DNA from: Ramazzottius varieornatus
Taxonomy: Eukaryota; Animalia; Tardigrada
Reading direction: 5' to 3'
DNA length: 64,000 bases
NCBI GenBank assembly: GCA_001949185.1
Contig: BDGG01000001.1
Coordinates: 6,485,591 to 6,549,590, forward strand
Part shown: positions 1 to 64,000 of the stretch, in pieces
How positions within the stretch are numbered: position 1 is the first letter of the stretch
Layout: each line of letters opens with the position of its first letter
Made by a program: the position numbers and the translations under genes
The notes under the pieces: model-generated
Seen by the model: the letters and a program-made list of their open reading frames with translations, nothing else
The model's database searches: none
Told to the model about the DNA's origin: nothing

Positions 1-1796
1 CATAGGCGCTTTTGGTCCAGGCTCTTGGCTTCTATCACAATTTGGTTTCTGGGACTGTCAAAGGGGATCACAATAAACTGCAGCGGATTATCCGCTATCA
101 CTTCTGACAACATCAGATTAGAATGCTGCAACAAGAAAACACACAACCATTACATTGAAAGCCATCTTTCTAGCCTGATAAAATAAACTCGCTAAATGGT
201 TGTCAACATCACTTACTGCGATATAGTTTTTGTACAATAAGCTGCGGTCCTCCCTCTTCTTGACAATCAGTAAGCCTTTGTCAAACAAACACAGATTCCG
301 TTCACCTTTGACGCCAATCACTCGGAAAGTGTCCTCCAACGAAAGTTCACCCAAACCGAACAAATTCAAGTGTGCCTGCGAAACACGGAAAGGAACACAA
401 AGTCAATACTTTACGTGTGGGATCGTTTTCCGATACATCGATCAGGGAAAGGGAATTTCGAAAACCGGCTGCAAGTTCGACCGGTCAAGGCTATGCGGAA
501 CACGGAATCCCGCAGTAACGTCACGAACATGAATTCTTCCACTTTCAATAGAGCATTATATTATTCCAGAATAAGTATTCAACAGCTTTCGGCTATTCGG
601 TATCTTCTTTGGAATCTCAGGCTTACAGGTTTGTCAATGAGAAGCAGCTGCAGTTCTTCCAATCGGATCGTTCGGTCCCTCTGTTGTTGTAAATCATTTA
701 TCTTTTGAGCAATATCCTTCATGTCTTCATGAGCTTGCCGGACGCTGGCATAGCCAGGCATGTCTGCGTCACAGTTATCCAGGAGCTTCTGTAGGAGCAA
801 ATGGTACTTCAGGATGCGTTGGATCGGCTTCAGCAGATAAGGCCCTAGGGGCAACACATGGCCAAGATCAGTCTGTCGGTCGCGAAACCATTCAGGTTGT
901 TCTTTGGTCAATAACGCCAGGCACTCGCAGCTGGTCGGAAAGTTCAGACAGTACTCGGCGTAAATATCAAAGTCCGTAGCATGCTGCACGAAGCGCCGAG
1001 CAATAAACACTGGACCAGATAAGTCAGGCGGTAATAATAGGCCGTAAAACTTCTCGTGGAATGCCATCAGTTGCTCGAGATTTCCGAAGACCTGATCAAC
1101 ATCGGCGGCGGTGAAGACCGGAGATTCTCTCATTGGACGCAAGTATCCCTGCAAAACACAAAAAATTGATTAAAAAAGACTGGAGAAGGAACCGTCCCTC
1201 GATCAGACGACCAACACTAATAAAGACCCTATTTTTGAAAACTCGTTTCTGTTAAGTTAGTCATTGATAGAGCGTTCTTTCGGTGAATTTGGTGGCTATG
1301 GATGACATCATGGCTGACATGCTGGATGCTTGTCACTGAGCTCATTTGAACCCATAAGCTGCCCTACTTTTATTCCTTATGGGAATTCTAGGATGCACAC
1401 CTGGATCACTTGTTTAAGGTCCTCGACGTAGCTTCGTTCCGTTTGGATAATTTCATCCATGACGAAGTGGATCTTTGAACCTGCGGTATTGCCCAGTGAA
1501 GACCGACGTGTTGATGGATGGCTGAGTACATCGTTGGGCGCCAAGGATAAAGAAGATCGATGGGAGGTGGACGAGCCCGAGGCCGAACTGCCAGTTGACG
1601 AAGAGGAATTCCTCCACACGGAATGCCTGTCCAGATCGTGGGTACAGGATAGGCCGGAATCTGCCGAGAGGTTCGTGTCCACAGAGTGCACTTCATATTC
1701 CGAGCTGGAGGCAGGTGAGCTTTTGCGCGGTTCCGGCGCACCATCAAAATCCCCGATATCCTCTGCCATGGTGAAGCTCTCTAGTATGTCCACCAT
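1..1796 (-). CDS. Dbl-family RhoGEF (DH-PH), PLEKHG1/2/3-like; partial, runs off the left edge, 5' end uncertain
   Basis: Exons read across GT-AG junctions: ~1796/1769-1401, 1148-627, 375-217, 125-1. DH motifs EIIQTERSYVEDL, VFGNLEQL and LLKPIQRILKYHLLL, then PH-like LFDKGLLIVK. Confidence 0.85.
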
Positions 1797-4700
1797 GCAA
1801 GTTGTCAGATCAATACTCGATCCTAAAAGACAAGATTCCGTCAAACATAATCTCCCTAACTGCTGGACAAACGTTTTTTTCGTTCCAAGTGATAAAACTG
1901 TAAGCTCGACGCCTGAAAGTGTGCGGAACAGAATCAGCAGAAGAAACTTGCTATCGGGAAAAGGCCACCCATTAAAATTTACTCTTCTACCTGTGGCGTG
2001 CAAAACGATTATACCGTATTCAGTCGACTGCTGTAAAGTGTTATCTCTCTTTCTAAAACACAGAGTAATTGACGGTCGCGGCCAGATCATAAAGAAGTAT
2101 CACAGCTCATTCAGCCTACAGGTAACTCTAATCGGATTTCGCCATGGTCCAACATGACACATCGAGAGTAAGCACAAAGAGCACAAGTACGCCCACCGCG
2201 AACTACGCACTCGCCTGCGCTACACCTCGTCTTCCGTGTTGTCCTTCCAAATGAATCTTTGATACCAAACAGAAGATAAATCTTGACATCGTTCAAACCA
2301 TGCCGCATGATTGGCCACAGTAACGCTGAATTTACGACCACGTACGGCCAGACCGTTTGGCTCTTCTGACTGAACCACAAAAAGCTTCGCACATTCCTAT
2401 CTTATCGCGACCTCGACCATAGCAAAGCACTTTCACGCCTTCCTTTCTTCTCATCAACGGCCATTTCCAGCTCTCTTGAACGACCTCAAACGCGCCATGG
2501 TCTCTTTCTCTAAACCTCTAATTGCTTCAATTGAGGCCTTTACAGCCATTTACGATCATTTCCATCTCGCTATTTGCAGCTCCATTCGGAACAACAAAAC
2601 TGTAAAGCCACAATGAATTTACGGCAGCAATTTTCCCCTTCGAACTCCGCTATCCAAATGCTCTTCGCTTTTCTTATGCAATACCATATCCGTAGCACAG
2701 GATCCAGTTTGTTTAATCAGACAGCACGCACGGTATTTAGTCCAAACACTCGAACAAAGACAACGCGATAGGGAATTTCGATCTCCCGTTGAGTTCACCA
2801 CTTTCCCTCACTACACAGCACCTATGAATAAACCGCCATTTCCATATCGTAACCCATTTCCTTCCCCGCAATCAACCTAACTATTCATCCGTTCGGAAAG
2901 GTGGGCTGATGTTTATTCCGCAAGGTCGTTTAATACCAATTAACCCTTTTTTTTCGCGCATATCTTATTCGATTTCATCTCTCTTCCTCGCACGCATTTA
3001 TGCAAGAACTGCATCCAGAGAAATTGTTCCGGATCGCTGCAGAGACCTCGAGTTGTCTTCCTATTAAATCACCAGCCAGTCCCAGCGGGAACTATATGGA
3101 CCTCCCTGCAATACGAGCCTCCTGGGTCGCGTCCGGTTATTCCGATTCACTCGATCCAACCATTACCGCCCTAAAGCAACTCAGCAAATTAAGCCCATGT
3201 CCATCAGCACGAATACACAGCTGCAACTGTGTAGCACTGAAAAGCTTCAGCAACATAGTGCTCGGTCAAGATTTGAATGAATTGACCATAGCATCTCACA
3301 AGCTCTTGACTCGTACTACTCGAGCACAAGTACCGTACTGCAAGAGATACTGGATCCTTTTATGCCGCCCTGACTCTCGTCAACACTGTAGCTCAATAGT
3401 TCTCATCAGCATCCACCAAACAACTTTAAGTTTACAATACAGCCGCCACAATGAGCCGACCTCAACGGTGGTAGCATATACACGCAGAAACAAGTGCTGA
3501 TGTGGGATCGAACTGAAGTTCGAGGTTGCACTTCAGTTTTAACTATTTGAGGATGTTTTCTTCGATTCTTGCTCATACAATGAGAAAATGAAGGGTGCGA
3601 AGGGATTTCTCCCATCATCACGACCACAAGGATGCTTATTTCCAACGAGACTTATTTGACCCACAGTGACCATGTTGACTTCCTCGTCTAGAGCTGTCAA
3701 TCTATCCCTGTTATTATCCTATACGGTCCACTGTCCACGCGGCGTAAACGCCGTAAGCTGGGATTTATGGAGATCGATCCATACGCTGATTGAACCGAGC
3801 CATCGATTGTCTGGCGAGATATTTCGAGCTTAGCATTAGCTAGAAGTGTCCAGAATCTATAACGTAAACTCACACCAGCTGTTTGTCCGCAATATCCGTT
3901 GGTTGCACTGGCCTGCTGATCGATAGCTTGCCAAGCTTTCCTGCGTTGCTTCCTACAGGCTATACAGCAAACGGAAATCGCACTCTGTCATAATGGTCTC
4001 CTACTTGACCGACTTCTGCAATGGTTATAAAGCGGAATCCCGACACACGCTAAGCTGTATCTCCTCGTGATCCCCCAGCTTGTAAAGCTTGGAGATTCCT
4101 CCCACGAGGAAGACGGCTGAAGACAAACATGCATTCATTGACACTATAACTTAAAACTTCCATTAGTTTCCGCAGAAAAATGTCTCAAGTGCGCCCGAAA
4201 CTGCGCAATTATGCCGGAATTCAGTTAATTGAGATTTTTTGCCCGGACGATAGCGAGCATTTTCGAACGTTCAAGTGCGGGTCACATTTCCGCTGAAATA
4301 CTTTTTCCTTTTTCAGGCAAGAGCGACATCGCGGTTGAAATTCCGGGGATAACTTTCTATTCAAGCTTGCTTGTTGTATTCAAATTAGAAATGCGAAACC
4401 CTTCACAAAAACAAACTAGGTTAGAATTACATTCGAAAAGGCTTACCAAAGATTTCACGCCACTCATTGTCCATTGTCGACTTGTAATCCATTAAAGTCC
4501 TCAATGATCTCGGCATTTTCGACAGATAGTAGCAACAATGCTGCTCAAATGAAGATTTACGGCGAAGGTTGGACAAGCGCTACTTCGAGCTCACAGTAAG
4601 ACATGACGGATCTCAGTTCGGACCTCGCAGAAGAAAAACCCCTCAGCACTTTTTGCCGGCCAGAACAAATTGGTACATCATGCAAGAGCTAGCTTGTCGC

Positions 4701-7700
4701 ACGGGGTAGAAGCGAAGAAAAAGCATGGCGCGCAAAAGCAAGAAAATGCTGAAAGGCCCCCACTGTCCATCATGTTGGTCATTAGGTATACAGTAGCTGA
4801 TGATGAATCGCACAGACTAATCGTTCATACGCATGATATGAGACTACAGCTGCACCGCAGTGTGAGGAACGTGACGGCTAGACGTCACAGCCCACTCTCG
4901 TCCTCAGTGAATACATCCGCCCAATGCTTCAGTATGCAACTGTGTAGACGACAGTCGCGCCTTTCTATATGTTGATGTCGGCACCCGTCTGACCATCTGC
5001 TCCAGAAATAACACCCATAGCTCGAGCTTAGATCCGTATTCAGAAAATCCATATCCACATTGCTCATTAGAGAGACTGCTTTAACCTCGCATAAATTGGG
5101 GAGTCGAACAAGGAAGTAAGCAGCACAGTGTGGAACAGAAGATTAGCTGATTGAGGTGCAGGTCAGCATGTGACCGAACTGGGACTAGGAACAGCAACAT
5201 CTGTGCTGTTTTGAGGGATATCAGACAAAGTTTAAACTGGGTGTAATGGCGATAAAAGCAAAGCCGCTAGCTTGTTAGCGCACTTGGCAAGATACGCCGT
5301 AAATGACTGCGATTAAGCCGTGTCCGACACGAATAGTTCGCCACCATAAAACACCGCTGAACAAACTGTACCCGCCACCCCAGCACACAGCTTGAACTTC
5401 CATCTGAGGAAGAAAATCTCTGTACAAGTCAGTAGTGCACGTCACGATACATTGCTGTACAGTATAGTGGAGTACCTCAACTGGGTTTACAGTGGACCAT
5501 CGAGCGCATAGCTGATCGATCGTACTCCACAGAGCCATAACAAAACATCTCAAGATATGAAGACCCGGTTAAAACTGGACGATTTAGTCGCGCACTGCTG
5601 TATGAAAGCACAGCGACTAAATCGCTAATCGGGTGGATTACTTCGTCTTGTGGGTGGTTTTTGAGCCAATTCGGTCGTACCCTCTGAGAAAGCTCAGGCC
5701 AAACGAAAAACGGATGGAGGCGGAACCTCACTAAGGCCGTGTACATTTTCTCGACTGGGTCGTTGTGAGTGACGAGGTCGTTATGAAAAACTACGTAGAC
5801 TTTCTGCACGCTTGAAGAAGCTAGTTCGTGTAGTAGGCGAAATTTCAATCAACCCCACAGTAACCCGAAATATAGCGACGAACCAGCGTTCACAAAATAC
5901 GGTGGAAAATGCGATCAACCAGCAATCGCAACCTCGCTAGTTACTTTCGAGCTCTGCTCTTCACTTGCGATTCCTATTCGCGCCATTTCTCTCTAATCGT
6001 CCCAACAAGACGGATTGCTTTCCCTTTTGCTATCGTCCAAGGCCATCACAGCAACCCTGACTGGATCAAACTGATCATTCGGAAGCTCCATCTTCACATC
6101 GGCAGAGATAAGGAGAAAAACGACAACTCCGTGGAGAGATAAAACGCACGATCACCAGCACTCTCCAGTGCTGGGTAGAAAGCTACTAGCCTTTTTTGGC
6201 TATTAGCTCTGGTAGGCGCTTTATAATGGAGTTGGTTGGCTACGCTGGTTGCCTACCCTGACGCGTTCAGAAAGTCGACGTAGTCGGCGACGAGGTTAGA
6301 TGAAACGGGGTTGAAATGACTCATCGCATAATTTTTCGAATTTTTGAACGATTTTTGGGTTGTTATGAGTAACCCACTGCTGGGTTAAACATAATCGCCT
6401 TTATGAACGCTGGTTCATCATAATCCTCATAACGACCTAGTAGCCTACCACTAAATGAACACGGCCTAATACAGCTGGAAATTTTCCTTGCTCAAATCAA
6501 CCGAGCCTGGCTTGATTCAACACTTTTGTTTTGAGCAAGTGGCCATTTTGAATTTCGCTTTGTGGAACTCTCCATTTTCCCGGAGAAAGTGATCCGTTTC
6601 TTGATAAGCTTTCGTAATCTGAGCTTTTTATACGACTACGAGTTTAACGAAGTGACCAGGCCTTGCTGTGGAGCCAAAAATGATGTTTTACGGACGCGTA
6701 AGGCGAGTGGATCGGAGCCATGGCGTCTACCTACCACTGGGGCGATCTCGTTCGCTCCCGTTTTTCACGTCCTTTCGCCCGAGCTCGGACTCATCGATCT
6801 CAGGGTAAGAATTCTGCTTTCTTCAACCCTGAAATTCAGAATATTCTAACATGAGCCTAAGGATTTGCGGACTGGGCCGTTTCTGATCGTTTGGAGGCTT
6901 TGTAACGTTGATTGTGCTGACCGTTGATTGGTTGCTTTTATTCTTACGGTGTTCTTCTTGCAGTGCGACAGCTGATGCCGTTCGCTTCTCGGAACGGACA
7001 AGGGTTCCAATATACATTACCAAGGAGTGCCGAGCACAACAGCCATCCGATCTGAAGAGCGAGCTCGCGGTTTCACAAGTAAGCAGATTGATACGGTACG
7101 TCGACCGGATTCGGGTTTTTTTTCCAGACGTTTGCTCCAGCACATTCAGCTGCTTGATGGCTAATTTTTGGTTGTTTACAGACACATCTGACTCGCAACC
7201 GGAAGAGAATACTTCTTTGTTAATCTGTTTACCGTTCCCTTGTTCGTTCGTCTGACACCGCATGCCTTCTGACGGCCTTTTCGAGCTCGACATGGGTGTA
7301 GCAGATTGCTGTAAAAAGGTTAAGATTATCTTATGTGCATGGCACATTTTGGTCATTGAGGTTTATCCTCCGCTGCGTTTCTATACAGTTTTTAGCTTGT
7401 CGTGGTTTGGTTTTTCTGCTCTTTTGCACTTGTTTGGTCGAGTTAAAATTTCCACCAGAAATCATGTTTTCCGTCTCTACTGTAGCTAGGAAAAAAAGCA
7501 GAATCTGTGTCTGGATTATGCATCTTTTTTGGCTCGAATGAACGGCCAATTCAGAGCTTTCTTGATACAGAATAAACACTAATCCGTGTTCCAAAACTGC
7601 CTATTTTCGGAAATAGAAGAAGCTCTTCTTGATAGAATGAAAACAGCGTTTTCTGGGTTTCTTTTCCTCGAAGTTTTAGCCTATCTGATGTTGAAAAACA

Positions 7701-7791
7701 GGCTTTTTTAGATCCGGGCTAGAAGCGTGCAACTTTTTCTAGGGCTTTGACACCTTGTTTCGTATTGTTTTCTCTGTCTTTAAAACAAACA

Positions 7792-8285
7792 CTGTATTCT
7801 CTCCGGAAATGGATGTACGTTACTCAATTCAAAATGTGAAACTGCAGATATGGTCGGTAGGCGGTAGCTCATACGATTGAAACAGCTGTGACGCCACAGG
7901 ATTCAATCAATCCAATCAATCCGGAGAGTTCACATTTTGCTTGGTTCAGTTATGAAATCAGCTGTTCAGTGAATGACTCGCACAGACTAATAGTATTTTG
8001 TCCGACTGCGCTGATTGCTTTGTATCACTTCTCGTCGAACGTTCTTTTCCTACTGAACCTAGAGTTTCGTGGCTTACCGTGTTAACCATTCTGTCTCAGC
8101 TGTCGTGCGATGTCAGTTTTCTCTGTGAGCTGTCTCTTACTGTAGTTTGACTCCATAAAACGGCTACTAAAGCTGTCCGTAAATACGTCAAGATCTGACG
8201 CCATGCTGGCTTTGTGTAACAGCTACGCTAACACTCCAGTGAACCAGATATCAGTGACGTACATCTATTTCCGGAGAGAATACAG
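7792..8285. mobile_element. Non-autonomous MITE, Tc2/pogo-like termini
   Basis: 33-bp inverted repeats CTGTATTCTCTCCGGAAAT(G/A)GATGTACGT(T/C)ACT at 7792-7824 and 8253-8285 (2 mismatches), flanked by CA on both sides. Confidence 0.7.
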
Positions 8286-11200
8286 CACCAGAAATTCAGC
8301 TAACAAAACGGCAAGGCCGGCTTCCGGACGCTGAACGGAACTACGTTTGATTATCAGGGGACGTGAATGGGTTGTCACGTGCAAAGTAGCGGACTCCGAG
8401 ATTCTATGTCTGAAATTTCTGCCTCATTTTTGTGTTCGTTCCACGTCTCGAAAATACATTTGCAAGGAAAGCATCCTAAAGACAAAATTCGTCTTGCATG
8501 AAATGAATACATCTGTCAACGACGCCAGCAGTAACAACGTAACAGACCTACTCGAAACTGTTTTTCCCATTAAGTCACACCCACTTCGCTGTTCATCACA
8601 ATAAACTCCATACTTGATAAGATTCAACAGTTTATTTTGTCTACAGTAAAAATATCAGGGTACTCGACGAAGATAAAGAACAGTCGGCTAGCTTGGATAA
8701 ATCGTGAAGCTAATGAGCCATGACGAAATGATAAAGACTTGGTCGTGCTTCAGTGATAAATGCCTGCGAAGGACACAAAACGAAGAAAAACGACGCTGCG
8801 CTTCACCGGCCTGGATGTCGTAGTTCAAGCTGGAAAAGTGTGTCAGAGAACACGTGGTTGTGTTGACTTGGTGATTAGCCTTTTACAAATTTGTAGAAAG
8901 GAACAACTGTGACTGACAGTTAATTTCAGATTTCTAACTCGTGATTACAGCTCTCGGTTTCTTAAGATGTGATTATCTGCCAGTGAAACGACCACAAAAA
9001 ACATGTTTCAGCTATATTGCTCCACTTCTCGAGTTCCTAAAGGCTATAGATTTGCGAAGTTCGGCAGGTTCGCTTGACTACTTACAACCCGGAGGAAACA
9101 GAGAGTAACACTGGTTGAATAAAAGCACGGCTGCTTCCCGGATCCAGCTTCACTTTTCGTTTGCCACCAAAGTACAACATATTCTGCTTGGTAACGGTCT
9201 CACCTTCCAAACACTTCCGGAATGGACTCAACCTCCGAGCTCTGTTCTTTTTCGAGGCCGCAAATTCATTTGCACCATGTTCCACGAATATACTCATTCT
9301 TATATCCGGTCAAGCACATGAACAAAAGATTAGTGTCGAGATATCTAATAAAACGGATCCGGAAGTGGGACGAGAGTTCCTGAATATTTTTCGCTTGCGA
9401 TGAAAGAATAGCGCGCCATGAGATTCGAGATCAAAACATATTTTTAGTGTTCATTGCAATCGCAAAGCCTGAAGTCAGCTTCTGAATCAAAGCGAAGTCC
9501 AAGAATTTACATTACCATAAGTGCCTCATTCTACCATGCATAAATATCACGTAAGCTATAAAAAGTCATGCATGAACTGAAAGCCATCAATTGAGCTTCA
9601 GCCTTTGCAACTTCAGATCTTTCATAACGTCCAAACTTGAACTATGGCGGGGCCACTGTTCATGCTGATGGTCAGCAGTGTTAGTCTCTACAAATCAACA
9701 TCCTGTTGTGCCAAGAATCACCTACACAAAGAGCGAAAACGCCACCATTTATTTACACAGTCGAGGTCTGCAACAGTTGATTTCCACCGGTATTCCAAAG
9801 CCTTAGGTGATCTTTCGATTTCTACCACAACGCCATCTACACGAGAAAGTAAAGAAATCATTCATTATTCATACAGCGAAAGTAATTCTTTCAACGGCAG
9901 AGTGCGTTTCACTGCTCTCGCTCTCGGAACAATGAGGCCTGAAACAATGACAGACAGAAAAAGTAATTTCAGGCATAGAATTCGTGTTTGAAGACAAGGT
10001 TGATAAGCCTAATTGAGCCGCCGCTTATTAACATTCCGCCTTGTAATTCACTGCGCAGTAGCCTATGGGCGATCTGGCCCAGAGTCATCGAGCACTTTGC
10101 TGACGGCCTGCCTGTACCCGCCGGAATGTAGTTCCGTCACTTAACAATTGAATGCTTTGGTGTATTGTTTTCCCAGACCAAACAGCTACTGTATCTCTGC
10201 TTCCACATCACGTTCAGCTCAAATTGACTACTGTAAAATATAAACTATGACATTCCACAGACGAGGGAATGCTGAATATCTGATTTGAATGCTACAATCG
10301 TGTTGTACAGTAACAACATACACAGAACAGCAGCTTTTTTGGGAGGAAAGCAAACAAGTGACTGAACCTGATACGGTGATACCGGTGAGTGCGGTTACGC
10401 AATGTCAGGAGGTCACGTACATGACTTTGAAGTGTGAAAACATTAACGGTAGTCGACACGCATATCAGTCACAGTAATCAATTATTTCAAGGTACACCGG
10501 CATGAAATATAAATTCAGAAAGAAGATGGGAAAAACCACTTCGGATCCTGTTACATAATTGCACTTTTCGATATTCAAAGAGTCTCAATTTTCACGTGTA
10601 ATATTTGACTTACGTTTTACAAAGGGAATATTCCAGAAACAGAAGCCTTATCCAGCGGCGCAGTGCATCAACTACGTTAATTGATATATGGGACAGGTGG
10701 CTGGAGCAGTCGTACAGACGATGTCAGAACACTTGGAGGAAATCAGTAGCTGCGACAGAATCAACAGGTAAGTGCACACGTATGGTGTTACTCGATGACA
10801 CTAAAGCTGGTCAAACGATGTTCAGGCATCATAGGTAAAAGCCCTATCAAACTAGAGCTGATAATGTCTTAACAAATGACGCGAGTCTGGACAATGAGAA
10901 AATTCCTCACCTGGGCGACAGGCGCTGGTAAGTATGCTTCGATAAGACTGATGAAATTCATAGCTCAAGGGGGCGTACGGTGGTTCATGAAAGCCTCGGA
11001 CTTCAGAAGTGAGCGAGGTGCAGCCGGCATGGGTATGACGGTATGTACAGTATCATTCATCACTTCAGCGTACGTGACGAAGCATCTCATTTATGGGGCC
11101 ACACTGCTTCAATGAACATTAACGCACTCTCTGCAGTGTCTGCACGATGATATACGTTCCCGGAAGCTTTTTGTCGAGGAAACCATCAGAGAATCCCACT

Positions 11201-12031
11201 CATAGACCGGTACAGTACCTTGCGTCCATAGTGAGCATAAAGAACAGTGCTTCAGGAAAACTGACCGTACTGGTCTCAAGCGAAACATAAAAGAGTATCG
11301 TGGTGGCGCCATCTACAACACGATTCATTAGTTGCCTGCACTAATATCACTGCGAAATGCGAAGCTTTCTTCCTGTAAGCATTTTGATGGCATGGCACGG
11401 TAGCATAAAAGTAAATCTAGTGTAGCAGTGCTGGAATATTGGCTGCGTGTGTACAGAAATTGTCGGAAGCCGATTGGCTAGACTGAGGTTATCGTAATGC
11501 CCTGTGCAGACATTCGACCCGTGGCAACCCGACCATAAGCGTCGCATCCGGTGGCGTTGGAACCGATTCCAGATTTTGTGGCTGCGCTTTGACCTAACTG
11601 AAGATGATGCTCGTTCCCGACGGACTGCTGCAGTGCCGGTTGGGGAAGACCTTTTGCGTCGGTCGGCAGCTCTGCCGAAAAAGATTGCAGATGGATCGTC
11701 CGTATGCACCGTTGGCCACGAAGAAGAAAACTTAGAAACAGATGTTTATTAGTTTGGTTTGGATAGAAAAGTCCGATGGACGCTTCGTTGCATCAAGCTG
11801 AACGTAATTGCCCTGCACACTTTCGTCTGAAACTTCGGCTTACCTGCTTCCAATGGCCACGGCCCTTGCTTTATAAGGAAGTCTGCTATTGATCATGATA
11901 CTCTTCTTAGGCCTTCTAAAAGCGGCTTTCGATCAGATTCTCCTCCAAACAGTCCTTTCTCAAGAAACAAGGCTCGACGAGCTTGTTGTCAATATCTCAA
12001 CATTGTCGGAAACAGCACAGATCACTGTCGT

Positions 12032-13424
12032 TCACAAAGATGTGCAGCGGCGCATATCGTCAGCCATATGTTTTGCCTGCATCTTCGTTTCGTATCGTCG
12101 TCTGCCCGTGGTCTTCACCGACTTTCGTGACAGAGAGGTCCACAAGGTTGAGAGCGACGAGCGTCCTAGACTTCGGTTCAGGTGTGCCTTCACCATCCTC
12201 CGAAACGACGGGTTCAGCGCACAATACAGCACAAAATTCAGGGAATAATTCAAGCCCATCAAGAAGTTCTTCACTGGTACCCAATGTGCTCGTTCCAGTC
12301 TTGTCCTTCTCCGAACACACGCTCGGTCCAGGATTTCCAGTCCGTTATCCCATACCGCCACGCTCTGCGTGCTGAGATACAGCATTACGCAAACAGCCAG
12401 CATCACCGAGGCGTTGCGGTCCGACGGCGGGGTTGGCTTATTGGCTTTGCTTGATCTTACGATAACTTGAAGTTCTGCAGCACGAGCGCGCCGTTTGAGC
12501 ACCAGTAGGCGCAGTAGTGTTCCATTGAGCAGAAGAACGATAAGGAAGGTTAAAATAGGAAGAAGAGCCTACGACAAAGTTTACTTCAGTCATGTGATGT
12601 CACTGCGGAATACCGTGTTTGTTTTACGCTTACCAGCAACCAGACGTGAAGGAGGTGCCAGCGCTCGAGGAGCCATGGACGTAAAGGAAGAGGGCCGTAA
12701 CCGGCATCATTAGCGATGAACCAGTAATAATCGACCAGACGGTTCAGGGTGATCAAGAAGGCGCTAATGATGATCCCGATGACAATGTGAGCTGCCTGCT
12801 TGACGGCGTTTACCCGCTTCGTGCGTAGTGGAGATTTGACGGCGATGAAGCGGTCTACACTGAAGGCAACCACAGTCCTATCAATACAGAATAGAGATGA
12901 CTCTAAAAACTTGATTTCGTTCAGACCGGTATAAGTTTATCAGATAGGAATGACAAACATTACCAGTCTGACGTAAATGCGGCCATTTCGCCGGTAAAGG
13001 TGCAGAAACCATGGAGGCTGGTAAAGAAGGCGAGGAAGCCCTCGCTATGGTCACTGCTAATGGTTTTCATGAAGACCAAAAAGCCACCCCACCTGCGAGA
13101 GCACAGTATTAATACAGTACTTTACCTGACACGTTGACCGCTATCCATAGCAGTCAATTGATTCAGTGCATCTAGTGAAACTTACATGTACAGAAAATCG
13201 CCGATGGCTAATGCAAGGAGGTACACGTTCTTCGATGTGCGAGGCTTTTCTCCGCCAAGAACCAAGAAGTTTAGAAGGTTGCCAGCGGATGCAATCACCA
13301 ATAGAATGGGATATGACACAAAATCCAGGTAGAAGATATTCGGTCGCGGAGGGCGACTTTCCAGTTCCCATCCACAACGAAGTCCAGTATCGTGGCTGGT
13401 ATTTGTGCTAAACGAGCTGTTCAT
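12032..13424 (-). CDS. Class A peptide GPCR (FMRFamide/sex-peptide receptor-like)
   Basis: Exons 13424-13186, 13092-12964, 12877-12634, 12568-12032. TM1 GNLLN, TM2 YLLALAIGD, TM3 FSVDRFIAV, TM7 NYSLNFVLYC; N-terminal N-glycosylation sequons. Confidence 0.85.
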
Positions 13425-14080
13425 CGTTTCTAGAATGCCAAACAGCGCGGATGACTGCGTCCACTATTTTGTATGATGAACCTCTTGTGCAAGTGCATGA
13501 GCGTGTTTGTAACCAACACACACTGGACCTTTTGTAGGGAGCGCTCCTTGCGTGAGGAGACGCACTTAGAGGAAATGCTGGCTTTTCAATGTCAAAGTCA
13601 AGACTAGATTAGTCCATCTTGTTTCTGGCAGATGGCAATCAAATGAGCTGCGGGTTTAGTAGACGAAAGCAGTAATCGAGGGGGAAAAAGGGCCACATGC
13701 GGGAAGGCGTGATTAAAATACGAGATTTCAACTTCAAGCGGTCGGTCGACGAAGACGCTGATGTTTCTGTCCTCCTGAAGGTCTATAGTGGCCCTTAACA
13801 TCCTATGAAAACCACATTAACGATCGTTGGTCCTTACTTGCGCTCGACATCACTGCAAGCCAAACCTATGTAGCGATGCCTTAGACAGATAGCCGCACGG
13901 AGTTTCCAATGGTCAGTAAAGTGAGGATCATTCATGATGGTGGACAATGACATCAACTGAGCATGGATGAAGCTACGATGCATAAATTTGGATAAAACAA
14001 CTTATCGAGAAGCGAAGGCTGAACTTTACACTTTTACCCAAGACATGAAATGACGCATCAATGAAGAGAAATGTCTGACC

Positions 14081-17000
14081 TCACAGTTTGCTCTTTGGCG
14101 GTCTCCCTCTGCCAGAAGCGCCACTGGTGATGAGGCTGCTTTTCTTGACGTCCGTCGGCTCCGTTTCAGCCACAGAGACGTTTGGCGCCACATCTTCCTT
14201 CTTTACACCTACCAGGCAAAGAAAGGGTAAGTGTTCACAATCGCGAAAGTCGAGCTAAATCTTCTTTCAATTTCTGACAGGAGAGAGTTGAATCAACTTC
14301 GACCTGAATCCTCGTTCGAACCTTGCAAGTCTTGCTGCAGTTCTTCGGATCGTTTCAGAATGTGGTAGCCGGTGGCCAGCCGATGAATCAACAGCTGGCT
14401 GATGAGCAACGTGTCGTTCAAACACTGCTCGTAGGCTTCAATCCGCGCAGCTCCAGTCAACGTCGCCGCACCCGTATGCAGCACATCTGAAAGACAGACC
14501 ATGCTATCTTCTGATCATTACCATGGTAAGCTGAAGTTTGATGCATCATAGCGAACGTACCTGGGTCGGTGAGATCAACCCCTTCGATGACCAAGCGAGC
14601 GAAACTCCCAAACTCATCTTCGACGGTCACCGTCTCCTTTCCGCTTTCCGATCCATCAAGCGGCAAGCCCAACCGTTCTACAAGAGAAATATCCCCCTGC
14701 TGTACATGCTCAAAATTACCCGCATCAACCACACGACATATCGCAGATCCCACCTAAAGCCGCGCTGTGTATCGAGGCAAAGTGAGGTGCTTTGAGCGGC
14801 AGCTCGATTGTCGGCTCGGGTACCGCTTCTTTCTTGCCTTTCTTTGACGGCCTGTCTGCTTTCCCCCTCTTCTCCTTGGCTGGCTCCTTACTGGCCGTCT
14901 CTTCACTTACTGCCGCTCGATCAGCGGTCGGAGTATGATCGACCACAATCGCGGGCAGACTGGCTGATGGTGGACCGATCAACTCTTGCTGAGGTCTCTC
15001 TTCGATTTTCGGCACGGTCGAGGCTGCCTGGGTCTTTTCTTTCTTCTTTCGTGGAGGAGCAGGGACTGGTCGGGCAGGAGCAGGCTCCTGAGGTTCGGCG
15101 GGACGTAGAAGGTGTTCCACTCTGATCAAGGCTGATTCGGAAGTGGGTGCTGCTCTTGGTTTCGGAGTAGCTTCGAGGGCAGGTTCTGCAGCTTTCGTTT
15201 CTTGGGCGACTTCCTTGCTTTTGCGAGCTTTCTTTGTCTTGGCTGGCTTGTCAAGCGCCAAGACTGACACGTACTTTTCCTCCTCGACCACGCCCTTTTT
15301 GGCATCCACCAGACCTAGAGACACAAAGCAGCCGGTGTGAAAATTTTGACAGTCTGGGACGTCGGCAAACAAATTCAGCCAGATCGTTACCTCAAGTGGC
15401 GCACAGTCTCCGTGTTTCTGGCGAAAACCGTGCGCCATTTGGGAAAACGATCAATTCATCTACCGAGCTCCATTTGCTATTCTCTGCAGCGGTAAGCCGT
15501 GAAAAATATTCTTACCTGTTGCTGGCGTAGTAGTGGTGGCTATGATACCTCCAGCGTCGCGGCTCGTCGGCGAAGCGCTTCCCGAAGTAGACTTGGCTTC
15601 TTCCACAGAAACCGTCAGTGCATCTTCGCCCTTCTTACTTCTTGACTTCTTTCTCTTCTTACTTTCACGAACTTGCTCCTCAGCTGGCTTTTCCTGTGCC
15701 TGAACAACGACTGCACTATCCACTTCTTCCACCTTTAGGGTAACGACCTCCACCACGTTGGCAGCAACTCCACTCTGCTCACTAGGCTTCACTTCCGGCG
15801 CGTCACTTTTCACTTTCTTCTTGTCCACCTTCCCTTTCCCCTTACCGCTCTTTGACTTTCTCGGCTTGACTTCCTCCCCAGCGAGCCGATCAGTGTCCCC
15901 AGCACTTTCTTTCGAAGTACTGGGAACTTTCTCGGCCTCCTTGGCAGGCGCGGAACTTCTGGCCACATCTGAACTCTCTTCCGGTATCGTCTTCAGTGGC
16001 GACTTCTCCCTCGGCACCGTTTCACCCGCTGATTTTGACTTCTTCATTTCAGGTACCGTGTCTTCCACCGCTGGTCGAGTCGCCGCAGCAGAAGGAACCC
16101 TCGCTCGCTTCGGCACTTCCGGTACAGCCAGTGCGGACGTGCTGTCCGACCTCGACCGTTTCCTTTGGGCTTTCGCCGTCTCGGCTGTTTCCACTTTAAC
16201 CTTGTCTTCTTCTGAAGCAAGAATGCCTTTGCTAGGAAGGGTGCTTTCAGGGACTGCTTCGGGGTGTTCGGATGTAGCGGACGTGGTCGACGCGGTGTCG
16301 GCCATAGAGTGGTCGTTGGAAGGGGACAGGTTCATGGCTTTGTCCAGTTGGGCGCGGTAAGTACTCCATTCTGCACGGCGAAGCGGCGCGCGGATCTTGG
16401 ACAGCTGAGAAGAATTCAACGTGCTCGGGCCCACTTCGGTCAGGCTGACGACACCCGTGATGGCAGCCAACGGTACCCATTCATCGTACCTGTAATACGT
16501 AAAATAACTTGTAGCAAGATTGACAAGTCCAGACTGACTGCTAGTGTCCCATACTTGCAAGCACCAACGACTAGGAATGAGACTGACCGATAAAAACGCC
16601 TCGCGCGTGATACAGTGTACGACAAAATAAACCGTTAAAAATGGGTGTTGGATGGAACCAGATGGATGAAGCCAATGAAATTTGCGCATGTAGCAAAATA
16701 TAATTCTCATTGGCCGAGTCGTAAATAATTTCCAGCTGCAATATCACGCCCAGTTTTAACGGTTAATTTTGTCGTACACTGTATCGTACGTCCTTAGGGG
16801 TAGTTTTACACAAAATGAAAGTCGACGCTTGACTATTTTCTTCCACCAATTACGCATCGTTTCGAAAATATATTACCGTTTATTCCAGCCTTCATAGTGG
16901 ACGTAAAACGCCACATTGCCCACATTGTCGACAATTCTGGCTGGGTACGCTATGGGTACCGGTCCCTTCTTCACCTTCCTGTACAAGACGGTGACGATGG

Positions 17001-20000
17001 CTCCTGGCTTCAACACCGACGGATCCGTTCTACAACCAGAAGCCCGCTTTCAAAATCGACCATTCTGTTACATGGAAGCCTGGCAAACAAAACTCGAGAA
17101 AATTGTTTTCCCAAGTGGCGCACACTATCGATATGAATGCCTGATAGCGTGCGCCACTTGGACCACTTGATACACATCCTCAGTATGACAGTATCACAGA
17201 CTCGAGGTCGAGTTCGCCTGCCGAGCTGCCATACGGTGTAACTGAGTAGTAAGTACGCTGCCTCACATCTGGGGAGTATCAGGCACAGCCTTGTCTCGCA
17301 TGGCCATCCAGCCCGCGTCGCCCGCAGGTGCCACGTCTCCACTCTCCTCTGAGATGCTCCTGTCGACCTTAGACGTTGAAGCTATGCTTTCTCCTGGCCC
17401 TTCCTCAACCGGTACATCCGAGGTCGAAGTTGGAGCCTTACTTCTCTTGGCTTTCGGCTCGTTTACCGAGAGAATCAAACGACCATCGGCTGTCGTGTTG
17501 AGTTCCCTTGCCACGCTGGCTGGTGGCCGTCCTCGGCGCTTCTTCCCGCCTTGTTGTGGACTGGTCGGTCGCTTTTTCGGCACGGGACTGTGAGATAAAG
17601 ACTCAAAGTGGTCTGGTGGTGGAACCGAATTCCTTGACTCTTGTGTAGTGTAGCGTTTCCGCCCGAGGCGGATGTCGGTGACGCTGGAACCGAGGGAACG
17701 GTAGATGCTTTCGAAACCACCGTGCCCATGAAGATACCTGATGAGGAAAATGATATAATTCTGGGGATATTCTAATATCCAAAAACGCGTTATGGACCAT
17801 GCTTTATATTACATTCTCACACCGTTGGACTCTGTCTGAATTATTTTTTATCAATTAGGAGCTCGGAAAACAATTCGACATAATCGTTTCCCAAGTGGCG
17901 CACGTTTCCAGCGTTGTCGACTGACTGCATGCGCCCCTTGGAAAAAAATTATCTGCCTCGCGCCTGCAGAATTCTGATGATCTTTGGATAGATCCTGTAT
18001 TATTCAAAATCATGATGTTTTACAGAATTTTTGGCGGCGTACTTTTGGTAAATTTCTTTCAGGACAGGTGCGCTTGTCCCCTGCATTGCGAACCCCAATT
18101 CCTCCCTGATATCTTCCCACTTATTCTCCTGGTTGCACTTGTTATAACCTCCGGCGTTATGGACCGCCTTGTACAGTTTGTACATGTCCACCGGCTTGTC
18201 TTCAACCATGGCGGCGTTGTCGTACGGATGTCCACGTTCGTCCGACCATTTAATGAACTGGATCATGAAGCGGTTAGCCTCCGACTCTTCCTCGTCGTCA
18301 TCCCTGGTGGACGCCGCATCCTCGTTGCCGTCTTCACTGCTCTCCCGCGGAGCTTCCACCGGAAGAAACATGCTGGTGGACCATGTGGGCGGTAGAATCT
18401 GCTCGCGGAAGAAGAGTAGGGCCGAATCCGACTTGAGGACGCGATCTTCGTCTGGAAAAGTGTAGACACCTTCGTGGAACAGCTTCACCTGGTCCCTTCG
18501 AGCCTGTAAAATAATTAATACTCAAAACATCAGTGCATAAAATCCTAAATCGCCACACATACTCGTTAAGAACGTTCTTCCGAGTGGCGCACGTCGTGAC
18601 CTAGTAACACTGAGAATAATCGCCACTTAGGAAGACAATAAAAAAACATTTTTCTGGTGGCGCACGCGTCGGCCAGAATAACTGAACACGTGCGCCACTT
18701 GGCAAAACAACAATAATAATATCATGGAGCTTGCGTGCTAAGCTTCTAAGTGAAGACAGTGGGAGACCTTACCTTAATGTATGAGGAATTGCTGAAGAGT
18801 CTGATGAGTACTTCGTTTCCATCAGTTACTTTAGACTTCTTTCTCGATTCAGGATGAACGACGACGCCAGGCAGCCACTTGCACTTCTTCCGTCCATTCT
18901 GCAGGACGCAGACGACCGTCTTAACTGGATACTCTTCTTGTAATGTCGGTCCTTTGGCCCCAGTTGCGTCGCTTGACGTCGCCGCTGCAGCCGGAACCAC
19001 TTCTTCTTTCAGTGGCTCCCTCGGTTCGGGTTTGACAGTCCCGTTCGCAGGTGGATGAAGACGAGCTGCTGGTACTTCCGGCGTGGTTTCACTGTCACCT
19101 AGCCGTCTTCTCGGCGACGTCCTTGCAGTTTCCTTCTCGGTGTCTTTCTGCGCTCTCGTAGCTGCCGAAGGAACATCCAGCGTGGGTTTGACTGTTGACT
19201 CTGGAGCGCTGGCAGCGTTGACCTCGGTCTCGTCTGTTTCTTTCGTACTTCCGGTTGCGTTCACTTCTTTGGATATGGCTTCTTCTGCCGCGAGAGCCTT
19301 AGCGGCTTTACTTTTATTCGAAGGTGGCCGACCAACTCTTCTTTTCACTTGTGGTTGGACTACTTGTGTCAATTCTATACGGTCCCTTTCCGGTTTCACG
19401 TCAGCTGGTGTTGCAACAGCTTCATCTTTAAGCTTTTCTACCTCTTTCGCTTTCTCCGGTTCAGAGGCTTTTGAGGTGGAGGGAGCGTTGAGGTCGGTGG
19501 ACTCGTCCATCGAGACTATGTCTTTAAGAGAAGACTGTGAGGAATCTGACTCGTCCACTTTAGGAAGGCGCTCTTTGCGTCCATTGTTGGAAGTGGAAGT
19601 GTAAGTTACTGGTCGACGTTGCCTTACTGAACGACGGACAGACTCCACGTCTGAACTGTCATCCGTCTCACCACTGACAATAGAGTCGTTCCTACCTGAT
19701 CGCTTCTTGCTTGGCGCATCCTCTGCGGCACCTGCAACGAAAGTACAGAAGGAACACACCTCAAGACTGGGCAAAATGCGAAGGAAACCAACGAGCTCGA
19801 TCAATTCGCGCATGATATCACGTATCATGCCACACGTATAATTACACCACGTGAAAGTGACGTTAACTGATATTATATACGCACATCTTGATACACCACG
19901 TGCAGTTTCAGGATTAGTGTACGCAAACAGCACGTGGTGGATTACATCATTAGAATTCTATCAGACCATTTTGCTTTACCTGATGTGGAAGCAGCCATCT

Positions 20001-20406
20001 TTTCGGGTTGAGTTAACGGAAGATTATCCAGGGAAATACTCTGATCGAAGTGTTTACCACTCTTCAGCAACAGCGAATTTCTCTTGAGCTTCTTCTCATC
20101 ACCATCATTGAAATCGACGACATACGTGGAGAAGTCAGTTGACTGCAGAACGATGACTTGGAGGGTAGCCTCGGTGGTTGGATGGCGCACGGTGACTTCG
20201 CCGTCAACGCGTATATCTTTCAGCTCCGTGATGATGTTGGGACTTCTCACAGTAAAGACGTCTCCTTCTGGAACGGGTCGCACTCTGAGCTTGACGTCGG
20301 GAGTGAGAGATCGGATCTTGGCCTCGCAGAAGGCCCCGTTGAAACGAGCGCTAACTTCTGTCCCCAGCACCAAAACGACTGGCTCATCCTTACTCTGTGG
20401 AGGCAT
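14081..20406 (-). CDS. ARID4: ARID4A/B (RBBP1 / hat-trick)-like chromatin protein
   Basis: About 10 exons (20406-19980, 19731-18773, 18503-18043, 17737-17267, 17029-16877, 16489-15516, 15314-14754, 14677-14561, 14486-~14300, 14208-14081). Tudor GTEVSARFNGAFCEAKI, RBB1NT/PWWP-like WLPGVVV, ARID KPVDMYKLYKAVHNAGGY, chromo-barrel FYVHYEGWNKR|YDEW. The last donor site is uncertain. Confidence 0.85.
15391..18705. repeat. Intronic palindrome family, five copies in ARID4 introns
   Basis: CCAAGTGGCGCAC-N24/25-GTGCGCCACTTGG at ~15391, 17111, 17891, 18581, 18653. Confidence 0.8.
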
Positions 20407-21020
20407 CCTCCGTTCGGCCACACTTGCAAATCTTCACTCTGAAGCTTTGAGTTTCACCGACAAACTGAAAGTCACCAGGTGAGAAAACGGCGACAGCGAA
20501 AACCAGAGACAGAGGGGGAAAACTGGAAATTAAAAACCAAAATGGGGGGAACGAGAATGCAAAAGTAAAAAACAATGCCCCCCTCCCCCCTAGAGCTGTA
20601 ATGCGCGGAGCCAAAGTCCCCAGGAAAAGTGGCCGCCCTGGGACGGGGTGGAGCTGCGCATGCGCAGAGTATAAGTGCAGCCAATGAATCCCTCGCGCCC
20701 GTATTAAGTCATAAAAGTGAGCAGTGGATCACACGGGGCCTACGGGCTCCAAAATCAATGCATTCCCCCATCCACTCGCGCACCTCGCACGCTAATTGGA
20801 CCCACTTCTGCGCCACTTTACCGTTTCTCATCACCCTCGTGAACTTGCGCGTCGAGATAGCTAAGGCCTAACGTGAATGTATGCCAGAACAGCAAACAGA
20901 TCAGTATACAAGACTGTATAAAACGACGCTTCGCAAGTCAGCAATTCTCGAAGGTGTAACAGAACAAAGCTGGTTAGCTAGAAGACAACGGTCCTAAGCT
21001 TCCTGGAATTTTGCGCTAGT

Positions 21021-21560
21021 TTATCCGGCCATTCTTCCTTTCTTGCGTTCTCCACCACCAGTCGAGGCCTTCTCACCCTTGTCCTGAGCCATGGCCGAAC
21101 CCCCCGTCTTCTTGGGTAGCAGCGTTGGTGCGATGTTGGGCAAGACACTACGTTGAGCGATAGCCACTCCAGGCAGAAGTGCGTTCAACTGCAGAGAGAA
21201 CAAGGGGCATTTTCGAATTAGTCAAGCAATCGTTAGTATATAGAAGAGATATTGATTGGGCAAAAACAAGCTAACCTCTTCGCCGTTTCGCACAGCGAGC
21301 TGGAAACGACGGGGAATAACGCGAGACTACTTGTTATCGTGGGCAGCGTTTCCAGCCAGGTGCAGGACTTCGGCAGCGAGGTACTAGAGGACGGCAGCAG
21401 GTAGACGGAAGCTCCAGCACCGATTCATACAGCGTAGTTTCTCTTGCGAGCATACGAAGGATGCGACCGACGAGACACTCCAGCAAGTCCAGCGCGGCTA
21501 GAGCGGCACGTGGACGTGGTCTTTCCCTTGACTTTGCCTCCTTTTCCGTCTCCATCCAGA
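21021..21560 (-). pseudogene. Histone H2A pseudogene with an intron
   Basis: H2A segments (RSSRAGL, VGRILRML, YLAAEVLHLAGNAAHDNK, FQLAVRNGEE|LNALLPGVAIAQRSVLPNI..LLPKKT) broken by frameshifts and stops; GT-AG intron 21189-21275. Confidence 0.8.
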
Positions 21561-21942
21561 ACTGTTCTGAAAAGGAAGCACAGCAGGAACGGATAGAAGA
21601 AGATCAGAAGACATCACCAAAATGTTTACAAAAATTCGGAATAAAACTTTTTCGTCGAAGATAGCAGACTGTAGGGGGCAAAACGTGACGTCAGCTTGTC
21701 ATCCTGATGGGACAACTGCTTCTTTCACGACCGAATATCAATTTTGCAGGAGACGGCTCGCCAAACGTCGAGCAACACGACCAGGTGACCGCCGATTACT
21801 TCAAGGTTGATTTGATCAAGTAATCAAGTGTGTGTCCGATTTGCTGATCGCTCTCGAGCGCACAGGGTGGTGGGTAGACTCGTGAAAATGTGAACCGTCC
21901 AAACTTAAAATGGGGCGTTCGAACTGTCACATCTCGGTGGTA

Positions 21943-23227
21943 TCAGGTGATAAGGTATGACTTGTCGGCCACCAACATAAAATTTTATTACAACTTTCCC
22001 CAGTTTGAATCTAATCCTTTTTAATCGAAGTATTCACCATTACTATCGACACACTTTTGCCATTTTTCCGGTAGACAAGATAGGCCTTTACGGAAGAACT
22101 CGAGAGAAAGAGAACCGGCGAAGTTCTCGAAGACACTTTTCACAGCTTCTTCGGAATTAAATTTTCTTCCTCTCAAAAAGTTATCAAAATTCAAAAAGAA
22201 GTGATAATCTGTTGGAGCTAAGTCAGGACTGTATGATGGATGAGGAAGAGTTTCCAGACCGAGCTCGCGTAATTTGGCAGAAGTCTTTTTCGCGGAGTGA
22301 GCTTTTGCGTTGTCGTGTAGCAGCAGGGGCTTGTCACGATTGACCAACTTTGGTTGCTTGACGGTCAGCTTCTTCATCATTTCTTCCAGTTCCAGAGAGT
22401 AGTAGTCTGCTACTATTGTTTTGCCAGGAGGAAGAAAGTCATAGTGCACTATCCCTTCCATTGTCCACTAAACAGTAACCATGATCTTGCGTTGGTGAGG
22501 CTCAGGCTTTGGAATAGTTTTCGGGACTTCACCTGGGCTCAAAATTACCTTCTTCCGCTTCCGGTTGTTGTAAAGAATCCACTTCTCATCACACGTAACA
22601 ATTCGATGAAGGAAAGGTTCGTTTCTGGAACGGTTGAGGAGAGAAAGACACACGTCCACCCGGTGCCTTTTCTGGAGTGCGCTAAGTTCATGAGGTACCC
22701 ACTTTTCCAACTTTTTAACCTTACCGATCTGACGAAGGTTCAAATCGATAGTCACGGGTGATACGTTGAAGTGTTGAGACAATACGGCAGACGTTTGGGA
22801 AGGATCGGACTCCACCAGCTCTCTCAGCTCGTCGTTGTTCACTTTCAGTTTTGGCCTTCCGTGAGGGTGATCTTCGAGACTAAAATCTCCCGAACGGAGA
22901 CGAGCATACCATCGTTCCACCGTACGTTCGTTAGTGGCGTCTTCACCAAACACATTGTTGGTATTCCGAACTGTCTGTGCTGCGTTGGTGCCGCGACGAA
23001 ATTCATACTCGAAAATAGTCCGTAACTTGCTCTTGTCCATGGGCGCGCCAATAACTCCACAGAGAGGGCAGAAGCAACAAACTAACATAAACGAAGCAGC
23101 GAAAGATAGTAGACGAACACTAGCATCGACACAAAAAAAACGAGACGAAACGATCGCGCTAAAAGAGAGATATGGATTTTTCAATGTGAGACTGGTGTGA
23201 GCCGACAAGTCATACCTTATCACCTGA
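21943..23227 (-). mobile_element. Full-length mariner (DD34D) element, 1285 bp
   Basis: Perfect 27-bp TIRs TCAGGTGATAAGGTATGACTTGTCGGC; TA target duplication at 21941-21942 and 23228-23229. Confidence 0.95.
22021..23040 (-). pseudogene. Mariner transposase with one in-frame stop
   Basis: MDKSKLR start at 23040; WVPHEL, TCDEKW, HDNA, YSPDLAPTDYHFF motifs; single TAG at 22468-22470 in the conserved VWW position. Confidence 0.92.
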
Positions 23228-23706
23228 TAGAACCGTAATTATATTTCAGTTAGCGTGGGGCGACTGGCATCCGCCGAGTCCGAATACCCACCCAGTCCTC
23301 GGCGCGTGGAGTCTTCAGTCGAGGAGGACCGTGGCGCTGGTGCATCCGTCCCGAAATTTTTATCTAATTAGAGATTCCTCTACCTATCGCACCGGCGCCC
23401 GGATGGATATAGAGAACTGCACCATTTTGCTGTCGACAAATGCGATTTCAGTTCTTTAAGTCCATCCGAAGGGCAGGGCTTTCGCCCATCCCTTCTATCG
23501 AGGCTCAGCTTTCGCTGAACCCTTCCGCTACTGTCGAATTAGGGTTATGAGACGCAGTGAGGGACAAGACTTTCGTCCACCTCATATCTAGAGTTTAGCT
23601 TCGCTGATCCCTTCATTTCACTTCCGCCTTCGGTAAACAACTTTGTCTCATTTTTACTATTCTACGTTCGAGGGTCTAAAATCGGATAAAACGGTACGTA
23701 TCTACT

Positions 23707-24936
23707 CTAAGAGATAAAACGCCTGATCACATCATTCGAAGACCTCTCTCGAACGTTGAAGCAGAAAGACATTAAACAGGCTATATTTTTTTCAGTCAGT
23801 GAACCCCGCCTTGAACCAAGAAACGTATGCATATAGCTAAAGCCTCTTTCCACCTCAACTGAGTTAACCGTCAACCAGATGTTAAGCAACGCGATTCTTG
23901 ACAGATTTGGGAAATCTTCTGCCATTTTCTTCCAGTAGTCGTCTAAATCTACGATCTCTGGTCTGTGAAGTTCAGGAAAATCCTTTATCATTCTGATATA
24001 GTCTGCCCACTCTTCTGCTGTAACGTCCTTCACACACTTTAGATGACCTTTCCAGCGCTCTATGTCTTGGTGACTCAGATTGGAACGCTTGCTCCTGAGT
24101 GCGGCTGGACTGAAAATCTGAACGGCTTCGAGAAAACTTGCTCCTGGATGGCGAAGCGAAGGCTCGTTTGCAATGAGGTTTGAGAGTCGTTTCGAAGCCT
24201 TGCTCAATGCAGCTCGGAACTCACTCCTGGCATCATCGAAGTTTGTTGGTATGTCTCTGAACAGCTCACTTTCGGGAATGGATTTTGAATCCTGACAGTC
24301 GACTTTCGCCTGGCTGAAGAACTCCTGCATTTTTGAGACAGCTTGAAGAACGAAAGGAGCTGCGGGCAAGGAACTGGACTCGCACTTCGCAAGTTTTGAT
24401 TCCAGAGGGATTGCCAAAATTGCCAGTAGAATGAGCTGAAACTTCACCAATACGGACTGACGGTAGTCTCTGAGAAGAACCTTGAGTTCGCTGATGCACT
24501 GGGCTGCACTGTCCACCTCGTCGATAAACTCACTGAAGTGATCGAAGTACCGCAGCCAGTACTGTCCGCTCTTGAGCCACGTTGACCATCTACTTGCGAC
24601 GTAAAACACGGGTCTTGCTTTGAAGATACCTCTGTCTTCAAGAAAAAGCTGCCAAGCTAGAACCCGCTGATCGGAGTTGGCAAACAGCATCTTTGCCAAG
24701 GAAAGGAACTTATTGATTTGAGGCATGGAGTCTATGAAATCTTTGTGCACGTTGTTCCACATATGCGCAAAGCAGGTCATGTAGGTGGCGTTGGGAATCC
24801 TTGTCCGTAAGTACTGGTTGAACGCCCTCCTGTTTGCCGAATGTCCGTCACAGACGAACTCGATGCAGCTCTGGGCATCTAACTCGTAGAAGCCCATCAC
24901 GTACTTCATAAGGCGAGCTATGTACTTTCCATCCAT
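23707..24936 (-). CDS. hAT-like transposase (catalytic and dimerisation region; 5' part decayed)
   Basis: 409-aa ORF with CDG, TCFAHMWN (CxxH), SRWSTW and NSVEVERGFS motifs typical of hAT-type transposases. Element ends not found. Confidence 0.75.
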   Translation of the reverse strand: MDGKYIARLMKYVMGFYELDAQSCIEFVCDGHSANRRAFNQYLRTRIPNATYMTCFAHMWNNVHKDFIDSMPQINKFLSLAKMLFANSDQRVLAWQLFLEDRGIFKARPVFYVASRWSTWLKSGQYWLRYFDHFSEFIDEVDSAAQCISELKVLLRDYRQSVLVKFQLILLAILAIPLESKLAKCESSSLPAAPFVLQAVSKMQEFFSQAKVDCQDSKSIPESELFRDIPTNFDDARSEFRAALSKASKRLSNLIANEPSLRHPGASFLEAVQIFSPAALRSKRSNLSHQDIERWKGHLKCVKDVTAEEWADYIRMIKDFPELHRPEIVDLDDYWKKMAEDFPNLSRIALLNIWLTVNSVEVERGFSYMHTFLGSRRGSLTEKNIACLMSFCFNVRERSSNDVIRRFIS

Positions 24937-25328
24937 AGTCTCTCGGGAAATCTAGATCGACAAGCATGCCCTTCGCTGATCCTTCTAAGATGATAACGGT
25001 GGACATGCTTCTTTCTGAGGGGCTTTGTACGGATCTGAAGGTGAGCCACTAAGATCAAGCAGCGCGCAAACCTGAAGCGATGCAAGTTTAAGGTCTGAGT
25101 TCAGCTCCTTCCACTTCTAACCTTACTGTTTGAGTTTGCCAGCAGAAATGTGTGAAAGTCTCGTCGCAGTTCACACACTGATAGGTGCAGGTGGTAGGAT
25201 AACAGACTCCCGTCGCTGAGATCTTTCGTTTCTTTGACTAAAACACGGTCAGCTTTGTATTACTGGATTTACCAATAGCCAAAACTACTGAATTTCGCGA
25301 CAGTACCGCATTAAAACCGTTCTTATTA

Positions 25329-26216
25329 CTAAATGTAGTTACGTTGAAAGGAAGCAGCTACAACGTCTCTAACATGATGGCAGAATCTAATTCTAGGCTC
25401 TTGATCTAATGTTCCAATCAGCGGATCATTGTTGAAGCGCTGCAAATGTACCCCGTCACTACCGGGTTTCAACCCAGTGAGGATAAACTCTCCGCCAAAA
25501 CTTTCAACTAACGATCTCAACTTGACGCTGTAGTTGTCAACCAGATAGTTGATTTATCGGGCTTTCCAGGCGAAGCGAATCCGACTATAGTTCTCGTTGA
25601 CACCAAAGAAGTCCGTAGCGAACAAGCTACGGGAGAGATGACGGTGACTGACGAGGAAATCGTGGAAGGGTCGTAGCATGAAGTCCAGCATGCCGTCCCA
25701 CTCACTGTCAGTTTTGCGGGAGTTTGCAGGATGGTTGAAACGTTCGACGATGTCGTTTATCCCGAACGTAAAAATTACCCCGCGTTGACCGATTCCCATT
25801 CGGAGATAGATGTCCGCCATGAGTAGGACTTCGTATGACCCACCACCTGGCCACGAGCTAACGAAGACTGAAGAGCCATCAATCTGATTTACTTTGTAGA
25901 TGGCTGGTCTGACTGTTGAGTCGCCAAACCAACCAGCACGGTCTAGAGACGTACCGTGCTCTGCTCGCCTAACTTCCACATTTTGGCCTTTCAACCTAAC
26001 CAGCTGGGACACTGGCTCAGCCTCTTTTCGGTCAATAAACGGACGGGTCTGATGTTTTGAATGGCAGACACTATAGTGCCCACCGATAAATATCCCTGGA
26101 GGAGGGATGTCGTTGAACGGCAGCGATATGTCGCGATGATTCTGTAATCCAGAAATACAGTTATTCTCAGAAGACCTTTCGGGCAACTGAAAGATCAAAG
26201 ATGCAACGTCGTACAC
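25329..26216 (-). pseudogene. SGNH/GDSL hydrolase-like ORF with one frameshift
   Basis: Block I FGDS, block II SWPGG, block III FGIND; after a frameshift near 25555 the frame continues NYLVDNY...GSDGVHL (block V DxxH). Confidence 0.65.
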
Positions 26217-27567
26217 TTGGGGGAGTGGCCATTGGGACGAACACGGCTGAAACGCAAACAGCTATTTAGTAAGATCAAAAATGTTCGAAAAAATATTTTT
26301 TTGTTTTAAACAAGTGCCGGTCATGGTAGGCCATACGGTTTAACCTATCAGGCGACGACGTATAAATGTTATCGGCTGGCTAAGGCGATTTGACCATGCT
26401 TTCTATTTGGACATTGGCACTGACGTCACGCTGTTAACCTAATGACCCACCATGACAGAAGACTTCCGCTACCTGGATTTCAGAATCCGAAGTTGAAGTT
26501 ACTCCCGGAAGCGGATATCAGACGAGCCAGGCCGTCGAAGATATTCTAGTCGTAGTTGTCCGAATAGCCCAACAAACCAGAAACAGGAATAAAGGGACAA
26601 ACTACTACAGTGATAAACCGAACGAAAACTCGCTGTTTTCCAAAAAAGCGGCATAATGATTTTTCGGAAATCAATCCGGTTAGCTTGGAACTTCAATCAG
26701 TCGAGAACCAAGTTGTAAGAAGGGCTACTCGACTCATAACGTGACTCATGGTTGACAGTGTGCCCGACTGGGCTCTGGGTTTAGTAAGTGCGTGTCACGA
26801 GGTTCTACTAGCCAGTGCGGTATATCGCGTGACATTTCGCTCCGCAGATCCCATCTGTACCCCCCCCCCCACCCCCTGACAATCCAGAGGTTGATACGGC
26901 GCTCGAGCAGAGCAAGAAACCGGATTAGCGCAAGAATGAGCCAATTGAAAGGGAACACGTGGGCGGAGCCGAACCGACTGAACCCACTAATGTGCACGGT
27001 GCTTATTTCTCGAGTAAGGCATATGAGCCGTTACTCGAGTGCGTAAGAAATCCGAGTAACGTTCCAACTAAGCTTTTCTGTGGGTATCTCTTCCCAAAAG
27101 TTTTTAAAATCCTCAGATTTGTTTTCAAGGCGTCCCACCGAGGTGCCAACTGCCCATCTAACTGCATCTTTCAGGATTTAACGTCGGTTATTAATTATTC
27201 GTCAAACTGTAGCAACGACTGCACGCTTGACTGTGACTTTGTCAGCCTAGAAAACAATGAAAATCTCAGTTTGACTGTGGGTGTAACTGTAGCTTTCGAA
27301 ATTCGGTGAGACTGCATCTTCAACTGTGACTTTTGCCACAATAGGAACTGTGTCTCTAACTGTGGCTTTTGCCACTTTCTGGATTTTACTTTACCTTTAA
27401 CTGCTGCTTTTCGTATCAAGATTCACTTGAGCTTTAAGCAGTCGGAACTGGAAATCACCTTTTCCGTTGCTGCATCAGAAATGGAAACTTCGTGTGATTT
27501 GACATCGCATCTTACCAAAAAGTCATTAATTACGAAAATCGATGGGGGTTTTGCAAAACCTTCCTAC

Positions 27568-28600
27568 TACGGCCCAGGCCTAGAGCACGGAATCTGGCCG
27601 CATGCGTTGCACCGCACTGGTGCTGTGCTGTGCAGCACAGCTGCAGCGCGTGAACTGACGAAATTTGTGCGGCACAGCACAGCATACAGCAGAAAGCCAC
27701 AGACTACCGCCCAGATGCACCTACCGAAACCTAACAAAAATTACAGTTTTTGGGCATTGGAACGTCAGCCGTCTCACCTTTACCGTACTTTAGGGCAACG
27801 TTCTCCAGGTTGACTACGATTTTGCTGACTGAATTACAATCCACGTCAATACATCGGTGTTCCGCGCAGTTGCACCAGGTCAACGTGCATCTGCACCACA
27901 GCTGCTTAGCCACTGGGCATGAAAGTTGTGCAGCACAGCGCAGCGTACAGCGCCCTGGTGATGTGTGCAGCACAGTTACAGCGTACTTTTGGACCTGCGG
28001 CCCAGTGCTCTAGGCCGTAGGTCGAAAAGCATGCTGCATCTGCGCTGCGCCCTTTTCCGGTACTCGGCAACTGCGCTCCGCAAATCTGAACCGGAGGGAC
28101 GGTGCAGCTGCGCTGCACCTTACTGTACCTGCGAGACAACTGCGCTGCGGTTTTAATGACAAATTTACATCAAATCACTTGACATCATTCTCAAACTCAA
28201 AATTAGAGTGGACAACCATGAGATCGCTTAAAGTTTGAGGAGCTAAACTTGTGCGCTTCTCCGAAGACTCCGATACAGTAGTTCCGGATCTGCTAAACAA
28301 ACGTCCGAAGTGGTAGGGGAAAGCTTGCGCGAGCAGTTGTTGTTTTATGATGGAGCAGTATACACCTAGCAAACAAGGCTTGGATAACGGCCACTAACTG
28401 GGAGATCCTTCGTTCGAAAATTGAAAACTCTCTTTTTGTGTCATTTTCAGCTGCGCTGCCGTAGTTTGCCAGACGCTGCACACAAAGCTCAAAGTGAACG
28501 CTGCAACGGCGCTGCTGCGCAGCGTAGCTGCAGTACAGTACAGGGTACGCGGCCGGATCCCGAGCATGTGCCCAACACCAAGCATGTGCCCAGGGCACAT
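27568..28600. mobile_element. Degraded hAT-derived remnant
   Basis: Inverted CTACGGCC..TAGAGCAC / GTGCTCTAGGCCGTAG (27568-27588 / 28005-28020), many GCTGC/GCAGC motifs, and a hAT dimerisation-like fragment (RLFSRSG..KRTSLAPQTLSDLM) at 28175-28310 (-). No clean TSD. Confidence 0.45.
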
Positions 28601-29698
28601 GCTTGCTCGTTGCGGTTAAGCAATCAATTTACCCATACAGTCCTACCTCCCGGATGTGCCAACTTTTTTCATCGTGTATTCTATTCCAGCCACAACACCA
28701 GCAGGCTAGTGGTCATGATGGTATCAGGGGGAATCTAGGATGGTGGTAAATGTTCGATCAAGGAACGGCCAAACCAACTTCAGTTTTCATCGAACACTGC
28801 AACTGTTGCAGTGTTCGTTAAGGCTACAGGCTTTGGCTGCTGATGAGTTTTGTTGGGTTTTTGATTTTTGATTGGCGCTGTTGGTATATCACATCAGGTT
28901 TCCGGTGAGATGCTGGATTCTTCCTGTCTCCGGCGTTTCAGACCGTTTTCTTCTCCTTATGCGTCCCTGCCTCTCTGAACCAAGTAGGTGCTGATTTCCA
29001 CCTAAGGTGGAACATTCACAGTGGGTGATGGATCATTAGCTGCCTAACTGTTTGTCTCACTGTAGGTTCGGAGAACAAACCTCGAGTCATCCCTTCATCT
29101 CCTTCATCGCTCGTCTCGCCTGACTGCCTGCTTCTGTCGCCGTCTGTCTGCTCATTCTTCCTGAGAATCTTTGTTTCGTTGTGCTCCGTTCTGCTGGTGT
29201 TTCTGCTTCAGGTTAGTGGACATCCAAGCAGAGTCTTACCTTGATAGTCTGCTTGTATGCATGTGCACGTCCCCGAATGGCGCATGTATCGTGGTGCATG
29301 ATAGTTGTGGTTCCGTAGTGTGTGCGTGACAATTACGTACGTACTTTGCGTTTTCACAATTTACTTTTAAGTGGAGTGTGACGTCATCCGATTCGATGGG
29401 CGTGTCGATATTTGGCTGCACTCCAATCATTGGCTGCACCCCAATCAGCGTCGAGACCGTTGTTCGACGTTCTCGTAGGCTAGATTCACCCTGGTACAGT
29501 AGTATCAATTTTGCTCGAGCTGAGTCATGAGAAAATTTTTGAGGTGTCACATCGTGGAGGCCTTCGCTTTTTATAGTAAAGTATGACGCCATCAGTTCTA
29601 ATGGGCGTGTCGATGTGTTTCCGTTCATCTAGCCAGGTTCTGAAACCGCGTTTCCAACTTTCCACTGATCCGATGTTACCGTGTTATGCAGCTGTAAG

Positions 29699-30449
29699 CA
29701 GTGTTGTTCCGGTTATTGTAATTCGTAACTGAAAACGGCCGAATTTGTCGGTTTTTGAATTCCGATATAACTATTCAAATTACAAATTCTGGGTTGGTCA
29801 TTACGATATCAATCGGAATTGAATCGGAATTTCACGAACGAAAAGATATTTTAATGTACAATCGAAATCAAAGATGTTGGTGATTCGAATAATAACTGAC
29901 ACCAAAGAAGCACGCAAAATGCACGTGGATGTATCACTTTCTCGCCTTGTGAAGCACCGCCACTGCTTGATTGAGTGACTAACGGTGCGCCGGTGCACGT
30001 ACACAGCAAAATCACAATGCGTACGAAGTGCAAAGCACAGCTGCAGTTTGCTGTTTCTCCAGTGTGGTTAATTTTCCGCCTATGCGACGCACCGTGGCTG
30101 CTTCATGGAGCATAACAGTCCGTATTGACGACAGCCCTGATGAGCCATCCGTACTGGGTACCTTGGGAACGACGTATTCTCCGCGAAATACCAGAGGGTC
30201 AATCTTAACGCTTACCCATCCGACGCGTGGTACCGAACAGAAATGCTAATTTCATGAAAACTCAAATTGCAAAACACCATCCCAATAATTCAAATAATTT
30301 CAATTTTTGTTAAAACTTGAATTTGATCTGATCGTAATTGATGATCCAGCCAGGACAAGGTACCTGCAATTCAAATTGCTGCTACGCGAGGTATTCCGAT
30401 TAATCTTAATTGCAATTGGAACTGAAAAAGTCGTATCGGAACAACACTG
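29699..30449. mobile_element. hAT MITE (751 bp)
   Basis: 13-bp TIR CAGTGTTGTTCCG; 8-bp TSD GCTGTAAG at 29691-29698 and 30450-30457. Confidence 0.85.
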
Positions 30450-30457
30450 GCTGTAAG

Positions 30458-30929
30458 TAGTGATGAGCATTGCACGCAGATGGGCCGTGTAATGTAAATT
30501 GTAATGTTAAATGGTGTAATTGTAAAATTGTAAATACATTTTACACCAGTTTACATTTTACAAACCGAGTAGTTTATAACGTGTAAAAGTGATATGGAGC
30601 GAGTAAAATGTCAGACCAACAACTACTACGTTTGCACAAAAAATAGTTCTGTGCAATCGTTTTCCAGAAATCGATAAAAATACGGGTCGCAATAGACATA
30701 AGCTTACAAAGTGGCCATATTGACCAAGTTTTTCACAAGTGTCCACGTAAATCAGCCGGGTTTAGATTTTTCGCGGCAAAACGCTCAAACATACCACAGA
30801 TTTTCGGCTTGTAAAACGTGTAATAACATTTTGCACTTACATTACAACTTCCCGGCGGTTGTAATGTCGTGTAAAAGTTTAATTGTTATGTAAAATGTAG
30901 TTTAGTGTAAAATGTAATGCTCACTATTA
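30458..30929. mobile_element. Second, older hAT MITE abutting the first
   Basis: Imperfect TIR (TAGTGATGAGCATTGCA vs TAATAGTGAGCATTACA); TSD GCTGTAAG/GCTGTGAG (30450-30457, 30930-30937); dense TGTAA/TTACA subterminal motifs. Confidence 0.65.
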
Positions 30930-32404
30930 GCTGTGAGACCAGTACGCACGCAAAGTTAACCTCGCTGACACAGTTCGTCTTTTTGTACAGTAGGACGGTT
31001 TATTGTCAGAGTGTTGTCGGAGTGTTTTGTCGGAACATCTTTACTCGATGTCCTGCTATGATATTACTTCCTCATCTTCCCCAAAAAGCCTGCCTTAATG
31101 TATGATATCGTCTCAAGACTCACGATCACATCGGGATACCCCTTTTTTTCTCTTCACTTAGTTTCTCAAGGTACCGATTGATGATTTGCGACATTAATCA
31201 ACCCAATAAACACTTGCTCTCGTTTCATCAGTTTCCGCCCTTTCCTCCATTTCTGTATTTAGCTGAACTGAAGCTTCGCCTGAATGACGGTTGTCTCGGA
31301 TTAATAAAGTTGCTTCATCTCTTCCGAACTTGCCCGTAACAGAAGGATAGCGTAAAGTCCATTCAACGCGGTCATCCACAATCACTTCGTCATGCCTTGG
31401 GTCCACGCACGATATTTCACAGTCAAAGACGGTATGGGGGAGGGGGAGGGTGAGAATCCGGAAGCAAAATACACTGCACGAAGATAATGGCCCACGACGA
31501 TAGTGGCCCACGACGATAGTGTAAAGATCCCCCATGAAAACACACCGAAAGACCAGTTTCGATATCACCATTCAAACGGCGCTCGAACACATCCCCGTCA
31601 TAGCGGGATTATTCCAGAAGTGTATACGCCTGTACGAGCAACAGGACTGAACAACGAATCTGGCATGTGGATATTGTTGATGTACGTGTACACGTACGGC
31701 GGGTAGTTATGGGACACTAAAAATTACACCAATGACGGCAAATGTACATCCCAAACGAGAGCCAGAAATCAAAAATCGAGCGTGTGACGCGACGCAGGGA
31801 AATTTACCGTAGAAAATTGTCATGGACAGTGTCCATCAGCCGATCAGCTGCTGACTTCTACGCTTCGAGGCTACGGATGATTTGTTTTTTCTTCCGAAGA
31901 CGCTCTCGAATTGTCCTTTTTTCAATGTCGCAACCTTTCAAGAGCAATAAACCTCGACAGTAGACCGAAAAATCCTTGAGGGACGCGCTTTATGCTATTC
32001 AGCACGTACGCACAGCAAAGCAGCCTTCAGTGCTGGTTTTTACTTGTGGTAAGAATTACCTGCCCGTGCCGCTGTAGCGAAAAGGCCTGTACCATAATTT
32101 CTAGTGTCCCATAATTCCGTGCGTGTGCAAAGAGTGTCAGATAGACGTTTCCCGGATTCGTGAGAAGGAACAGAAGTATTGTCCACAACCTACACGAAAA
32201 AGTATCATCCCAAGTCGATTTTCTATTTTGGATGCTTGTGCTCGTGCTGTTTAACAATAACACTGATCTTCGGCCTGAACAGTTACTACGAAATTTGAAA
32301 GTGCTGGCGTACGATAGCCAACCGGACATGTCACAGTAAGAGAATTCGAACCGATGGGAGGCGGAACGAAGCAGGACGTGTGGGATAATTTGTGCACTCC
32401 GCAG

Positions 32405-33597
<1,193 letters not shown>

Positions 33598-34188
33598 CAG
33601 TATACGTGGCCAGATAGCGGGCAATTACCCCGCCCCATTTTGTACCCTATAACTAAATCGGGGAAGTTGTTGGAGGGTAATTAGTGCGCCTGTGCTGGAG
33701 TGAGAAGTCGATTTCTCAGATTGACTTAAACCTACCTGTTAGCTTGAGCTCTCTCCGTCTCTGTAGCTGGTGGACCGGGACGTTTCAGCGACCGAACATA
33801 AAATCATGGACGCAAATCAAGTTGCGTCCACTAAAATTTTTGCCATACCCGGGTTTTGACCGAGCTGTTACAGAGTTACTCGTTGGGTGCGGCAGTCGCT
33901 CAGTGTTTATAATCCAAGTTACTTGATCATTTCAGTCTCTTGTGTTTCGGTAAACGTTACAGACTTCTTTACGTGCCCGTGTCCAGGATGGTCAATTACT
34001 TGTTTGTGTACTGTATCGCTCTGGTATCTTTCAAAACTGCTTCGGCTTGTATTGAGGGATGCTTTTGCACGAAATCCGCCGGCTGTCATCGATTGTCTTG
34101 ATCGCGGTCTTCACCAGTTGAAGCTGGAAAACGCAACGTTTGATAAGCGAGTGTATCATATTCTGGCCGCTTACAATTATCTCTTATC

Positions 34189-35290
34189 TTGCACAAGTTG
34201 TTAAACAGAATCTACCATGACCCAAAATCTGTCGGTTCGTTCGGTGGTGTAAGATTGTTGTATCAGGAGTTGAGTAAGAGGAGCAAGTGTCCTGATTTGA
34301 AAAAAGAGTTAAAGCCTGGCTGAAAAAGAACCCTGTCTATACTCTGCATGCACCCGTTAGACGAAATTTTCCGAGAGTGCCTATTGTGGTTGATGGACCT
34401 GGAAATCAGTGGCAAATTGACCTGATCGATGTTAATTCAATCAAGGACCAGAATGATGGTAACGGGTTTATTTTGTCGGCAATTGATGCATTTTCGAGAA
34501 AAGCCTATCTTCAGCCGATCAGCAACAAGACAAAAGAGGCTGTTTTGGCCGGCTTTAGGCAGCTGTACGAGGCGTCAGGAGAGAATATTCAAGTATTGCA
34601 GAGTGATTAGGGTACGGAGTTTTACAACGACAGGTTCCAGCAATATATGCGTCAGAAAAATATTGAGCATTTCTCAACACTGGGCTCTGAGACCAAGGCA
34701 GCGATCGTCGAGCGCTTTCATCGAACAATTATGTAACGGCTGTATCGATACTTTTCATTAGTCGGTAACAAACGCTACGTTGAAGTCCTGCAAAGTTTCG
34801 TGGACCCGTACAATGAAACACCACACAAGACACTGGGCTTCGTTGCACCCAACAATGTGACCGAGAATAACAAGGAAGAGATAAGAAGGCTCTGTATGGA
34901 ACTCACAAAGTCATCTACGCATTTCGGCGTTTGTCCAAGGAGAGGTTTGTACCGGAGCAGTTGGTGCGTGTATCGCTGCAGAAGAAAAGTTTCGAAAAGG
35001 GATTTTTGCAAGGTTGGAGTTCGGAAGTGTATAGAGTTTTATCTGTGGAAAACACCGAGGACGGAGCAGTGCTTTGTTTATTGAAAGGTCTGAAGGAAGA
35101 CGCGGTGAAAGGCCGGTTTTATCCGTGGCAGCTTCAGTCAGTTAATTACACCGAAGACGAGCTCGTTCACGTCCAAGAACTCGACCGGAAAAGGGGAAAA
35201 GTACTGGTGCATTACGTTGGCTGGGATAAAAAATTCGACGAGTGGGTAACGACTAGAAAGTTTAACGGCATGATCAAGAATGTCGCTTAA
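34189..35290 (+). pseudogene. Polinton retroviral-like (rve) integrase with C-terminal chromo-like domain
   Basis: IYHDPKSVGSFGG..WLKKNPVYTLH..WQIDLID (D), AIDAFSR, QSD*GTEF (D), IVERFHRT (E), YNETPH, FEKGFLQGWS, VHYVGWDKKFDEWV; at least two stops and two frameshifts. Confidence 0.9.
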
Positions 35291-36009
35291 CAACTTTATC
35301 ATCACCTTGTCAAGCGATGCCAGCCGTGATTTTTTCCACAGTACCTCCACTGCCTTTACCACTCACTGCCTTTACCACCCACTTGGCGGAGGAACTGCGT
35401 ATCCCTGAATCTGAACTCTGGGAGATGAGTCTTGTCTCTATCCAATGCCCGGAACGCATTGCCACCTTCCCCGAAGATGGGAATGAGCGAAACGTGATGT
35501 TTCGAATGAAGGATGGCAAAAGGTACCAGAAAGTCACACCTCAAGGTTACTATCAGGACGTTGAGGCTCTGTGTAATGCACTGAATCTATTGCCACCAGC
35601 TGCGGCTCAAGTGTTCAAGTACAATGCACTCGACCGAACAGTATCACGGGCACCGAACGACACAGTAATAGCAGTCGAGCTCAGTCCGTATATGAAACGA
35701 TTGTTGGGTATTGAGCAGCCATTTGGCTTACGGGAAGCTTCTCTGACGACCCACACCGACACAGTCTATGTTTACTGTAATTTGATTCGATCTCAGCTGG
35801 TGGGAAATACAAAGGCACAAGTTCTCGCTGTGGTTTCCGCTGAGAGCGTGACCCGGGGCCGAATGTGCCAGGGAAGTGGATCATTCGTCCCGATCGCTGA
35901 CAACTCATTCGACAAAATTATTGTAGAACTGGCCGACAGTACTGGTCGGATCATTCCCTTCGCTGACGGCATTACAACTGTGCGACTAAGATTTCGCAAA
36001 AGAGCCTAA
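35280..36009 (+). pseudogene. Polinton minor capsid (penton-like) protein
   Basis: True start is probably ATG 35280 (MSLNNFIITLSSDAS...), with a frameshift near 35350; then WEMSLVSIQCP, VYVYCNLIRSQLVG, ELADSTGRIIPFADG..LRFR. Confidence 0.78.
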
Positions 36010-36011
36010 CG

Positions 36012-36542
36012 ATGGAAAGTAACTTTGAATCGTCTGCCATTCCTGCACATGTTTTCGTTCAGCTATTACAGTCAACCGGCGGCTCCATACCAAACTTCGT
36101 CGACATTGGCGCACAAGTAGGGCACGGATTCTTCGGAAATTTATTTGGCGCCGTTGCTCGAGGTGTCAAAAGTGCACTGATTCCAGCGCTATCTAACATA
36201 GGAAAATCAGTCATATGCGACGTGGTCGGTGGCCATGACTTTGCTACTAGCGCTATTCACCGCACGGGCACGGCCGTCATCAAAGGCCTGACGGGAATCG
36301 CGCGACAGACCGGATCAGGACGCAAGCGTCGAGCGAAGAAGGCGAAGCCAGTGGTCGTCGGCATCACCAAACCAAAACGCAAACGAAAGTCAGTCGCGAA
36401 AAAGGCAGTGTCGAAGAAGAAACCTCGCAAATCGAGCAAAAAGAAGGCCTCTCGCAAGAAAAAGACAAACAAGAAAGCCCGTGGAGTACCACTTGCGAAA
36501 CTCATTCAACATTCTTCCCGCAGCAACCCCTTTGCAGCCTAA
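36012..36542 (+). CDS. Polinton basic core/virion protein (QxGxG motifs, amphipathic helix, Lys-rich tail)
   Basis: Intact 176-aa ORF between the capsid genes; QVGHG-FFGNLFGAVARG, QTGSG-RKRR, then a K/R-rich tail. Confidence 0.7.
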   Translation: MESNFESSAIPAHVFVQLLQSTGGSIPNFVDIGAQVGHGFFGNLFGAVARGVKSALIPALSNIGKSVICDVVGGHDFATSAIHRTGTAVIKGLTGIARQTGSGRKRRAKKAKPVVVGITKPKRKRKSVAKKAVSKKKPRKSSKKKASRKKKTNKKARGVPLAKLIQHSSRSNPFAA

Positions 36543-36544
36543 TC

Positions 36545-37872
36545 ATGGCCAAAGTACATCCTGTCTCAGCGGACTGTGTTAACACTGCTGTCGAGTACTG
36601 GAATAGCGTACCCCCTACACAGTCATATATGGATACGGGAAAATGGATATATGTAAATCCAGTGGGTAATCGTCTCAACATGGAATCCATCAGTTTTGAA
36701 GTTACGGGCAGCCCTGACGAATTTGTTGACCTATATAATTCCTACCTTCTGTGGGACTTTAAAGTTCGAAAGGCCGATGGTCTCTTTATAGTTCCCGACA
36801 CCGTTACCTACGGGCCTATCAACATGATTGCCAGTACCATGTGGCAAACAGAGGACTTTTATTTGATCGGGGAGCGGGTAACTGGGGTGTCGCAGCTGGC
36901 TAACTTTGCTAATTACGCCGAGGCGTTGTTGGGCTACGGACCATCCTCTAAAGAGCAGTTGGAGCTACAAGGCTTTCACCTTGACACTGCCGGCAGTCAT
37001 GATACTACCGTGACCACTCCGACGAATGCGGCCATGACCAACTCCGGACTGCGAAATCGGTATAACCGACTGAAAGGGGACCAAACGTGGAAGTTATGCT
37101 CTAGGTTCCCTAGTGAACTAGCCAAACAGCCTCTGCTTATTCCAAACCGAATGGATATCAAGCTCATTCTGCATCGTGCCAATGCGGCATCATACATGAT
37201 GAGTGAGGAGGAAGCACTGGGACTGAAGCTAATCATAACGTCGGCGCAATTAAAGATACGAAAAATGAAGATGGATCCAGAATTTTTGGTTGCCCATGAA
37301 ATGTTGCTGGCCAAGCGAAACGCTTTAATCTTTTTCGAAGAAAAGAATGTGCTAGAGCTGACGATCAACGCCGGAGTCATGAGTTTTGCCAGAGATGATT
37401 TGTTTAGAGGCATTATCCCTAAAAAAGTAATTTTGGCCCTTGTGGACAGCGCCGCTATTGCGGGGCATTACAAGAAAAACCCGCTAAAGGTGGAGTCGGC
37501 CAACCTCAGTCAGGTCGGCTTTATCGTTAACAGCGAAAACTTGCCCTCGCGCCCTCTCCAATTCACGCCCGGAAACGGATTTGAACGGGATGGATACCTC
37601 TCTCTGCTAGAAACCACTGGCCTAATGTTTCAAAATTCGAGCCTGCTCTTTGATCCTGATTTGCTTTGATGGCATTCTCCTTTGAACCCGATCTGGGTCA
37701 TTCGTCCTGTCTGAGTCGACGCCGAACTGGTGTTTTGGGACTTGATTTGCGTTTTCCAGCAGCCTTGCCCAGCACCACGACGCTCATTTGTATTTACTAT
37801 AGAGACAGCATTCTGGAGATTTACCAACGCCGAAACCTGTTCTTGCCCTATAAACGTGTGTGGGAATCATGA
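36545..37872 (+). pseudogene. Polinton major capsid protein (double jelly-roll)
   Basis: VPPTQ..., ISFEVTGSPDEFVDLYNSYL, LLIPNRMDIKLIL, DDLFRGIIPKKVILALVDSAA.GHYKKNP; frameshift/deletion near 37660, then a typical C-terminus (FEPDLG..LDLRF..ILEI). Confidence 0.85.
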
Positions 37873-38444
37873 ACACGTTCGAGTTGTGGGATGCTCTACA
37901 TCATGATCCGCACGGGAAGGATAAGACTGCTGGCGTCTTCCCACGGGATTACCTTGCCAAAATACGCAAACGTCGGTACCCATTTGGTGTCATCATTAAT
38001 ACGTCTAAAGCCAGTGACCGAGACGGCGGTACGCACTGGGTGGCGGTATGGATCGAAAGCGGAAAAGATGCAGAGTTCTTCGACTCATTTGGAAAGACAG
38101 CCATCTTTTACGGCGTTGAGATCCACGACTTTATAACGAGAATGGCACCGCAATTCGTAGGAAAGTACAAAGAAAACTACACTCAATTACAACACCCATC
38201 TTCGGATCTTTGTGGTCTGTTTTCTCTCTATTACCTTTACCACAAATACCGTGGTTATGCCCTACGTCGCATTATATTTAGTTTCACGTATCCAAAAAAT
38301 CTGAAGAGTAACGATGCTTTATTGAGGAAGTTTGCTATTAAGAATCTTCACTTTTGCAACAATGCTAGAAAATGTGTCGATGCAGATGCGCTCAGACTAC
38401 CCGAGATGCACTCTTTGAAAATGTGTAAGATACTAAACAGCTAA
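37869..38444 (+). CDS. Adenain-like (C5) cysteine protease, intact
   Basis: GVFPRD, IINTS, GTHWVA (His), FFDSFG (Asp), LQHPSSDLCG (Gln, Cys); AATAAA overlapping the stop. Confidence 0.9.
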   Translation: MNTFELWDALHHDPHGKDKTAGVFPRDYLAKIRKRRYPFGVIINTSKASDRDGGTHWVAVWIESGKDAEFFDSFGKTAIFYGVEIHDFITRMAPQFVGKYKENYTQLQHPSSDLCGLFSLYYLYHKYRGYALRRIIFSFTYPKNLKSNDALLRKFAIKNLHFCNNARKCVDADALRLPEMHSLKMCKILNS

Positions 38445-38530
38445 TAAAACGACCATCTAACACCGCTACCGTTTTGGTTCGAAATAGGATTAGCCAAGTC
38501 TAATGAGGTGTCTTGCGAAGCGCTCCCGAT

Positions 38531-39139
38531 TCATGGCTGATTCTGTGCAGTGCTGGTCGAAGGTTTCTCACCATAGAGGTCTTTATCCTGCTGCAAAGTG
38601 GCGTACATCGAGCGTCTGTCCTTGTTGGGTATCATGGTAGCAGGCATAAAGTTGCGGGCGAGCAGGTTCATAAACGATTCCAACTGCTGGGGGCGGTAAG
38701 AGTGGTTGATAGGGTTTGTAACCCAGTGGATGAAATCGGCCAAGTTGGCTCCGGTCAGCACGGTTCCGTCGACGACTGGCTCCACTGCGTCGGTAATGTC
38801 CATGCCGATCTCTCGTAGGAAACGAATAAACTTTTCGGCGTGTGATTTCTGAGATTTTCCTACTGTACCAATAACCGTTTCCGCTCGACGGTTCAAGTTA
38901 CTTATGCTAGGTTGCACAGGCAGATTGTTATGTGCAGTGTGCGTCAACTTGCCGGGCATCCGCGTGCACCCGTCCGCGTTATCCATTCACTCGTGAACAT
39001 CCGCCAGCGCAAAGATTTTATTGCGGCTGTTTAAGTCGGTATCTCTGAGTATGTCATCGAAAGGGATACTTGCGCGCCCTCTCGCAACATCAAGGTTCCG
39101 TAACCGCTCCTCGCTTATCAAGTACATTCGACGAGCCAT
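38531..39139 (-). pseudogene. Conserved Polinton hypothetical protein
   Basis: MARRMYLIS... from ATG 39139 with one internal stop before 38986; C-terminal GTVLTGANLADFI..PQQLESFMNLL..NFMP..IPN pattern like other Polinton accessory ORFs. Confidence 0.55.
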
Positions 39140-39140
39140 G

Positions 39141-39470
39141 CTATAAGAGAGATAAGAAAAACTGCAAGGCAGGCGGAAGACAAATCTCCAAGACTCGCAG
39201 ACCCTTTCCTAACAGCAGCTCGCGCTTTTCCTTTCTTGAGTAGCTTTTCTCAGCCAGCTGCTGCAGAATAGGCTGCAACTCTTCCAGCTTGCGACGTGCG
39301 CTTTCGTGCTCAATCTTTACTGTCCCATTTACGATCTGTAGACAGCACTCCGAGATGGCGTCCACGAGCGTGTCATCGGCGTTCTTTAGCAGAGCTTTGG
39401 AAACATTGGCGTCGCCGCGCGACAGTACAGTGAGAAAATCTAAGCTTCTAGCGGTGGCTGTGTCTTCCAT
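39141..39470 (-). CDS. Conserved small Polinton protein
   Basis: 109 aa with LLKNADDTLVDAISECCLQIVNG; abuts both neighbours with 1-nt gaps. Confidence 0.6.
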   Translation of the reverse strand: MEDTATARSLDFLTVLSRGDANVSKALLKNADDTLVDAISECCLQIVNGTVKIEHESARRKLEELQPILQQLAEKSYSRKEKRELLLGKGLRVLEICLPPALQFFLSLL

Positions 39471-39471
39471 T

Positions 39472-40167
39472 TTAGTTGATGGCTTTGAAGACTACAGTAG
39501 ACTTGTAAGGGTTTTCGCCAAAGATATCGGTCATAAGGCGCTCGTCGTCTGCGATGTTGGGGTGTATGAGATATCCGTTGATAATGAGATATCCGTTGTC
39601 CTTGGCCATGCAGTAGTCCACTGCCTCTTCAAAATATTTAGGTCGGCGAGGGAAGAGCTGGTGCCCAAGATGAAGCAGAGGCTCAGAGTCGGAGGCTCCA
39701 CGGAACACAATAATGTACTTGGCATTCAGCCTAATCTCCCTCGCCACTCTACTTTTCCAAAAATGTTATGAATCAGATAAAATATCGATAAGTTTCGATG
39801 ACTGCTTCCATGAATAAACAATGCTGCAGCAAGCTCGTTAACACCCTTATGGAGCATCAGATCGTCAATAACGAGCACGTTGATTTTGTCCGTACTGAAA
39901 AACTCAGATCAGCCTATTGCAACGGGGATACCCTCAAGAAACTCGATTGGTAGTGCGGCATTTGTCAGCGCATCATAAATTGCTTGCCATTGCGCGTATA
40001 ACCAAACAATACGCGTAGGAGTAGACTTTATCGCGTAGCAGAAGTCGTTGCATGAAGGTGGTCTTACCACTGCCGCTCATCCCTGACAATAGTTCTGTTG
40101 CTGGATGTGAAATAGTGCCGTTTAATTGTTTCCATTCCGGTGGTTTTGTTTCCGTAGAAGTTGTCAA
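39472..40167 (-). pseudogene. A32/FtsK-like genome packaging ATPase
   Basis: Walker A GMSGSGKT, Walker B LVIDDLM, HGSSHRNLS, REIRLNAKYIIVF; stops and frameshifts. Confidence 0.88.
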
Positions 40168-43100
40168 GGTTTCGCGAACATCGCCACTTGTAAAACATCG
40201 CCACGAACATCAGATTTGCCAAATGCTTTACTGCGGCGTAAAGTTTCTAGCTCAACACAATCGTCGACCAGTGCGGAAACGAGAAAATGCTCGGGTGTTC
40301 CTTCGACAGGGAATGGAATATCCTTGTAGCCAAAAGGGTACGTCACGAAGCCCACCCCATCACTCGTCCTTTCACTGTGCAGCGTACCGACCTGTATAAC
40401 AAACAACACGGAGTTAGTCGACAACAAAGTTTTGGAGATGGAATTTCCAAGCTTCTGAAAGAGGACAAAGATAAACCATACCGTTTCATTGGCTTGGTAC
40501 GAACTTTTATATTCTTCATATCCCGGATGAAGGCTGCTGGATTTTCAGTGTCGACAGAAAACCAATCGGTGCCATCCAGCATGCCTTTGATGGTGTCGTA
40601 ATTTAGGAGGGTCTTGTTGTAGGGATTGGGTGTTATCCCTTTAGCTTTGAGCTGGGTCTCCCCATCATCCATCACCTTGATGTACGTTTTCCTGCCGAGA
40701 GCGGCAAACTTTAGGCAGCGTTTACCCTTGTTTTCGCTCGACAGCTGACCCAGGTACTCGCCGCGTGGCAGTGGGGACTCGTCGGCTTCCCGAACGTAGA
40801 GGGCAGAATCCGTATCGCAGTACATTAGCTTCCCAGGCTGGATTTCCCACAAGCACTCCCTCAGTAATTTGAGTCTAGCCATCTCCGTGGTACGGATTCC
40901 GATATAGATGTTTGTCTTGACGTTCTGTCGAGCAACTTCTTTCGATTCTTGGTAGATCACTTCCGCGACCTGGTTGGTGACGAACAGAACGCTTTCCGGC
41001 TGGTAGTTGTTGCCAACCATCAGTTCCAAGCAGCGGCTGTATCTTTGGCAATACTCGGCCTGGTCGTAGTCGTCGCGCATGACGAACCTAGAAAGCAGAG
41101 ATGAAGAGCATACTGGTCCAACAAATTATTTATCAGAAGTGCGTTGCTAGAAAATTTCAGTAGTGCACTGATGGTACTTCGCTAAAATAAATGGCCGACA
41201 ATAAGGGGCCGTTTTCAGGGCGGCTGACATGAGATGTATTTTAAATGTCATAGTATCTCATTACCTTCCCCACAGAAGATTTATGGCAATCTTGGCACAG
41301 AACCGCTTGCCCGGATTCTCCTCCACCTCGTGGGGCGAAATGGTAATGTCCAGAAAGTCGTGCCATCTATTGCAATAGCGCTGTTTGTCCGCCTGGGTCT
41401 CCACGCCAGCCGGAAATCCGCTGGCCACAATCTTGTCCTTTGCAAAAGTGCGAACCGCTCCGTCAAAAAGTCCTCGCTGACCTGTAAGACAATAGTACTG
41501 TTAAAACTGGATGGTAGGGCGAGCACTTCTATTCTGGATATGCATCATGCGAATAAAAGCAGTAACAGAATTCTTAAAGCTGCTGAAACTGGATAGTCAA
41601 TGCAAAGCGAGTGTCTACAGTAGCTGTGAAAAGTTTGACAATGAGATTACCTGTTTGGCGGTTGAATTGAATCGTCTTCTCGAAATGATGAAGTTCGTAA
41701 ACCGTGACGATCGTGTAGCGTGCGTCCTTCACTGCCACTTGAACCTCTTCGCAGCCCCACATCCCTGTGAGAGCTCGCTCGTCGTCATTGTGCGAACATG
41801 GTGTGTTCAGGTTCCTGACGAGAACACACGTGCGACACAAAGTGTAGACGATGGAGTTGGACGGCAAACGGTACGGCAGTGGTGGAACGTAACAGTTCTG
41901 ACTTGGAAGTATGATGCAGTGTACCACGCCGAACCAGTTTTCAACTGGAGGAAAATTGCAGTAGAATACCTTTGGGTGGCCATGCCCATAAGCACCTTCC
42001 AGGTTGACGCTCGGGTACAGCGACTGGTAATCGTCATGCTCCATCGTGTCTCCGCTGTCCAGACTCACTTCTTTCTTCAAGTAAAAGACTTCCACTCTTC
42101 CACCGAACAGAGCTGTGCGTGGATCAGCGCGAGGGACGAACGCAATGTTCCGTAGAACTTCCTCGCTTCCATTCACACTCCCACATGACGACGTATCGCT
42201 TGACAGAAGGATGAGTTCCAGTTACGTAAAAAATCTAATCCAGCGATTGAATTATCTTTGGTTACCTGTATATCCACCGCATGTGCCGCAGCATACCAAG
42301 CCAAATATTCCAGCCTCACTTTGGAATGAAAACCGCGTCCTCCATATCCTTCAAGTGGAACGATGCCGATTGTGTTCTCTGGAAGAAACTTGGCTTGCAA
42401 AGCTGTGATGGCTGCCGACGCCATAGTGGGGAACTCGAAACAGTCGAGCTCGTCACACTTTTCGGCAAAGTTTCTGCGAAAGATGTTAAGGCACCTGGCA
42501 AGCACACGTGTATCTTGTTGGCAGTACTTTATGATTTCTGTCCGGGAATGCCACACCACGTTGCTCTGCACCTGTTCTTCGTACCAGGCGTCAAACGCCT
42601 TCTTTTCATTATCGTGAAGCTGGCTATAACCGAAATAATGCCGCTCGGGAATCCTGCCCGAGTACTCTTGATTTTCCAGAGTGTTAAAGAGGTGGGGGAA
42701 GTATCCTTCTCGCTCCTCCTGTGGGAGTTTGAAGTCATCCCCCAGGAGTTTTAGGGCACGAGGCAGAAAGCTGAAGGAGTCGATGAAGCGCACTCCGATG
42801 CCTCGAATCGAGAGCATGATGAGGGACGAACCGTTCTGCATTTTGTCACAGAAATGATTTTGGCTTTCCAAAGCCTGGACAATGTATAGTGAGTCGTACC
42901 TATAAGAGATCATATTGTAAAATTAATTTACAACTTGTTACAATGTAGTCTCTTACCGACTGGCATTGTGCGCCAAAAGGTGCAGTTGGTGCAGTTCTCA
43001 AAGACCCAGTCAAGAAACTGCATGTGGCACTCTACTCCATAGAAGGTCTCCGTGATAGTAGGGTCCTCGTGACAGATGAAGTCGAGGCAGTTGGGACTGT

Positions 43101-43648
43101 GCATTCCGGTAGCAAGATCGAGCATACATTCAAAATCGTAAGCAAACGTTCGTTGATCGTGACGTCCTTGAAAGAAGAAAAAACCATAACGAAATTAAAC
43201 GGGATGGAATCAAATTGACACAGACCAGCAGGAAGGTTTTAGAAATTTATTAGGACATCTACCGAGCAGGCATTTTTTACCTCGCTTTCTAGCTGCTGGT
43301 GGTTGAGCCTGGCCATCTGGTAAGAAGTCTTCAGCTTCGAAAACCTAATCTTCCACTCCGTGCTCTTCTCCTACGGCATGGCTCTTCTTGCTTGTTGCCA
43401 CCAAGGTTCTTTTCGGAATGGCAGCACTGCCGGTCTCCATATAGCACTGATGACCATGAGATACGAACTGCTTGCACACCGAGCAATATTGAGCATCGCA
43501 GTCGTATGGGTCGGATCTTGGACGTCCGGGAGCTCTGAAAAACTGTAGCAATCTGCACATCGCTCGTAAGCATGGCAAATTGATTTGGCTTCCTTCTTTG
43601 CGCCGCATCGAACGATGCACCTGAGGTGGTTTTGGAAGCAGTCTTCAG

Positions 43649-46509
43649 CAGGGATGAGCAGTTTTGGAGCGGCGTAGCGTTTTGGTGGTCGCTATTCGCT
43701 TCGCTTTTTAGCGAAACTATAGCGGACGGAGCTCTGGCCAAAACTGGACGTAACGAAGCGGAATCCGTAGAAAACTACGAAAGCGGAAAAACGACCAAAG
43801 CGGAGCGGAAAGCCGAATTCAGCTATGGTAAATGTAAAAAGTCACAGTTTTTTCAGAGTTGAATGAGTGATTATCGTTCCAAATGCATATAGTTCTTAAA
43901 GGACAACCACCCATGTAAACCTTCGAGTGAGAGATGACTAAGCGATTGCAAAATCAAGCACACCATACGGCACAAGTTGTCGCAAGAGGGCGACTAATCT
44001 CTTAACTTTAGTTGTCTAACGCATCTTCTGATGAAATCTTGACTTTCGCTCTTCCATGAAAACTTGTACCATCGGCTGTGCGAAGTGTACAAGAGGTTTG
44101 GTTGATTTTCGAGAGAACTGCTGAAGGATGGCCGCTACGGAGATTGTCATCGACGAAGATGACGATGTGGAAGCGTCGGAAGCATCGAGTGGAGACCGCG
44201 ACCGGAAGGCGACAGAATTCTACTCCACCTTTTTCTCGTCGTTAGCTACCGCCAGAGAATCGAAGAATAGCAAGAGCTACGTAGTTCATTCCGGAACTGT
44301 CGTCTGTGCCCGAAGGAAAAGAAGATTGAGAAGAAGATATCATCCCGGGACGGCTGCAGTAACTTCAAAAGCCATGTGTTGACTTTCCACAACAAAAACC
44401 AGGTAATGATCCCCTCTCCGGAACTTTAACAGCCATCATATTTACCCGGATAGATGGGATTGAATTCCCGTAAGCTTGTTTTCGATTTTTACGCTTCGAC
44501 CTGCGCAGTACGTCAATATCAAAGCTGCGCTAGTCAGACTGTTGGACAAAGCGGACGCAGTGGCGATTAACATCGACATTTGGAGCAGTAAACGTCAGCG
44601 TGGGTACCTCGGCATCAGTGTCCATTTCATCGACGAGAAGTTCCGCTTGCGCAATTTCCTTCTCGCCTGTCCTCGCTTCAAAGGCGCACACACAGCTGAC
44701 GCGATACTCAACTTGACAGTGGAGGTGATTGCGGATTACGGTCTGCAAAGTAAGATCTTCTACGTGGGTACGGACAATGGAAGCAATATCATTTGCGCAT
44801 CCAAAGACTGGTTTCCGCAGTTCTATGAATTCAACAGCCCTGCCGATAGCTCAGGTACCGCCATGTAAACTTCCCTACAGTTTAGTCACTTGTCTGACTG
44901 GAAAAGTATCTTGCATTTACTCGTGGTTTGTTGCAGATGATGACTCGCTTCAACAAGAAAGCCATCAGGAAGATATTCAAGAACTCGAAGAAGCGGCTGC
45001 CGATAACGAAGAGTTCGATCCCGTCGATCCTGAGGAACTCGACGTGGACAACAACTTGGCTAATGAAGTAGCAGAACTTCTCCTCCGAAAATATTGTTTA
45101 CTTCCCGAAAGAAAAATTCTGGTGCGATACTTTTTCCGAGCTTCACGAAACTTTTTAAATATTTCTGCTCGGTTGGGTTACCATTTGTATCATTTGGTTT
45201 TCTTGTAGGTTCGATGTGTGGCACATTCACTTCAGCTAGTGGTCAAAAAGCCCGTGAAAAAGTGTGCAGTGGTCAACAAAGCGGTAGAAGCGCTGGCGTC
45301 AGTTGTTTCGAGCATTCGGCATTCCGTGAGCATGACAGAAGCTGTGAAGAAAGAGTTCGAAGGAGCCTTGAAAGCGCGTTGTGCCACTCGCTGGAACAGC
45401 AACTTCATCATGGCCGAGCACGCGTTGCAGATGGACTGGGACAAAGTGGGTCTTGAGAAGAAGTACCGTCTTTCTCCTGATTACGAAATCATTTTCAAAC
45501 AGTTCGTTACAATAACTGCGCCATTTCAAACGGCCTTTCTGAAATTACAACGTGATAGCATACCGGCCATCTGTCAGGTCTTGCTTATTTTGTACGGTCT
45601 TCGGGTGCATTTGCACAGTTTAGTGGCTGCTGGAGAGTACCCGTTGCTAGAAGCCTTCACTTTGGAGCTACTTGGACTTCTCGAAGAACGGTTTGACAAA
45701 CTGGAGGAAGATGACTTGTACTTGGCGGCTACGTTTTTGCAGAGGATCAAAGAGAGCTGTCGAAACCGAAAAAAGAACCCGGGAGATCATTCTGCGTATG
45801 ATGCGAGAAGTGAAGTTAGCAGGACCTTGCGATACCACTCCTCTCGCAAGCAGTAGCAGAAGGTATGCTTTGATTTTCAAATATTAAAAAAATAGATAAA
45901 TATATCACTACGAGATAATACCGAAATTTGCGTATATTCACTAGGCTGGTTTGTTCTTTCAGTGCGTCGAAGAAAGCCGAAGGAGCATCGGAATTGTTCA
46001 GCTTTATGGAAGACGAAGTCCCTCTGACCAAGACCAAGCAGAGTCCAGCGATTACGGTTGAAGCAGAATACGAGCTCTATCTGAACAACGACTGGAGCGG
46101 CGAGAACCCTTTGAACTTCTACCGGATGAAAGGAACGCAAGATATTTTCAAGAGGATGTGTGTGATAGCTAAGCAAATTTTATGTGCGCCTGCGACTACC
46201 GCTGGTATCGAGCGAATTTTCAGTATTTCGGGGAGAATTCTTAATGAGATTAGACTTCGTACCAATGATCTGAATTTCGAGAGACTATTATTTTGTAATG
46301 TCAATCAAGACCTTCTTGATCTAATCGCGAACAGCAAGCCTGCTGCAAAATGTTTCCAGTAAAAATTAATATTTTCAAAAATATTTCTATAACGGTCCAT
46401 AGCGGAAAGCGACCTTCGAAAATTCACAGCGAAACTACAGCGGGAAGTAAGATCGAAGCAAAGCGGTACCGAAGCGAAATGTTCCAGTTCTCATAACTGC
46501 TCATCCCTG
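43649..46509 (+). mobile_element. hAT transposon nested in the pPolB gene (2861 bp)
   Basis: Perfect 15-bp TIR CAGGGATGAGCAGTT; 8-bp TSD GTCTTCAG at 43641-43648 and 46510-46517. Removing it restores the pPolB frame (TCKDCRKKVSAED|CFQNHL). Confidence 0.95.
44128..46362 (+). pseudogene. hAT transposase, spliced and decayed
   Basis: IDIWSS, GTDNGSN, RCVAHSLQL (CxxH), TRWNS and PATTAGIERIFS motifs spread over several exons and frames. Confidence 0.85.
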
Positions 46510-47825
46510 GTCTTCAGCAGAAACCTTTTTCCGACAGTCTTTGCAGGTGATTGTGCACGGCTGAGGGTTTTGTCTGGACGAACACTCAAATTGGTGGCAT
46601 CTAGTGCAGGCTCTGGCGCACGCATGCTGGGCTGGGTTGTTGACGAACTCGAAGCACACTGCAATACACCGGTATAAAACTCGTAAATGTAGGGCTGTTA
46701 AACTATTTCGAATTTATGGATGTAACGCAGGCCGCTCTAATTTTCATGGACGCAAATCAGGTTGCGTCCACTAAAATTTTCATGGTACCCAGGGTCTGAC
46801 CGAGCGTAAAGATCATGGACGCAAATCAAGTTGCATCCACCAAAATTTACACGGTACCCAGGTTTGACCAAACATTGCAATATTGAATAATGCATTAAGG
46901 GTAGTTTTCAATTTGCTGGAAACGTTAGTTTACGTACCTCCACATCGAGCATCCTTGCCGACAATACGGTGCGGCTTTGTAACCGCATCAAAGTGCCCAG
47001 CCTCGTACAAGATTGCTGCTAGCTTGGGGAAGTGCGGACTGTCATTCATTGGAGCTCTCTTGGCGTTAGCATTAAACGCCAGCAGCTGGATCCCACGTTT
47101 GGCTAGTAGTTTCTGGAAGAGCTCGCTCTGTGGAAGACCACACGGACCAAAGGGAACACCCGCATCGAGATGAAGCGGTCTGGCGCGCTCGCATTGTAAC
47201 TTCATTCTCGAGTCCCGAACTGCGTGGTATTCTGCCGGCGTGTCCTCCATCTTCGAAAGGCTCACGACTATCGAACGAGCGCAACACAGATTATTGTCTG
47301 GATCCCACGTGCTAGGTTGGATGGACACGATCGCATGCGACAGGCTCTTTCGCTCTGCTGATCTGAACTGCTGCGGAGCATTTACCCGAGAAGCCGACCC
47401 TGAACCTTCCGGGTTCCTGAACAAGGTCAAGTTCACAACCATTTCTCCATCAAACATCCAAAACTTTCTCCACTTCGGAGGAGGCTTTCGATAAAGTTTA
47501 ACAGTCCCCGTGCGCTGAACTGCCGTCCGTAGATTAAAGGCATTGATACGGATGAGTTCAGCATTTGAGGATGTTTGAACACAAGTCGCAAACGATCATT
47601 GACGCAGATTTGGAATTTCGTAATCATGTCGTTCAAGAACTGAGCAAAAACTTGCTCCAGAACAAAATCGTAGTCGGCGAGGCTTACAATTTATATTATT
47701 ATATTATAGTCGGAGACCAAAGCGAGCTTCACTCGTATTAAATTACTCATAATGGTTAATAGTAAAAGGCTGAATAACTCGATAATAAGAATGGCGAGTA
47801 AGAGCAAAAACAAATGGACGCGCCA

Positions 47826-48600
47826 TTACTTCTTCGTCCTCTTGGCCGTAATCTTGACTTCCGCTGTCTCGCTGTCGAATCCGTTCTTGCGCTTCGGTTC
47901 AACTGTGCGCATGAGTCGCGGACCAGACAACTCAAACTCGTCCACCAACCTGAAGACAAGAAGTTACAAGTTAGCTCACAGTACGTTGGTAAAAGAAATT
48001 GGAGCGCGTAGCTAATATCGAAATGGAATGGAGTCACACTCACTTCTTATCCCCTATGGCATTAGCATTGGCGGTAGTGGCGAAGGCTGCGGCTTGCTGG
48101 TATTGGGCCTGAAAGACATTGTATAGTTTGAACACGCCATTCTATATTATGGTTGAAACCCAAATTTTCACTGTCCAAAGACTTAAGCGTCTTACGGGCT
48201 GATGTTCTCGATTTTAAGCGGTTCTTTCTTGATTTCGATCAGCATATCGGTCTTCTTGTTCCGCTGGTCTTCCTCGCGACTGCAGAAAAGAAATCGAAAG
48301 CATTAACCGAATGGTAAAAATTTACCTAATTTCGATCTGAGGCGTACTTTTCTGTGTCCCAGTGATGGACCACTTCGGCGAAGTCGCGCCTTGAATCGAG
48401 CGGCATCGTAGTCGCTGAGCGTTGGAGACGGCGTCCGTGGTGTCGGGATTTTCAGCAAGTCCACCCAGTCCTGCTTCTGCGTGTTGTAGATTGGGGGAAG
48501 GATCGGCGGGGCCGGGAACCCCTGCCCATGCTGTTGAATGAACCCCTGGGTTTGGTTGTATGTTTGCACCACTTGACCTCCAACACATGGCGGTTCACGT
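47826..48600 (-). other. Spliced ORF of unknown function immediately upstream of pPolB
   Basis: Canonical GT-AG introns near 48280-48325, 48110-48194 and 47950-48043 (GTGAGT..CTAAC..TCAG). Last exon LVDEFELSG..KRTKK* ends in TAATG with the pPolB ATG. Frames are not fully consistent. Confidence 0.45.
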
Positions 48601-49656
48601 TTATCATTTCCCGGCTGTTGATTAAATGTCTGTTGTGTAGGCCGGTAATTGACCTGCTGCAGCTGCTGGGTAAAATTTCGCTGTTGTGGCTGATTGAACC
48701 CCTGCTGCTAATTGAAAAAGTCACGTTCCCGATTATCGGACTCATGATACAGTGGGGGAGGACGATTGACCATACGAGGCGCACTAAAGCCCGGCTGGAT
48801 GTCACTAAAAGGCTCACCGGCCTGCTGGTTTTGTTTACACGGATTTGGAAAAGCACAACGGATGGTTCGTCGGTAACGAGGAAGGAGAAATCTGGCAAAA
48901 TAAGATGCGAGGAGCTTGGAAAAATAAGCGGTAATAGAGCTTGCAGCGATCACGTAAGAAACCGTACACTTCGTTTACTTCGACAAGGCTGGAAATCCGA
49001 ACTTTGACTGAAACTTTCAAAGCAACGACAGACATGCCAGAAAATCAAACTGATATGAAACATTCCAGAGTTGGAGCTCTTTTATATGAATGCTTGACTC
49101 GGGAAGGTGGGTGTGATCGATTTCGAGTGTTGACTACTTGAAATGTTCCATCTTTGTTTTACTACGCTGTCGGGGTGGTGCTTTTATTCCATCCTTCTGC
49201 CGATCATATTCCAGCTCAGGTCATGAACCTGTTGATGAACTTGTTCTCACAGAAATTACGACCTGTCGACTCATTGTCATAACGCTCACGACAGGTGATT
49301 CGACACCGCCCATAGGTCATGAACCTGTTAATGATCTTGTTTGCACAGAAATCTCAGCCTGTCATCCCATCGGCACAAAGGCTCACAGCAACTGACCAGA
49401 CTTTTGTCACTTGTTATCACTCCACGGTAAATTATCCGGCAATTGACACGTTTCGTTTCACATGAATTCTCAGTGTTCACCGTTTCAACAAAAGAATGCT
49501 AAAAGTACATAAATTTCTCAAGTAAAATCCACATCAAACGTCAGAAGCATCTGTAAACAAAAGCGAAAGAGAAATCTGAAGGACTGTACAGATCTGTCTG
49601 GGAAAGAAGATACCAAAAACTTCTACAATACATGAGTAAACGTCCGGGTCAGCACA

Positions 49657-50500
49657 CTATTCCGACTCAATCGAGTCAGTCTTGTCAATGCGCGACGCGT
49701 AAACAGCATTCGGGTGAACGAGACTACGGGGACCGTAAAATTCCAGTGGCTGGTCCTTGCGAAACTTTGGACAAGCGAAGTACACTGCACCGACAAAAGC
49801 CGCAACAAAGATCACGCTTGCCACAACTCCCACTGCCACATACACTGCGACCTTCCACGTTGGATCTAAAATTACAAAAATCCAAATCGACAATATTTAG
49901 AAACGTTTGAGAAAACGAAAAACACCTTGAGGATCTTCGGAGGCTTAGCTGACATTATCCACACCGCTTTCATTGATGTATGGAAATATGGCATTAGTCT
50001 TGATGGAGGTGGTTGAGCGAGTTGTTGGTGCGGCGGTTGTAGTTTGAGCGACGTTGGTGCTACTGTACAAGCATCCTCCTGGACTTCGTAGCTTCGCCAG
50101 ATGCGCTGGTGCTCTGCACTGCAACTGAAAGCGTCTGATACGGGCTAGATCATAAACCGCTTTTTCCACCATTTCGTGAGTCTTTGCCTGTCGATTTTCC
50201 CCCATAGGCTAGTTTCTCAGTCACAGTCCACAAAGGGATGTTACGGTTGCACACAGAGGCTTCTCTACCACTGCATCCGCTTGTGCATTGACACCGCTTG
50301 GAACAAAGAACGCGTCTTTACGGCAGGTCTTGACAGAATGCGAGACGTTACCTTCACAGGACCAGGAACAGCTGGGTTTACAGCAATCCTAATCCCAAAT
50401 GGCCCTACCTTCCAGAGTAACTTCAGTAGACCCTCTTTGAATTCCTTGTCCAGAGGTCGGTTGGTTATTCATCGCTGAATCTGCCTCAACGGCGTTCGTT
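49657..50500 (-). pseudogene. GH45 endoglucanase-like ectodomain, Thr-rich stalk and transmembrane helix (probable 5' half of the RTK pseudogene)
   Basis: W-D-*-DCCKPSCSW...SHSVKTC at ~50400-50325; after a frameshift SGCSGREASVCNRNIPLWTVTEKLAYG; then TTTAAPTTRSTTS; next exon carries TM VAVYVAVGVVASVIFVAAFVGAVYFA followed by basic KFRK. Confidence 0.7.
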
Positions 50501-51553
50501 CTAGACAAGGACGTATTGGGGTTGGCAGAACGCTATCGCAAACTTTGCAGATCGGCAATTTTTTTCTAGGATACTGCTCAAAATTGCAGATCCGCAATAA
50601 ATTTTGTCGAAAAGTCGGAAAATTGCAGATCTGCAATATCTTTCTCGCTGAATTTCCTGAAATCGCTGGAAGCAATTTCGGTGATATTCGAGTAATATTT
50701 ATTGGTGCTGTTGAACCGATAATTTGACGAGGAAGTCTGATGTGGACTTACTCAGAATAAGCATATGGTTCGGTACCCTGAATTTCGGAAGCTGAGAGGT
50801 GACAGATGGGTATTTTGATGGATACAAACGTATACAAAATCAAATACATGGCAAAAAGCTAGGAGAAATTGAGAACAAAAACCGGTATCTGTACACAGAA
50901 AATAAAAACGGCGATGTCGCTAGGACGTCCCACCTGTACAGTCACTGTACTTCGCTCAATAGCTTGCTGCAAATTCAGCTCTGTCACCCCTTCAAAGTCA
51001 GCTTGGAACCACCCGGGTCTCTTGTAATTTAAAAAAAAACAGCTTCTCCGGAATTGCAGATGTGCAATTTTCTCAAAGTTCGTCTTAAAAAATTGCAGAT
51101 CCGCAATTTCTAAACGTAGTGACTCGGTGCACGGCCTGCCACTGCCTTTTCTCCGTGCACTGCACGCGACTCTCCCTTTTACTAGGTGCAGTGCTTTTAC
51201 ACTGCTTTTTGGCCAGGTGCACGGCCTGGATACGACCTTCACAACATAGTGATTTTGAACGTTGTCGGCCCACGGAAGCAGGTATTTTTTTACGGACTGG
51301 CGCCGTGCTGAAAGTGATAGGTAAACAGCGAGAGTATATTGAGGAGGTGTTGGAGCAGAGAGCCGCTCCGACTAAGGTTTTGTGGGGTGGTCTCCTTCGT
51401 ATAAAATATGGCGAACCCGAACTAAGTCCAAAGGACAATTAAGTTACAGCGCTACTTCACTTCCGAGCTCTGGGAAGTGTGTCGTCTTTTACACTAGGCA
51501 CGTCCAAGACTTTTGCTGATTTGCGCTCAAAAATTGACAACGACGTCCTGTAA

Positions 51554-51711
51554 GGGAGCATTCATTAATAACGTCAGGTTTTGATATTAGGAAGCCTAAC
51601 CATCCCCCCTCCCATGTCAGGCAGTTCAAGCAATCAACTGGCTTTTATAACACTGTTGTCGGGTACCCATCATCCCTCCCTGGGTGCCTGACGTCATTAA
51701 TGAATGCTCCC
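51554..51711. mobile_element. PIF/Harbinger (Tourist-like) MITE, 158 bp
   Basis: TIR GGGAGCATTCATTAAT(A/G)ACGTCAGG with 1 mismatch; TAA duplication at 51551-51553 and 51712-51714. Confidence 0.8.
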
Positions 51712-51750
51712 TAAATTGTCAAGGAAAAACTGCCATGTGAACGCCACTAC

Positions 51751-52397
51751 CAGTGCTGGGATAAATATGACATATCGTATCTTATCGAAATATATCACAT
51801 CACAGTGATTCGATATGACAAAAATATCTTATCGAAATATCGATATGGACGGAATATCGCTGAGCGGAATATGATAAATGAGAATATCATATCGCGGTAT
51901 ATCGATATATTTCTGATATAGCGATAAATCGCAAACCCGCACTTGAGAATCTGAACTTTGGAAGTCAATACTCCGGTTAGGTACCGCGCAGGCAGTGCAG
52001 CCTCGCCCGTAGTGTATCGAGCACATGCATCCAAGCTGACTTCGGGCAGTGAACAGTCAGCGTACCTAGGTGCGTAACGACAGACCTTGATTGATTGAGC
52101 AACGAACACACTCGCGTACAGGAAAAAATTTGGCTTTTGTTCTTATTCAAACGTAGTGAACGACAGCCGTTTGGTTTCTCTTTGGCTCTTTCTCGATTTC
52201 GATAGTTTTCAACATGGCACTGGCTTGATATATCGATATATCACTGCAATAAAGTTTGATGTATCAACAATAAAATATCAGAAACGTATCACATCGAGAT
52301 ATCGATACGTGGTTGATATCTAAGAAGAGATATGAATATTGAAAGATATTCATCAGAAAATATTATATCGTATTTTGTCGTATTTATCCCAGCACTA
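51751..52397. mobile_element. hAT MITE (647 bp)
   Basis: 22-bp TIR (C/T)AGTGCTGGGATAAATA(T/C)GACA; 8-bp TSD GCCACTAC at 51743-51750 and 52398-52405; many ATATCG subterminal motifs. Confidence 0.9.
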
Positions 52398-52999
52398 GCC
52401 ACTACATGCGGCAGAGTCGCTACTACAAAACTCTTTCAGGGGCACGCTGCTGCTGTGTTGCTGCCCAACTAACGGTTACTAGAAGCTCGACTTGCACCTA
52501 CTGACGAAACAAAGTCCACGATCGTCAGACTTCAGAACTTGTAAGCGCTGAGTGTGTGATTAAGTCAGCAGTTGCTTCCTGCTTGGTCCAGGGACCTGCT
52601 CGAAATTTCATCTGCCTACCTCGCCATTCGACACATACGGAGACACATTACGATCGAGACTGATTGAGGATAAATACCAGTTTCCCATCAGACTGCACCG
52701 GACATTCCAGTACACAGCAACTCATTTCGCTCGAAATCCGCCTGATAGACGCCTTTCCGCGGTGAAATTGTAGGTGCCAACGAGTGTCGCAAGGTTCGCT
52801 GAAATGGGCACGTGTACCTTGAGGTTGCGCATGCGTCATGGGCGCTTGCGCAACCTCAAGTAGATAGATAGATTTATTGAGCCTCGATAATCTAGTCGAC
52901 GGCTTCCTCGATCGTCAGAGGATAACGAAACATAAAAATACAGTACTAAAAGCTTTGGCAAGTGGAAGCGATCAAGACTAACTTCAGAAGATCGACACA

Positions 53000-53550
53000 T
53001 AGAAATTACAATGCGAGATCAGGCACCAGAAAGGAAGTGGAAAACTCGCAGAACCATAGCAGGGAGAGCCAACTACCAAACAAGGAATGAGGGAGCGTTG
53101 TTTCCGCCTTCGTCCAGATGCTCGCTCGTCCATTTCCATGTCCGATTGACTCCGTCGTTCCCGGTTTGCTGCTCGAGCTGGTCCATGTGTGTGGTTGGGT
53201 TTTTGCTGTCCGTCGTGAGAGTCTTCTTCGCCGGCTTGGGCTCGCCCTCCGAACCTGGGAGTTCCGACGGAAGGCTGAAGCGCCTGGCTCGGCAGGTCGA
53301 GGTTCTGGTGGCCTTTCGGGGGCCACCCTCCTTCACAGTTCCGAGGGCAGTTTCCCCGTTGTCCGTCACTATCACGTCCACTTCCCTGGTGGCCGCCACG
53401 TCCACTGCCCCGTCCAGCGCCATGGCCGCCCCCACGACCAGCGCCGCATTGGCACGAATCTCGTAGACATGGGTATTCAGAAAAACTAGAAAATTCCCCA
53501 CCTTACCTCATTGTACACCCCGTCCCAGCCAATTCGCTACCACCCGGCAT
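53000..53550 (-). pseudogene. Possible decayed RGG-rich gene fragment
   Basis: GC-rich coding-like stretch; one frame reads GAGRGGGHGAGRGSGRGGHQGSGR; GTAAG donor near 53505. Family not identified. Confidence 0.3.
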
Positions 53551-54004
53551 TTCGGAGAAAATAATTCAAATTGCTACTTTACGATTTATACTTCCACAAC
53601 TTCAGTACAACTCTTCAGGCTGCTCCGTATGCGCCATAATTTGCTCAGTTGAGCTGGCACACTGCGTGAAAAAATTGACTAGTGTGACTCCCGGTGGGAA
53701 AGACATAGCGCCGCAAGTCAAAAGCTGTCCGAAAGATTTCGTGGATACATTTCCATTCTTAGAATCGATAAGAAAACGGTCAACTATCTTAGCAGTCGGG
53801 AAAAATTAAGAAAGATCAGAAAGATCTTGACTGGCTTGGCAGACGATTCTAAACCGTGGAGTTTGGCATTTCTGCCGGGAAAACTTGTTTGGGGCAAAAT
53901 TTCCAACTCTTTTTCGGAATGGCATGTTCACACATTCAGCCACTTTCTCTGTAACTTGGTTCGTTTTCTAGTCATTTTCACCAACAGTCTCTCACGACCT
54001 CAAC

Positions 54005-54543
54005 CAGAGGTTGCTGGAGACGTCACAAAACTAACATAAAAATGGGGAAGGTCAAGATCCAGCGCTTGACCCAAAGGTCAGTCCACAGTCCAGATTAGGC
54101 CACGTCTACCACTGCCGATTGGCCGAGCATGAAATGGTCTGAAATGGCGCACTCCTACGCCATGAAGTATCCCAAAAGTTTAGACAAGGTGTAATACACA
54201 GACAGACCCATGTAAGACGCACTGCACTGTTCGAAGCGATATCGAACAATTCTGGTTCCGCGTAAATGAAAGCCAACGCTCACATGCTTTGTTTGATCAA
54301 ACAAAGCCTCTGCTGATAAGCCTAGTCAGCCATCCCACGCTTTCTGCATGTTTCCCTCAGGCCGTTAAAGGAGGCTATTATATACGGCTAATTAGGTTTG
54401 AAAGATCATCCTTGCCGGCGAAAGTTCTTTAATTGAGTTCGTTTTTGCAGCATTTTGGCCTTATTTTGGACCCTAAACCAAACAGGTCAAGTTGGCGTTG
54501 ACCCATTTTTATGTTACTTTTGTGACCTCTCCCGCAACCTCTG
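54005..54543. mobile_element. hAT-type MITE (539 bp)
   Basis: 42-bp TIR CAGAGGTTGC.GGAGA.GTCACAAAA.TAACATAAAAATGGG with 3 mismatches; TSD ACCTCAAC/ATCTCAAC. Confidence 0.8.
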
Positions 54544-54656
54544 ATCTCAACGAGGTACCGAAGAATTAATTTTCGGAAACGGCTCCGAAAACTGCCAAAG
54601 TTGGTATACGAGAATCAGAGCCTTACTTTTCTAACGGGAATACTTTGCTAACTCAA

Positions 54657-57550
54657 ATGCTGCAGGCGGCGCGGCCATGTGTCTGATTCTGCTGAACATG
54701 TTCTACCGCCATATGGCGACCGACCAAGAGTTAGCAAAGTTTTCGCCGTTCCGATTTTCGATAGAAATGACGGCAGGTATCAACGTGCACCTACCACACA
54801 AGCAATTTATTTCTACTGTTGATGTCACATGCGATGCTCCCATTGTGGAAAGTTGCCAGTAAAAGGGAATTATTAATATTGCATCGACAGCCGGAAACTT
54901 TCTAGACTTTCTTAGCCTTCGACTTTACAGATGAAACCGCGAGTGTCTTTCTCGGTGCAAGCTTCGTCTTGGCTGTCGACTTGGAAGTGGAAACTGGAGG
55001 TCTCTTTCTCGGTGCAGATCCAGCCGTAACTGGTGCTTTGCTGCGCTTTGCACTGGTTTTCGAAGGGTTTCCTTCAGAGTGGCGCAGTGAAGAATCGTTG
55101 GCCGGCTGTGATGCAGTTACGTCAACTCCTAATTCTGAAGCAACCTGCTTAGCGGTCTTCCGCTGTCTCTTTGGAGGAACTGTACAAGGGTATCCTTGGC
55201 CTGGGGTCGGGCTTATCTCTTCGCTGTCTGTCGTGCTTTCCTCAACCGCCTCGATGTTTCGCTTCCTGTTTCTCAAACCGTTGGCTTTCTCCTTATTCTT
55301 CTCTATTGCGGCTTTCTTCGTAGCAATGTAGCTACTTTCAGTGAGGATTCTGCCGTTCGAAACATCCAAGCGGGAATCCTTTTCCCGACCTTTCCTCTGA
55401 GGAGCGCTCCGGAGGAGGTTCTTATGAAACTCTAACGCGACGACCGAGCCAACCGATTTTCCCGTCATGATCTTTCTGATTTCCAAAAAGCTGGTGGTTG
55501 TCTTATCCTCGGTCACGCCAATCTTTTCGCGAAGAATCTTTGCGATCTCCGCAAAATGCTGGTCACTTTCGACTTCAGTTTCTTCGACAATCTCCAAGTT
55601 GGGGTTCACTGTTCCTCTTAGCAGCTCAGCATCGAATGGGAAAAGTCCAGTTTTCTGACACCCTCGTGCCAAAGGTTCACCTGAAACGAGAAACATTCAG
55701 AAGGGCAACCTTCACACGATTATATCCGCAAACTTCGAAATAAAATCGACAAAATCGTTCTTCCAACTGGCACACGCTACCTAAATTGAACGAGTACGGC
55801 GGAAAGTCGGGTTTCCAAAGTTTGACGATGTGGGCTGGGAAATTGTGGCGCGAAACCTGAATTTTTAAAAACACAACAGCATGAGTTCTCAGCAGACTTG
55901 ACATTGCGCAAGACGATTAACTTAAAGTTCGTTCATTCTCCATCTTTACGTATATCAATTGACGTATCCACCCGGAATCACGGAGATACCTGTGCCATTC
56001 CTGCTTCACTCCTCCGAACACTTCCTTATCTAGCGGCTGAAGGAATGCTGTCTGACCAGAAGGGAGAACGACTACTCGAATTTCTTTTTCATGTTCCAGA
56101 CAAGCCATCAGAAATGCGACGCAGTTACGGTGGGAGGAATGGCCGTCGTAAAATAACACATTCTGAAAAACAAGGAGAGGTTAGAAGGTTAACCTTCGGT
56201 CACTTCACGCCGAACGAGAACACTGCGAGATGCCTAATCCATGAAACTCATACAAGTATTACCTTGGGGCAAGTGATGGATGGCAGAAACTCCTTCTCAA
56301 AACATTCTGTCAGCACCTCATGATCCATCACTCCGGAGGAGTTCGTGCCTACATAGCAGGCGTCGTGCGTGTCCCGGAAGTGTGATTCAAGGTGCATCTT
56401 TCCTCTGTAGAGAATTAACGGTCGGAGCATCTTTCCAGCTGCATTTCCATAGTCACGAGAGAGATGTTTTCCCGATCGCTTTCCGTTCCTTTCACATATC
56501 CTACCGCCTTCTTACGCCTTTTTCCGCGTAGACTCTGTCGTACAGCTCTGCCAACCGAAATCCCGATTCGTCCAAGTTCCATATCTCGTCAGGATTATCG
56601 ATAAAACCGTCATCCTTCAGCAACTGCAGAAGGGAAATCCATTCTTCCCAACGCGCAGCCGTCCATTCCCTTGATTTCTTAAAGCTCAGCGTACTCAGCA
56701 TTCTTAGCGAGATTTCACGGTTTCTTCGAAGGAAATTCCGGTGCCATCGATTGGTGAACTTTGCTCCATTCATGCCTAGAAACAGAATATAGGCCAAAAC
56801 AAGGCTTTGGCGGTGGTTTAACCAGAAGTCAACTTTCAGCTTTCGCATTTGGCCGCTGTTTTCCTGAATGTTATCTTTCGTACGAGCGAAAATCAACAAA
56901 ATCAGGCTTACCTTTGACGAGCGCTACTGCCTTGACGATTTTGATCAGCGTTCGTTTGCCTAGCGGAACTCCAATCTTCGAACAGCGGATGAGGATTTCG
57001 CATATTTCCGTCTCTTCCTCCAGCGAAAACGTGTTCGGACGTCCGGCCTTCTTTGGATGTCTCCTCTTGGCTGTGTTATAAAGGGTTCTTTGAGACACAT
57101 CGTACTTCTCGGCAGCCATCCTAGTGGACAGTCCATCGTTGACAGCGGTCAGAGCAGCTTCCATATTAGGATAATATTGCACGTATTGTCTCTTCCGCGG
57201 TTGAGCCTTCATCTCGAGCTGTGGAGGAACGGAAGGGCAGATTTCGGAAGTTGCAGAGCTTGTTGAAGGTATGCTCCCAGACATGGTGAATAAACGAGGT
57301 AAACCTTAGAGGGTGGAAGATAACAAAGAAGGATAATCTTCGTGGTAGCAAGCAGTGCTCACGTAGATCTGTCAGGACAATACGTTTTCACTCGGAAGTT
57401 AGCAAAGTTTTCGCCGTTCTGACTTTGAATAGAAACCAGCCGTAGAGTCTTAAGCACGCTGTGTAACCCCCGCGTGATTTCTGCTTCTTGCGTCATATAT
57501 GTGGCTAACTGGATCAGCTGATTCTGAGCTGCATTACGCCTTCTGCAGCA
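54657..57550 (-). mobile_element. pogo/Tigger-like DNA transposon with a spliced, decayed transposase (54902-57284)
   Basis: Psq-HTH MEAALTAVNDGLSTRMAAEKYDVSQRTL, CENP-B HTH WHRNFLRRN, DDE_1 motifs IWNLDESGF, FYDGHSSH, LQPLD; imperfect ~60-bp inverted ends; subterminal direct repeat GTTAGCAAAGTTTTCGCCGTTC at ~54730 and ~57398. Confidence 0.8.
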
Positions 57551-58254
57551 AGCGTGCTCCTTAATATCGCCAGCCATCTTCAAACGTTCTTGCTTCCTGA
57601 ATTATATCCGCCTCGATCTGTCACCTATTTCCGGTTCAAGATACTTCAGACTGAAGCAAAGCGCTGGGACAAATTTGCGAATTAATTTGACAATTTTTGG
57701 TTGGAAGACTACCGAGAAAAATGTCAGTTAGAAAAGTTAGGCTCTGATCCTCGTACTGTATTTCTCCCCTTCGCTGCTTTTCTGACTTAATATCGGTTTC
57801 TGTTTTCCCTGAGCACATTTCTGGCCAGTAGTTTTTAGGAAGGAAGCAAAATGAACGTTGAACCGGGGAAAATTCGTTTCGATGTTGAGAAATGATCGCG
57901 TCGCGTAAGCCGTGATTTTATGAGTGGCAGCAAGTTGGCTGGGACAGGCTGTACCTCCATGAGCAAGGGAGAAGGATCGTGCAAGCTCAGTTTATATGCG
58001 AATGATAATAAATTACGATATTGAACTCCACGGATAAAACTAGAACAAAACATCGCAGTCCGACCTGCAGGGAACAAGGACCACGGCCAAGACCGACTTA
58101 CGAAGAAGAAGTGAACACGAAAAAATTCAACAGCTTACATCTACTCGGCACAGAAGGCTCGTCAGGATCCAACATACCTCAAGCTGCACACTAGCAAGCA
58201 GTAACATCAACAGAAACCTGGTGGACTAAACATCGGAGTAAGAAGGAAGCACCA

Positions 58255-62110
<3,856 letters not shown>

Positions 62111-62887
62111 CCTCAACGGATCTAACACTCTAGATAGAGAATCGCTTCACCACACACGCTACTACTTATAGTCCTGTAACTCCTCCGAATTCGAACCAGA
62201 CGAGAAATAGGAAGAAGTCTCGAAATACGTCAAACAAGTCGAGAAAGACGATCGTCGATTGATGATGATGAATTCCATTGGAAAACAATCAAATTGAACA
62301 AAAGCACAGTAGCGCTGCCCATGACTTCCGGTACTTGGTCAGTAAGCGACCTGGTGCAAAGTTTGCACCAGGCCGCTTAATACTGCAAACTAAGGAGCCC
62401 ACTGACCCCACTCGGCCCAGTCGATTGACTAGAGCCGGAAGTTGATTGGAAATCAAGTGTGTTTGATTGAAGGCATGGTTATCTCCTGTCCCTGCCATGT
62501 ACATGTATTAATGAAATTTACGGCCATGTCACGTAATCGCGCGAAACTTTCGAGGGGACACAGTAATAGTTTCGAAGGAGTACAGTACGTTAAAAATTCA
62601 CTGCGGTTGATGGGATGTTTATAATGCGTCCTGAACAGTTTCGACTTCCGAAAGGCTGTGGTCCCTCATGAAGCAATCTACGGTCTAAGACTTGGATCTG
62701 AAAAGCCAAAGTTTCTGATCTGATCTGCTTATAATCTCGATCGATGTGTAGACCGACAGAATATACATCGCTTCCAGATTCCACTGTGAGATTGCAGTGC
62801 CACACCAGTCAGATTTTGCAAACCCAGTTCTCTTCCCCATATTATGGTCTGTTATTCTTCACCCTTACAGTATCATTAGACGCTAGG

Positions 62888-63713
62888 ATGTCGCCTGCTC
62901 TCGTTCGTGTTATTCTGTGTGGTAAGTCAGATTCTATAGTTCGGTGATCTTTCTCACCTGCACCATGTTCTGCACGATACTGTACTGTATTGTACTCTTA
63001 GAATAATAACAATAATAATATATCTCGTAGTATCTTACAATAATAATTATCTGGTATCCTACAGGTCTTGTGGTTACCATTGCTGCTAGGCCACATGATG
63101 AATCGAAAGCACAGTGGACTGGCAAACCTTGGTTGGGAAAGTGGGAGTCGATCGATGGGACACCCGAGAACTGGGAAGCCTTCGTCAAGGCCGCCAACAT
63201 TCCGCCCAAGGACCAAGCTCTCTACAACGGAAAGCAAAAGACTCTCCTGAAGTACTGGAAAGAAGCCGGTGAGGACCACTATCATGTACAGACGAGTTTT
63301 CCGGGAACCGAACACAAGATGGAGACCAGTTTCAAAATGGGCCAGGAAGGAACGCTGTCTCACGACGGCGTGGATCTTAAGGTTCGTTTCTATACCGCCA
63401 CGTATCCGCCAGTTCCACTTTAATGTATGGGACCAAAGGTCTTTTACTGCAGTACGTATGCACCGAGGACGGCGAGCAGCTCATCACAAAGATAAACATC
63501 CCTTCCAAGAACCAGGAAACGATAGTCACTTACACAGCCACCGGCGACGACCTTGAACAGGTAAATCCATAATAATTATGATGATTTTTACACTATTTCC
63601 TGCGCAACGTATGAAACGATTTGTCAATGATGAGACTCCTCGTCGTTACTTTACAGACTTTCACTTCTAACGGTGTTACCGGCAAGAGATGGTACAAGAA
63701 GATTCACGCATAA
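62888..63713 (+). CDS. SAHS4: Tardigrade secretory-abundant heat-soluble (SAHS) protein, FABP-like beta-barrel
   Basis: Exons 62888-62921, 63065-63381, 63453-63560, 63657-63713. Signal peptide MSPALVRVILCGLVVTIAA, WTGKPWLGKWES, C-terminal GVTGKRWYKK. The family call is firm; the paralogue number is from memory of the R. varieornatus sequence. Confidence 0.9.
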
Positions 63714-64000
63714 TACCGCGAAGTGCACGGAAATGTAGTCACTTGCTCCAATCAGTTTTATACATAGAACTCAACGGTTAATTTGACTGGGAAAGCGATG
63801 TCCCACATTCGTAGGTACATAAAATCGGATCTTAACGAGAATCCAGATTCTAAGCTACGGGTGTCATGTTTTGTTGTAGTTTATGCTCAGTGGAATTCAC
63901 GTGGGCTCAATTCTCGAATTAGCTTGTAGGGATAGTTCGCCGCGGCGCACTGCTCTCGGGAAAGAATCGTCTTCCATTCGATGGAGGATGTGCAAAACAA

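Follow-up and report, generated by a model that had tools for sequence, protein, structure and literature searches.

The locus examined here raises the question of whether a Polinton can replicate with a polymerase gene that its host must splice. An initial annotation had placed six GT-AG introns and a tentative seventh in the protein-primed DNA polymerase (pPolB) gene of such an element. The core genes of vertebrate Mavericks/Polintons are intronless (PMC8097293), as are those of nematode Mavericks, where introns occur only in cargo genes (10.1101/2022.07.12.499685), as far as the available parts of both reports describe them. We analyzed a 64,000-nt stretch of the Ramazzottius varieornatus genome (contig BDGG01000001.1; hereafter the window), which contains a broken Polinton/Maverick copy of the adintovirus type encoding RvY_02355. 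The evidence below makes it highly probable that this tardigrade Polinton carries six GT-AG introns and the remnant of a seventh in pPolB, and that its lineage replicated with a polymerase mRNA processed by the major spliceosome of the host.

The gene content of the element identified it as a Polinton. On the reverse strand, the pPolB gene matched Pfam DNA_pol_B_2 at 8e-18 in a profile search, characteristic of protein-primed family B polymerases, and had 151 homologues at E≤1e-10. A probable packaging ATPase (39472..40140, same strand), frameshifted and with no intron-sized insert seen, was indicated by a match from metagenome locus L028 and a P-loop fragment for which Pox_A32, at E 0.0055 and below cut-off, was one of 22 weakly matching NTPase families, two other fragments remaining without a match. 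Next to it lies a small conserved Polinton ORF (39141..39470, reverse strand; tblastn match from L043, 2e-6), which we take to be PW-like. The forward strand codes for a broken retroviral-type integrase with a C-terminal chromodomain (34190..35290; a fragment matched Pfam rve at 1.5e-5, short of the curated cut-off; Tudor-knot 1.4e-5), which matched ORFs of L007, L010 and L043 by tblastn at 1e-16 to 1e-19; its 5′ end lacks an ATG and may receive a spliced leader. It is followed on the same strand by a probable minor capsid gene (PZ/penton, a name that we infer) and a basic core-like gene, each a single ORF (35280..36542; unnamed Preplasmiviricota-rich Atlas clusters, 0.98), by the major capsid gene, a single ORF of 374 aa followed by a frameshifted piece for the C terminus (36545..37850), and by a one-ORF adenain-like cysteine protease gene (37871..38444; Peptidase_C5 7e-6, above cut-off). 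The capsid protein was assigned to the double-jelly-roll type by Atlas feature matches of 0.97 to MCP/DJR-like clusters; it matched no Pfam family, and PDB sequence searches with the capsid, PZ and the pPolB relative P0287 gave no match.

The copy is decayed. Its pPolB is disrupted by frameshifts, stops and a 2.86-kb forward-strand hAT DNA transposon in exon 2 (43649..46509) with 13-bp terminal inverted repeats, an 8-bp target duplication and its own spliced transposase (Pfam Dimer_Tnp_hAT 1.5e-9), and the empty hAT site was present in sequencing runs X1 (DNA), X12 and X15. A search for terminal inverted repeats between the flanks of this decayed element, which has no defined ends, found none, and every copy in the DNA or RNA examined was damaged, with no intact full-length copy among them.

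Within this broken gene, all on the reverse strand, exon 1 encodes the N-terminal region with stops and frameshifts (46938..47826; tblastn to P0025, P0017 and P0032) and is followed by intron 1 (46659..46937, 279 nt, phase 1), which splits a CxxC motif. The hAT element separates the Cys-rich 5′ part of exon 2 (46510..46658) from its 3′ part, which carries a frameshift and a stop (43281..43648). Intron 2 (43167..43280, 114 nt, phase 1) directly precedes Exo I in exon 3 (42957..43166, frameshifted near its 3′ end), and intron 3 (42900..42956, 57 nt, phase 2) lies within Exo II, which continues with Exo III in exon 4 (42266..42899), the site of the DNA_pol_B_2 match. Downstream of the remnant described below, exon 5 contains motif A and a frameshift near 42165 (41651..42213), intron 5 (41482..41650, 169 nt, phase 1) precedes exon 6, which runs up to motif B (41265..41481), intron 6 (41088..41264, 177 nt, phase 2) falls in motif B, exon 7 carries motif C, YCDTDS (40482..41087), and intron 7 (40392..40481, 90 nt, phase 2) precedes the frameshifted last exon (40164..40391, end approximate; P0017 837-913).

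All seven listed segments start with GT, GTA in every case, and end with AG. Each of the six firm introns had the features of U2-type introns (GT..AG ends, pyrimidine tract, branch site), with a branch-point-like word 23-49 nt upstream of the AG. The GC content of the segments was 25-41% versus 50-54% in exons; a scan for low-GC troughs proved non-discriminating, finding 14 in the structural module too. We then joined the flanks of each segment, placing X at the split codon, and compared the products with homologues. Ungapped alignments to intron-free polymerases spanned the junctions of introns 1, 3, 5, 6 and 7 (for example, P0025 218-253; P0290 319-342, 787-822, 859-894 and 1061-1089). Intron 2 resides in a poorly conserved linker, where no more than a weak ungapped match to P0290 (score 45) was obtained. 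The exact joining of the coding frame was borne out only locally; the gene as a whole is still broken by the hAT insertion, frameshifts and stops. If the segments were chance insertions or assembly artefacts, a fixed-length deletion could be slid by ±6 nt onto GT..AG ends with a probability of ~5% per junction, or ~3e-7 for five such junctions.

Splicing was visible in contigs of public sequencing runs, the type of which (RNA-type or DNA) is a tool's guess. RNA-type contigs skipped four of the six firm pPolB introns: intron 2 with an exact joint (CT..AC on the forward strand) in X12 and X13, intron 5 with an exact joint in X13 and X16, intron 3 in X16, where the neighbouring letters match the exon end, and intron 7 in X12, where the five adjoining letters do. 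These joints came from three of six RNA-type runs; X17 had no joint within pPolB, and X4, of unknown type, had none. In contrast, DNA run X1, which contains several copies, skipped no intron and read through 40267-41144 and 41219-43004 with no differences. As a control, the introns of the hAT transposase were likewise skipped in RNA-type runs and retained in X1. Introns 1 and 6 and the seventh segment had no RNA joint in the runs examined, their uncovered parts providing no evidence; unspliced contigs read through intron 1 in X15 (46751-47001) and intron 6 in X17 (40968-41156). The spliced contigs, derived from close copies, carry indels and differ by ~3-6% from the window copy, and therefore demonstrate splicing but not a working replicase. 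The restriction of precise joints to RNA-type contigs, along with the recurrence of the boundaries in diverged relatives, make an artefactual origin of the segments exceedingly improbable, although the seventh segment is partly an artefact of deletion.

This segment, tentatively annotated as an intron at 42199-42265, was ruled out as an intact intron. Alignments with P0287, P0016 and P0145 pick up again inside it, at 42213, and the window copy contains nothing that corresponds to P0287 residues ~185-256. Judged from these alignments, the apparent acceptor is coding sequence brought there by a deletion of ~72 codons, leaving the segment without a true acceptor, and the phase-0 donor is real; 42214..42265 (reverse strand, inner border approximate) would then be the 5′ remnant of a genuine intron fused to coding sequence. 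Two relatives, P0241 and P0277, are interrupted at the same donor. The missing codons belong to a VSR-like insert, a label given by motif resemblance rather than by a profile match.

To address the age of the introns, we compared the ORF ends of related polymerases. Fragments 62-87% identical to the window copy begin or end at five intron boundaries. All five relatives that reach intron 7 (79-87% identical) break at its donor, where RvY_19165, from a second family of the same species, also ends. At the intron-6 donor, a break is common to eight fragments from five lineages (63-79%), and the next residue is always a stop or Tyr, as predicted for GT donors. P0241 begins at the intron-3 acceptor, while intron 5 coincides with a break in P0145, P0282 and P0283 and is read through in P0016, P0275, P0276, P0287 and P0225. 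Sharing thus extended to five boundaries but not to all relatives: others lack introns 4 and 5 and are broken at different sites; P0225 and P0280/P0292/P0293 break elsewhere, and P0278 (on a 730-nt contig) and the distant P0284 and P0286 do not end at a window boundary. In the diverged relatives, GT/AG ends and hosts were deduced from ORF ends and the tree, and on this basis distant relatives likely share several intron positions. The intron-bearing sequences formed a clade (98-100) within a tardigrade clade with Paramacrobiotus (100/99). A grouping of both intron-5 carriers was not rejected (p-AU 0.09), and a larger tree (55 rows kept, P0012 left out as too short) split them with mixed support; these trees are compatible with either gain or loss of intron 5. 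Searches of viral contigs with either query returned no relative, and metagenome contigs yielded 46 loci, all distant (25-42% identity) and none of the intron-bearing clade.

Since the boundaries are common to diverged relatives, down to 62% identity, and splicing in close copies uses these sites too, the spliceosomal introns are older than the dead copy, as originally claimed. The argument first offered for this, that precise introns could not arise in a dead copy, does not hold by itself: in dinoflagellates, polinton-like elements mostly received their introner families once already integrated (10.1101/2025.03.18.643946; PMC12166617, in the parts available). That precedent favors a scenario in which the introns were gained within one old insertion or domesticated locus and then spread by vertical inheritance and duplication, without mobility, and the damage in every copy examined and a clade that tracks tardigrade hosts fit it as well. 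This scenario is nevertheless improbable in view of the boundaries common to two families, 73-80% identical, of one species, long open relatives with intact motifs (P0287, a 525-aa open frame on a 19-kb contig), the several copies revealed by X1, and the position of the window copy among virion genes, where it is decaying rather than conserved. Shared boundaries together with their absence in other relatives indicate instead that replicating elements probably bore the introns and also gained and lost them.

The introns of the window copy are concentrated in the polymerase, with 6-7 in ~3.8 kb versus none found in the ~5.7 kb that the other core ORFs occupy, a skew of p 0.004-0.002 under uniform placement that is only indicative, as introns are not independent draws. 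The proposed absence of introns from virion genes agreed with the lack of intron-sized inserts in the capsid, protease and ATPase genes, the last sharing its strand with pPolB; the comparison with homologues for gaps extends to the integrase, the ATPase and one small ORF, which alone were matched by metagenome-locus ORFs. Splicing is not exclusive to pPolB, however. An upstream ORF with its last exon at 47826..47949 contains a GT-AG intron absent from the initial annotation (47950..48043, reverse strand), skipped exactly in an X14 contig that continues into the pPolB 5′ region, to 47665. The TAA of this ORF (47828-47826) overlaps the probable pPolB ATG (47826-47824) as TAATG.

These features suggest that host Pol II would transcribe the element in the nucleus as a spliced leftward unit in which the upstream ORF precedes pPolB, reached via TAATG. 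Because DNA-to-DNA copying has no reverse-transcription step, introns would not be purged, and their gain and loss may have taken place at G|G-type sites as the tardigrade-associated clade spread, those in motif B, near the C terminus and probably in Exo II forming a shared core and the others variable extras. The replicase would then rely on host nuclear splicing, and the virion genes would not. We favor the view that the polymerase skew reflects tolerance, with a possible expression benefit, in a long gene read first from chromatin.

Splicing of the P element restricts its product to one tissue or stage. Introns might similarly license the Polinton replicase, either limiting it to a tissue or stage or shielding the longest transcript from silencing of long intron-free RNA, with virion genes read later from amplified free DNA; we regard such a gate as possible but unlikely. 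The early/late division or evasion of silencing suggested at first would be no more than candidates here, given an ATPase gene that is intron-free although it shares the polymerase strand and an integrase gene with a possible spliced leader. It would account for the confinement of all 6-7 core-gene introns to pPolB and for the coexistence of spliced and unspliced contigs, and, according to the available part of a review, HUSH is triggered by long coding sequence and by missing introns, and splicing can bypass both HUSH and piRNA silencing (PMC11599104). The low-depth unspliced contigs may, however, stem from pre-mRNA or from DNA, Mavericks of vertebrates and nematodes function with intronless core genes, introns 4 and 5 are dispensed with in some relatives, and the skew carries the caveat of non-independence given above. 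Also unlikely is a currently active tardigrade Polinton lineage whose replicase and TAATG-coupled upstream regulator are licensed by splicing while virion genes stay intron-free; if it existed, a viral gene with ongoing intron gain and loss would gate the passage from integrated to replicating state, and ORF-based virus screens would miss such elements in many animals. The skew makes it testable whether splicing aids expression of an integrated DNA virus from host chromatin. The presence/absence pattern (introns 4 and 5, extra sites) offers a small gene family for deciding, intron by intron, between gain and loss within a mobile element.

The tardigrade element resembles vertebrate and nematode Mavericks, as described in the parts of those reports cited above, in its pPolB, rve integrase, adenain protease, capsid and probable ATPase genes, its two facing modules and its integration in animal DNA, and differs by 6-7 introns in a core polymerase. 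In the available part of PMC8097293, animal Mavericks qualify as intact, and enter the counts, by their intronless ORFs, so lineages with spliced polymerases would be scored dead or missed. With Alpha-type adintovirus PolB it shares PF03175, a chromodomain integrase and an extra ORF upstream of PolB (PMC8502044, available main text, in which splicing goes unmentioned and the sole intron mentioned concerns a group II maturase); the named PolBs closest to it come from insects, fish and cnidarians, and the Alpha assignment derives from PF03175 and gene neighbours only. The hAT element inside pPolB and the P element, neither of them Polintons, are likewise DNA-to-DNA replicators whose key enzyme needs host splicing. 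The same holds for adenovirus, also not a Polinton, whose E2B polymerase mRNA has spliced leaders but is not known to have introns inside catalytic motifs. Dinoflagellate introner elements are similar in having spliceosomal introns within Maverick/Polinton-like elements but, in the available accounts, are repeated families in protists, whereas the tardigrade introns, for which splicing is shown, are mutually unrelated, concentrated in pPolB and common to diverged animal-associated elements. A single recent introner burst was ruled out, as the eight introns bear no likeness to one another (best E 0.29). Intron 1, which contains two tandem copies of a ~62-nt repeat, is the only one with a repeat found elsewhere in the window.

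Seven segments of the Polinton DNA polymerase gene (pPolB, ~40164–47826, − strand) had been proposed as GT-AG introns in the initial annotation, six firmly and one tentatively. All of them, namely introns 1 (46659–46937), 2 (43167–43280), 3 (42900–42956), 5 (41482–41650), 6 (41088–41264) and 7 (40392–40481) and the tentative fourth (42199–42265), carried GT..AG ends at these coordinates and a GTA donor (7/7), with a GC content of 25–41% vs 50–54% in the exons. A branch-like word was present in the six firm introns. When the flanks, with X at the split codon, were aligned to 16 reference polymerases, several references matched at the homologous region without a gap across introns 1, 3, 5, 6 and 7, and intron 2 gave only a weak match; by chance, a GT..AG fit (±6 nt) is expected at ~5% per junction. 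Removal of the introns rejoined the coding sequence, as proposed, at the five junctions, but frameshifts and stops still interrupt pPolB.

Eight of the 24 listed sequencing runs were compared. Intron 5 was skipped exactly in contigs of X13 and X16 and intron 2 in contigs of X12 and X13, all guessed to be RNA-type runs; introns 7 (X12) and 3 (X16) were also skipped, the letters next to the joint being compatible with the exon end, as was an additional intron of the upstream ORF (47950–48043) in X14. In contrast, the DNA run X1 showed no such joints and read through 40267–41144 and 41219–43004 with 0 differences. The RNA assignment of X12–X17 is supported by the hAT transposase introns (44855–44936, 45122–45208 and 45863–45962), which showed a matching pattern, with joints in RNA-type contigs and none in DNA. 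The compared runs yielded no joint for introns 1 and 6, and contigs read into both unspliced. The spliced contigs differed by ~3–6% from the window copy and carried indels, indicating that they came from other copies or alleles, which were probably damaged as well. X1 also revealed two siblings, one free of the hAT and one whose internal deletions skip 40293–41115 and 41248–42896; the joints of the latter recur in X15. The junction check suggested in the initial annotation was positive for introns 2, 3, 5 and 7. The pPolB introns are real U2-type introns within the replicase gene of a Polinton, and close copies show their splicing.

Segment 42199–42265 was rejected as an intact intron, since similarity to three close relatives restarts at 42213, before the AG. 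The donor of this tentative intron is real, because the related proteins P0241 and P0277 leave homology at its codon and their next residue is Val, the one expected from GT. The window copy lacks about 72 codons of P0287 at this place, and the segment is an intron stump joined to the exon via a deletion.

Boundaries in relatives were compared at the protein level, using the 17 matches of a shorter-protein search (14 at 67–87% identity, plus P0284, P0286 and P0281), P0016, P0225, P0241 and four cluster members; the query left out introns 1 and 2. At the intron-7 donor, 5/5 fragments reaching it (P0272, P0127, P0273, P0274 and P0279, 80–88% identical to one another) stop or lose homology. P0016, P0275, P0276, P0282, P0283, P0285, P0287 and P0288, representing five lineages, end at the intron-6 donor, where a stop or Tyr follows; the acceptor of this intron is the entry point of P0273 and P0293. 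P0241 marks the intron-3 acceptor boundary. Intron 5 is a break in P0145, P0282 and P0283 and is read through in P0016/P0276, P0275/P0287/P0288 and P0225, and P0241 and P0277 have the intron-4 donor, which is absent in P0287 and P0016. Further breaks, in P0016, P0280/P0292/P0293 and P0225, fall at sites that are intron-free in the window copy (near Exo III, before the C-terminal KAKG motif and before motif B), which suggests lineage-specific introns. A tree of 55 rows places the window protein with five fragments in one clade (100/98), to which P0225 (100/99) and two Paramacrobiotus proteins (100/99) attach. P0279 is RvY_19165, from a second family within the same species.

Persistence of the boundaries over 15–38% protein divergence and in two families of one species, with open frames and motifs kept between them, makes it very probable, as initially proposed, that replicating ancestors carried pPolB introns. 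An element that replicates DNA-to-DNA has no intron-stripping step, as the neighbouring intron-bearing hAT illustrates. Introners of dinoflagellate polinton-like elements were, in the passages available, gained mostly after integration (10.1101/2025.03.18.643946; PMC12166617); such gain at one locus is improbable here, given boundaries shared across two families. The available parts of other reports describe intact vertebrate Mavericks in which no introns were seen (PMC8097293), nematode Mavericks with intronless core genes and introns in cargo (10.1101/2022.07.12.499685) and group I introns in PLVs (PMC12220804). Spliceosomal introns are not mentioned in the passages found of 10.1101/2023.08.22.554363 and PMC8502044, nor did those of PMC12753696 and of two 2026 preprints add anything; PMC11071193 lists Maverick among tardigrade repeats, and the word "intron" was not found there. 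This literature search, which covered few subscription papers and neither Kapitonov and Jurka 2006 nor Pritham 2007, turned up no animal pPolB described as spliced; supplements and Repbase/Dfam entries, outside the search, may annotate such introns.

All core-gene introns lie in pPolB (3.8 kb vs 5.7 kb, p 0.004–0.002), their absence elsewhere being judged mostly by ORF continuity, with the integrase 5′ end a possible exception. There (34180–34200, +), the frame lacks an ATG and follows a pyrimidine tract and AG, possibly reflecting a spliced leader, or decay. A review describing HUSH and piRNA (PMC11599104, in part) makes a role of the pPolB introns in silencing escape or stage gating plausible, and we consider it a tentative possibility. 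The data support the structural claim well; the regulatory interpretation is a hypothesis.

The element spans at least 34190–48700, and no terminal inverted repeats were found for it. An rve integrase with chromodomain, a probable minor capsid, a basic core-like ORF, the major capsid (Atlas MCP/DJR-like, 0.97) and an adenain protease lie on the + strand, and the upstream ORF, pPolB, the ATPase and two small ORFs on the − strand. The copy is dead, as it carries a hAT transposon in pPolB exon 2 (43649–46509, +; 13-bp TIRs, 8-bp target duplication) and several frameshifts and stops, which affect pPolB, integrase, capsid and ATPase. pPolB exon 4 is 100% identical to R. varieornatus RvY_02355 across 86% of the exon length. 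The hAT is multi-copy and transcribed.

The Gln/Pro-rich upstream ORF (47826–48707, −), whose stop overlaps the pPolB ATG (TAATG), lies within the repeated element, judged by X1 depth near 48400, and contains two more GT-AG candidates (near 48280–48325 and 48109–48195). A ~62-nt hairpin-containing repeat forms two tandem units in intron 1 (46744–46874) and a single one (33804–33865) near the element's left edge, which adjoins a host tyrosine-kinase gene (31194–33455, −; Pfam PK_Tyr_Ser-Thr 1e-21). Other transposon remains in 54005–57435 include a 42-nt inverted-repeat pair (54005–54543) and an HTH_psq ORF (56871–57305) that we take to be pogo/Tigger-like.
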